A DNA stretch of 64,000 bases from Patescibacteria group bacterium (GCA_041665845.1 JBAYIC010000002.1:64221-128220); one strand, 5' to 3'. Shown: positions 1-64,000, numbered from the stretch's first letter. Notes: generated by a model not told the origin, from the letters alone. Made by a program: numbers and translations.

Positions 1-1361
1 TAACGCAGATCGGCTTCGTTTTCAACTACTAAAAATTTACCAGTATACATTCCCATCGAACAAGAAAAGCTTATCGTTCCTTTCTCAGATGGAGTAAATT
101 CGATAATATTTTCTCCCGCTTTTAGATTTGTTTGGATATCCAAAGAAGGGACAACTATCGCGCTCGCACAAGAATAAGGCGCCTTGGCATCTATTACCCA
201 TTTGACCGGCTGTCCTTTTAGAATAACAAAAGAATTAGGAATATAACCGCGATTAGTTTCTTGCATCCGAATTACTCTTACGCCGTTTTCCATCTCTAGA
301 TTAAGATTATTATTTTTTGCTGGATTAGATTTATTTTCGCGGTTATTTGAAATAGTATTAAACATTGAGGGAGCAGAAATTCTAAATAAACGATAACCGT
401 TTACTAAATTAAATAAACCAAAAGCAACAATAAATACGCCGGCGATAATAAAAAAATTTTTTGACTTTTTTTTGGAAGCTAAGGCGCTAATCCCACCGAT
501 GCCTAGTAACCCAGGGACTGTTCCTAAGGCAAAGAGAGCCATTATTAATCCGCCCTCAACAAAGCTTCCCGTTCCTAGAGCGTAAACCTGCATCGCTTGT
601 GTAAAGCCACAAGGAAGAAAAAAAGTTAGAGCCCCCAGTAGCAAGGGGCTTTCAATTTTAACTATTTTACCGAATCTTTTTGGTAGAGAAAAATCAAATC
701 TATTTAAGCTTGGAGAAATATCTAAAAGTTTTAAGCCGAGAACAAGAATAACGAGACCGATGATTAAAGCAATTATAGAATTTAAGATCGGTGACATTTT
801 AAAAGTAGATCCGAGTAAGCCCAAAATCCCACCGAGCAAGAAGAAGCCGACTATTCTTCCGAGATTGAAAATAACATGAGGAATAAATTTTTGCTTACTG
901 CTAGCCTCGGGATGATTTTTAGCATAATTAGTAGCAAGACTAAAAACTAAACCACCAACTAACGCTAAACAAGTCGAAACTCCGGCGACCAGCCCGACTA
1001 AAATAGCTAGCGGCCAAGAAAAATCACCTTTGAGTAGTCCGCCAAAATCTAAAACATTAGATTTATTTAATAACCAATAGATAATTATTACTCCCGCAAA
1101 AATTGAGATGAAATAACTAAAATCTTTTTTTTGCGCTGATTTTGAAAGTGTATCTCCTAGATCGTATCCGGCTGCTTTTAAATTAGCGGCAAGATCTTCT
1201 AATTTTGGCGCCTCACCTTCATATGTTATTTCTGCCAAGCCGGTTCGATGATTTACTTTAGCTTTTTCAACATTTTTTATTTCTTTTAGACTATCTTCAG
1301 TTAGTATTTCGCAGGCTTTACAATGCAAACCCGCAATCGGAATAATAAGTTTATTCTTCAT
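1..1361 (-). CDS. HMA domain / DsbD_2 (TauE-like) permease / C-terminal cupredoxin-like fusion protein, putative metal (Cu) transporter; C-terminal end at or just beyond the window edge
   Basis: Absent from the supplied ORF track because it is open at the edge. Manual reverse-strand translation from ATG 1361-1359 gives MKNKLIIPIAGLHCKACEILTEDSLKEIKNVEKAKV... (HMA fold, CxxC). Several hydrophobic helices follow, with Cys motifs VSTCLALVGG and FFLPCGFTQAMQ. The C-terminus reads ...GENIIEFTPSEKGTISFSCSMGMYTGKFLVVE (cupredoxin-like). The frame stays open to nt 3. It starts 25 nt downstream of the csoR stop on the same strand. Confidence 0.75.
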   Translation of the reverse strand, partial: MKNKLIIPIAGLHCKACEILTEDSLKEIKNVEKAKVNHRTGLAEITYEGEAPKLEDLAANLKAAGYDLGDTLSKSAQKKDFSYFISIFAGVIIIYWLLNKSNVLDFGGLLKGDFSWPLAILVGLVAGVSTCLALVGGLVFSLATNYAKNHPEASSKQKFIPHVIFNLGRIVGFFLLGGILGLLGSTFKMSPILNSIIALIIGLVILVLGLKLLDISPSLNRFDFSLPKRFGKIVKIESPLLLGALTFFLPCGFTQAMQVYALGTGSFVEGGLIMALFALGTVPGLLGIGGISALASKKKSKNFFIIAGVFIVAFGLFNLVNGYRLFRISAPSMFNTISNNRENKSNPAKNNNLNLEMENGVRVIRMQETNRGYIPNSFVILKGQPVKWVIDAKAPYSCASAIVVPSLDIQTNLKAGENIIEFTPSEKGTISFSCSMGMYTGKFLVVENEADLR

Positions 1362-1386
1362 ATATTTTATCGCTATTTTTTTTATT

Positions 1387-1659
1387 TTATTTAGAAGATA
1401 ATTTATTTACTTTGAGTATTTCGTCCAGCATCTTGGTTTTTAATTTTTCATTTTTTGAAGCCATCGCATTTTTAAAACAGGTGTTGAGATGCCTTCCTAA
1501 AAGCATTTGATGAGCTGATCTTAAAAGTCCGATAGCCGCTAAGTTTTGTTGCATGATATCAACACAGTATTCTCCTTCTTCGGTCATCGTTAAAAGCTTG
1601 TCCATTAAGCTTTTAGCTTTTTTAAAATTAATTAAAATTTCTTTTTTGTCTGGATTCAT
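1387..1659 (-). CDS. csoR: CsoR/RcnR-family metal-sensing transcriptional repressor
   Basis: 90 aa of all-helical sequence with the family C...H...C ligand pattern (EGEYCVDIMQQ ... RSAHQMLLGRHLNTCF). Lies directly upstream of the HMA/permease gene. Confidence 0.85.
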   Translation of the reverse strand: MNPDKKEILINFKKAKSLMDKLLTMTEEGEYCVDIMQQNLAAIGLLRSAHQMLLGRHLNTCFKNAMASKNEKLKTKMLDEILKVNKLSSK

Positions 1660-1688
1660 ATTAATATTTTTATATTTAAATTCATTTT

Positions 1689-1713
1689 ATACCAACACCT
1701 GGGGTGTAGGTAC
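1689..1713. promoter_or_regulatory. Candidate CsoR operator (TACC-N7-GGGG-N4-GGTA imperfect inverted repeat)
   Basis: ATACCAACACCTGGGGTGTAGGTAC lies in the 103-nt divergent spacer between csoR and rarA. Arms TACCAACACC / GGTGTAGGTA match with 1 mismatch. It resembles the GC-cored TACC..GGGG..GGTA operators described for CsoR proteins. It sits about 30-55 nt upstream of the csoR start. Confidence 0.5.
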
Positions 1714-1762
1714 TTAAATTATACGCCTTTGCTTTTATATCGTCAAATGTTATATTTAAATT

Positions 1763-2947
1763 ATGACTTATCATATCCCTTTGGCCGCCCATCTCCGTCC
1801 TAAAAATCTAGCGGAATTTATCGGTCAAGAAAAATCTATCGGACCAGAAACCTGGCTTTATCAAGCAATTAAAGAAGATAGAGTCCCATCTTTAATTTTT
1901 TGGGGTCCGCCCGGAAGCGGGAAGACGACCTTGGCTTTTATAATCGCCTCGGAAACTAAAGCGGAATTTGTTGAATTTAGTGCAACTACTAGCGGCGTTA
2001 AAGATCTGAAAATAGTGGTTGATCGGGCCAAGGAAGGGAAAAGATTAGGTCAAAAAACTATTTTATTTATTGATGAAATTCATCGTTGGAACAAGGCTCA
2101 ACAAGACGCCCTTTTACCTCAAGTTGAAAATGGAACGATAACGCTTATCGGCGCAACGACTGAAAATCCGAGTTTCGCAGTTAATGGCGCTCTTTTGTCG
2201 CGCGTGAAGTTAGTAGTCTTAGAAGCTTTACCGCCTGAAGATTTGGAAAAAATTATTAAGTCAGCCGCTAAACAATTGGGTATAAAATTGACTAAAGAAA
2301 TAATGGGTTTAATTGCTCGAGTTGCTAATGGTGATGCGCGCAAAGCGCTAAGTATTTTAGAAAGCGCTACTGAGCATAAAGGAGAAATTTCTGCTCAGCT
2401 TATAAAAGATATTATTAATAAGCCGGGACTATTATATGATAAAAAGGGAGACGAACATTATAATTTAATTTCCGCTCTTCATAAATCAATGCGTGGTAAT
2501 AACCCCGATGCGACGATTTATTATTTAGCTCGGATGATAAGCGCTGGAGAGGATCCTCTTTACGTCGCTCGTCGTTTAATTAGATTCGCTTCAGAGGATA
2601 TCGGTTTAGCCAATAATAGCGCCCTCATGCTCGCTACAGTCGCTTATGACGCTTGTTTGCGCACTGGCTTGCCGGAATGCGTCGTTAATTTAGCTCATTG
2701 CGCTGTTTATTTAGCAAAGTCGCCTAAAAGTATCGCGGTTTATGAAGCTTTAACCAGCGTGCAAATGGAAATAGAAAAAAGTGGTAATTTACCGGTTCCA
2801 CTATATTTAAGAAATGCTCCGACTAAAATGATGAAAGATTTAGGGTATGGTAAAGATTACAAGTATACCCCGCTTCAAGACGACACCAATCAGGAATATT
2901 TACCGGAAAAAATAAAAGGTAAAAAATTTTTTAAGTCCGTCTCTTAA
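1763..2947 (+). CDS. rarA: Replication-associated recombination protein A (AAA+ ATPase RarA/MgsA)
   Basis: Walker A GPPGSGKTTLA, Walker B ILFIDEIHRWNKAQQDALLP, and a C-terminal MgsA helical domain (LISALHKSMRGNNPDATIYYLARM). Confidence 0.9.
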   Translation: MTYHIPLAAHLRPKNLAEFIGQEKSIGPETWLYQAIKEDRVPSLIFWGPPGSGKTTLAFIIASETKAEFVEFSATTSGVKDLKIVVDRAKEGKRLGQKTILFIDEIHRWNKAQQDALLPQVENGTITLIGATTENPSFAVNGALLSRVKLVVLEALPPEDLEKIIKSAAKQLGIKLTKEIMGLIARVANGDARKALSILESATEHKGEISAQLIKDIINKPGLLYDKKGDEHYNLISALHKSMRGNNPDATIYYLARMISAGEDPLYVARRLIRFASEDIGLANNSALMLATVAYDACLRTGLPECVVNLAHCAVYLAKSPKSIAVYEALTSVQMEIEKSGNLPVPLYLRNAPTKMMKDLGYGKDYKYTPLQDDTNQEYLPEKIKGKKFFKSVS

Positions 2948-3624
2948 CTCATTTTCTTGAGGGCTAATTTGTAACCGCGCCCGGAAAAAGTATGGATAAG
3001 ATTGAGATGCTTTCCGGCGTTAAGCTTGCGCCGCAAACTATTAATATGAGTTTCAATGGAATTAGAAAAAGGATCGGCATTATAATCCCAAACATTTTCT
3101 AGAATTTCACCGCGAGAAACAATTTCATTTTTACGTTTTAAAAGATATTCTAGTAAACAATATTCACGCCTAGTTAAATATAGTTCTCGGCCGCCTCGTT
3201 TAAAACAGCCGGAGCCTGAGTTAAAAGTTAAATCTCCTATTTTAGTTACTAAACTTTCAATTTTTGGCGGGCGCCTTAAAAGGGCTTTCATTCTTATTAA
3301 AAGTTCTTCTAATAAAAATGGCTTGGTTAAATAATCGTCGGCTCCAAGACTAAAGGCCTCTTCTTTATCTTGAATTTCCGATTTAATTGTTAACATGATA
3401 ACCGGAATATGATTTTTTTCTTTTCTAATTTCTTTTAAAACTTCAGAACCAGAAAGTTTAGGTAATGAATTATCGAGAATCACTAAATCGTAGCTACCAG
3501 TTCTAGCCATAAAAGCGCCTCTTTCGCCATCCTCGGCGGTTTCGACTAAAAACGAGGCGGCGCTTAAGCCTTTTTTGAGAAATTCGAGGATGTTTATTTC
3601 GTCGTCGATGATAAGAATTTTCAT
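2944..3624 (-). CDS. OmpR/PhoB-family response regulator (receiver plus winged-helix)
   Basis: Receiver residues are present (DD at 8-9, D in LVILDNSLP, T in MLTIKS, K in LTKPF). The C-terminal winged helix reads LTRREYCLLEYLLKRKNEIVSRGEILENVWD...RGYKL. No histidine kinase is adjacent. Its stop overlaps the rarA stop in convergent orientation. Confidence 0.9.
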   Translation of the reverse strand: MKILIIDDEINILEFLKKGLSAASFLVETAEDGERGAFMARTGSYDLVILDNSLPKLSGSEVLKEIRKEKNHIPVIMLTIKSEIQDKEEAFSLGADDYLTKPFLLEELLIRMKALLRRPPKIESLVTKIGDLTFNSGSGCFKRGGRELYLTRREYCLLEYLLKRKNEIVSRGEILENVWDYNADPFSNSIETHINSLRRKLNAGKHLNLIHTFSGRGYKLALKKMS

Positions 3625-3726
3625 ATTATTTTTTTGTTTTATTATCTTTAAATTATAACGGAGACAGCTTAAATTCGATTTAAGTTTTTTTTAAATAAAA
3701 AATAAAACGAGCTTTTAATTCTTGAC

Positions 3727-3765
3727 TTGCGAAAATTTGCGAAAAAGAGAATAAAATAGTAATAT
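3727..3765 (+). promoter_or_regulatory. Direct repeat TTGCGAAAA x2 (10-nt period) overlapping a putative -35, then 17 nt, then -10 TAATAT; candidate response-regulator-dependent hisS promoter
   Basis: Repeat copies at 3727-3735 and 3737-3745 are identical 9-mers. TTGCGA (3737-3742), a 17-nt spacer and TAATAT (3760-3765) follow. OmpR/PhoB regulators bind direct repeats with a 10-11 bp period that often replace the -35. Confidence 0.35.
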
Positions 3766-3808
3766 AAAGCTAGAAATAATAGCTAAGAGCCTTTAAAGGC
3801 TAAAAAAT

Positions 3809-5104
3809 ATGCCTAAAGTTTTATCAAAACAGGAACCGAAGGGAACTAGTGATTGGCCGCCAGAAGAGTTCGCAATTCGAAAATACATTTTCGATACTTG
3901 GCGCCTTGTTTGTTCTCGCTATGGTTTTGAAGAATATCTAACCCCAATCGTTGAGAGTGCGGAAATTTATCGTGCGAAATCAGGCGAAGATGTTGGCGGA
4001 AAAGAGTTAGTTACTTTTAGTGATTTGGGTGGGCGTGAACTTTCTATTCGCCCTGAGATGACGCCATCGGTTGTGAGAATGGTTTCTAAAGTCTATGCTT
4101 CTAGTCCTAAACCTCTGAAGTATTTTTCGATTGCGAATTTTATGCGCAATGAAAAACCACAACGTGGACGCAATCGTGAATTTTGGCAACTTAATTGCGA
4201 TATTTTTGGAAGCGCCGATGAAGCGTCCGATATTGAAATCCTATGTTTAGCCCTAGATTTAGTTCTAGAATTTGATCCACCTGCTGACGCTTTTTCGTTG
4301 CACTTAAGCAGCCGCCGTTTAATCGATGGCGTCTTAGAGTTATCTGGAGCGGGAAAATTAAAAGCAGAGAGTAAAGCAGAAGTTGTTAGAACTTTGGATA
4401 AATGGAAGAAATTACCGTTAACAGCGCTTAGAGAACGTTTATTAGCGGTTGGACTAAAATCAGAAGCAGTTGTTATTTTAGAGTCATTTATGTCTTGTCG
4501 TAGCTTAGAAGAGTTAGCCGATAAATTACCAGATTTAAAGGATAACGCTGGATTTTTAGAAGTGAGCCGAGTTATGCAATCATTAGATGATCTTGGTTAT
4601 GGAGACTTTATAGAATTTGATCCATCAGTTATTCGCGGTTTTGATTATTATGATGGCCTAGTCTTTGAAGCAGTTGATAAATATCCGGAGAGCAATAATC
4701 GTTCCATGTTCGGCGGCGGTCGCTATAATGGTTTAGCGGAAATTTTCGGGGAAAAGAATTTTCCGGCCGTTGGTTTTGCTCCTGGAGATGAAATCACTAA
4801 AATATTTTTAGAAAATTGGAAACTCTTAGGCAAGAGCCGATATGGTATTAAGGAGAAGTATTATTTACCGCTTTTGTCTTCGGAATTAGCCCTAGCTTCT
4901 AGAAAACTAGCTAAACAATTACGAGCGACTGGGTTAAATGTATTTTCCGGTTTAGAGGAGCAAAAAATGACTAAAGCGCTAGAATTCGCGAATAAAAAAG
5001 AGTTTGATAAAGTAATAATTTTAGGGACAGAAGAAAATAAAGTAGGAAACTATAAGATTAAAGACATGAAAACGGGGAAGGAAGAGATTTTTCCCTTGAC
5101 ATAA
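3809..5104 (+). CDS. hisS: Histidine--tRNA ligase
   Basis: Class II aaRS motifs and HisRS-typical blocks are present (ELSIRPEMTPSVVRM, FRNEKPQRGRNREFWQLNCDIFG, GGGRYNGL), with a C-terminal anticodon-binding domain. Confidence 0.9.
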   Translation: MPKVLSKQEPKGTSDWPPEEFAIRKYIFDTWRLVCSRYGFEEYLTPIVESAEIYRAKSGEDVGGKELVTFSDLGGRELSIRPEMTPSVVRMVSKVYASSPKPLKYFSIANFMRNEKPQRGRNREFWQLNCDIFGSADEASDIEILCLALDLVLEFDPPADAFSLHLSSRRLIDGVLELSGAGKLKAESKAEVVRTLDKWKKLPLTALRERLLAVGLKSEAVVILESFMSCRSLEELADKLPDLKDNAGFLEVSRVMQSLDDLGYGDFIEFDPSVIRGFDYYDGLVFEAVDKYPESNNRSMFGGGRYNGLAEIFGEKNFPAVGFAPGDEITKIFLENWKLLGKSRYGIKEKYYLPLLSSELALASRKLAKQLRATGLNVFSGLEEQKMTKALEFANKKEFDKVIILGTEENKVGNYKIKDMKTGKEEIFPLT

Positions 5105-5144
5105 AACAATAAACCACGTATTATATAGGTGAGTTCGTCATAAA

Positions 5145-5190
5145 GCGCGGCTAACGGTCGCGTTTTGTGTTTGCCGTTTACGGCTTTTTT
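5145..5190 (+). terminator. Two short GC hairpins, each followed by a T-run (weak tandem intrinsic terminators after hisS)
   Basis: GCGCG-N9-CGCGT followed by TTTTGTGTTT (5145-5170). GCCG-TTTA-CGGC followed by TTTTTT (5173-5190). Confidence 0.35.
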
Positions 5191-5211
5191 AGCTTTTTAT
5201 CTAAGAAATTT

Positions 5212-6996
5212 ATGGAAATAAGAAATATCGCCATCATCGCTCACGTTGATCATGGTAAAACAACTTTAACTGATTCACTTCTGCGCCAAACCGGGATGGT
5301 TACTGATAATACGACGATGGATAGCAACTCCATCGAACAAGAAAGAGGAATCACTATTTATGCGAAAAACGCTAGTCTTTTTTATAAGGATTCCAAGATT
5401 AATATTGTTGATACTCCAGGCCACGCTGATTTCAGTTCTGAAGTCGAACGTGTTTTGCGTTCGATTGATTCCGTTCTTTTAGTTGTTGATGCCCAAGAGG
5501 GTCCGATGCCGCAAACTAAGTTTGTTTTGAAAAAATCTTTAGAGTTGGGTCTTAAGCCGATTGTTGTGATTAATAAAGTAGATAAACCAGCTGCTAGACC
5601 AGCTGAAGTCTCTGAAATGGTTTATGAATTATTTCTAGATTTAGGGGCTAATGATGAACAGCTAGATTTTCCAGTCGTCTATACGATTAGTAAGGGCGGA
5701 TTTGCTGGGCTGAAAGCCGATGAATTAGCTGATAATCTCGATCCTCTTTTAGATACAATTTTAACTCATGTTTTACCGGCTTCTAACCCGAGCGCTTCTG
5801 AAGAAGCATTGCTTGCTCAGCCTTTTAATTTAGCTTATGATAATTTTTTAGGTCGTTGTGCGATTGCTAGAATTTATCAAGGAAAAATTCAAAGTGGCCA
5901 ACAAGTAATGGTAAAAAATTTAGCCAATAAAGATAGAACCGGAAAGGTTACTAAACTATATACTTTCAAAGGCCTAGCGAGACTTGAAGTTCAAGAAGCC
6001 TCAGTTGGTGATATCGTTTTAATCGCCGGTTTACCTGATATTTATATCGGTGAAACTATTTGTGTTTTAGCTAATCAGATTCCTTTGCCGGCAATTAATA
6101 TTGATGAGCCGACTATTTGTTTGAGTTTTTTAGTTAATAATTCACCTTTGGCCGGAAGAGAAGGGAAATATGTTACTAATCGTCAAATTAAAGAACGTTT
6201 AGAAAAAGAATTAGAAGTTAACGTTGGTTTGAAGATTGATTTTTCTGATATGAATTCTTATAAGGTTTATGGCCGCGGAGAACTTCATATTGCTGTTTTA
6301 CTTGAGAACATGCGCCGTGAAGGCTTTGAGCTTCAAGTTTCACAGCCACAAGTTATTGTTAAAGAGGAAAATGGCGTGAAGATGGAACCTTTTGAAGAAG
6401 CGAGTATTGATATTCCGGAAGCATCATCGGGCGTTATTATCGAGAAGATGTCTAAACGTCGTGGTCAAATGACGGATTTAAAAACTCATAATGGCCAAAC
6501 TAGAATTATTTTTGCTATTCCTACCAGAGGTTTACTCGGTTATCGTGAAGAGTTTGTAGTTGATACCAGGGGTGAAGGTATTTTATGTTCGCATTTTTTA
6601 GGGTTTAGAGAAATGGCTGGAGACATTGAAAGATCAGCTCTTGGTTCCATGGTTTCTATGGTAACCGGAAAAGCGTTAGCTTTTTCTTTATGGAATTTAC
6701 AAGATAGAGGTGTTTTATATATTCATCCTAACACTGAAGTTTATGAAGGCATGGTAATCGGTAACGTTGCTAAAGGCAATGATTTAGCGGTTAATCCGAT
6801 TAAGGGAAAGAAGTTAACTAATGTTCGAGCTTCCGGATCTGATGAAGCGATTACTCTTACTCCGCCCTGGGAACTTAGTCTTGAAAGAGGATTAAGTATT
6901 ATAAACGATGATGAATATCTTGAAGTTACTCCAAAAAGTATCAGAATGCGTAAAAAATTCTTAACGGAAAATGATAGAGCTAAAGCTAAGAGATAA
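5212..6996 (+). CDS. typA: Translational GTPase TypA/BipA
   Basis: Begins [21 protein letters not shown], with DTPGHADF and NKVD G-motifs. About 590 aa with EF-G-like domains. The start was moved from the track GTG at 5167 to ATG 5212, because the extension covers the terminator-like hairpins. Confidence 0.9.
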
Positions 6997-7031
6997 ATTA
7001 TGGTCACCTTCGAATATATAGATATGTATAG

Positions 7032-7063
7032 AGAGTCGCAATTTTTACGGCTCTTTATTTTTT
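7032..7063 (+). terminator. Intrinsic terminator after typA
   Basis: AGAGTCG-N9-CGGCTCT (7 bp, one G-U pair) followed by TTTATTTTTT. Confidence 0.55.
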
Positions 7064-7082
7064 AGCTTTTCTGTGCTATAAT
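7054..7082 (+). promoter_or_regulatory. Extended -10 promoter for lemA-TPM
   Basis: TGcTATAAT at 7074-7082. There is a weak T-rich -35 region 17 nt upstream. Confidence 0.4.
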
Positions 7083-7127
7083 AGTAAAAACAAAATTTAA
7101 ATTTATTTTATTTAAAATTAAAAAATT

Positions 7128-7694
7128 ATGAAAAAAGGGCTTATTGCCGTTTTGGCCGTCGTGGTCATCATCGGCGCTTGGTTTTGGATGTCTTATAATA
7201 AATTAGTAACTGTTAATGAGGCCGTTGATAATCAATGGGCGCAAGTTGAAGTTCAATATCAACGTCGTTTAGATTTGATTCCAAATCTAGTTGAATCAGT
7301 TAAGGGCGCGATGGGGCAAGAACAAGAAGTTTTTACGGCTTTGGCCGATGCGAGAACGCGTTATGCTGGTGCAGCTAGTGGAAATGACAAGGTTGCTGCC
7401 GCTGGACAAGTTGAAAGTGCTCTAGGAAGATTATTGGTTATTATGGAAAATTATCCGCAATTAAAATCAATTGAAACTGTTCAAACTTTGATGGCGCAAC
7501 TTGAAGGAACGGAAAATCGCGTAAGTGTTGAACGTACTCGTTTTAATGATCAAGTTAGATTGTTTAATGTAATGATTAAACGTTTACCAACTAGTTTAAT
7601 TGCTGGATCATTAGGATTTGCTGAAAAAATTTATTTTCAATCAGCTGATGGTTCTGAGAATGCTCCTAAGGTAAATCTAGAACTAAACAAATAA
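7128..7694 (+). CDS. lemA: LemA family membrane protein
   Basis: N-terminal TM helix followed by YNKLVTVNEAVDNQWAQVEVQYQRRLDLIPNLVESVKG, which is typical of LemA. Confidence 0.85.
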   Translation: MKKGLIAVLAVVVIIGAWFWMSYNKLVTVNEAVDNQWAQVEVQYQRRLDLIPNLVESVKGAMGQEQEVFTALADARTRYAGAASGNDKVAAAGQVESALGRLLVIMENYPQLKSIETVQTLMAQLEGTENRVSVERTRFNDQVRLFNVMIKRLPTSLIAGSLGFAEKIYFQSADGSENAPKVNLELNK

Positions 7695-7721
7695 CCGTTT
7701 TGCTTGAGTAATAATCCTTTC

Positions 7722-8615
7722 ATGTTAAAACGCTTTTTTCTCATTTTAAGCTTAGTATTTATTATTGGCGCTAGCCTTCCGGCTCAGGCTTATTTTAGTC
7801 TAGGCAAACCGACGGGCTTTGTAAATGATTATGCTAATGTTTTTAGCGTGGAGCAGAAGACTTCTTTAGAAAATAAATTAAGCCAATTTGATAAAGCAAG
7901 TAGCAATGAAATTTCAGTAGTAATAATTAAAAGTTTAGATGGTGATACGGTTGATAATTTCGCGAATAAATTATTTGAAGAATGGGGAATCGGTAAGGCA
8001 AAAAAAGATAATGGCCTTTTGCTACTCATTGCTCTTGATGATAAAAAAATGCGCCTGGAAGTTGGATATGGCCTTGAAGGTGCGGTTCCAGATGCGACTG
8101 CTTATCAAATTATTAATAAAACCTTAAAACCGGCTTTTCAAAATAATGATTATTATGGCGGGATAGATAAAGCAGTTGATCAAATTATCTTGGCGACGAG
8201 AGGGGAATATCAAGCAGAAATTAGTAATTCAATCGGCGGTTTTAAAAATATAAATTTCGATACGGTTTTTACTGTGATTATGATTGGCTTTTATTTGCTC
8301 GCCGCCCTAAGAAGATTTTTAGCTAAGAGCAAATCTTGGTGGGAAGGTGGATTAATCGGTTTAATCTTTGGCTTGATTATCGCGGTGATATTTTTTCGCG
8401 CTTTATTATATTTTCTCTTCTTACCGATTGGGCTAGCGCTTACTGGTTTGATATTTGATTATCTAGTTTCACGAGTTTTACCTCAACCTAAGGTAGGTAA
8501 AAAAGACGGTGGATTTTGGATTTTTCCAGGCAGCGGTGGCTCTGGTGGGGGTGGCGGATTTGGCGGATTTGGCGGTGGATCGTCTGGCGGCGGTGGATCG
8601 TCTGGTGGATGGTAG
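7722..8615 (+). CDS. TPM-domain (YgcG-like) membrane protein with a glycine-rich C-terminal tail
   Basis: Signal peptide MLKRFFLILSLVFIIGASLPAQA, a TPM fold block (VNDYANVFS...EISVVIIKSLDGD...LLLIALDDKKMRLEVGYGLEG), TM helices, and a GGSGGGGGFGGFGGGSSGGGGSSGGW tail. Start taken at ATG 7722 rather than the track TTG at 7704. Confidence 0.8.
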   Translation: MLKRFFLILSLVFIIGASLPAQAYFSLGKPTGFVNDYANVFSVEQKTSLENKLSQFDKASSNEISVVIIKSLDGDTVDNFANKLFEEWGIGKAKKDNGLLLLIALDDKKMRLEVGYGLEGAVPDATAYQIINKTLKPAFQNNDYYGGIDKAVDQIILATRGEYQAEISNSIGGFKNINFDTVFTVIMIGFYLLAALRRFLAKSKSWWEGGLIGLIFGLIIAVIFFRALLYFLFLPIGLALTGLIFDYLVSRVLPQPKVGKKDGGFWIFPGSGGSGGGGGFGGFGGGSSGGGGSSGGW

Positions 8616-8641
8616 ATAAATACTTCAAATTATAAAAATAC

Positions 8642-8671
8642 AAAAGGCTACTTTTTCAAGTAGCCTTTTTT
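8642..8671. terminator. Bidirectional intrinsic terminator between TPM (+) and rnhB (-)
   Basis: Perfect 12-bp stem AAAAGGCTACTT-TTTC-AAGTAGCCTTTT, with an A-run and a T-run on either side. It overlaps the last codons of rnhB. Confidence 0.75.
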
Positions 8672-9327
8672 GATTGAGTAGTTTTTAGGGGAGCAAAAGA
8701 TAGTCGATGAATAGGACAGGCGCCGTATTCTTTGATTTTTTCTAAATGATCTTTTGTCCCGTAACCCTTATGTTTAGCAAATAAATATTCTGGATATTGT
8801 TTATCAAATTCACTCATCAGCCAATCACGGCTCACTTTAGCAATAATAGAGGCGGCGGCAATCGCCCAAACAGTCGCATCGCCCTTAATAATAGCCGTTT
8901 GTGGTTTATCAAGTTTAGGAATTTTAAAACCACCATCAAGCAAAATATAATCCGGCTGTACCCTTAACTTTTTAATGGCCCGGCGCATCGCTAAAAAACT
9001 CGCTTGTAAAATATTTATTTTATCAATATCTTCATTATTTACTATTCCAATTTCTACAGCCAACACTTTTTCTCTAATGGCTTTAAATATTTTTTCTCGG
9101 TTTTTAGCGGAAAGTTTTTTTGAGTCAGCAACTAGCTCTAAATCGCCCGGCTCTATTTTAAAATCGGGGCCAATAACAACGCAAGCCGCTACCACTGGAC
9201 CTGCTAAAGGACCGCGTCCAGCCTCATCAACTCCGCCAATAAGATTGTAACCGAGTTTGAAGAATTTATGTTCAGTTTCTAAATTTAACATATAGTTTAT
9301 TATAGCATATTTGGCTGATTTTAGCAT
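8656..9327 (-). CDS. rnhB: Ribonuclease HII
   Basis: GVDEAGRGPLAGPVVAACVV catalytic block, DSKKLS, ASIIAK. An alternative start at 9291 (MLNLETE...) is possible. Confidence 0.9.
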   Translation of the reverse strand: MLKSAKYAIINYMLNLETEHKFFKLGYNLIGGVDEAGRGPLAGPVVAACVVIGPDFKIEPGDLELVADSKKLSAKNREKIFKAIREKVLAVEIGIVNNEDIDKINILQASFLAMRRAIKKLRVQPDYILLDGGFKIPKLDKPQTAIIKGDATVWAIAAASIIAKVSRDWLMSEFDKQYPEYLFAKHKGYGTKDHLEKIKEYGACPIHRLSFAPLKTTQSKKAT

Positions 9328-9396
9328 ATAATATCTTAAAATAAAGTAAATTAGGGATGATTTATCGCGTTAAGCTGGTTATTGCTGAATCATCAC

Positions 9397-9425
9397 TTGA
9401 CATATTTTTTTATTAATGCTATATT
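9397..9425 (+). promoter_or_regulatory. Near-consensus sigma-70 promoter (TTGACA-17-TATATT with TGn extended -10)
   Basis: TTGACA at 9397-9402, a 17-nt spacer ending in TGC, then TATATT at 9420-9425. No annotated gene starts for another 250 nt. Confidence 0.6.
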
Positions 9426-9461
9426 ATTTTAGCGATTAATTGGTTTTATTAGGAAAGGTGC

Positions 9462-9629
9462 ATGGTTGGTTCTTTGGGAAAGGAACAAAAAAGAAAGAAA
9501 AAAAGGACCAACACACTGGAGGGTGTTATTAAGATGGCGATTACAGAACCATTAAGAATTACATCTCCAGAATTTTTTGAGGGTCGAAGTGCTTGCGTAC
9601 TTTGGCCCTTTTTTCTTTACTTTTTTTAA
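9462..9629 (+). CDS. Candidate small ORF / leader peptide (55 aa; alternative 31-aa form from ATG 9534)
   Basis: Below the ORF-track length cutoff. Manual translation gives MVGSLGKEQKRKKKRTNTLEGVIKMAITEPLRITSPEFFEGRSACVLWPFFLYFF*. It is preceded by AGGAAAGG. The internal ATG 9534 is preceded by GGAGGG at a 9-nt spacing. The ORF runs through the terminator hairpin. It could equally be a non-coding RNA. Confidence 0.3.
   Translation: MVGSLGKEQKRKKKRTNTLEGVIKMAITEPLRITSPEFFEGRSACVLWPFFLYFF
9581..9614 (+). terminator. Intrinsic terminator / attenuator inside the 9328-9679 spacer
   Basis: GGGTCGAAGT (9581-9590) pairs with ACTTTGGCCC (9599-9608), giving 10 bp including 2 G-U pairs. The loop is 8 nt and is followed by TTTTTT (9609-9614). 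Confidence 0.6.
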
Positions 9630-9679
9630 GGAAAGTGTTAATAAGAAGGTAGTTCTTCAAAACCATTTATCTAGCTAGC

Positions 9680-10129
9680 ATGAAAAATAATTCTTATGTT
9701 TTTGGAAGTGGTAAATATAAATATTTTCCACTTGAATCGGTATTTTTAAATAATCCGATTCACATCGCAACGCTTTATCAGGTTTTTTTTGAAAAACAAA
9801 AGCCCGGGCAAGTGAATAATCGATTGCAATTAGCGATTGAAAGCTTACTTGAAAAAATTAAAGCACTTGATTCTACAAAGAATTGTCCTTATTGCAAGAA
9901 GGCAAAAGTAAAATTTTTTCTTTTTCCTGATTATGGCCCAGTAAATAACAAATTGCTTTGTTGCGGTGATGATGCCTGCAGAGAGCATTTAAAATCCGCT
10001 CGATTAGGAGAATTACATGAAATTAACGATTTTCTTCTCTTAATCAGTTATTTACCAAAGCCACAGGCGCAGAAAATAGTGAGCATTTTTAAAATGACAC
10101 ACAATAATTTAGCAGAAGCCTTCGCTTAA
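9680..10129 (+). CDS. Hypothetical Cys-rich protein (possible zinc ribbon)
   Basis: 149-aa ORF containing CPYCKKAKV...LLCCGDDACREH. I recognise no family. It has no promoter of its own downstream of the 9581-9614 terminator. Confidence 0.55.
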   Translation: MKNNSYVFGSGKYKYFPLESVFLNNPIHIATLYQVFFEKQKPGQVNNRLQLAIESLLEKIKALDSTKNCPYCKKAKVKFFLFPDYGPVNNKLLCCGDDACREHLKSARLGELHEINDFLLLISYLPKPQAQKIVSIFKMTHNNLAEAFA

Positions 10130-10164
10130 CCACCCTCTCAGGAAAATTTTAAACTAAAGTAAAT

Positions 10165-10195
10165 ACCCGTTTTGAAAAAGGCGGGTTTTTCTTTT
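10165..10195 (+). terminator. Intrinsic terminator after the 9680 ORF
   Basis: ACCCGTTTT-GAAA-AAGGCGGGT hairpin followed by TTTTTCTTTT. Confidence 0.6.
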
Positions 10196-10254
10196 AATAA
10201 GGATTATCTTATGATTTCGTGATTATTTCTGCTAGATATGTTAAAATAAAAGAT

Positions 10255-10797
10255 ATGAAAAAAGAGAATTTTTTATTATTAGTCTTTTTAGTGGTTATTC
10301 TATCGGCTCTGGTTTTGCGTTTGTTGCCTAGAGAATATTATGCTTTAGTAGCACCAAAAGTAGAAGTGGCTCCTGCACCTGAAGTAATTGTATTGCCAGA
10401 AATTATGATTGAGCCTAAAATAGTTGAGCCAAAAAATGCAGTTGAGCCGGAAAATGTAGTTGAACCAAAAAATGCGACCAGCTCTGAAGTAGTAGTTAAT
10501 AAACCGATGCTTGGAGAAGTAGTCGTTTCTCCTTTAACGGTCGAAGGAAGAGCTAGAGGTAATTGGTTTTTTGAAGCAACCCTCCCAGTTAAATTAATTA
10601 CTAAAAATGGCGACATGATTATCGCGAGCTACGGACAAGCGCAAAGTGATTGGATGACGTCCGAATTTGTCCCGTTTAAATCGGTTCTAGAATTTAGTAC
10701 AACGGCCACGAGTGGTTATTTAGTAATAGCCAAAGACAATCCATCAGGACTTCCGGAACACGACGCTTCTATAAAAATTCCAGTTTTGTTTAAATAA
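10255..10797 (+). CDS. Membrane-anchored Gmad2-like immunoglobulin-fold protein
   Basis: N-terminal TM helix (MKKENFLLLVFLVVILSALVL), a P/E/V-rich linker, and a C-terminal block GNWFFEATLPVKLITKNGDMIIASYGQAQSDWMTSEFVPFKSVLEF...LVIAKDNPSGLPEHDASIKIPVLF typical of Gmad2. Start moved from GTG 10219 to ATG 10255. Confidence 0.65.
   Translation: MKKENFLLLVFLVVILSALVLRLLPREYYALVAPKVEVAPAPEVIVLPEIMIEPKIVEPKNAVEPENVVEPKNATSSEVVVNKPMLGEVVVSPLTVEGRARGNWFFEATLPVKLITKNGDMIIASYGQAQSDWMTSEFVPFKSVLEFSTTATSGYLVIAKDNPSGLPEHDASIKIPVLFK
10408..10476 (+). repeat. In-frame tandem repeat (about 18-nt unit, VEPKNA/VEPENV) in the linker of the Gmad2-like protein
   Basis: GTTGAGCCAAAAAATGCA / GTTGAGCCGGAAAATGTA / GTTGAACCAAAAAATGCG, preceded by a degenerate IEPKI copy. 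Confidence 0.8.
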
Positions 10798-10809
10798 TAT
10801 TTAAGTTCT

Positions 10810-12216
10810 ATGCCAGAATTATATTTATATAATACGCTCAGTCGCAAAAAAGAGCTTTTTAACCCCATCAGTAAAAAACGAGTGGGCTTGTATACCTGCG
10901 GACCGACTGTTTATAATTTTGCTCATATCGGTAATTTACGCACATACTTATTTGAAGATTTTTTGAAACGTGTTTTAGAATATAATGGGTATAAGGTTAA
11001 TCACGTTATGAATATTACCGATGTCGGTCATTTAACCGGTGATATGGATATGGGAGAGGATAAGCTTGAACTGGGCGCTAAAAGAGAGGGGAAGAATGCT
11101 TGGGAAATTGCCGAACTTTATACAACTGCTTTTAAAAAAGATTTGGAGTTATTAAATATTAAGGAACCAAATATTTGGTGCAGAGCGACCGATAATATTC
11201 CCGAGCAGATTTCAATGATTAACGTCCTAGAAAAAAAAGGCTATACCTATAAAACAAGTGATGGAATTTATTTTGATACCTCAAAAATTAAAAATTATAA
11301 TAAATTAAGTCATTTGCCGTTAGAAACATTAAGAGAGGGCGCACGAGTAGAAAAAAATCCTGAGAAAAAAAATCTAACGGATTTTGCTTTATGGAAATTT
11401 TCCCCTAAAGGTTCACAACGACAAATGGAATGGGCTTCTCCTTGGGGAATTGGTTTTCCGGGTTGGCATATTGAGTGCTCAGCAATGAGTTTAAAATTTC
11501 TAAAAAAACAATTGGATATTCATTGCGGCGGAATAGATCATATAAATATTCATCATACTAATGAAATTGCCCAGTCAGAAGCGGCAACTGGAAATAAGTT
11601 TTTTAATTATTGGCTGCATGGCGCTTTTTTAAATATTAAGGGTGGAAAGAAAATGGCAAAAAGCGAAGATGGTTTTTTAACGCTTGATAAAGCTTTAATC
11701 GGTAAAAATTTAAACCCCCTAGTTTATCGTTTTGCTGATTCCCAAGTCCATTATCGCAAGCCAATGGAATATAGTGAAGATAATTTGCGTCAAGCAGTGC
11801 GAGGGCTAGATAAGTTGATGGAGCAAGTCGCTTTTTTAGGAAGTAAAAAAGGTAAAATTAACTCCGAATTTAAAGCTAAATTTTTATTAGCGATAAATGA
11901 TGATTTAAATATCCCGAAAGCTTTAGCAGTTTTAGCGTCTGTTTTTAAGGCTAAATTAAGTCCAGCCGATAAGTTGGCAACGGTTCTGGATTTTGATAAG
12001 GTGCTAGGCCTTGGTTTTGATAAGGCGGCTAATTATGCTAATTCTAATGCAGATTCATCTTTCTTGCCTCCAGACATCAAAAAATTAGTCGAAAAAAGAA
12101 CTCAGGCCCGTTCAGATAAAGACTGGAAAGCCTCCGATAAATTAAGAGACGAAATAAAGGCGGCCGGTTATTTGGTCGAAGATACTTCTGAGGGACAAAA
12201 GTTGAAAAAGAATTAA
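10810..12216 (+). CDS. cysS: Cysteine--tRNA ligase
   Basis: YTCGPTVYNFAHIGNLRTY (HIGH region), WHIECSAM, HHTNEIAQSEA, KMAKS (KMSKS variant). Confidence 0.92.
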   Translation: MPELYLYNTLSRKKELFNPISKKRVGLYTCGPTVYNFAHIGNLRTYLFEDFLKRVLEYNGYKVNHVMNITDVGHLTGDMDMGEDKLELGAKREGKNAWEIAELYTTAFKKDLELLNIKEPNIWCRATDNIPEQISMINVLEKKGYTYKTSDGIYFDTSKIKNYNKLSHLPLETLREGARVEKNPEKKNLTDFALWKFSPKGSQRQMEWASPWGIGFPGWHIECSAMSLKFLKKQLDIHCGGIDHINIHHTNEIAQSEAATGNKFFNYWLHGAFLNIKGGKKMAKSEDGFLTLDKALIGKNLNPLVYRFADSQVHYRKPMEYSEDNLRQAVRGLDKLMEQVAFLGSKKGKINSEFKAKFLLAINDDLNIPKALAVLASVFKAKLSPADKLATVLDFDKVLGLGFDKAANYANSNADSSFLPPDIKKLVEKRTQARSDKDWKASDKLRDEIKAAGYLVEDTSEGQKLKKN

Positions 12217-12236
12217 AAAGTTGGAAAAGAATTAAA

Positions 12237-13229
12237 ATGAAGAAAAACAATTTTTGGCAAAAATTAAAATCAACCGGTAAGCCTATCTTAGCTTTAGCGC
12301 CGATGGCTGGGTTTACTGATTCAGTTTTTCGCCGTATTTGTAAAAAATATGGCGCTGATGTTTTATATAGCGAAATGGTTTCAGCGACGGCTTTATATTA
12401 TAGCGATCGAATTGGTATACAGAAAAAAGGTAAGCAGGATAAAAATCCTACCCTAGAATTGATGAATTTTAATAGGCGGGCAGAAAGATATTATGTAATA
12501 CAGCTGTTTGGTTCTAAGCCGGAACATTTTGCTGCTGCCGCTAAAATTATAAATGATAAAGTAAGACCGGATGGGATTGATATTAATTTTGGTTGTCCGG
12601 TTAGTAAAATTATTAAACAAGGAGCTGGCGCGGATTTGATGAAAAATTTAGCTAAGTCGCGAGCGGTAATTGAAGCAGTTTTAAGCGCGACTGATTTACC
12701 AGTTTCAATTAAGATTAGATCTAAGTCGGGCGATGTTAGCGCTTTAGATTTTCTAAAAAATATTTCTGATTTACCAATTTCAGCTGTAATGATTCATGGC
12801 CGAACTTTAAATCAGGGATTCGCTGGTGCTTGTGACTTTAAAATTATTTCAGCGGCTCGAAAATATTTTTCCGGGGTTATTCTAGCTAATGGCGGGATTA
12901 ATAGTTTAATAACCGCCCAGGAAGCGTTAAAAGAAAGTAAGGCCGATGGTTTAGGTTTAGCAAGAGGAGTTCTGGGTCGACCTTGGCTTTTTAAAGAAAT
13001 AAAGAAAAATAAACAAATTGATTTAAAACTAACGCAAATATTTAAGCTAATTATTGAACAAGCTAAAGAGGCAAAAAAAACAAAAGGTGAAAATGCACTT
13101 ATTGAACTTAGAAAGCATCTGGTTTGGTATGTTCAGGGCTTAGAAGGCGCTAGTAAAATGCGCGAAAAGTTAGTTGCTGTTAGTAATCTCCAAGAATTAA
13201 AAAAAATAATTAAGGAATATAAAAAATAA
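12237..13229 (+). CDS. dus: tRNA-dihydrouridine synthase
   Basis: LAPMAGFTDSVFRRICKKYGADVLYSEMVSA, DINFGCPVSKI, and IHGRT typical of the Dus TIM barrel. Confidence 0.88.
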   Translation: MKKNNFWQKLKSTGKPILALAPMAGFTDSVFRRICKKYGADVLYSEMVSATALYYSDRIGIQKKGKQDKNPTLELMNFNRRAERYYVIQLFGSKPEHFAAAAKIINDKVRPDGIDINFGCPVSKIIKQGAGADLMKNLAKSRAVIEAVLSATDLPVSIKIRSKSGDVSALDFLKNISDLPISAVMIHGRTLNQGFAGACDFKIISAARKYFSGVILANGGINSLITAQEALKESKADGLGLARGVLGRPWLFKEIKKNKQIDLKLTQIFKLIIEQAKEAKKTKGENALIELRKHLVWYVQGLEGASKMREKLVAVSNLQELKKIIKEYKK

Positions 13230-13231
13230 TT

Positions 13232-13612
13232 ATGACTCTTTATATTAATACCGCTTCTTATGATGAAGTAATAATCTCACTTTCTAGAGGCCCCAAAAAA
13301 ATAGCACAAAAAAAATTCAAAGCGGGTAAGAGCCAAGCAGAAAAGTTATTGCCGGCGATTGATAAATTGTTACTTGCTAAAAAAATAAAATTAAGTGAAC
13401 TTAAAAAAATAGTGGTTGCTAATTATGGCGGGAGTTTTACCTCTTTACGCATTGGCGTTGTCACTGCTAACGCGCTGGGGTATGCTTTAGGGATTCCGGT
13501 TGAGGCGGAGTCGGGTATTAAAATCCCTAAGAAATTTTCCGGCTATTCCATTGTTGAACCAATTTATAACGCCGAACCTAATATTGGTAAGGCAAAACCC
13601 CTTGTGCATTAG
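13232..13612 (+). CDS. tsaB: TsaB (YeaZ)-like protein, N-terminal half only (126 aa)
   Basis: LYINTASYDEVIISL..., KLSELKKIVVANYGGSFTSLRIGVVTANALGYALGIPV matches the first ASKHA lobe of TsaB. The ORF ends where the second lobe would begin. Confidence 0.65.
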   Translation: MTLYINTASYDEVIISLSRGPKKIAQKKFKAGKSQAEKLLPAIDKLLLAKKIKLSELKKIVVANYGGSFTSLRIGVVTANALGYALGIPVEAESGIKIPKKFSGYSIVEPIYNAEPNIGKAKPLVH

Positions 13613-13654
13613 CTGTTGAAAACTTTTTACAAATTTGTCAAAAAATATTTAATT

Positions 13655-13687
13655 AAAAAAGCTGCTTGTTGATAAGTAGCTTTTTTT
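13655..13687 (+). terminator. Intrinsic terminator after tsaB
   Basis: AGCTGCTT-GTTGAT-AAGTAGCT (8 bp, one G-U pair), flanked by an A-run and TTTTTTT. Confidence 0.7.
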
Positions 13688-13723
13688 GTTGTTTTTTCTC
13701 TTATTTTAGGCTAAATGAAAGTG

Positions 13724-13752
13724 TTGACCATCGGGGAGCGGTGGTGTATAAT
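13724..13752 (+). promoter_or_regulatory. Near-consensus sigma-70 promoter of the mraZ/dcw operon
   Basis: TTGACC (13724-13729), a 17-nt spacer, TATAAT (13747-13752). It lies 65 nt upstream of mraZ. Confidence 0.65.
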
Positions 13753-13816
13753 TGTACTTGTAAGGTGAATTGTGGGGAAGCGAGGTGAAACATAAAAATA
13801 ATTTTTTTGTTAGCGT

Positions 13817-14248
13817 ATGTTTATTGGAGAATACAATCATAGTTTAGATGAAAAAGGACGTTTAGCTATTCCGGCTAAATTTCGGATTATCTTAAAAAGA
13901 GGAGCAGTTGTTACTAAGGGTTTAGATAACTGCTTATTTTTATATTCAAAAGAACAATTTGAAATTATTGCTAAAAAATTTGCCTCTCTACCTTTAAGTC
14001 AAGCAAAAGCACGAGCCTTTGCTCGTCATATGTTAGCCGGTGCGATGGATGTTGAATTTGATAATCAGGGAAGAATTACTTTACCTGAATATTTAAGAAA
14101 ATTTTCTGGTTTAAAAAAGAAAATTATTGTTGCTGGCTTATATAATCATTTAGAAATTTGGGAAGAATCTGCTTGGAATAAATATAAGTTAGAATCAGAA
14201 AAAAATAGTAATGCAATCGCGGAAGAATTGGGGGATTTAGGAATATAG
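13817..14248 (+). CDS. mraZ: Transcriptional regulator MraZ
   Basis: MFIGEYNHSLDEKGRLAIPAKFR ... DNQGRITLPEYLR (the duplicated DXXXR SpoVT-AbrB-like motifs). Confidence 0.92.
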   Translation: MFIGEYNHSLDEKGRLAIPAKFRIILKRGAVVTKGLDNCLFLYSKEQFEIIAKKFASLPLSQAKARAFARHMLAGAMDVEFDNQGRITLPEYLRKFSGLKKKIIVAGLYNHLEIWEESAWNKYKLESEKNSNAIAEELGDLGI

Positions 14249-14251
14249 CAT

Positions 14252-15142
14252 ATGGAATATAATCATATCCCGGTGATGCTAAGCGAGGTAATGGAAGCAC
14301 TTAATCCAAAAACAGGCGGGGTATTTATTGATTGTACGCTGGGCGGTGCAGGATATACGATGGCGCTCGCAAAAAAAGTCGGAAGCAAGGGAAAGATTTT
14401 AGGAATTGATCTTGATAAGAATGCACTTAAAAATGCTAAGAATAAAATAAAAGATAGTAAATTAGAAAATATTGTATTAGTTCAGGGTAATTTTAAAAAT
14501 TTAAAAGAGATTATTTCTAAGAGTTTTGGTGCTAAGCAGAAATTTGATGGTATAGTTTTTGATCTTGGGCTTTCATCTTTTCAATTAGATGATGAAAACC
14601 GAGGGTTTTCTTTTAAGGGCGAGAGACCATTGGATATGTCCTTTGGCTCAAAATCAGAAAATGATACCGTGCAGATTATAAATAATTATTCCTTACTTGA
14701 ATTAACTAGAATTTTTCGAGAATACGGCGAAGAAAAGATGGCCTATCAAATTGCTAAAGCCATTGTTGAAGCAAGGAAAAATAAAAAAATAGAAAAAACC
14801 TCTGATTTAGTACACATCATTGAAGATAAAATCCCACTTCGTTTTAGAACTAAAATCCATCCGGCGACTAGGATCTTTCAAGCTCTACGCATGGAAACAA
14901 ATACGGAACTTAAAAATTTAGCAGAAGTTTTACCTCAAGCAGTTGAACTATTAAAGAAAAGTGGAAAAATAGCAGTCGTTTCTTTTCATAGCGGTGAAGA
15001 TAGAATAGTAAAATGGTTTTTCAAAGGCGACGAACATATAAAAATTTTAACCAAAAAACCTTTAATCCCTTGTGCGCAAGAGTCGGCCGAAAATCCTAGA
15101 TCTAGAAGCGCTAAGTTGCGGATAGCGGAAAAAATAGTTTAA
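14252..15142 (+). CDS. rsmH: 16S rRNA (cytosine1402-N4)-methyltransferase
   Basis: HIPVMLSEV, FIDCTLGGAGYT, DLGLSSFQLD, SFHSGEDRIVK. Confidence 0.92.
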   Translation: MEYNHIPVMLSEVMEALNPKTGGVFIDCTLGGAGYTMALAKKVGSKGKILGIDLDKNALKNAKNKIKDSKLENIVLVQGNFKNLKEIISKSFGAKQKFDGIVFDLGLSSFQLDDENRGFSFKGERPLDMSFGSKSENDTVQIINNYSLLELTRIFREYGEEKMAYQIAKAIVEARKNKKIEKTSDLVHIIEDKIPLRFRTKIHPATRIFQALRMETNTELKNLAEVLPQAVELLKKSGKIAVVSFHSGEDRIVKWFFKGDEHIKILTKKPLIPCAQESAENPRSRSAKLRIAEKIV

Positions 15143-15190
15143 GTGTAAATTTGATAATTTTTAAATTAATATAATTTTATTAGAAGTCTT

Positions 15191-15532
15191 ATGACCAAGA
15201 TTGTAAATTGCTACAATGCTCAGTTAAAGCCAAAATCAAATAAACATTCTTTAAATTTAAGAATTTTTAATTTTTTTCTATTTACGATAGTTTCTTCTCT
15301 AGGGTTTGCTTATCTTATCGGAATTAGTGATTTAACCGTTAAAGGTTTTGTTTTGCAAGAGCTTAAGGGCCAATCATCAAGTTTAATAGCGGAAAAAATT
15401 GATAATGAACAGCAAGTAAACTCTATTCAGTCATATTATGCTTTAAACTCCAGGGCACAGAAATTAAATATGGTTGCTATTAATAATATTGAGTATCTAT
15501 CGACTGGAGGGCATATCGTTGCTAAGAAATAG
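15191..15532 (+). CDS. Small single-pass membrane protein in the FtsL position of the dcw cluster
   Basis: 113 aa with one TM helix (IFNFFLFTIVSSLGFAYLIGI) followed by a predicted helical ectodomain. The call rests on synteny between rsmH and ftsI only. Confidence 0.5.
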   Translation: MTKIVNCYNAQLKPKSNKHSLNLRIFNFFLFTIVSSLGFAYLIGISDLTVKGFVLQELKGQSSSLIAEKIDNEQQVNSIQSYYALNSRAQKLNMVAINNIEYLSTGGHIVAKK

Positions 15533-15560
15533 TTAGTTCAAATAAGATTCGGTTAGTTTT

Positions 15561-17513
15561 ATGTGGCGAGATTCTAAAGACAAAGGCCGTTCCCTTAGAG
15601 AGACGGCAAATAGTAATCGTTTACGTCTTATCGTGGCGGTTATTTTTTTATTAATGGGCTCTTTGATATATAAATTATATAGTGTTCAAATCGGACAATT
15701 TGATTTATATACGGCGATGGCTTCTTCTCAGCATCAAGTTTATAGCAAACTTAAACCGGAACGGGGAAAAATACTTTTAAGTGAGCAAGTAAATGGCGTG
15801 GAAAAACTTTATCCGCTTGCAACTAATAAAGATTTTGCCGAGCTTTTTATTGTTCCTAAAGATATTCTTTATCCCCAGGTAATAGCGGAGAAACTTTATA
15901 ATTTTTTTGATAAACCAAAGATAGAGGCGACCTCTTCTGAAAACGCAAGCGGAACAGAACAGGTTATTGCTACTTCTACTAAGGAGGAGCTAATCGCTAA
16001 ATATTTAAAAAAGCTTGATAAGCCGGGCGATCCTTATGAACCGCTGATGAGTAAAATTTCTGATGAAGAACTTATTAAATTATATTCTTATCTTTCGTCT
16101 GACTCGTCATCAACTTCCTCTCCGGCCCTAATAAACCCGGAGGATTTAGAATTAAAGTTAGGGCGCTTGGTATATAAGAGTGATCCTGAAAAAGAATTTT
16201 TAATTCCTGGGCTTGGCTTCAATTTACAAAAATATAGATATTATCCGGAAAATGAGATTGCTTCTCATATTTTAGGATTTGTTACTTATGTTGATGGCGA
16301 AGGTCAGGGACGGTATGGTCTAGAAGAATTTTTTAATGAAGAGTTATTTGGTAAATATGGATCACTGAAGACGGAAAAAGGAGTGAAATCAAACATGATG
16401 ATTGTAAATGATAGGGAGTATGTTAAGCCCGAAGCGGGCAATGATTTAATCCTTACTGTTGATAGAAATATTGAATTTGATGCTTGTGAAAAATTAAAAC
16501 AAGCGGTGAAGAAACATGGCGCTTCCGGCGGTTCGGTGATAATTATGAATCCTAAAACGGGGGCGATTATTGCTATGTGTTCAGAACCGGATTTTGATCC
16601 TAATAATTTTAAAGAAGTAAAAGATATCTCTTATTATAATAACCCGGCTGCTTATTATCAGTATGAGCCTGGTTCGGTTTTTAAAACAGTAACGATGGCG
16701 ATTGCGATTGATCAGGGAAAAGTTTCGCCGTCTACTATTTATAAAGATGAGGGGCAAATAATGATTACCGGTTGGCCGAAGCCAATTAAAAATTCAGATT
16801 ACTCGACTTATGGCCCACATGGCGTAGTTGATATGACAACAGTGTTGGATTATTCACTTAATACGGGAGCAATTTTTGCGATGAAGCAGGTCGGGCCAAA
16901 AGTTTTTGCTGATTATGTTAAAAAATTTGGTTTTGGTGAAAGAAGCGGGATTGAATTAGGCTCAGAAAGCGCCGGTAATATTGGTAATTTGCTTAAAAGC
17001 AAGGTGAGAGAAATTGATGCCGCAACCGCTTCTTTCGGACAAGGAATTGCGGTTACACCGCTCCAAATGATTATGCCTTATCAAGCGATTGCTAATAAGG
17101 GGATGATGATGAAACCTTATATTATTAAAAGTATTATTCGTGCTAATGGTAAACGGGATGATATTTCGCCAAAACAATCTGGCCGTATTATTTCAGAAAA
17201 AACGGCCGCGACGGTCTCAGGTATGTTGGTCAATGTTGTTGAAAATGGACATTCTAAAAAAGCGGCTATTACTGGCTACTTTGTTGGCGGTAAAACCGGT
17301 ACGGCGCAAGTGGCAACGATGGGCGGATACAGTACGACCGATTACGTTCATACTTTTATTGGTATTGCCCCGATTGATAATCCTGCTTTTGTGATGCTAA
17401 CTAAAATTGATAATCCGAAAGATGTCCAATACGCCGAAGGATCAGCCATTCCTCTTTGGAAAGATATCGCCGATTTTATGTTAAATTATTATGCTGTTCC
17501 AAAAACTAGATAG
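15561..17513 (+). CDS. ftsI: Class B penicillin-binding protein (FtsI/PBP2-type transpeptidase)
   Basis: N-terminal TM helix and dimerisation domain, with the SxxK (GSVFKT), SxN (YSLNTG) and KTG (GKTGTA) motifs. Confidence 0.88.
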   Translation: MWRDSKDKGRSLRETANSNRLRLIVAVIFLLMGSLIYKLYSVQIGQFDLYTAMASSQHQVYSKLKPERGKILLSEQVNGVEKLYPLATNKDFAELFIVPKDILYPQVIAEKLYNFFDKPKIEATSSENASGTEQVIATSTKEELIAKYLKKLDKPGDPYEPLMSKISDEELIKLYSYLSSDSSSTSSPALINPEDLELKLGRLVYKSDPEKEFLIPGLGFNLQKYRYYPENEIASHILGFVTYVDGEGQGRYGLEEFFNEELFGKYGSLKTEKGVKSNMMIVNDREYVKPEAGNDLILTVDRNIEFDACEKLKQAVKKHGASGGSVIIMNPKTGAIIAMCSEPDFDPNNFKEVKDISYYNNPAAYYQYEPGSVFKTVTMAIAIDQGKVSPSTIYKDEGQIMITGWPKPIKNSDYSTYGPHGVVDMTTVLDYSLNTGAIFAMKQVGPKVFADYVKKFGFGERSGIELGSESAGNIGNLLKSKVREIDAATASFGQGIAVTPLQMIMPYQAIANKGMMMKPYIIKSIIRANGKRDDISPKQSGRIISEKTAATVSGMLVNVVENGHSKKAAITGYFVGGKTGTAQVATMGGYSTTDYVHTFIGIAPIDNPAFVMLTKIDNPKDVQYAEGSAIPLWKDIADFMLNYYAVPKTR

Positions 17514-17519
17514 GAAAAT

Positions 17520-18806
17520 ATGAGAAAGATATTGCAGCTAAAATTGAAGATTGCTGCTCAGCTTATTTTGCGAAAGTATAAGCCGGTAGTCATTGGTATT
17601 ACGGGTTCAATTGGTAAAAGCAGTACTAAAGAAGCCGTTTTTCATGTTTTAAAAAATAAGTTGAATGTGAGGACAAGCTTTAAAAATTATAATAATGAAA
17701 TTGGTTTACCTTTATCGATTATTGGTTGCGTATCGCCCGGTAAAAATATTTATGCTTGGTTAGGGGTTATTTTAAAAATAATTTCACTTTTACTTATAAA
17801 AGATAAACATTATCCTCAGGTATTAATTTTAGAAATGGGCGTTGATCGTCCCGGGGATATGGAATATTTAACTTCAATTGTACAAGTTGATATTGCAATT
17901 GTAACTTCGGTTAGCTATTCTCATTTAGAATATTTTGGAAATTTACAAAATGTTAAAAAAGAGAAGCAGGTTTTGATAGAAAAACTTGATAATCAAGGTT
18001 TAGCTATCTTAAATTATGATAGTGAACCGGTTAAAGAAATTGCTGAAACTAGTAAGGCTCGTATTCTAAGCTACGGCCTAAAAGATGGTGTTGATTTAAA
18101 GGCTCAAGACATAGTCTATAATTTTACTCGTGGTTTGTATGAACTTTCAGGCATTAATTTTAAATTAAATAATCGGGGCTCAATCGTTCCGGTGTTTATG
18201 AAAAATATTATGTCCGAGCCGGCTCTTTATTCTGCTCTAGCGGCGGCGGCGGTTGGTTTATATTTTAAAATGAATTTAGTGGAGATTGCTTCAGCTCTTT
18301 CTGATTTTAGTTTACCAATTGGACGCATGAATCTTTTACCGGGAATTAAACACTCATTTATAATAGATGATACTTATAATTCTTCGCCGGAAGCAGCCAT
18401 CTCCGCCATTGATATTTTAAGCCACATTAGTATCGATAAAAATGCCAATAAATATGCAGTGATGGGTGACATGTTAGAAATTGGTTCTTACACTGAAGAA
18501 GGCCATCGTTTAGTTGGAAAGAAAATTAGCGAAGAAAAGATAGATTATTTAATCGCGGTCGGCGAAAGAGCCCGCGATTTTATAAGAGGCGCTAAAGATG
18601 ACGGGCTGGGCGATGAGCATCTTTTTTATTTTGATAATTCAGAAGAGGCTGGTCGTTTTTTACAAAATAGAATAAAAGAGGGAGACGTCTTATTGGTAAA
18701 AGGTTCACAAGGTGCTAGAATGGAGAAAATAGTTTTTGAGCTAATGGCGGAACCGGAAAAAGCTCCTGAACTCTTAGTGAGACAAGAAAAAGAGTGGCAA
18801 ACGTAA
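17520..18806 (+). CDS. murF: UDP-N-acetylmuramoyl-tripeptide--D-alanyl-D-alanine ligase
   Basis: Mur ligase P-loop GITGSIGKSSTKE and DDTYNSSPEAAISAID. The 428-aa length and the position after ftsI also fit. Confidence 0.82.
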   Translation: MRKILQLKLKIAAQLILRKYKPVVIGITGSIGKSSTKEAVFHVLKNKLNVRTSFKNYNNEIGLPLSIIGCVSPGKNIYAWLGVILKIISLLLIKDKHYPQVLILEMGVDRPGDMEYLTSIVQVDIAIVTSVSYSHLEYFGNLQNVKKEKQVLIEKLDNQGLAILNYDSEPVKEIAETSKARILSYGLKDGVDLKAQDIVYNFTRGLYELSGINFKLNNRGSIVPVFMKNIMSEPALYSALAAAAVGLYFKMNLVEIASALSDFSLPIGRMNLLPGIKHSFIIDDTYNSSPEAAISAIDILSHISIDKNANKYAVMGDMLEIGSYTEEGHRLVGKKISEEKIDYLIAVGERARDFIRGAKDDGLGDEHLFYFDNSEEAGRFLQNRIKEGDVLLVKGSQGARMEKIVFELMAEPEKAPELLVRQEKEWQT

Positions 18807-18815
18807 ATAATAAAT

Positions 18816-19676
18816 ATGAAAATAATAATTTTAGGGGGACAAGGTAATCTCGGCTCACAATTGGTTAAAGTTTTAGAACAAGATTATGAAGTTTTCTCCT
18901 TTGACCGCTCTGATTTTAACGCGCTTGATAAAGAAGCGCTTTTTTCTACTGTTGGCGATATTAGGCCGGATATCTTATTTAATTGTGTTGCTTATAATGC
19001 GGTTGATAAGTGTGAAGACAAAAGTAGCTATCTAGAAGCTTTAGCGCTTAATCGCGACTTACCGGCCAGTTTAGCGGAATTAGCTTTAAGGCTTGATTTT
19101 GTCTTAATTCATTATTCAACCGATTATGTTTTTAGCGGTTTAGAAACAAAAAAAGAATTTTCTGAGAGCGATACGCCTAACCCGATTAATAAGTATGGCG
19201 AGACTAAGTTTATGGGAGAAAGAGAAATTCTTCATCAAGCAGAAAGAGGCCTGAAATACTATTTAATTAGAACTTCGAAATTGTTTGGGCCACAAGGCGA
19301 AAGCTCTCAAGCTAAGCCAAGTTTTTTTGACATTATGCTCTCTTTGGCGCAAAATAAAAAGGAATTGACAGTAGTTAACGAAGAACTGAGTTGTTTTACT
19401 TATACGCCTGATTTAGCGGCGGCTAGCGCTCGTTTGCTATCAGCCCGAGTTCCTTATGGTGTTTATCATTTAGTTAATGAAGGAGCAGTTACTTGGTATG
19501 AAGGGGCGCTTGAGCTTTTCCGACAAGTTAAATTAGAGGTTGTAATTAGACCAATTAGAGGCGAGAATTTAGATAGAGCGGCGCGTCGTCCTAAATTTTC
19601 TGTTTTACAAAATAACAAGGTAAAAAAATTACGTTCCTATCAAGAGGCGCTGAGAGATTACTTACATAGTAAGTAA
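18816..19676 (+). CDS. rmlD: dTDP-4-dehydrorhamnose reductase
   Basis: ILGGQGNLGSQL Rossmann motif, IHYSTDYVFSG, NKYGETKFMGE (YxxxK). Confidence 0.85.
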   Translation: MKIIILGGQGNLGSQLVKVLEQDYEVFSFDRSDFNALDKEALFSTVGDIRPDILFNCVAYNAVDKCEDKSSYLEALALNRDLPASLAELALRLDFVLIHYSTDYVFSGLETKKEFSESDTPNPINKYGETKFMGEREILHQAERGLKYYLIRTSKLFGPQGESSQAKPSFFDIMLSLAQNKKELTVVNEELSCFTYTPDLAAASARLLSARVPYGVYHLVNEGAVTWYEGALELFRQVKLEVVIRPIRGENLDRAARRPKFSVLQNNKVKKLRSYQEALRDYLHSK

Positions 19677-19712
19677 AAAATAATAAAAACAATAAATATA
19701 AAATATAAAAAT

Positions 19713-20438
19713 ATGCGTGGAATAATTTTATCTGGCGGTAGTGGGACAAGACTTCGTCCGTTAACCAAGATTACTAGTAAACAATTGTTACCAATATATA
19801 ATCGGCCGATGATTTATTATCCCCTTAATACGCTTATTAAAGCGGGAATTAAAGAAATTATGATTATTGTTTCACCAGAACGTGCTGGCGATTATCTTAA
19901 TTTACTTGGTTCCGGAAAAGAATTCGGTGTTAAATTCACCTACGAAATTCAAGATAAGCCGGAAGGTCTAGCCCAAGCGTTTATCATCGGGGAAAATTTT
20001 ATTGACAATGAAAACGTTGCGATGATTTTAGGCGATAATATATTTGAAGATGATTTTTCTGAAGATTTAAAGAATTTTAAAAGCGGTGCCAAAATATTTG
20101 CGAAACATGTTCCTGACCCAGAAAGATTTGGGGTTGTGAAATTTGGTGAAGACATGAAGGCGGAAAAGATAATTGAAAAGCCACAAGAATATCTGAGTAA
20201 TTACGCGGTAACCGGTTTATATGTTTATGATAAGCGTATTGTTGAAATAGCTAAGAGTATGAAGCCTAGCGCTCGCGGAGAATTAGAAATTACCGATGTT
20301 AATAATTGGTATTTAGAGAAAGGTGAACTTGAAGTGGCGATGGTTGAAGGGGAATGGCTCGACGCGGGGACATTTGATAGTTTATTAAAAGCGCAGAACT
20401 TTGCCAAGGAAAAATTAGACGGGAAAATGCTGATATAA
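19713..20438 (+). CDS. rmlA: Glucose-1-phosphate thymidylyltransferase, short form (sugar-phosphate nucleotidyltransferase)
   Basis: MRGIILSGGSGTRLRPLTKITSKQLLPIYNRPMIYYPL..., 241 aa. Confidence 0.78.
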   Translation: MRGIILSGGSGTRLRPLTKITSKQLLPIYNRPMIYYPLNTLIKAGIKEIMIIVSPERAGDYLNLLGSGKEFGVKFTYEIQDKPEGLAQAFIIGENFIDNENVAMILGDNIFEDDFSEDLKNFKSGAKIFAKHVPDPERFGVVKFGEDMKAEKIIEKPQEYLSNYAVTGLYVYDKRIVEIAKSMKPSARGELEITDVNNWYLEKGELEVAMVEGEWLDAGTFDSLLKAQNFAKEKLDGKMLI

Positions 20439-20443
20439 AAAAA

Positions 20444-20481
20444 CGGGACCCCAGAAAAGGAAGGGCCCCGCGAAGTTTTTT
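20444..20481. terminator. Possible bidirectional terminator between rmlA (+) and the 20492 ORF (-)
   Basis: CGGGACCC-N11-GGGCCCCG (8 bp with one central A/C mismatch). An A-run lies upstream, and a T-run begins 5 nt downstream. Confidence 0.4.
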
Positions 20482-20491
20482 AAAAAAATGG

Positions 20492-20863
20492 TTAAGCGAC
20501 TGGCTCAGAATAGATTAAACCCGTTCTGGTAATTTTCTTGTGCTCGATAATGCTGTTATCGAAAGAAAATTCCATGAAAAAATCTGCTTCTTTTTGGGCT
20601 TTCCAGTCGGTTCGGCGAACAGCAGTTTTTTGATATCCAGCATTAATTAGGAAATGGTGGATTTCATCCTGAGTTTCTACCGGGCAGGTTAATTTTTTCA
20701 GGTCCAAATGGTCCATTAGGTTTTTAACCACTTGGTTAACCTGTGTCTCTGCTGCTGCGTCAAGAGCCACCTTTTTTACTGTTGGTAAGCCATTTTGGCC
20801 GTTACCATTACTTCCGTTGTTTTTCATTTTGCGATTTTTTTGAGACTTTCGTCTCGGTTTCAA
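20492..20863 (-). CDS. Hypothetical protein with a basic N/G/K-rich N-terminus
   Basis: 123-aa ORF (TTG start; alternative ATG at 20827). I recognise no family. It is the only minus-strand gene in the region. Confidence 0.45.
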   Translation of the reverse strand: MKPRRKSQKNRKMKNNGSNGNGQNGLPTVKKVALDAAAETQVNQVVKNLMDHLDLKKLTCPVETQDEIHHFLINAGYQKTAVRRTDWKAQKEADFFMEFSFDNSIIEHKKITRTGLIYSEPVA

Positions 20864-20920
20864 AGGTACTATAAAACACTAATAAACCAACTTTAAACTT
20901 TTATTAAACTTTTGTCAAGT

Positions 20921-21877
20921 ATGAAATTAGCAGTCGGATTTGTAACTTATAATGACTCTAGCGCCAAGTATTTAGGCGATTTTTTGCCTAGTTTAAGGCA
21001 TTCTTTGAATTTTCTTCCGGTTGTGGATAAACGTATCTTAACTTTTGATAATAGTAGCCAAGATAATAATATTAATCGTTTAGCGCTTGAATACTTTGTT
21101 CGGGAGCATCCTGATGAGATGATTAGTTTTTCTAGTAAAGAAAATATTGGTTTCGGCTCGGCTTATAATGTTTTAATCACTCAAGCCAAGAAGCTTAAAG
21201 CAGAATATTTTTTAATGATAAACCCTGACGTTTTGTTAGAACCAGATGCAATAGAAAAATTATTAAGTAAAATGGAGACCAATAAGGATTTAGCCTCTGT
21301 GAGTCCAAAGATACTGCGTTGGGATTTTAATAATCACAAACAAACTAAACAGCTTGATTCCTGTGGTTTAAGCCTTAAATCGGGCCTCAGATTCAATGAT
21401 TTAGGCCAAGGAGAAATTGATAATGACCAATATAATGAAACGGAAATTATTGGCCCATCAGGCGCAATCGGACTTTTTAGGTTGAGCGCTTTAGAGAGCA
21501 TTAAAGATAAATACGGTTATTTTGACTCGAGATTTTTTATGTATAAAGAAGATTGTGATCTTGCCTATCGTTTGCACCTGGCTGGATTTAAATCGGCTCT
21601 TGTTCCAGAAGCTTTAGCCTATCATGATAGAACGGCCGCTTTTTATGGGAAGGGCATATCTCAATCTTTGCTAAATAGACGTCAAACTAGTAAGCAAGTA
21701 AGAGCTTGGTCATTTAAGAACCAACATCTCCTTTTTGTCAAACATTTTAAAAATGAGAATTTTAAGAGCAAATTTGTAGTAATTGCTAGAGTTGTCGTGA
21801 TGTTTGTTTTTTCCCTTATATTAGAGCAATTTAATTTAAAACAGTATCCAAATATAGTTCGCGTCTTAAAGTCTTGA
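20921..21877 (+). CDS. Family 2 glycosyltransferase
   Basis: VGFVTYNDS..., FGSAYNVLI, MINPDVLLEPDAI (DxD-like). The fold is typical of rhamnosyl/GT2 transferases. Start taken at ATG 20921 rather than TTG 20912. Confidence 0.82.
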   Translation: MKLAVGFVTYNDSSAKYLGDFLPSLRHSLNFLPVVDKRILTFDNSSQDNNINRLALEYFVREHPDEMISFSSKENIGFGSAYNVLITQAKKLKAEYFLMINPDVLLEPDAIEKLLSKMETNKDLASVSPKILRWDFNNHKQTKQLDSCGLSLKSGLRFNDLGQGEIDNDQYNETEIIGPSGAIGLFRLSALESIKDKYGYFDSRFFMYKEDCDLAYRLHLAGFKSALVPEALAYHDRTAAFYGKGISQSLLNRRQTSKQVRAWSFKNQHLLFVKHFKNENFKSKFVVIARVVVMFVFSLILEQFNLKQYPNIVRVLKS

Positions 21878-21960
21878 CTAATATAAAATAATATGATAGA
21901 TTAATTAGAGTTTGGATAGAATAATCTTTAAATAATAAATCGAAAGCTTTATTTTTTTAT

Positions 21961-22998
21961 ATGGAAAATTTACTAGAAAAAATAATTAAAGAGGCCAAAA
22001 GCGAAGAATTAGGACGTTTAGATGCCCTAAACATTGTTAACTCCATTTTCTCTGAACTACTTGAGAGAGAACGTGATGTTTTAACTCGTCGTTTTGGTTT
22101 AAAGGGTGATAAAAGCGAGACTCTTGAGAAAATTGGCAGCTTACATAAGCTTACTCGAGAAAGAGTTAGACAAATTGAAGCCGCTAGTATTAGAAAAATA
22201 AAAAAATTAGAAAGCTTAGAGGGCGATATATCATCTTTGAAGCAAGCTGTTTATAAACTATTAGAAGAACATGGCGGTTTGATTAAGCGCGATTATTTAT
22301 TAGATATTCTAACGGTTATCTCTCTAGAGTTAAATACTGCTAAATCCGGTTTAGCTGATGATGAAAAAACCCGTCAATCTTATAAAAACCATTTTAATTT
22401 TTTGATTTCTAAGTTGATGTCGGATGATTTAGAATTAGTAAACAATAATGATAAATTTACATCTTCTTTTAAATTGAAAAATAGCGAGGTCCCTCATTTG
22501 GAGGAATTATCTGATGATTTAATAAAAAAAGTTGGGGATTTAAATAAGACTTTAACAACGGAGGAGGTTTTGGATGTTTTGAAAAAACTTGAAACTTATA
22601 GTAAAAACCAAGAAACTTTTGCTAAAACAGACGGACTAGATATTGAATCTGTCTTTAAAAGCCAAACTTTCCCAGATAAAGGTGAATTAATTAATGGCAA
22701 TAAGATTCTTTATTCTTTAATGCAATCAACCAAAAACCTCGAACAGAATAAATATGGTGATTGGGGAATTTCTGATTGGCAAGAAATCAAGCCGAAAACT
22801 GTTAATGATAAAATCTATTTAGTATTAAAACATGAAGGTAAACCACTCCATTTTACTGATATCGCTGGTAAAATAAATGATGTTAAATTTGATAAGAAAA
22901 AAGCTAATGCCGCGACCGTTCATAATGAGCTTATTCTTGATGACCGCTACGTTTTAATCAGCCGCGGAACTTATGGTTTGAAAGAATGGCAGAAATAA
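21961..22998 (+). CDS. Sigma-70 region 4 domain / C-terminal HARE-HTH domain protein
   Basis: N-terminal ERERDVLTRRFGLKGDKSETLEKIGSLHKLTRERVRQIEAASIRKIKKL matches sigma-70 region 4.2. C-terminal KIYLVLKHEGKPLHFTDIAGKINDV...TVHNELILDDRYVLISRGTYGLKEW matches the HARE-HTH / RpoE-delta N-domain pattern. No region 2 is detectable. Confidence 0.7.
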   Translation: MENLLEKIIKEAKSEELGRLDALNIVNSIFSELLERERDVLTRRFGLKGDKSETLEKIGSLHKLTRERVRQIEAASIRKIKKLESLEGDISSLKQAVYKLLEEHGGLIKRDYLLDILTVISLELNTAKSGLADDEKTRQSYKNHFNFLISKLMSDDLELVNNNDKFTSSFKLKNSEVPHLEELSDDLIKKVGDLNKTLTTEEVLDVLKKLETYSKNQETFAKTDGLDIESVFKSQTFPDKGELINGNKILYSLMQSTKNLEQNKYGDWGISDWQEIKPKTVNDKIYLVLKHEGKPLHFTDIAGKINDVKFDKKKANAATVHNELILDDRYVLISRGTYGLKEWQK

Positions 22999-23026
22999 AT
23001 TTAGTTTACTATTATTAGGCAATCAA

Positions 23027-23063
23027 AGAAATCCGATACTGTATATCGGATTTCTTTTTTTTG
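23027..23063 (+). terminator. Strong intrinsic terminator
   Basis: Perfect 12-bp stem AGAAATCCGATA-CTGTA-TATCGGATTTCT followed by TTTTTTTT. Confidence 0.85.
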
Positions 23064-23105
23064 TGATTATATGATAAAATCTTATAGTACGCATACATTT
23101 AAGAT

Positions 23106-24548
23106 ATGAACATAGTTATCAATACTTCAGGAATAGATAGGTTCTTAGCCTTGCAACCAGAACAAATGTTTTGGGCTTTTATAGCTAATTTTGGCTGGAT
23201 AGTAATTGGAATATTTTTTATTTATGGCGTCCTTCAGGTTTATCTTTTTTGGGTTAGACAAAAGTGGGCTGCGACCCATAAAAATATTTTATTAGCAATC
23301 GATATCCCGAAAGGAAATGAGCAGTCGCCAAAAGCGGTAGAGAACATGTTTACTTATTTAGCGGGCGCTCACGGTTCGATTAATTTTTTTGAGAAATGGT
23401 TTGAAGGTAATTTCCAGAAATCTTTTAGTTATGAGGTCGCTAGTCTTGAGGGCTATACGCAATTTTTAATTAGAACGCCGGCGGAATATCGGAATTTAGT
23501 TGAATCATCCGTTTATTCGCAGTATCCGGACGCAGAAATTTCTGAAGTGGATGATTATACCGAAAATGTTCCCCAAAGATATCCAGATGAGGAATATGAT
23601 GTCTGGGGAACAGAGTTTATGCAATCTTCGTCCTGGGTTTATCCAATTAAAATTTATAAAGATTTCGAGCATCAAATGGGGCCAAGCGAAACGCAATTTA
23701 AAGATCCGATGGCCGCTTTAATGGATTTATGCGGTTCTTTGCGTCAAGGTGAACAGCTCTGGTTTCAAATGATAGTTATTCCAATGGGATTTGATTGGAT
23801 AAAAGATTCGGAATCAGAAATAAATAAAATTCTCGGTCGAAAAGTTAAACCGAAAAAAGACCTAGTGATGAAGGGAATTGAAGCCTTGGGAGAGGCTAGC
23901 GAACTAGTTTATAGTATTTGGGGAGATGTGGAATCTAAAGATAAGGAAGAGAGGCCAAAAACAATGATGGATCTCAATCCTTTAGAGAAGAGAAGAATAG
24001 AGGGTGTACACGAGAAATTATCTAAGTTGTCTTTTGAAGCAAAGATTAGATTTGTTTATGTTGCTAAAAAAGATGTAATGAATAAAGCTAAGGTTGCTAA
24101 TGGCATAGTTGGTTACATGAAACAATTTGCGTCTCTAGATCTTAATAATCTTAAGCCGGATGTAAAAAAAACTATGACGAAGACGGTTTATTTCGCTCAA
24201 GAGTCGCGTTTAACTGTGAAAAAAAATAAAATTTTTCATGCTTACACCCTTCGTTCTGATGGGCGAGGAATAAGCCCGGGGATTTATAATATTGAAGAAT
24301 TGGCTACTATTTGGCATTTTCCGGTTGAAGCTAATGTTAAAGCTTCAATGGTGCAAAAGGCTCCGGGGAGAAAAGCGGATGCTCCATCTTCGCTACCGCT
24401 GGCTTCGGATTTAGTTGCCCCAACTGAAAGTTTCTTTAAAACAGGAATTTTTACTAGTAATCAAAATATAGATAATAAAAAAGAAAGAGTGAATGAAACT
24501 TTAGATGATAATAATTTTGCTCCGCCTGATAATTTGCCGTTTGTTTAA
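23106..24548 (+). CDS. Uncharacterised membrane protein (N-terminal TM hairpin plus large soluble domain)
   Basis: 480 aa. Two N-terminal hydrophobic helices (FWAFIANFGWIVIGIFFIYGVLQVYLFWV), then ILLAIDIPKGNEQSPKAVENMFTYLAG ... EELATIWHFP. I cannot assign a family. Confidence 0.6.
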   Translation: MNIVINTSGIDRFLALQPEQMFWAFIANFGWIVIGIFFIYGVLQVYLFWVRQKWAATHKNILLAIDIPKGNEQSPKAVENMFTYLAGAHGSINFFEKWFEGNFQKSFSYEVASLEGYTQFLIRTPAEYRNLVESSVYSQYPDAEISEVDDYTENVPQRYPDEEYDVWGTEFMQSSSWVYPIKIYKDFEHQMGPSETQFKDPMAALMDLCGSLRQGEQLWFQMIVIPMGFDWIKDSESEINKILGRKVKPKKDLVMKGIEALGEASELVYSIWGDVESKDKEERPKTMMDLNPLEKRRIEGVHEKLSKLSFEAKIRFVYVAKKDVMNKAKVANGIVGYMKQFASLDLNNLKPDVKKTMTKTVYFAQESRLTVKKNKIFHAYTLRSDGRGISPGIYNIEELATIWHFPVEANVKASMVQKAPGRKADAPSSLPLASDLVAPTESFFKTGIFTSNQNIDNKKERVNETLDDNNFAPPDNLPFV

Positions 24549-24569
24549 TTATTTGATTATTAAAACTAG

Positions 24570-25754
24570 ATGAGAATAGGTATCGATGCCCGCTTCTATG
24601 GCCCGATTGGTAAAGGTTTGGGGAGGTATACGCAAGAAGTGGTTGATAATATAATTAAAATAAATAGCGCCGGAAGTCGTGATAATTTTGAATTTGTTAT
24701 TTTTTTAAGTCCGGATAATTTTGATGAATTTACTGTAAACGATGTCAGTATAAAAAAAGTGATGTTAAATATTCGTTGGTATTCTTGGCGAGAGCAAATT
24801 ATCATGCCCTTTTATATTTGGCGGGAGAAATTAGATTTGATGCATTTCCCTCATTTTAATGTTCCAATTTTTACACCAGTGAAATTTGTTTTTACCCTTC
24901 ATGATTTAATTTTAACGCATTTTCCAACTATTCGAGCAACGACGAAGAATATTTTTGTTTATCGTTTAAAAAATCTCGCTTATCGTTTAGTAACAAAATC
25001 AGCTATTTGGCGAGCGGAAAAAATTATTACGGTATCCGAATTTACTAAAAAAGATATTATTCATAATTTTAAGATTGAGGCTGATAAAATTATTGTAACC
25101 TATGAAGGAGTCGCTAATTTAGCTCACGGACGCGATTCTCTGTTTATTGCGAAATTAAATAGCCGTGAGATGCTAGATAAATATCATATTGGCGGGAATT
25201 TCTTACTTTATGTTGGGAATGCTTATCCACATAAAAATCTAGAAACTTTAGTTAGGGTTTTTAGTCGTTTACATGCAATTAAACCGGAAATTAAACTGGT
25301 TTTAGTCGGCAAGGAAGATTATTTTTACGAACGAATTCATGAATTTGCCCATTCTTTAAATCTTTGGCAAAAAGAAAATATTAATAGCCCTATCGTTTTC
25401 GCGGGCTACGTCCCAGACGCGCAATTAGAAATAATGTATCAAGAGGCTAGGGCTTATATTTTCCCTTCTTTGTATGAAGGCTTCGGACTTCCTCCTTTAG
25501 AGGCGATGGCTAAAGGTTGCCCGGTTGCCAGTTCCGATCGGGCTAGTTTACCGGAAATTCTTGGGGAAGCTGCTGTTTATTTTAATCCCGAAGACGAAAG
25601 CGATATCTTAGCAAAAATAATAATGATTTTAGATAATAATGATTTTAGAGAAAGTCTCAAGCTTAAAGGAAGTGAGCAGGTAAAAAAATATAATTGGTGG
25701 GAATGCGCTAATGAAACTTTGGATGTTTATAGAAAAATATTTGTAAAAAAATGA
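24570..25754 (+). CDS. Family 4 (GT-B, Glycos_transf_1) glycosyltransferase
   Basis: C-terminal EGFGLPPLEAMAKGCPVASSD (E-x7-E motif). 394 aa. Its stop overlaps the next start (ATGA). Confidence 0.85.
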   Translation: MRIGIDARFYGPIGKGLGRYTQEVVDNIIKINSAGSRDNFEFVIFLSPDNFDEFTVNDVSIKKVMLNIRWYSWREQIIMPFYIWREKLDLMHFPHFNVPIFTPVKFVFTLHDLILTHFPTIRATTKNIFVYRLKNLAYRLVTKSAIWRAEKIITVSEFTKKDIIHNFKIEADKIIVTYEGVANLAHGRDSLFIAKLNSREMLDKYHIGGNFLLYVGNAYPHKNLETLVRVFSRLHAIKPEIKLVLVGKEDYFYERIHEFAHSLNLWQKENINSPIVFAGYVPDAQLEIMYQEARAYIFPSLYEGFGLPPLEAMAKGCPVASSDRASLPEILGEAAVYFNPEDESDILAKIIMILDNNDFRESLKLKGSEQVKKYNWWECANETLDVYRKIFVKK

Positions 25755-28273
25755 AATCAGAATCGCAAAAAATAAGAAAAGAAGAATTAGAAAGAGAGCG
25801 TTACTCTAGTTTTGTTGTTGACTTAAGAAAAGCAGTCGCCCCTAAAAAAAATAATTTTGAACCAATACTTAAAAAACCTCGTTTTTCTTTAGCACATCAA
25901 CCTAGGCATTTACCGTTTTTTGTTGGTTTTAAAAATATATTTAAAAAGAAAGAGCGGGGAACTGTAGATAAAATTAAAGACTTTGAAAAATCTATCGTTA
26001 AAACTGTTAAAAAAACAAATTTCAAGTTTATAAAAATACCTTCTTTGCATTTTTCTAAAACCAGAAAGAATTTTTGGAAAAGAGAGATAGATAGGAGGCA
26101 TAAAATTCTTAGTACTCGCTTTAGATTGAATAAAAAAGAAAAATTAGCAGCCGCGGAAGCTAAAGTAATTTGGTATCGCTCAATTTTTTCTTTTACTTTA
26201 GTTTTAATTTTAATTATTATTCCAATTAAACTACTTTCCTATTTTGAGCTTTTAAATATTAGTAGTCTAGAAGCAAAAGTAATGAATAGATCTAAGGGCG
26301 CGATTAATAATCTTTTAGCGGCGGCAAATTCTGTTTCTGATTTAGATTTTCAAGAAGCTGATGCTAGATTTTCTGAAGCAGGAGACGGGTTTTTAAAAGC
26401 ACAAGCTGATTTAAGCGTAATTAGCGATTCACTTCTTTTTTTAGCCTCTTGGTCAAGCGACCCAAAAATAAAATTAGCGGCGGAAAGTAAAAAGTTTTTA
26501 GCGGCGGGAGCGGTGAGCTCATCGCTGGGCAAAAATTTAGTTTTAGCGACCGATAGCCTTTTTAATCAGCAAGATAAAGATTTGGACTTCCTGCTTGCTC
26601 TGGATAATTTTTCTAAGTTCGGTCGTTTAGCGGTTGAAGACGCCAAACAGCTAAATCAAATAGTTAATAGTATTAATTCTAAAAATCTCCCCGTAGAATA
26701 TCAAGAAAAATTTTCTGCTTTGGCTAATCAGTCTAAAATTTTAAGTTCCAATCTCGATAATTTTGTCTCCGCGGCGGTTAAAATGAAAGAAATTTTAGGT
26801 TTGAGCAAAGATAAAAGATACTTATTGATTTTTCAAAATAACTCTGAACTTCGAGCTTCTGGTGGGTTCTTGGGCAGCTATGCTTTAATTGATTTGAGTG
26901 GCGGTAAGATTAAAAATTTAGAAGTTCCGGGCGGAGGTTCTTATGATACAGAAGGCGCTATGACGGTTAAGGTTAAAGCGCCCGAACCGTTGTGGCCGGT
27001 TAACCCTCTTTGGCATTTTTGGGATGCTAATTGGTGGCCTGATTGGAGAATGACGTCGCAAAACTTAATGTGGTTTTATGAAAAAAGTAATGGGCCAACG
27101 GTTGATGGGGTTATTAGTTTAACACCAACAGTCGTGGAAAGACTTTTAGAGATTACCGGTCCGATTGATTTAACGGCTGAATACGGAATAGTTATTGATA
27201 GTCAAAATTTTTGGGAAACAGTCCAAAAAATTGTTGAACATAAAAATTTAGAAAAAACTAATCCTAATGAAACAGCTTTATTTAATGATTCGAAGGAAGT
27301 AATAAAATCTACAATTCCACTAGAACAAGGGTTAATGGAAAATCCAGACAATAAACCAAAAAAAATTATCGGCGATTTGATGGCTAAAATATTAGAAATT
27401 TTACCAACGAAACTTAATCAAGATAATCTGTTAAAGATAATTTCTGTTTTTGAAGATAGTATGGCCGAAAAACAGGTAATGTTTTATTTTAAGGATCAAA
27501 CTTTACAAGCAGAAGTAAGTTCGCGTAATTGGGCGGGTGAAGTAAAGGATACTAATCGCGATTATTTAATGGTGGTAAATACTAATATTGCCGGGCAAAA
27601 ATCAGATAGAAAAATAACTGAAAAAATAGAACACTTATCGAGAGTAAACCCTAATGGTCAAATAATAAATACTGTTAAAATACTGCGTACGCATAATGGG
27701 ATAAAACACGAGGCCCTGACAGGAGTTCGTAATGTTGATTGGCTCAGAGTTTATGTTCCCTCAGGAAGCCGTTTGATTTCCGCAACTGGTTTTACGATGC
27801 CCGATTTTCCTCCAATTGAGAAACCAGATAGCGCCTGGGAAGATAGTAAATTTTTACAAAACGAGAGAGTAGCAGAAACTGATAAAGGAAGCGGTTTAAA
27901 AATATATTCTGAAAGCAATAAAACAGTTTTAGCCGGTTGGGTCGTAGTTGATCCGGGGCAAACAGTTGAGATAACTTTAGAATATGAACTACCATTTAAT
28001 TTCTTCGATAATAATAGTGAGCGCAATGGATTTCTTGATCGCTTAAATAAATTATTAAACCCAGAGGCGAAGGATCTATGGGGCTATTCTTTATTGGTCC
28101 AAAAACAGCCGGGAGCTAAGCCAAGTGATTTTTATGGTCGTTTATTTGTTGCTAAAGAAATTAATGTTTTTTGGAAACATCCGGAGAATTTAAATTGGTC
28201 AAATGGTTGGGAAATATCTAATCAAATAGATTCTGATAAATATTTTTCGGTTTTGTTAAACAAAGTAAATTAA
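25751..28273 (+). CDS. DUF4012-domain membrane protein
   Basis: One TM helix (IFSFTLVLILIIIPIKLL), a helical region, then LLIFQNNSELRASGGFLGSYALIDLSGGKIKNLEVPGGGSYD, the hallmark block of DUF4012. Confidence 0.75.
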   Translation: MKSESQKIRKEELERERYSSFVVDLRKAVAPKKNNFEPILKKPRFSLAHQPRHLPFFVGFKNIFKKKERGTVDKIKDFEKSIVKTVKKTNFKFIKIPSLHFSKTRKNFWKREIDRRHKILSTRFRLNKKEKLAAAEAKVIWYRSIFSFTLVLILIIIPIKLLSYFELLNISSLEAKVMNRSKGAINNLLAAANSVSDLDFQEADARFSEAGDGFLKAQADLSVISDSLLFLASWSSDPKIKLAAESKKFLAAGAVSSSLGKNLVLATDSLFNQQDKDLDFLLALDNFSKFGRLAVEDAKQLNQIVNSINSKNLPVEYQEKFSALANQSKILSSNLDNFVSAAVKMKEILGLSKDKRYLLIFQNNSELRASGGFLGSYALIDLSGGKIKNLEVPGGGSYDTEGAMTVKVKAPEPLWPVNPLWHFWDANWWPDWRMTSQNLMWFYEKSNGPTVDGVISLTPTVVERLLEITGPIDLTAEYGIVIDSQNFWETVQKIVEHKNLEKTNPNETALFNDSKEVIKSTIPLEQGLMENPDNKPKKIIGDLMAKILEILPTKLNQDNLLKIISVFEDSMAEKQVMFYFKDQTLQAEVSSRNWAGEVKDTNRDYLMVVNTNIAGQKSDRKITEKIEHLSRVNPNGQIINTVKILRTHNGIKHEALTGVRNVDWLRVYVPSGSRLISATGFTMPDFPPIEKPDSAWEDSKFLQNERVAETDKGSGLKIYSESNKTVLAGWVVVDPGQTVEITLEYELPFNFFDNNSERNGFLDRLNKLLNPEAKDLWGYSLLVQKQPGAKPSDFYGRLFVAKEINVFWKHPENLNWSNGWEISNQIDSDKYFSVLLNKVN

Positions 28274-28279
28274 ATATAT

Positions 28280-30268
28280 ATGCCAGGAGAAAAAAAATTG
28301 AAAAGAACAATAAAAATAGATAAAAAAAATTCATCCGGGCTTTCGGCTTTTACTCAAAGACCGATGCCGACCGAGAATGAAGTTGCTAATTTTGAAAAAG
28401 TTGTTGAAAGGGAGGCAAGGCATCAAGAAATTGATTCAAATTTAACGGAAATTTATCGCGATAAAAAAGGCGGCTTAGTTGATGTTAAAATCATGAAGGT
28501 TAAAAAAAGACAATTGTTTGTTATAAAAATGTTTAAACGATTATTGGTTATCAGTCTGCTATCTTTAATTGCCGCTTTTTGTTATTTTTATTTTTTTGCC
28601 AGAGGTAATGATATGAATGGTTTAGAATTTTCTATTTCAGCACCGGAAAAAGTAAAGGTAGGGGAAGAGTTTTCTTATAAAATAGAATATTCTAATCCGA
28701 CCAAATTTGGCATGAATCAAATTAGGTTAGAGCTTAAATACCCGGAAAATTTTATTTACTCTAGCTCTTCCTTGTCTCCGCTTAGTGGAAATTATGGTTT
28801 TAGTCTACCCAATATATCGTCCGGAGCCCAGGGCTCTTTCATAGTAACCGGAATGATTATTGCTCCGGTTGAGACCGTGCAAATAATTTCCGGCCGCCTT
28901 AGTTATGTCCCTTTAAATTTTTCCAGTGAATTCAAAAAAGAGAGTTCGGACGCAACGATTGTTAGCGGTATTGGTTTTCAAGTTGGGATAGAATCTTCAA
29001 ATACTGCTTTTGTTAATCAAGATAATGAATTAAATATTTCTTTTTTTGATATTGAAGATAATTTATTTGGAGATTTTAATTTAGAGTTTATTTTGCCAAG
29101 CGGTGCGACTATTAGTACTTCTACCCCGACGACCACAATTACTAGCCCAACCGATAGAGAAACAACAATCTCTTCTTCCGGCAGCGTTAACAATTGGTTA
29201 ATTTCCGGGTTAGTAAAAGGATCGGCTAATAAAAAAATAAATTTCAAGTATCAAATAAAAGATCAACCCGTTGATACAAAAATAATAGTCCGTTTAGAAA
29301 AAATATTAGCTGATGGTAAGAAATATCTATTTTGGGAACAAACGCTGAATCCCGAAATAATTAAGAGTGACTTAAATCTCACCTTATTTTTAAATGGGTC
29401 AAAGAATAATGGGGCGGTTAGCTTTGGCGATACTTTAAGCTATACTTTAAATTACAGCAATAAAGGACAAAATATTTTTAAAGATGCCGTGATTATGGCC
29501 GTTCTTGACGGCGCCTTTCTTGATTGGAATTCTCTTAGAGCGGAGCAAACTGGTGATGTTAGAATCGGAAAAATGATTGTTTGGACAAAAAATGATATTC
29601 CCGCTTTAGCGGCAATAAAACCGGGAGATGAAGGGGAAATAAACTTTACTATTAATCTTAAAAATTATAAAGATAGCGATTTTGGAAAAAGTCTTCAGTT
29701 GTCATCATATTCCCAGTATGGAGTTAATAGCCAAGAATCAGGCGATAATAAAAATAAAAGTAATATTATTGTAACTAAAATAAATAGCGATCTTTCTCTA
29801 TTAGAAGAAATTAGATATTTCAATGATGATAATATACCGGTTGGTTCCGGCCCTTTACCTCCAAAAGTGGGCGAAAAAAGTAGTTTTAAAGTTTATTGGA
29901 AGGTAAAGAATAATTTACATGAACTAAGTGGCGCCCAAGCAACTTTTAATCTTCCTAATCAAGTCGTTTGGGATGACAAATCATCAGTTAGTGTTGGAAG
30001 TCTTTATTATGATGAAGTCAAACGGGCGGTTATTTGGAGTATTGGACGCTTACCAGTTTCCGTTTATCAAGTTGACGCCTCATTTTCTATTTCTGTCACG
30101 CCGACTATTTCCGACCAAAATAAAGTTTTAATTCTTTCTCCGGGCTCAGTGGTTACTGCTTTAGATAATGAAACTCAAGCTGTAATAACTCGCAAGATAG
30201 AATCTAAAACCACTAAATTGGAAGATGATGATATTGCTAATTTAAATAATTCCGGTCGAGTTGAATAA
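28280..30268 (+). CDS. Membrane-anchored surface protein with DUF11/CARDB-like Ig-fold repeats
   Basis: A cytoplasmic N-terminus, a TM helix (LLVISLLSLIAAFCYFYFF), then repeated beta-rich modules (e.g. VSFGDTLSYTLNYSNKGQNIFKDAVIMAVLDG, GDEGEINFTINLK). Confidence 0.55.
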   Translation: MPGEKKLKRTIKIDKKNSSGLSAFTQRPMPTENEVANFEKVVEREARHQEIDSNLTEIYRDKKGGLVDVKIMKVKKRQLFVIKMFKRLLVISLLSLIAAFCYFYFFARGNDMNGLEFSISAPEKVKVGEEFSYKIEYSNPTKFGMNQIRLELKYPENFIYSSSSLSPLSGNYGFSLPNISSGAQGSFIVTGMIIAPVETVQIISGRLSYVPLNFSSEFKKESSDATIVSGIGFQVGIESSNTAFVNQDNELNISFFDIEDNLFGDFNLEFILPSGATISTSTPTTTITSPTDRETTISSSGSVNNWLISGLVKGSANKKINFKYQIKDQPVDTKIIVRLEKILADGKKYLFWEQTLNPEIIKSDLNLTLFLNGSKNNGAVSFGDTLSYTLNYSNKGQNIFKDAVIMAVLDGAFLDWNSLRAEQTGDVRIGKMIVWTKNDIPALAAIKPGDEGEINFTINLKNYKDSDFGKSLQLSSYSQYGVNSQESGDNKNKSNIIVTKINSDLSLLEEIRYFNDDNIPVGSGPLPPKVGEKSSFKVYWKVKNNLHELSGAQATFNLPNQVVWDDKSSVSVGSLYYDEVKRAVIWSIGRLPVSVYQVDASFSISVTPTISDQNKVLILSPGSVVTALDNETQAVITRKIESKTTKLEDDDIANLNNSGRVE

Positions 30269-30273
30269 TATTT

Positions 30274-31371
30274 ATGTTTAAAATTAAAAAAACTAAAAAG
30301 AACGGTTTACGCCAAGGGGAGTTAAAAACTTCCCATGGTTTTTTAAAGACGCCTTTTTATATGCCCGATGCCACTCGCGGTTTTGTTAAATTAACAAGTA
30401 ACGAAGAAATAAAACGCACCGGAACCAAAGCTTTAGTGGTTAATACCTTTCATCTTTATCTTCAGCCTGGTTTAAAAATTATAGCAAGAGCTGGAGGAAT
30501 TCATAAATTTATGAATTGGTCGGGTCCGCTCTTATCTGATTCAGGTGGTTTTCAGATATTTTCTTTAATTCATAAAAATAGTCAGATGGGTAAAATAACT
30601 GATGATAAAGTTATTTTCAAATCACCCCTTGATGGCTCGCGCCATGAACTAACTCCGGAAAAATCTATTCAAATTCAATTTGCACTAGGGGTTGATATGA
30701 TGGTTTGCCTTGATGATTGTCCGCCTAATGAATTTTCTCGATTGGATTTAGAAAAGGCGGTTGAACGCACTCTCGCTTGGGCAAAAAGATGTAAGATTGA
30801 ATATAATAAGCAAATAAAAAAACGCCGTCTTAGCGGCATCAAGCGGCCATTGTTATTCGCTGTTATTCAAGGCGGCGCTGAAATAGATTTAAGAGAACAT
30901 TGCACCAAAGAATTAGTCAAAATAGGCTTTGATGGTTACGGATTCGGTGCTCGGCCAGTTGATAAGCAAGGTAATTTTTTAGCAGAAGTTTTGCATAAAA
31001 CGGCTAGCTTTATTCCTGAAGATTCTCTCCGTTTTGCTCTGGGAATCGGGACGCCAGAGGATATTAAGCGTTGCGCTCTCATGGGTTGGGACATGTTTGA
31101 TTGTGTGATCCCCACACGTGAAGGCCGCCATGGGAAATTATTTTTTGAAAAAAAATTGCTGAAATATGAAACAATCAACATCAATAACTCTAAATTCACT
31201 CGTGATTTTAAGCCGATAAATAAAGATAGCCATTTATTTGAACTTCAAAATCATTCGCGAGCCTATCTTCATCATCTGTTTCGTTTACAAGAACCTCTAG
31301 GCCATAAACTAGCTAGTTTGAACAACTTAGAGTTCTATCAAACATTAATTAAAAACCTTGATAAAATATGA
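30274..31371 (+). CDS. tgt: tRNA-guanine transglycosylase homologue (queuine tRNA-ribosyltransferase family) lacking the Zn-site ligands
   Basis: TPFYMPDATRG, LSDSGGFQIFSL (catalytic Asp), VIQGG, GWDMFDCVIPTREGRHG (catalytic Asp), HSRAYLHHL. The CxCxxC...H positions read S319/L321/L324/N350. Confidence 0.85.
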   Translation: MFKIKKTKKNGLRQGELKTSHGFLKTPFYMPDATRGFVKLTSNEEIKRTGTKALVVNTFHLYLQPGLKIIARAGGIHKFMNWSGPLLSDSGGFQIFSLIHKNSQMGKITDDKVIFKSPLDGSRHELTPEKSIQIQFALGVDMMVCLDDCPPNEFSRLDLEKAVERTLAWAKRCKIEYNKQIKKRRLSGIKRPLLFAVIQGGAEIDLREHCTKELVKIGFDGYGFGARPVDKQGNFLAEVLHKTASFIPEDSLRFALGIGTPEDIKRCALMGWDMFDCVIPTREGRHGKLFFEKKLLKYETININNSKFTRDFKPINKDSHLFELQNHSRAYLHHLFRLQEPLGHKLASLNNLEFYQTLIKNLDKI

Positions 31372-31418
31372 GTTTTACTTTATACTGTCACAGGTAGAAT
31401 CATTAATTTAAATTTACT

Positions 31419-32447
31419 ATGAATACAAAAATAATCGCTACAATTGGGCCTAAAAGCGAGGCGCCCGATAAACTAGAAGCACTTTTAAGAGCGGGGGTTG
31501 ATATTATCCGGGTCAATTTTTCTCATGCTAGTTATGATCAGTATAAAAGAATTAGAAAATTTGTTTTAGAATTTAACCAGACTAACGAAAGCAAGGTGGC
31601 TATTTTGCTTGATCTTCAAGGGCCGAGAATAAGAGTTGGTAAAATGCCAGAAGGGGGAATAACTTTGGATGAAGGTAAAATTTATAATTTTGTTTTTTCG
31701 TCTGAACCATATAAAAAAAATGGAATAATACCAATTGATAATAAAGAACTACATCTTGATATTAAGAAAAATCAGCCTTTATTTCTTTGTAATGGTGAAA
31801 TAGAACTAATGGTTATGGCCGTTAAAAGTAAAGTTATTAGCGCCAAAGTTATTCATGGTGGACTACTCACCTCCAATAAAGGAATTAATGTTCCCGATAC
31901 GAATATGCGTAAAGGCGGACTTACCCCTAAAGATATTAGAGACTTAAAATTTGGTTTAAAAGAGGGGATGGAATATGTTGGCTTATCTTTTGTTCAAACC
32001 GCCGCTGATGTTATGAAGTTGAAAAAACTTCTTGGTAAACATAAAAATATTCGCATAATTTCTAAAATAGAGAGAGCGATTGCTCTTAAAAATATTGATA
32101 AGATTATTATTGCTTCCGATATGATAATGATTGCGCGCGGTGATTTAGGGATTGAAACACCAATTGAAGAATTACCGATGGTCCAGAAAAATCTAATCAG
32201 ACATGCTCATTGGCATAAAACGCCAGCAATTATTGCGACTCAAGTAATGACTTCGATGATTAAGAATCAAAGTCCGACCAGAGCCGAAATCAGCGATATT
32301 GCTAACGCTGTTTTAGATGGTGCCGATATCATTATGTTATCCGATGAAACAGCGGTCGGTAATTATGGTTTAGAGGCGGTTAGAATGCTTAAGCGAGTGA
32401 TTGATAGAACGGAGAGCCATATCAGTAAAGCTTGTATAAATTTTTAA
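31419..32447 (+). CDS. pyk: Pyruvate kinase, A/B domains only (342 aa, no C-terminal regulatory domain)
   Basis: [67 protein letters not shown]. The ORF stops 10 nt before eno. Confidence 0.85.
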
Positions 32448-32457
32448 AATTATTGTT

Positions 32458-33747
32458 ATGAATATAAAATCAATTAAGGCAAGAGAAGTTCTTGATTCGC
32501 GCGGAAATCCAACGGTAGCCGCTAAGGTTATTTTAGATAATGGAGCAATCGGAATGGCGATGGTTCCTAGCGGTGCTTCGACTGGGAGTTATGAAGCCGT
32601 CGAATTAAGAGACGGGGATAAGAATTTATACAACGGGCAAGGCGTATTAAAGGCGGTTGCAAATATTGAAGAAAAAATCGCTCCAGCTTTAATTGGTTTA
32701 GACGCTAAGAATCAGAAAAAAATAGACGAGACGATGATCAGTTTAGACGGAACAGATAATAAAGCTAATTTAGGGGCTAACGCTATTTTAGCGGTATCAC
32801 TAGCGGTTGCCCGTGCGGCGGCCAGTGGGCTGGGTGAGCCTTTGTATCAGTATTTAACAAAATTTAATCCAGATTTTTCCGAAAGATATTTTTTACCGAT
32901 GCCGATGATGAATGTTTTAAATGGCGGGAAGCATGCCGATTGGGCGACTGATATCCAGGAGTACATGATTTTACCGGTTGGAGCTAAAAATATGGCCCAG
33001 GCAGTTAGGATGTGTGCAGAGATATATCAGTCTTTAAAAAAAGTTTTGAAAGCAAAAAATTATAGCATTTCCGTCGGTGATGAAGGCGGTTTTGCCCCGG
33101 CAGTTAAAAGCAACGAAGAAGCTTTTGAATTATTAACCGAAGCGGTAAGTTTAGCCGGTTATAAATTAGGAGTAGATATAATTTTTGGAATTGATTCCGC
33201 CGCAACTGAATTTTATAATGATGGAAAATATAATTTACATAAAGAAGGTAAGTCATTAAATAGTTCAGAATTATCAAATTTCTATTCCGATTTAATGAAA
33301 AAATATCCAATTTATTCTTTTGAAGATATTTTTGCTGAGGATGATTGGGATGGTTTTAGAGATTTTCTAACAAGTCATAATGATGTGCAACTTGTTGGTG
33401 ATGATTTATATGTTACTAATGTCAAACGCCTAGAAAAAGGAATTAACGAAAAGTCTTCCAATTCAATTTTAATAAAACTCAATCAAATTGGGACTCTATC
33501 GGAAACAATCGAGACAATATTATTAGCTAGAAAAAATAAGATGACGGCGGTAATTTCTCATCGTAGCGGTGAAACTGAGGATACGTTTATCGCTGATTTA
33601 GCGGTAGCGATGGGAACGGGACAAATAAAAACCGGTGCCCCGGCTCGCTCAGAAAGAACCGCTAAATACAATAGATTGCTGGAAATAAGCGTCGAACTCG
33701 GTAGCCGAGCAGAATTAGCTAATTTTCCGTTTTTCAAGAAGAATTAA
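32458..33747 (+). CDS. eno: Enolase
   Basis: [61 protein letters not shown]. Confidence 0.95.
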
Positions 33748-33782
33748 AATTAACAGAACCTTTCAGGGGTCATTTAAAGTTT

Positions 33783-34892
33783 ATGATGCAATTATTATTT
33801 TTTGCCGTTTCCGCTTTGGTCTTATTGCTTGGCCATATTTTAGCTTGGTTTGTTTTTGTTAAATTTTTTGGCTTATTAACTTTTAATGATAAATTGATTG
33901 CGGCAATAACTATCGCCTTTATGTTTGTTTCCGCAATTGCTGCTTCGTACCTTATTCATAAATGGGATAATTTAGCGACCCGTTGGTATTATATGGTTGC
34001 TGGTTTTTGGATTGGAATGCTGCTGAACTTCGGCTTGATGATAGTTTTAGTTATGATTATAAAGTTATTAGGTCTTTGGTTTGGATTTAGTTTAACCCCA
34101 GTATTGATAAAAGTAATTTTGATTTTTGGAACTCTGCTTATTTCTGCTTTCGGATTATACAATGCGTTTATTCCTAGAATAAAAGAGTATGAAGTTAAAA
34201 TAAAAGACTTGTCGGCTGAATGGCAGGGTAAAAAAGTCGTTCAGATTTCCGATATTCATTTAGGAGCAGTATATCGCAAAGATTTTTTTTCTCGCGTTTT
34301 AAATAAAGTAAATAAATTAGAGCCAACGGCGGTTTTTATTACCGGGGATTTGTTTGATGGAATGGAGTCGGATTTTTCTTGGATACATGCTCCATTTGCT
34401 AGTCTTAAAACGACTAAAGGAGTTTATTATTCTTTTGGTAATCATGATTTATATCTCGGCTTTAATCGAGTAAAGGATTTATTAAAAGATGGCCAAGTAA
34501 AAATTTTAGATAATAAATTAGTTCTGATTGACGGGTTACAAATTATTGGTATTAACTATTCTTTTAATCAGGACTTTGATTTATATGAAACTATTTTGGA
34601 GCAGTCTGGGTATAATGAGGCTCAACCAAGTATCTTGCTCTTTCATGAACCTAAAAATACTCAGTTAGCTGCTAAGGCAGGAATTGATTTGCAACTTTCG
34701 GGCCATACGCATGCTGGCCAACTTTTTCCTTTTAATTTTTTAGCCAGGTTAGCTTATAAGGGCTATGGGTACGGTTTATTTGTAAAAGATGGTTTAGCTC
34801 TGATAGTTAATGGGGGATTAGGAACTTGGGGGCCACCAATGCGCACAACATCGCGCAGTGAAATAGTAAGTATTACTCTAAAATCTTTATAA
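33783..34892 (+). CDS. Membrane-anchored metallophosphoesterase (calcineurin-like, YkuE type)
   Basis: Four N-terminal TM helices, then ISDIHLG, TGDLFDG, GNHD, and GHTHAGQ phosphoesterase motifs. Confidence 0.8.
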   Translation: MMQLLFFAVSALVLLLGHILAWFVFVKFFGLLTFNDKLIAAITIAFMFVSAIAASYLIHKWDNLATRWYYMVAGFWIGMLLNFGLMIVLVMIIKLLGLWFGFSLTPVLIKVILIFGTLLISAFGLYNAFIPRIKEYEVKIKDLSAEWQGKKVVQISDIHLGAVYRKDFFSRVLNKVNKLEPTAVFITGDLFDGMESDFSWIHAPFASLKTTKGVYYSFGNHDLYLGFNRVKDLLKDGQVKILDNKLVLIDGLQIIGINYSFNQDFDLYETILEQSGYNEAQPSILLFHEPKNTQLAAKAGIDLQLSGHTHAGQLFPFNFLARLAYKGYGYGLFVKDGLALIVNGGLGTWGPPMRTTSRSEIVSITLKSL

Positions 34893-34931
34893 AAATTTAG
34901 TTTTAATTAAACCAAAGTTAACTTTATCAAG

Positions 34932-36014
34932 ATGAAATTAAAAAATTTATCAAAAATATTAAAAGATCAACCTAAATATCGATATATTCAGGTAAATAAA
35001 GCGATTTTTCAAGATTATATTTCTTCTTGGAGCGAAGCTTCAAGTTTACCAAAATCTTTAAGAGAAGAGCTTATTTTAGAATGTCCTTTGGAAATAAAAG
35101 CGGATGTTTTTGAACAAGGAGGGAGAATGTTAACAAAAAAAGCGCTTATTTATTTAGAAGATGGGGAATCGGTCGAGACAGTTTTAATCAGGCAAAAAGC
35201 TGAGAAAAAAGATGAAGAACGGGAAGATAATGAAAGTAAAACTGATTCTAGGGAGCATCGCAATACCGTTTGTATTTCTAGCCAAATTGGTTGTCCACTT
35301 GATTGTGCTTTTTGTGCGACCGGTCAATCTGGTTTTAAACGTAACTTATCATCTGAAGAAATAGTTGAACAGGTAGTTTTTTGGCAACGTCTTTTAAAAA
35401 TGGAAGGTAAGCAAGAAAAAGTTGATAATATTGTTTTTATGGGAATGGGTGAGCCATTTTTAAATTATAATGAGTTTATCAAAGCGGTTAAGTTTATTAA
35501 TAATCCAGAAACTTTAAATATTGGCGCCCGTCGAATGTCAGTTTCTACGGCCGGAATAACTGAAGGAATAAAAAGATTGGCCGGTGAAAAATTGCAAATT
35601 AATTTAGCCATTTCCTTGCATGCCTCAACCGATAATCTCCGTCGCAAATTAATGCCAGTTGCTAAAAAATATGCACTTGAAGATGTTTTTAGAGCAGTCG
35701 ACGACTACATTAAAAAAACTGGTAGAAGAGTAATGTTTGAATACTTAATGATGAAGGGAATTAACGATAGTCAAGCCGATGCCGAAGAATTATCGATTTT
35801 AATGAGAAGGCCATTATATCTTATCAATCTTATTCCATACAATGAAACCGGGTGCTTTCAAGCTTCAACGCGTGAAACAATTAACAATTTTAAAAACATT
35901 TTAGAAAAAAATGGTGTTTCTGTAACTGTTCGTCTTAGCTTTGGTTCTGATATCTCGGCTGCTTGCGGTCAATTAAAAAGGAATGTAGGTGCGAAAAAAA
36001 AGATGTTTGATTAA
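34932..36014 (+). CDS. rlmN: 23S rRNA/tRNA (adenine-C2)-methyltransferase RlmN (radical SAM)
   Basis: CISSQIGCPLDCAFCATGQ (CxxxCxxC), GMGEPFLNY, and a C-terminal SAACGQL catalytic Cys. It has an acidic low-complexity insert (KAEKKDEEREDNESKTD). Confidence 0.88.
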   Translation: MKLKNLSKILKDQPKYRYIQVNKAIFQDYISSWSEASSLPKSLREELILECPLEIKADVFEQGGRMLTKKALIYLEDGESVETVLIRQKAEKKDEEREDNESKTDSREHRNTVCISSQIGCPLDCAFCATGQSGFKRNLSSEEIVEQVVFWQRLLKMEGKQEKVDNIVFMGMGEPFLNYNEFIKAVKFINNPETLNIGARRMSVSTAGITEGIKRLAGEKLQINLAISLHASTDNLRRKLMPVAKKYALEDVFRAVDDYIKKTGRRVMFEYLMMKGINDSQADAEELSILMRRPLYLINLIPYNETGCFQASTRETINNFKNILEKNGVSVTVRLSFGSDISAACGQLKRNVGAKKKMFD

Positions 36015-36040
36015 AAATATTATTGGTATTTTGCCAATGA

Positions 36041-36068
36041 AAAACCCGGCCTTTTGGTCGGGTTTTTG
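36041..36068. terminator. Bidirectional intrinsic terminator between rlmN (+) and the 36107 ORF (-)
   Basis: AAAACCCGGCC-TTTT-GGTCGGGTTTT, with one G-U pair. Confidence 0.75.
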
Positions 36069-36106
36069 CTAATTTTTTATTATTGAGCTCTTAAGATTAT
36101 AGAGGC

Positions 36107-36964
36107 TCAAGCGTAGAGCAGTTTTTCGGCCGCTTTAATTCTTATTGATTTCATACTTGCTACATTTGCGTAGGTTTTTCTATTTATTACCATCCCTTTA
36201 TTAAAAAGGAGATAATGAATTTTTCCCCGGCAATTATATTCAAGCACGAAGTTGATGATTTTTTTCTCATCAAAGATCAGCTGTATAAGCCCGTGTAAAT
36301 TGAGGAAATTTATTTCCTCTTCCCCTAAACTAAAGAGGGGAATTTTTTGAAAGGGATAGCCCCTGTAATACGGGCCACTTAAGTTCATCTTTTTCCAAAA
36401 ACGCAGGTTGGCTTCCATTTTTTTCTCGGCCTCTTTTTGTATTTCGGCTAAAGTTGATATTTCCCGATTTGTTTCACCGGCAATAAGTTCATTAATCATT
36501 TTAATGATTAACTTATTGACGCCATTTTGATGGTTAGTATTGAAATCCAGCGAACGTTGAGCTTCGTAAGCTCTGAGCCATCTTTCGGCCTGCTTGTTCT
36601 CGGTTGCTAATACATTTTTAGAGGTTTCAAGCGCTGTTTGAATCCAATCAGAAGATAGACGATAACCGGCTTGTAAAAAAGCTTGTAAACAAATGTTCGC
36701 TTGTTCATGTTTTTGAAAAACCCAAAGCTTAATTTTTCCTTCATTGCGCAAGCGGAAATTAGTCCAAAGACTTAATTCTTGATTTGTTTCCGGCGCGATA
36801 TCAAGAATATAGGCTTCTTCTTTTGGTATAAATTCTTTCTTTGAGAGGTCTTCTATACTTGTTGGCTCAACCATTACGTCGCCATCAAGCTGTAGAAATA
36901 GGGCAGAGGCTAGGAAAACCAAATAAGGTTTTCCTTGATCGAAAAAAATAGTTTTTTGATTCAT
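36107..36964 (-). CDS. Hypothetical protein (285 aa)
   Basis: Long ORF on the minority strand, bounded by a terminator and a divergent promoter region. I recognise no motif. Confidence 0.5.
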   Translation of the reverse strand: MNQKTIFFDQGKPYLVFLASALFLQLDGDVMVEPTSIEDLSKKEFIPKEEAYILDIAPETNQELSLWTNFRLRNEGKIKLWVFQKHEQANICLQAFLQAGYRLSSDWIQTALETSKNVLATENKQAERWLRAYEAQRSLDFNTNHQNGVNKLIIKMINELIAGETNREISTLAEIQKEAEKKMEANLRFWKKMNLSGPYYRGYPFQKIPLFSLGEEEINFLNLHGLIQLIFDEKKIINFVLEYNCRGKIHYLLFNKGMVINRKTYANVASMKSIRIKAAEKLLYA

Positions 36965-37028
36965 GATTCATGATTTTAAGGTGCGACATATTTATTGGTT
37001 CTTAGAATATTATAACCTTTTTATTTAG

Positions 37029-37057
37029 TTGTCAAAGGTCGCTTGAGCCAGTATAAT
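37029..37057 (+). promoter_or_regulatory. Sigma-70 promoter (TTGTCA-17-TATAAT)
   Basis: TTGTCA at 37029-37034 and TATAAT at 37052-37057. This places the TSS downstream of the track TTG start at 37043. Confidence 0.6.
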
Positions 37058-37078
37058 GATTTTATCAATAAGAAAATA

Positions 37079-37642
37079 ATGTCTAAAAAACAAAAGAAAA
37101 TTTTATTAAGGGATCAAGAAGTCTCTTATACCCTTAAGTCGTATCGCTTATCAAGGCGTTTACGTCTTTTAATCTATGGAAATGGTGAAATATCGGTTAC
37201 AAAACCGGTTTTCGTTAACGAAAAAACTGTGGAAGACTTTTTAATTAGTAAGGCAGATTGGATTTTAAATAAGTTAGCGACTCAGAAAAAAACTTTAATC
37301 GCCTCGGGAGTGAAGGATTCCTTAGAGAGTTATTTGAAAAATAAAAAACAAGCGGCGGCTTTAGTGAAAGAGCGCTTGGAATATTTCAATCAGTTTTATG
37401 GTTTTAGATATGGAGCAATAAGTATTAGGCGCCAAAGAACAAGATGGGGAAGTTGTTCTAAAAAAGGAAATTTGAGCTTTAATTATCGCTTAGTATTTTT
37501 AGCGCCCGAAGAGGCCGATTATATTATTGTTCATGAGCTCTGTCATCTTGGCGAATTCAATCATTCTCCTAAATTTTGGGCCTTAGTAGCGAAAACTGTT
37601 CCTAATTATCTAGCCTTGAGACGTAAATTAAAAATGGCCTAA
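37079..37642 (+). CDS. YgjP-like (DUF45 / M48-related) zinc metallopeptidase
   Basis: RTRWGSCSKKGNLSFNYRLVFLAPEEADYIIVHELCHL (HExxH). Start moved to ATG 37079 because the promoter -10 lies inside the longer ORF. Confidence 0.78.
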   Translation: MSKKQKKILLRDQEVSYTLKSYRLSRRLRLLIYGNGEISVTKPVFVNEKTVEDFLISKADWILNKLATQKKTLIASGVKDSLESYLKNKKQAAALVKERLEYFNQFYGFRYGAISIRRQRTRWGSCSKKGNLSFNYRLVFLAPEEADYIIVHELCHLGEFNHSPKFWALVAKTVPNYLALRRKLKMA

Positions 37643-37694
37643 AATCAGTAAATTTGTTATAATTTAACCGCTAATAAACTAATTATAAATATAT

Positions 37695-38288
37695 ATGTTC
37701 GTTCTAAAACCTTTGCCATTTGCTAAAAATGCGCTTGAGCCATATATTTCCGAAAAGACTCTGGAGTTTCATTACGGAAAGCATCATCAGACTTATGTTG
37801 ATAATCTAAATAAACTTATTGCTTCGACTGAATTTGAAGGTTCTTTTTTGGAAGAAATTATTATTAAAACAGCTAGTCAACCGGAGCGAGTAGCTATTTT
37901 TAATAATGCCGCTCAAGTTTACAACCATGATTTGTTTTGGTCTTGCTTGAGTGCTAAAGCGGAAGATAGAAATATTCCTGAAAAAGTTTTAATGGCAATA
38001 AATTCAAGCTTTGGTTCTTTGGATAATTTCTATGAGCAATTTAAAACGGCTGCCCTTGGTCAATTCGGTAGTGGTTGGGTATGGCTAGTTAAAGGAGAAA
38101 ATGGCTTAGAAATAATAAAAACCACTAATGCCGATAATCCTTTAGCTAAAGGATTAAAACCACTCCTAGCTCTCGATGTCTGGGAGCATTCTTATTATCT
38201 CGATTATCAAAATAAGCGGGTTGATTATATTGAAGCGGTTGTAAAAAACCTATTTAATTGGAGCTTTGTTCAAACTAATCTTTCTTAA
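37695..38288 (+). CDS. Fe/Mn superoxide dismutase
   Basis: LPFAKNALEPYIS..TLEFHYGKHHQTYV, FNNAAQVYNHDLFW, GSGWVWL, LDVWEHSYYLDYQN. Confidence 0.92.
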   Translation: MFVLKPLPFAKNALEPYISEKTLEFHYGKHHQTYVDNLNKLIASTEFEGSFLEEIIIKTASQPERVAIFNNAAQVYNHDLFWSCLSAKAEDRNIPEKVLMAINSSFGSLDNFYEQFKTAALGQFGSGWVWLVKGENGLEIIKTTNADNPLAKGLKPLLALDVWEHSYYLDYQNKRVDYIEAVVKNLFNWSFVQTNLS

Positions 38289-38294
38289 AAAATT

Positions 38295-38978
38295 ATGTAT
38301 CAAAATCCCTACATTAAGATCCAGCCGAAGACCAACAAACCTTATACCGAAATACTTTTAGTTCGCCATTGTCATCCGGACTATAAACAAGAAAAGAAAC
38401 TGGGTGACAAAGAGATGCCGCTTTCTAAGTCCGGATTGGAACAGAGGAAATATTTAACGAGACGTCTTTTGAAATCCAAAATAGATATTATTTGTTCTAG
38501 TGAATTAGCTAGAGCCAAAGAAACAGCCGCTGAGTTTGTTAAAAAATCAGGTAAAGAGCTAATAATCAACCCGAGACTTAACGAATTTAATTGGGTTGAT
38601 TGGTATCGGATTAAATATTTTAACATGACGGAAAAAGAAAGGGAAAAACGTTTGAAGCGGCATGAGCTTCTTGATAAAGAATTAGATAAAATGCAAACAG
38701 CAACTAGACGCGCTTTAGCTGATATTTTTCACCGTTATAAAGGCAAGAAAGTTGCAATTTTTTGTCATGGAAATTTCATCAAATCATTACTCACCGGGAT
38801 TTTGAATGCTGATATTATCGGTTTTTTGTCGATGGAAATATTTCAATCTTCAATCAGCAAGATAATAGTTGATCGAGATGGCTATATTAAAATAATTTCT
38901 ATTAATGACGTTCATCACTTACCATTTCCTCCGGATAAAGACGTCTTTGTTACTTTATTAGATTATGAAGAAAGATAA
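38295..38978 (+). CDS. Histidine phosphatase (phosphoglycerate-mutase-like) family protein
   Basis: LLVRHCHPDY (RH motif), SSELARAKETA, FCHGNFIKSL. Confidence 0.72.
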   Translation: MYQNPYIKIQPKTNKPYTEILLVRHCHPDYKQEKKLGDKEMPLSKSGLEQRKYLTRRLLKSKIDIICSSELARAKETAAEFVKKSGKELIINPRLNEFNWVDWYRIKYFNMTEKEREKRLKRHELLDKELDKMQTATRRALADIFHRYKGKKVAIFCHGNFIKSLLTGILNADIIGFLSMEIFQSSISKIIVDRDGYIKIISINDVHHLPFPPDKDVFVTLLDYEER

Positions 38979-40314
38979 ATTAAAATTTTTATTATTTCTA
39001 TTTGGCCTAGTACTTGTTAGTACCAGTTTTTCTTTTGGTCGCGCCGCTGAAGCCGCTAGTTTAAATGGTCGGATACTTCTTCAAGTTCAAGATAAGGGCC
39101 AGGCTTGGTATGTTAATCCCCTTAATTCTAGGCGTTATTATCTTGGTCGTCCAGATGACGCCTATAATATAATGCGTGATTTTGGTTTAGGTGCTTCAAC
39201 TAAAGATATCGATTCTTTTCTAGCGAGCCATGCACCGACCCGTTTATCGGGAAGGATTATTTTAAAAGTTCAAGATAAGGGCCAGGCTTATTATATTAAT
39301 CCTTTAAATCTTAAGCTTTATTATTTAGGAAGGCCGGAGGACGCTTTTAATGTTATCAGAAGTTTGGGTTTAGGAATTAGCAATAATGATTTAAGCAAGA
39401 TTTTAATTGGGAATAATTCTGCAGTTCAAGCTTCGCCTTCGCCAGTTATAGGCGTGGTCCCTTCAACGCTTAGCAGCGTTGAAAAATATTTTTCCTTCAA
39501 ATATAAGAATGCTAATCAAATGGTAACCCTAAAACTATCGCCTTCACTTTATGAAGATTATGCTACATCTGTAAAAGTATTTAGTTATCCGGCTAATAAT
39601 CCACCGGCTAACTTGCGTGAAGCTTTTTATAACATTTTTTTTCAAACTAAAGCTAATGATACTGCGGTTAATGATTTAGTGAATAGTTTATCTGCTGTAG
39701 CTAAAAATAATGGCTGGTCGGACGATGAGTTAGCGGAAAGCGCCTTAGCTCTTGTTCAATATATTCCTTATGACCAAGCTAAAGTTGGAGCAGTAACCAA
39801 TAATCCATATTTTCCTTATGAAACACTATATTTGAATAAAGGTGTTTGCTCAGATAAGACTTTTTTAGCTTTAGCAATTTTGAAAAAACTCGGATATGGA
39901 ACAGCGATTTTAGATTTTCCTGATATTAACCATAGTGCTATCGGAATTTCTTGCCCAGTTGAATATTCTATTTCTAGCTCTGGTTATTGTTATGGAGAAA
40001 CAACTAATTATTTTCCAATCGGAGTAATCCCTAACGGTATAAATGGCCAAGCACAAACCGGGGATGATGATTATAACTTTGATGGATTATTTAATGAAAC
40101 AAAATTAGGTAAGATTGAGATTTTACGAAAAAGTTCCGGCAAGGTATATCAGGGCGTTTTAATAACCAAGCAGAAAGTAGTAGAGATGACTGCCTTGTAT
40201 AATTCGATAATTAATATGAAAGATGATGGCGGATTTGAATATAATACCGCTCTTGATTATAATCAGCGAGTTGCAAATTTTAATAAACTTTTGAAAGATT
40301 TTTATCAGCAGTAA
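38965..40314 (+). CDS. Secreted protein: signal peptide, duplicated ~55-aa domain, C-terminal possible transglutaminase-like Cys-His core
   Basis: MKKDKLKFLLFLFGLVLVSTSFSFGRAAEA signal peptide, then two copies of GRI(L/I)L(Q/K)VQDKGQA(W/Y)Y(V/I)NPLN..YYLGRP(D/E)DA(Y/F)N..R..GLG. Later come KGVCSDKTFLALAILKKLGYGTAI and INHSAIGI. The transglutaminase assignment is tentative. Confidence 0.5.
   Translation: MKKDKLKFLLFLFGLVLVSTSFSFGRAAEAASLNGRILLQVQDKGQAWYVNPLNSRRYYLGRPDDAYNIMRDFGLGASTKDIDSFLASHAPTRLSGRIILKVQDKGQAYYINPLNLKLYYLGRPEDAFNVIRSLGLGISNNDLSKILIGNNSAVQASPSPVIGVVPSTLSSVEKYFSFKYKNANQMVTLKLSPSLYEDYATSVKVFSYPANNPPANLREAFYNIFFQTKANDTAVNDLVNSLSAVAKNNGWSDDELAESALALVQYIPYDQAKVGAVTNNPYFPYETLYLNKGVCSDKTFLALAILKKLGYGTAILDFPDINHSAIGISCPVEYSISSSGYCYGETTNYFPIGVIPNGINGQAQTGDDDYNFDGLFNETKLGKIEILRKSSGKVYQGVLITKQKVVEMTALYNSIINMKDDGGFEYNTALDYNQRVANFNKLLKDFYQQ
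39058..39402 (+). repeat. Internal tandem domain duplication (two ~165-nt units) within the secreted protein gene
   Basis: Units at 39058-39222 and 39241-39402 share the identical run AAGTTCAAGATAAGGGCCAGGCTT and conserved flanks. Confidence 0.8.
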
Positions 40315-40317
40315 ATT

Positions 40318-40779
40318 ATGCTTGATTTAACTATCCTTGCATATGGCAAAATAAAAGAAACATATTGGCAAACAGCCTCCGAAGAATATTTGAAGAGATT
40401 GAAGCCTTATGCCAAGATTGTAATTGAAGAATTAAAAAGTGAACCGTTCTCTAAAGCCGGTCATGAAATTGCTAAACAGGAAGAAGCTAAGCGTTTAGAA
40501 AAATATTTAAGCCGTAGGCCAGGGGCAACGGTTTTTTTATTGGCCGAAAAAGGAGAGGAACTAGACTCTTTAGTTTTTTCAAAGAAATTGGATCAAATAG
40601 TCGGTCCCATTATTTTAATAATTGGAGGAAGCTTAGGGTTTAGCCAGGAAATTTTTACATCATACAAAAAAATATCTTTATCTAAGCTAACTTTTCCGCA
40701 TGAACTCGCTAGAGTAATACTACTTGAACAAATTTATCGAGCGGTAACTATTTTAAATAAGAAAGAATATCATTATTAA
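40318..40779 (+). CDS. rlmH: 23S rRNA (pseudouridine1915-N3)-methyltransferase RlmH (SPOUT)
   Basis: LTILAYGKIKETYW..., IILIIGGSLGFSQEI, LSLSKLTFPHELARVILLEQIYRA. Confidence 0.88.
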   Translation: MLDLTILAYGKIKETYWQTASEEYLKRLKPYAKIVIEELKSEPFSKAGHEIAKQEEAKRLEKYLSRRPGATVFLLAEKGEELDSLVFSKKLDQIVGPIILIIGGSLGFSQEIFTSYKKISLSKLTFPHELARVILLEQIYRAVTILNKKEYHY

Positions 40780-40790
40780 AAAGTTTAAAT

Positions 40791-41525
40791 ATGAGCTATT
40801 TTAAAGAAATTTCTACAAGTTTAAATAATTTAGCTGATAAAAAACAAGCTCTTATCTTGCAGCGCTTTTTTAAGACTGGGCCTGGTCAATATGGAGAGGG
40901 TGATATTTTTTTAGGAATTAAAGTCCCTGTTTCTCGTAAAATAGCGGTTGAATACAATTCGGCTTCTTTAGCGGATATTAGTCGACTCTTAAAAAGTCGT
41001 TTTCATGAATATCGGTTAGTTGGACTTTTTATTTTAGTGTATCAATATGAAATAGCTACGCTTGAGGCAGAAAGAAAAAAGATTTTTGATTTTTATCTTA
41101 AAAATACTAAGTTTATCAACAATTGGGACTTAGTAGACTTAAGCGCCCCTAAAATAGTTGGGCATTTTCTATTTCATTATCAAAAAATATATAAAAGTGA
41201 ACTGAATAATTTATTAAATAAATTAGCCATCTCTTCTAACCTTTGGGAAAAAAGAATAGTGATGATTTCAACTTTTTATTTTATTCGTCAAGGTAGTTCT
41301 AAAGAAGTTTTCCTTTATGCCAAAAAGTTTCTAAATGATAAGCATGACTTAATGCATAAAGCGGTTGGTTGGATGTTAAGAGAGGCGGGGAAAAGAGTGA
41401 GCCGGGATAAGTTACTCAATTTTTTGGATGCTAATATTAGCAAAATGCCTCGTACCGCTTTACGCTATGCTATTGAACATTTACCAGAAAAGCAGAGAAA
41501 AGCCTATTTACATTGTCGTTTTTAA
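40791..41525 (+). CDS. DNA alkylation repair protein (AlkD-like HEAT-repeat glycosylase family)
   Basis: LQRFFKTGPGQYGEGDIFLGIKVPVSRKIA, NNWDLVD, WEKRI, HKAVGWMLRE. Confidence 0.8.
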   Translation: MSYFKEISTSLNNLADKKQALILQRFFKTGPGQYGEGDIFLGIKVPVSRKIAVEYNSASLADISRLLKSRFHEYRLVGLFILVYQYEIATLEAERKKIFDFYLKNTKFINNWDLVDLSAPKIVGHFLFHYQKIYKSELNNLLNKLAISSNLWEKRIVMISTFYFIRQGSSKEVFLYAKKFLNDKHDLMHKAVGWMLREAGKRVSRDKLLNFLDANISKMPRTALRYAIEHLPEKQRKAYLHCRF

Positions 41526-41569
41526 CGTTTGTGCTATAATTTCATTACTTATTTATTAAATATAAATAT

Positions 41570-42343
41570 ATGTCAGAAAATAATTTACAAACATCTTCTT
41601 GGCGCCAACCTAAGGTTTGGTTAATGTTAATTGGAATTTTGCTATTGGCTGGAGTAATCGTTATTTCTCTGTTAAGAGATAGAATTGTTAATCAAACTTT
41701 TAGACAAGTTACTATTATTGGCCAAGGAAAAGTCTCTTATACACCCGATTTAGCAATTGTAACTTTAGGAGTCCAAATTGATAAAGTTGCTAAAGCCGAT
41801 GAAGCTTTAAATCAGCTCAATGTTAAAATGGATAATATTATTAAAGCAGTCAAAGGTCTTAATGTTATAGAAGCTGATATTCAAACACAAAATTATTCTC
41901 TTTATCCTCAATATGATTATAAAGATAATATTTCTATTGTTTCCGGTTATAATGCTAATCAACAATTAGTTATAAAAGTTACTGGTTACGATAAAGATTC
42001 TTCACGGCTTAATAAGGTGATTGCCGCCGCCTCTAAGGCTGGAGCCAACCAAGTCGCTGGTCTAACTTTTGATTCTTCGCAACTTAACGATTTAAAACAA
42101 AAGGCTCGAGTTGAGGCGATTAAAGATGCAAATAATAAGAGTCAAGAATTAGCCGATGCGGCCGGAGTACGACTCAAAGAAATTGGTAGTTGGTGGGAAA
42201 ATACTGTTCAGCCTTTGCCTTATTCTTCTTATGCTGATGGTAAGGGCGGAATGGGTGGCGCTAATGGCTCGGTCGATCCGCAAGTTACAGTTGGTAGTCG
42301 GGAAGTAATTGTTGAGATGGGAGTCACTTATAATCTTAAATAA
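41570..42343 (+). CDS. SIMPL (DUF541) domain membrane-anchored protein
   Basis: A TM helix, then VTIIGQGKVSYTPDLAIVTLGV... and a C-terminal ...SREVIVEMGVTYNL, typical of SIMPL. Confidence 0.78.
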   Translation: MSENNLQTSSWRQPKVWLMLIGILLLAGVIVISLLRDRIVNQTFRQVTIIGQGKVSYTPDLAIVTLGVQIDKVAKADEALNQLNVKMDNIIKAVKGLNVIEADIQTQNYSLYPQYDYKDNISIVSGYNANQQLVIKVTGYDKDSSRLNKVIAAASKAGANQVAGLTFDSSQLNDLKQKARVEAIKDANNKSQELADAAGVRLKEIGSWWENTVQPLPYSSYADGKGGMGGANGSVDPQVTVGSREVIVEMGVTYNLK

Positions 42344-42382
42344 ATTAAAATACTTTAGCTAAATAAGTCTATTAATCTTCAT

Positions 42383-44851
42383 ATGAATGGAAACGAAAAT
42401 CCTGATCAGCATAAATCAACTTTAACTGGAAAGACGATTCTGATCGTTAATAGTAATTCTGCTAATGATCCACTTCATTCTAAAAAACTTTTCATTAAAA
42501 AGGCTAAAAACTTAGGAATGAAAATAATCATTTTTGGTACTGAAGCGGCGACTTTCCAACCTTATGCCGATTATTGTATTAATGCTAATACTACTAATTA
42601 CATTGAATCACTCAATACTTTAGAATTATTTTTACAGGATAACCCGACGATTAAATTAGATGGGGCGGCTACTTTTTTAGAAGATGATGTATTATTAGTT
42701 TCTAAAATAATCGACCGCTATAAATTAATTGGAATTCCTTATCGAGTCGCTAACAGGGTTCGGAATAAATTTTTATTTCGAGAATTCTGTGCTCAAAATG
42801 GCTTACCGGTAGTTAAGTTTAAAGAACTTAAGAGTGTGAAAGATATTGATGAAGTTCTTAAAAGTTTTACTTTTCCCCTAGTCGTTAAGCCGGCTTATGG
42901 TGCGGGAAGTGCTTTTGTGATGCGGGTTAACGATGAAGAAGAATTAAGGGAGAGTTATGATTATATAAAAAAAGAAATGTCGCCTAAAGTAGAATCAGCT
43001 TTATCAGATGGCCTCGGTATTTTTATTGAAGAATATATTGATGGCGATGAAGTTGATTTAGATATTCTTGTTCAAAATGGAAAAATAAAATTCTGTGCGG
43101 TCTCAGATAATGGCCAAACCAAGGAGCCGTTTTTTATTGAAACAACCAGAATGACTCCGTCTAATTTACCAGCTAAAAATCAAGCCCAACTCCTTACTAT
43201 GGCTGATGAAACTTTAGAAAAGCTTGGTATTTTAAATGGTTGTATCCATTTTGAGGCTAAGTCTACGGCGCAAGGTCCGATGCCGCTTGAGATTAACCTG
43301 AGATTAGGAGGCGATGAGGTTTATGCGAGTGTTAAAGCGGCTTGGCGCGTTGATTTAATTGAAAATTATTTGAAAGTAGTTTGTGGAATATATATTCCTC
43401 GGTTTGAATTTCCTTCCGGACCTTATCAATATTTAGTTGCAGAAACTTTTTCTTCTGGACATTCTGGAATATTAGTTAATTTAGAAATTAATGATAACCT
43501 GAAGAAGCTTCCATATGTAGAAGAATTCCAATTTGAAAAAAAGATTGGCGATTCAGTGATGTCGCCTCCAGATGGCTATGAATATTTAGGTTGGATTTTA
43601 GTTTCCGGGCATAACCCGCTTGATGCTCAAGATAATCTTCGTCAAGCAGTTAGTTTAGTAAATTACGAAGTTGCTAAATTTCATCCGGCTTCTTCGATCG
43701 GAAAAACGGCTCGTAAAACACCTTTTTCTATTTCGGCGGTTAATAGAGAAATATTAAAGCGCGGGTCAAAGATTGAAAAGATTAGGCGGATGGCGATATC
43801 TAACCAACGCAATTTGCATATTGGTATTGCTTGTAATCTTTATGATGAAAATGCTCAAGATCAAGAGACGCTGGTTGAAAATGATTTAACGCTGATTGGC
43901 AAAGAAGTAGAAACGGCCTTAAAAGCTCGAGGATATAAATTAACTTTTTTTGACTTTAATGATTTGCCCAAGGTTTTTAATGAATTAAAAAACAGCGATG
44001 TCGATTTAGTTTTTAATGTCTGCGAGCGCATTAATAATTCAAGTTTGCTAGAACCGCATGTCGCTTCTATTTTTGATGTCTTGCAGATTCCTTATACCGG
44101 CTCCAATCCGTTTACGCTCGGGCTTTGTATTGATAAAATAAGAGTTAAAAAGCTTTTAAATTATCATAAAATTCCGACTCCAGAATGGGACTACATTTAT
44201 TCACTTGATGATGAAGTTAGGGATGATTTACGTTATCCGCTGATTGTTAAGCCGGCTAATACCGATAATTCCATCGGTATTACCAACGATTCTGTGGTAA
44301 GAGATGAAAAAGAATTGCGCCGTCAACTAGAAAAAGTAATCGGTGAAATCGGCCGCCCGGCTTTAATTGAAGAATATATCGATGGCGATGAATATGATGT
44401 TCCAATTATCGGACGTGATGATGATGACTTGAGAGTCCTACCTTTATCGCGTTCTATTTTTGATGAGCTTCCGGCTGATAAATGGCATATTTATCCGTTT
44501 GAAGCTAAATATACCGAAGGCTCGATTTACGATAAAATAATTATTCAGAGACCGCCGAAAAATATCAGCAAAAAATTGGAAACACTGCTGGGCGAAATTG
44601 CGCTTGATACTTATAAAATTTTGGATTGCCATGATTATGGCCGTATCGAAATTAGAGTTGATAAAAATAATAATCCTTACGTTTTAGAATTAAATCCCAA
44701 TCCATCCTTGAATCAGGACGGTTGTTTCGCCGCTTCGGCGGAAGTGGTGGGGATGGATTATGGAGATTTTTTGGAAGAAATTATTCGTTTAGCGATTAAA
44801 CGATATAAAGATAATCCTCCTTATTATCATCTTCAGCCAAATATCCTGTAA
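42383..44851 (+). CDS. Fusion of two ATP-grasp ligases (N-terminal L-amino-acid-ligase-like half plus C-terminal D-Ala-D-Ala-ligase-like half)
   Basis: N half: FPLVVKPAYGAGSAFVMRV, IEEYIDGDEVDLDILV, HFEAK..PLEINLRLGGD. C half: LEPHVASIFDVLQIPYTGSNP, YPLIVKPANTDNSIGIT, IEEYIDGDEYDVPIIG, GRIEIRVDKNNNPYVLELNPNPSL. Confidence 0.75.
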   Translation: MNGNENPDQHKSTLTGKTILIVNSNSANDPLHSKKLFIKKAKNLGMKIIIFGTEAATFQPYADYCINANTTNYIESLNTLELFLQDNPTIKLDGAATFLEDDVLLVSKIIDRYKLIGIPYRVANRVRNKFLFREFCAQNGLPVVKFKELKSVKDIDEVLKSFTFPLVVKPAYGAGSAFVMRVNDEEELRESYDYIKKEMSPKVESALSDGLGIFIEEYIDGDEVDLDILVQNGKIKFCAVSDNGQTKEPFFIETTRMTPSNLPAKNQAQLLTMADETLEKLGILNGCIHFEAKSTAQGPMPLEINLRLGGDEVYASVKAAWRVDLIENYLKVVCGIYIPRFEFPSGPYQYLVAETFSSGHSGILVNLEINDNLKKLPYVEEFQFEKKIGDSVMSPPDGYEYLGWILVSGHNPLDAQDNLRQAVSLVNYEVAKFHPASSIGKTARKTPFSISAVNREILKRGSKIEKIRRMAISNQRNLHIGIACNLYDENAQDQETLVENDLTLIGKEVETALKARGYKLTFFDFNDLPKVFNELKNSDVDLVFNVCERINNSSLLEPHVASIFDVLQIPYTGSNPFTLGLCIDKIRVKKLLNYHKIPTPEWDYIYSLDDEVRDDLRYPLIVKPANTDNSIGITNDSVVRDEKELRRQLEKVIGEIGRPALIEEYIDGDEYDVPIIGRDDDDLRVLPLSRSIFDELPADKWHIYPFEAKYTEGSIYDKIIIQRPPKNISKKLETLLGEIALDTYKILDCHDYGRIEIRVDKNNNPYVLELNPNPSLNQDGCFAASAEVVGMDYGDFLEEIIRLAIKRYKDNPPYYHLQPNIL

Positions 44852-44856
44852 AAGAT

Positions 44857-62606: not shown

Positions 62607-62645
62607 TCTTTCTTTAAAAATTGCTTACCTGTGAAGTATTATATC

Positions 62646-64000
62646 CTATTTCTGCGGATAAGTCAAGATTGGACTTTGGGGCTTAGCTTTGAAGGCTAGG
62701 TCATAATATTCTTTGGCTAAGGTTAAATCTCCTCCTTTTTCGTATAGTTCGGCTAAGGAATAGAAAACTACATAATGGAATCCAGAATAAGAACCATTAA
62801 AATCTGGCATATTTTCTAGAGCCATTTTATAAAATTGTATAGCCATTTCTGTATTTCCAAGCAAAATATTCAGTTTTGCTTTTTCAATATAGACTCCGGG
62901 CCAAAAAGATGCTTTTTCTTCTAGGGTTGATAAAAGTTTTTCCGCTTCTACAAAATCTCCTAAAGCCGCTTTAGCCTTAGCCTTGGTGATTATAGTATAG
63001 GGCTCTTTTTCTGGAATTGACTGAGATAGTTTTTCTATGCGTTCTTCGAAATCTTTTTGTATAACAGAATCTTTTATAAGGGGATAAGCACTTAAAATAG
63101 CATCAATTGAATAGCTATCATAGAACGCTTGGTTTACCACGTTTATTTTTAGTTTATCTATTCGTTTTAAAAAACTCATTCCCACATCATATTTTTCTTC
63201 TTTCCAAGCTAGGACTGCTTTAGCAAAATAATGATCAGCTAATAGAATTTCGGTTGATTTATAAATTGACCAAAAAGAGACAACAAAGATAATAGTTAAT
63301 AAAAAATAGCGCCAAGATTTTCCCAAAATTATTTTTTTATTTATGGTTTGTTCGGTAAAATTACAAGCGACCAGGACCCCTAAAAAAGAGAAAACATAAA
63401 TTTCACCGCTAGGAATAGAAAAGCCAAATAATAAAGAAAAAAGATAAGCAGAGACTCCTAATGCTAAGGCTAGAGAAAGCTCCGGCTGATTATTGTTTCG
63501 GATGTTCTTATAAGCTAAGTGAAAAAAATAAAAAAATAAAAGAGAAAATGCGGTTAAAGCACAAAGGCCACCAAACATTAAAATATCTAAGATTAAATTA
63601 TGAGCTCTATCCGGGACTTGATTAATTTGGCGCAGTCCCCAGTCGGGACGATAATAAGAAATAAAAATACTGGTTAAGTTTTCCTGGCCATAACCAAAAA
63701 ATGGTTTTTGCTTGATGGCTGAAAGAGAAGCTGTATAAAAATCAAAACGCTCACCCACATCCTCGGCCTTAAGATTGAACATGCTGGATATGCGACCGGG
63801 AATAATATAATTAAAAGCTGCTAACGATCCAACACTGAATAAGAAAAAGAAGAAAATAATGACAACTATTTTTTTAAATGATAATTTATAGAAAGATAAT
63901 AGATAAATAAAAAATACAATAAGAGCAAAGAAAAGAGCTAACAACCCGGCTCGGCTACCGGTAGAGAATAGACCGGCTAGATTGAATAAAAATAACAAAA
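62646..64000 (-). CDS. O-antigen ligase (Wzy_C)-like polytopic membrane protein with C-terminal TPR repeats; N-terminus beyond the window
   Basis: The ORF is open to the window end. FSTGSRAGLLALFFALIVF and many TM helices come first, then TPR-like repeats (AIQFYKMALENMPDF, LAELYEKGGDLTLAKEYYDLAFKAKP). Confidence 0.7.
   Translation of the reverse strand, partial: LLFLFNLAGLFSTGSRAGLLALFFALIVFFIYLLSFYKLSFKKIVVIIFFFFLFSVGSLAAFNYIIPGRISSMFNLKAEDVGERFDFYTASLSAIKQKPFFGYGQENLTSIFISYYRPDWGLRQINQVPDRAHNLILDILMFGGLCALTAFSLLFFYFFHLAYKNIRNNNQPELSLALALGVSAYLFSLLFGFSIPSGEIYVFSFLGVLVACNFTEQTINKKIILGKSWRYFLLTIIFVVSFWSIYKSTEILLADHYFAKAVLAWKEEKYDVGMSFLKRIDKLKINVVNQAFYDSYSIDAILSAYPLIKDSVIQKDFEERIEKLSQSIPEKEPYTIITKAKAKAALGDFVEAEKLLSTLEEKASFWPGVYIEKAKLNILLGNTEMAIQFYKMALENMPDFNGSYSGFHYVVFYSLAELYEKGGDLTLAKEYYDLAFKAKPQSPILTYPQK

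Follow-up and report, generated by a model that had tools for sequence, protein, structure and literature searches.

The window, by which we mean the whole analyzed stretch of 64,000 nucleotides from a Patescibacteria group bacterium, carries a long spacer between rnhB and a divergently transcribed gene of a cysteine-rich (Cys-rich) protein. The features of this region are collected in Table 1. On the 3' side of the Cys-rich ORF the window contains the genes of a Gmad2-domain protein and CysRS and further genes; in relatives the genes beyond CysRS are annotated as Dus, a TsaD-family protein and MraZ. The order rnhB / spacer / Cys-rich ORF / Gmad2 / CysRS / Dus is conserved in related loci, and several of the closest relatives of the 149-aa Cys-rich protein bear the name Candidatus Falkowbacteria.

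Judging by the sequence of homologues, which in the related loci L001 and L004 begin at MLNLETE, the true start of rnhB is probably the ATG at 9291 (MLNLETE...) rather than 9327. Hence the spacer is 388 nt long instead of the 352 nt given in the first-pass annotation. The accompanying statement that it is the largest non-coding gap in the window plausibly stands, given that three larger gaps, nominally free of ORFs, each contain an ORF of 85-123 aa. Since the extended -10 element of rnhB lies just ahead of the ATG (Table 1), its mRNA would be leaderless or nearly so, and we consider rnhB probably leaderless. The motif TATAGCATAT from this -10 region is conserved among related spacers.

Table 1. 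Features between rnhB and the region downstream of the Cys-rich ORF (positions in the window).
Feature	Position	Strand	Details and basis
rnhB (RNase HII)	8656..9291	-	divergent upstream neighbor; Pfam RNase_HII, E 4.7e-47
rnhB extended -10 element	9299..9307	-	TGcTATAAT, 7 nt upstream of ATG 9291; direct sequence reading
Small RNA promoter	9397..9425	+	-35 TTGACA 9397-9402, 17 nt, TG 9417-9418, -10 TATATT 9420-9425
Predicted small non-coding RNA, ~185 nt	9431..9614	+	fold; counterparts by position in 15 other distinct spacers
5' region, mostly single-stranded	9431..9462	+	alignment A2, fold
ORF of 55 aa (31 aa from ATG 9534)	9462..9629	+	runs through the terminator; judged non-coding
P2, 13-bp stem	9463..9515	+	9463-9475 with 9502-9515; predicted fold
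P3, long imperfect hairpin	9516..9570	+	apical loop CGAUUACAGAA (9538-9548); predicted fold
Intrinsic terminator	9579..9614	+	14-pair stem 9579-9610, T6 9609-9614
Probable own promoter of the Cys-rich ORF	9616..9644	+	-35 TTTACT 9616-9621, 17-nt spacer, TG 9636-9637, -10 TAATAA 9639-9644
5'UTR motif of the Cys-rich ORF	9651..9663	+	AGTTCTTCAAAAC; conserved in alignment A2
Cys-rich ORF (ORF150, 149 aa)	9680..10129	+	invariant C69, C72, C94, C95, C100
Terminator-like hairpin and T run	10165..10195	+	after the Cys-rich ORF

The RNA promoter had been described as one of the best in the window. It matches the consensus at 11 of 12 positions and contains the TG, and when both strands of the 64 kb were scanned for sites with at least 11/12 plus TG, it was one of only two retrieved. 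The start of the RNA was placed from the -10 element, and its end, from the T tract. In the 5' region, UUGGUUUUAUUAGG is a degenerate counterpart of GCUUUGUUCAU(AAG), a motif conserved in groups A, B and C of the related spacers defined below (alignment A2). The stem GTTGGT/ACCAAC, noticed earlier around an A-rich tract, proved to be part of the P2 helix, whose loop of 26 nt is purine-rich, GGGAAAGGAACAAAAAAGAAAGAAAA (9476-9501), and the TGGAG/CTCCA stem closes the base of P3. The hairpin with the T6 tract was confirmed as a strong terminator, its stem having dG -20.8 kcal/mol and z -5.3.

Over the entire unit (9430-9616) the + strand has a folding energy of -51.4 kcal/mol (z -3.3), matched by 1 of 200 shuffles, and the - strand is not better than shuffles (z -1.4). 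When the terminator is removed, the remaining body of the RNA folds modestly better than shuffled sequences (z -2.0; 6 of 200 shuffles). The Rfam scan proposed in the first-pass annotation, which could match the region to no RNA family, was run with the same outcome. Rfam 15 at the gathering score has no match in the whole 64 kb, and with E up to 10 the segment 9250-9750 yields only RAGATH-19, on the opposite strand and with 17.9 bits vs the gathering score of 85.6. In four related loci (L013, L001, L023 and L015) no Rfam match falls on the RNA. ARAGORN finds neither a tRNA nor a tmRNA match in the small RNA, and a search for its paralogue within the window gave nothing.

Related loci were collected via homologues of the Cys-rich protein from contigs and from six GTDB species-representative loci. 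Together with the window this yielded 16 distinct spacers, all from Falkowbacteria-like Patescibacteria. All of them carry, at this site flanked by rnhB and the Cys-rich ORF, a structured RNA that measures 130-215 nt and ends in an intrinsic terminator (-14 to -21 kcal/mol). A consensus promoter is found at the same place in all 13 spacers with the 5' side covered, and it is a 12/12 match in L022 and L023. The RNAs form group A (L003, L006, L011, L012, L013, L016, L017), group B (L001, L008, L010) and group C, a short form (L004, L019, L022, L023); the window and L015 have outlier forms. Complete genomes with one of the grouped forms exist, CP066698.1 among them. Of the 16 spacers, 13 contain the 5' motif GCUUUGUUCAU, L015 has it in varied form and the window in degenerate form; the contigs of L008 and L010 are cut at the 5' side and begin inside it. 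In each relative a stem of different sequence surrounds a purine-rich loop with AGGAA, GAGG or GGGA. The elements recurring across the groups are the promoter, the 5' motif, a P2-like purine loop, one or more hairpins and the terminator.

The search was extended to other collections. A metagenome scan by protein produced no match, and a metagenome scan by DNA pattern (the promoter followed by GCTTTGTTCAT) produced 30 stretches, only three of them real and all three known copies of the same locus. Viral contigs, scanned twice, yielded chance matches only, and literature searches on regulatory RNAs of Patescibacteria (Candidate Phyla Radiation) brought nothing relevant to light.

The ORF of 55 aa exists as described earlier, with the internal ATG at 9534, the passage through the terminator stem and the stop at 9629, and GGAGG sits 11 nt ahead of that ATG. 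The ORF itself and this GGAGG would speak for a small-protein gene from which the 55-aa or 31-aa product is translated. We consider such a gene highly improbable, since neither the peptide nor its frame is conserved, the ORF passes through the terminator stem, and a purine box of this kind is used by none of 55 genes. In tblastn of the 55-aa peptide, suggested in the first-pass annotation, the best match among the 15 related spacers has E 0.43. ATG ORFs do occur in spacers of the relatives but are related in neither sequence nor frame; in L022 and L023, both of group C, the longest has just 5-6 aa. The proposal of a small-protein gene was thus abandoned. The companion remark that purine boxes are almost absent from the other start regions in the window was borne out: when 55 ORFs with a length of 120 aa or more were inspected, none had GGAG or GAGG at -20..-4, in agreement with the report that the anti-SD motif is missing in about half of Parcubacteria (PMC9297842). 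We also considered an ORF on the minus strand, whose start falls at the conserved motif read in reverse complement (ATGAACAAAGC), and rejected it, as its frame is not kept between L013 and L001.

A secondary structure was derived for groups A and B. It consists of P1 (GACGC/GCGUC), P2 (AGCCUU/AAGGCU around the loop AAAGGAAAAGACAAAAAAUAU), P3 with an apical ACAG loop (AUAG in L016) and compensatory changes, and P4 (GGGAG-AUGAGC-CUCCC), followed by the terminator. The ACAG hairpin occupies the place corresponding to P3 of the window. Scored on alignment A3, this structure, which was drawn by hand and derived from one of the same sequences, is paired in 84.7% of cells and has two-sided changes at 11 pairs. 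None of 500 shuffles reaches this level of pairing and two-sided changes, and slid controls are lower. Independently of it, RNAalifold predicts P1, the ACAG and P4 hairpins and the terminator.

RNA sequences of group A share 80-98% identity, compared to 40-67% at fourfold-degenerate third positions of the neighboring gene; this measure stands at about 0.5-0.6 in unrelated pairs. The fourfold sites are saturated while the RNA is nearly unchanged, which indicates strong purifying selection on the RNA within this group. Conservation beyond the neutral rate is seen in groups A and B alike, and the compensatory changes lend it support.

The copy in the window stands apart from its relatives. A covariance model of groups A and B retrieves the sequences it was built from (E 1e-17 to 1e-31); in the window it reports only 9468-9509 at the noise level (E 0.61); on L015 and group C it finds nothing. 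Local alignments of the window RNA with the others have z 0.5-2.7. By both comparisons the RNA sequence turns over between subclades. No sequence homology between the window RNA and the family could be detected. What ties the two together is position and architecture, so the window RNA is a counterpart in these respects and not a homologue that sequence can demonstrate. In the collections searched the window lineage has no close relative.

These observations also bear on the reading that the unit itself is without function in the window lineage, being either a decaying copy or a promoter-terminator insulator with a by-product transcript. It would account for an RNA that is alignable with no relative, for the degenerate 5' motif and for the modest fold of the body alone. 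However, the near-consensus promoter is intact, a very strong terminator is retained together with the P2 and P3 architecture, and the RNA is under strong purifying selection in relatives. We hold loss of function in the window to be improbable.

The first-pass annotation stated that the gene following the RNA has no promoter of its own, and pointed to the interval from 9615 to 9680 as the place where a promoter would count against its layout. A promoter-like block was found there, at 9616-9644, and it is the best-conserved stretch of the whole spacer (alignment A2). Across the relatives the block consists of a -35-like TTGACT, TTGATT, TTGTTT or TTTACT and a hexamer beginning with TA, 17 nt apart and usually with TG-n in between. 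In L022 it reads TTGACT-17-TATATT (10/12 plus TG) and is listed by the promoter scan; in the window it is a weak match to the consensus (4/6 and 3/6, plus TG), below the threshold of that scan. Judging from this conservation, the Cys-rich gene probably has its own promoter. With the terminator-like site downstream (Table 1), it would be a transcription unit of its own in the window.

Two more distant relatives were instructive. In L055 and L057 the Cys-rich protein is 46% and 32% identical, respectively, to that of the window, and the spacers, of 132 and 190 nt, adjoin a divergent rnhB. They contain neither a terminator nor an upstream RNA unit. Both keep TTGACT-17-TGa-T..., the only promoter-like element there, and the 5'UTR motif, which in L057 is identical (AGTTCTTCAAAA) despite the low identity of the protein. 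Because rnhB points away, the Cys-rich gene in these loci must be transcribed from inside the short spacer. The promoter-like block and the 5'UTR motif thus persist when the RNA is missing, which argues that the RNA is an independent module and not a leader. Following the same pattern, the RNA unit was either added upstream of an older unit of promoter plus gene or lost from both loci.

The competing reading is a cis-acting leader: transcription from the strong promoter would mostly be stopped at 9614, and regulated read-through, governed by a ligand, a protein or a ribosome, would feed the Cys-rich ORF. The RNA does lie on the same strand as this ORF and strictly adjacent to it in every RNA-bearing locus, but the adjacency is partly a sampling effect, because all loci were found through the Cys-rich ORF, and the whole neighborhood is syntenic anyway. 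The second promoter in the window is a weak match, and read-through from upstream could still matter. The start region of the ORF also scores well as a duplex partner (second of 55), and the 5' motif of three loci in group C can pair with 9-11 nt directly ahead of the ORF AUG; both are described below. On the other side, an antiterminator is absent from all 16 spacers: upstream pairing with the 5' strand of the terminator, compared with shuffles, has z from -1.6 to +1.7, none above chance, the best pairings being of -4.6 to -10.8 kcal/mol. Together with the absence of Rfam matches, the turnover of the RNA sequence between subclades, the lack of a conserved leader ORF and the loci L055 and L057, which keep the gene, the block and the 5'UTR motif with no RNA, this makes a cis-acting leader rather unlikely in our view.

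Two particular forms of such a leader had been proposed for this locus, and neither was retained. For a translation-coupled attenuator of the pyrE/pyrBI type the leader ORF is not conserved, in a genome that shows no use of Shine-Dalgarno boxes. Nor would the downstream gene depend on the leader promoter, as expected of such a leader-peptide attenuator, given the conserved block after the terminator and the loci L055 and L057 that have no unit. A riboswitch-like leader is contradicted by the Rfam result, the lack of an antiterminator, the turnover between subclades and the RNA-free loci L055 and L057. The aptamer core expected of a riboswitch is not conserved, as the model of groups A and B misses the window, L015 and group C.

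The Cys-rich protein has no family match in Pfam, NCBIfam or PADLOC. Its AlphaFold2 model is a confidently predicted fold (mean pLDDT 80.6), for which PDB searches by fold and by sequence gave no match. The RNA and this zinc-type protein might work as a pair, for example by forming a ribonucleoprotein or through control or binding of the RNA by the protein. Their co-location in every locus of the subclade agrees with this, as do the five invariant cysteines in a protein with no known fold or family match and the near invariance of the group A RNA, expected of a molecule with many contacts. Nevertheless, the protein family reaches relatives that have no RNA, nucleic-acid binding by the protein is putative, and the sampling itself went through the protein; we assign such a partnership a low probability.

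What remains as our preferred reading, with somewhat better than even confidence, is that 9397-9614 is a lineage-specific gene of an independent non-coding RNA. It rests on sequence features only: a promoter and an intrinsic terminator of its own bound a short unit with no conserved ORF, separate from the Cys-rich gene. Of the models put forward in the first-pass annotation, that of an independent sRNA is the one that fits. The near-consensus promoter, of σ70 type, would start transcription near 9431, and the strong terminator would end the RNA at the T tract 9609-9614. The transcript is predicted to fold into an open 5' region, P2 with its large purine-rich loop, P3 and the terminator hairpin. 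It would be neither translated nor part of the Cys-rich transcript, the block directly after the terminator serving that gene, and the terminator would also shield the promoter of the Cys-rich gene from strong upstream transcription.

The RNA may act in trans through the exposed purine-rich P2 loop and the single-stranded 5' stretch, either by pairing with mRNA regions rich in U or AU or by holding an RNA-binding protein. The window itself encodes an RRM protein, at 62277-62534. Within the reading of an independent RNA gene, a base-pairing regulator is a possibility we entertain tentatively, and a protein-binding RNA is somewhat unlikely, although the near-total conservation in group A exceeds the need of a seed-only regulator and so leaves room for it; any other role is improbable.

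Comparison with described systems places the RNA among ordinary bacterial small RNAs. Like the trans-acting sRNAs of enterobacteria (RybB, OmrA/B, MicF), it has a σ70-type promoter, a terminator with a T run and no conserved ORF, and in its family hairpins that vary accompany a short 5' motif, conserved and single-stranded; the length is 130-215 nt and the intergenic position is fixed within a narrow clade. It differs from them in that almost every nucleotide, and not just the seed, is conserved in one subclade, in having no sequence relation to any small RNA described in Rfam, and in that trans action is here a supposition. The sponge RNAs CsrB/RsmZ and CrcZ share with it purine-rich (GGA or A-rich) motifs in a hairpin loop and the form of an apparently abundantly transcribed, terminator-ended RNA; the RNA studied here has one large loop with one to three motifs rather than many GGA hairpins, and no Rfam match.

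The pyrBI/pyrE attenuators and riboswitch leaders resemble the locus in the succession of promoter, structured RNA, terminator and same-strand gene. Unlike them, it has no conserved leader ORF, antiterminator or aptamer core, and its downstream gene keeps a promoter-like block and exists with no RNA in relatives. Terminator-ended sRNAs of the UpsM/Rli51 type lie directly upstream of a conserved same-strand operon (PMC5089854, PMC11394854), much as the RNA lies upstream of its neighbor here; they belong to the 5' leader of the operon, whereas here a separate promoter-like block follows the terminator.

Several further classes were rejected. 6S RNA is a single long hairpin with a large central bubble and paired ends; the predicted and the consensus folds obtained here consist of several separate hairpins, and there is no Rfam match to 6S. 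For SRP RNA, tmRNA and RNase P no model matches, and the fold or size is wrong. A type III toxin-antitoxin system (ToxIN-like) would have an array of tandem repeats in its RNA, followed by a terminator and a toxin gene; no such array was found, only an A-rich 11-mer in 2.3 copies, and the Cys-rich protein has no PADLOC match. Though assigned to no Rfam family, the RNA is thus of an ordinary kind, a lineage-specific, terminator-ended bacterial small RNA gene.

Candidate targets were sought by complementarity. Among the mRNA starts of the window and the related loci examined none carries AUGAACAAAGC, the complement of GCUUUGUUCAU. Three loci of group C show complementarity of 9-11 nt between the motif and the stretch from -11 to -1 ahead of the Cys-rich ORF (shuffle fractions 0.007-0.1); the fourth locus of the group has no such pairing, and the three pairing loci are mutually related. 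As a duplex partner of the RNA, the start region of the Cys-rich ORF ranks second of 55 (-20.5 vs a mean of -13.5, sd 3.4). We treat the motif pairing and the duplex rank as weak leads, not as evidence. In addition, pairing is possible between the A-rich loop and the tail of the terminator together with the U-rich stretch that follows it; in the window it is striking (~19 bp, z -2.8). This pairing is also seen in L001 and L010; it was not taken as a feature of the family, being absent from the other 13 spacers.

The picture of the locus is corrected by these results in that the Cys-rich gene appears as a unit of its own, rnhB is probably leaderless, and 55 gene starts have no Shine-Dalgarno boxes. 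The small RNA, apparently strongly transcribed and well delimited, is a concrete candidate for metatranscriptome studies of Patescibacteria, and it comes with relatives under clear selection and with a defined structure in groups A and B. A more specific scenario, which we rate as quite unlikely, is that of a clade-restricted functional RNA inserted upstream of an older unit of gene plus promoter, nearly invariant within subclades and rebuilt between them, in co-evolution with a specific partner. The Cys-rich zinc-type protein would fit as an example of such a partner, and so would start regions in a genome that lacks Shine-Dalgarno pairing. If start regions are the partner, the purine-rich loop would be a leftover or a mimic of the Shine-Dalgarno box.

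The predicted small RNA was compared between related loci that share the gene order rnhB, spacer, Cys-rich ORF. Within the set of loci referred to as group A (L013, L012, L011, L003 and others), the RNA is 94–98% identical between genomes, while for the same genome pairs the neighbouring protein shows 81–93% identity and the fourfold sites 44–67%. By this identity comparison, conservation in group A is higher for the RNA than for the protein encoded next to it.

Two complementarities involving the RNA were found, each with a limited distribution. The A-rich loop of P2, the stem with a purine-rich loop, can pair with the U tail of the terminator and the U-rich stretch beyond it (9482–9505 with 9607–9628 in the window), forming a duplex of approximately 19 bp with two single-base bulges (z = −2.8). 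This pairing is also found in L001 and L010 and is absent from the other 13 of the 16 spacers compared. The second complementarity is observed in L019, L022 and L023, which belong to the loci with a short form of the RNA (group C). Here positions −11 to −1 of the 5'UTR of the Cys-rich ORF, abutting the AUG, read AACAAAGC(A/G)A and are complementary to 9–11 nt of the 5' motif, (U)UGCUUUGUU, which is conserved in the small RNAs and present in the adjacent one. It is not present in L004, group A or group B. The 5' motif itself is locally duplicated in L012, with two copies of GTTCATAA at 2687–2715, and is repeated in L016 (2666–2706), where the GCTTTGT(A/T)... copies comprise one diverged and two exact ones.

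In L001 and L002 the annotated Cys-rich gene (199 aa; protein P0002; region 4001–4600 of L001) begins inside the small RNA and crosses the terminator. This call is probably a miscall extended at the 5' end, the protein being of about 150 aa. In L001, the 3' part of P2 (GGGAAAAAGGGGCTTG) is present a second time directly after the terminator. Given the terminator-like site downstream (see the table), the Cys-rich gene may be monocistronic in the window.

Coordinates of the additional features in the window
Feature	Position	Strand	Remark
rnhB extended −10 element TGcTATAAT	9307–9299	minus	appears to lie 7 nt before the likely start, ATG 9291
Terminator-like hairpin and T run	10165–10195		directly 3' of the Cys-rich ORF
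85-aa protein made up of a single RNA recognition motif	62277–62534	minus	Pfam RRM_1, E = 2.7e-22

With the −10 element so close to the likely ATG, the rnhB mRNA would be leaderless or nearly so, and the start at 9327 given by the mechanical ORF call is probably wrong. The motif TATAGCATAT is kept across the related spacers. GGAG or GAGG was found at −20 to −4 in none of the 55 window ORFs of at least 120 aa; from these start regions, the genome seems not to use Shine–Dalgarno pairing. In contrast to the window, AAGGAGGAAAAATG precedes the Cys-rich ORF of L057, a distant relative without the RNA unit.

The RRM protein encoded elsewhere in the window is a possible candidate for an RNA-binding partner of the small RNA.

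Two records, L014 (CAZAAD010000001.1) and L016 (DASROX010000055.1), are titled "uncultured Gammaproteobacteria" and "Candidatus Saccharimonadales", respectively. Both carry the same locus as Falkowbacteria records, and the L014 spacer matches that of L004 exactly; the organism names on both records look doubtful.
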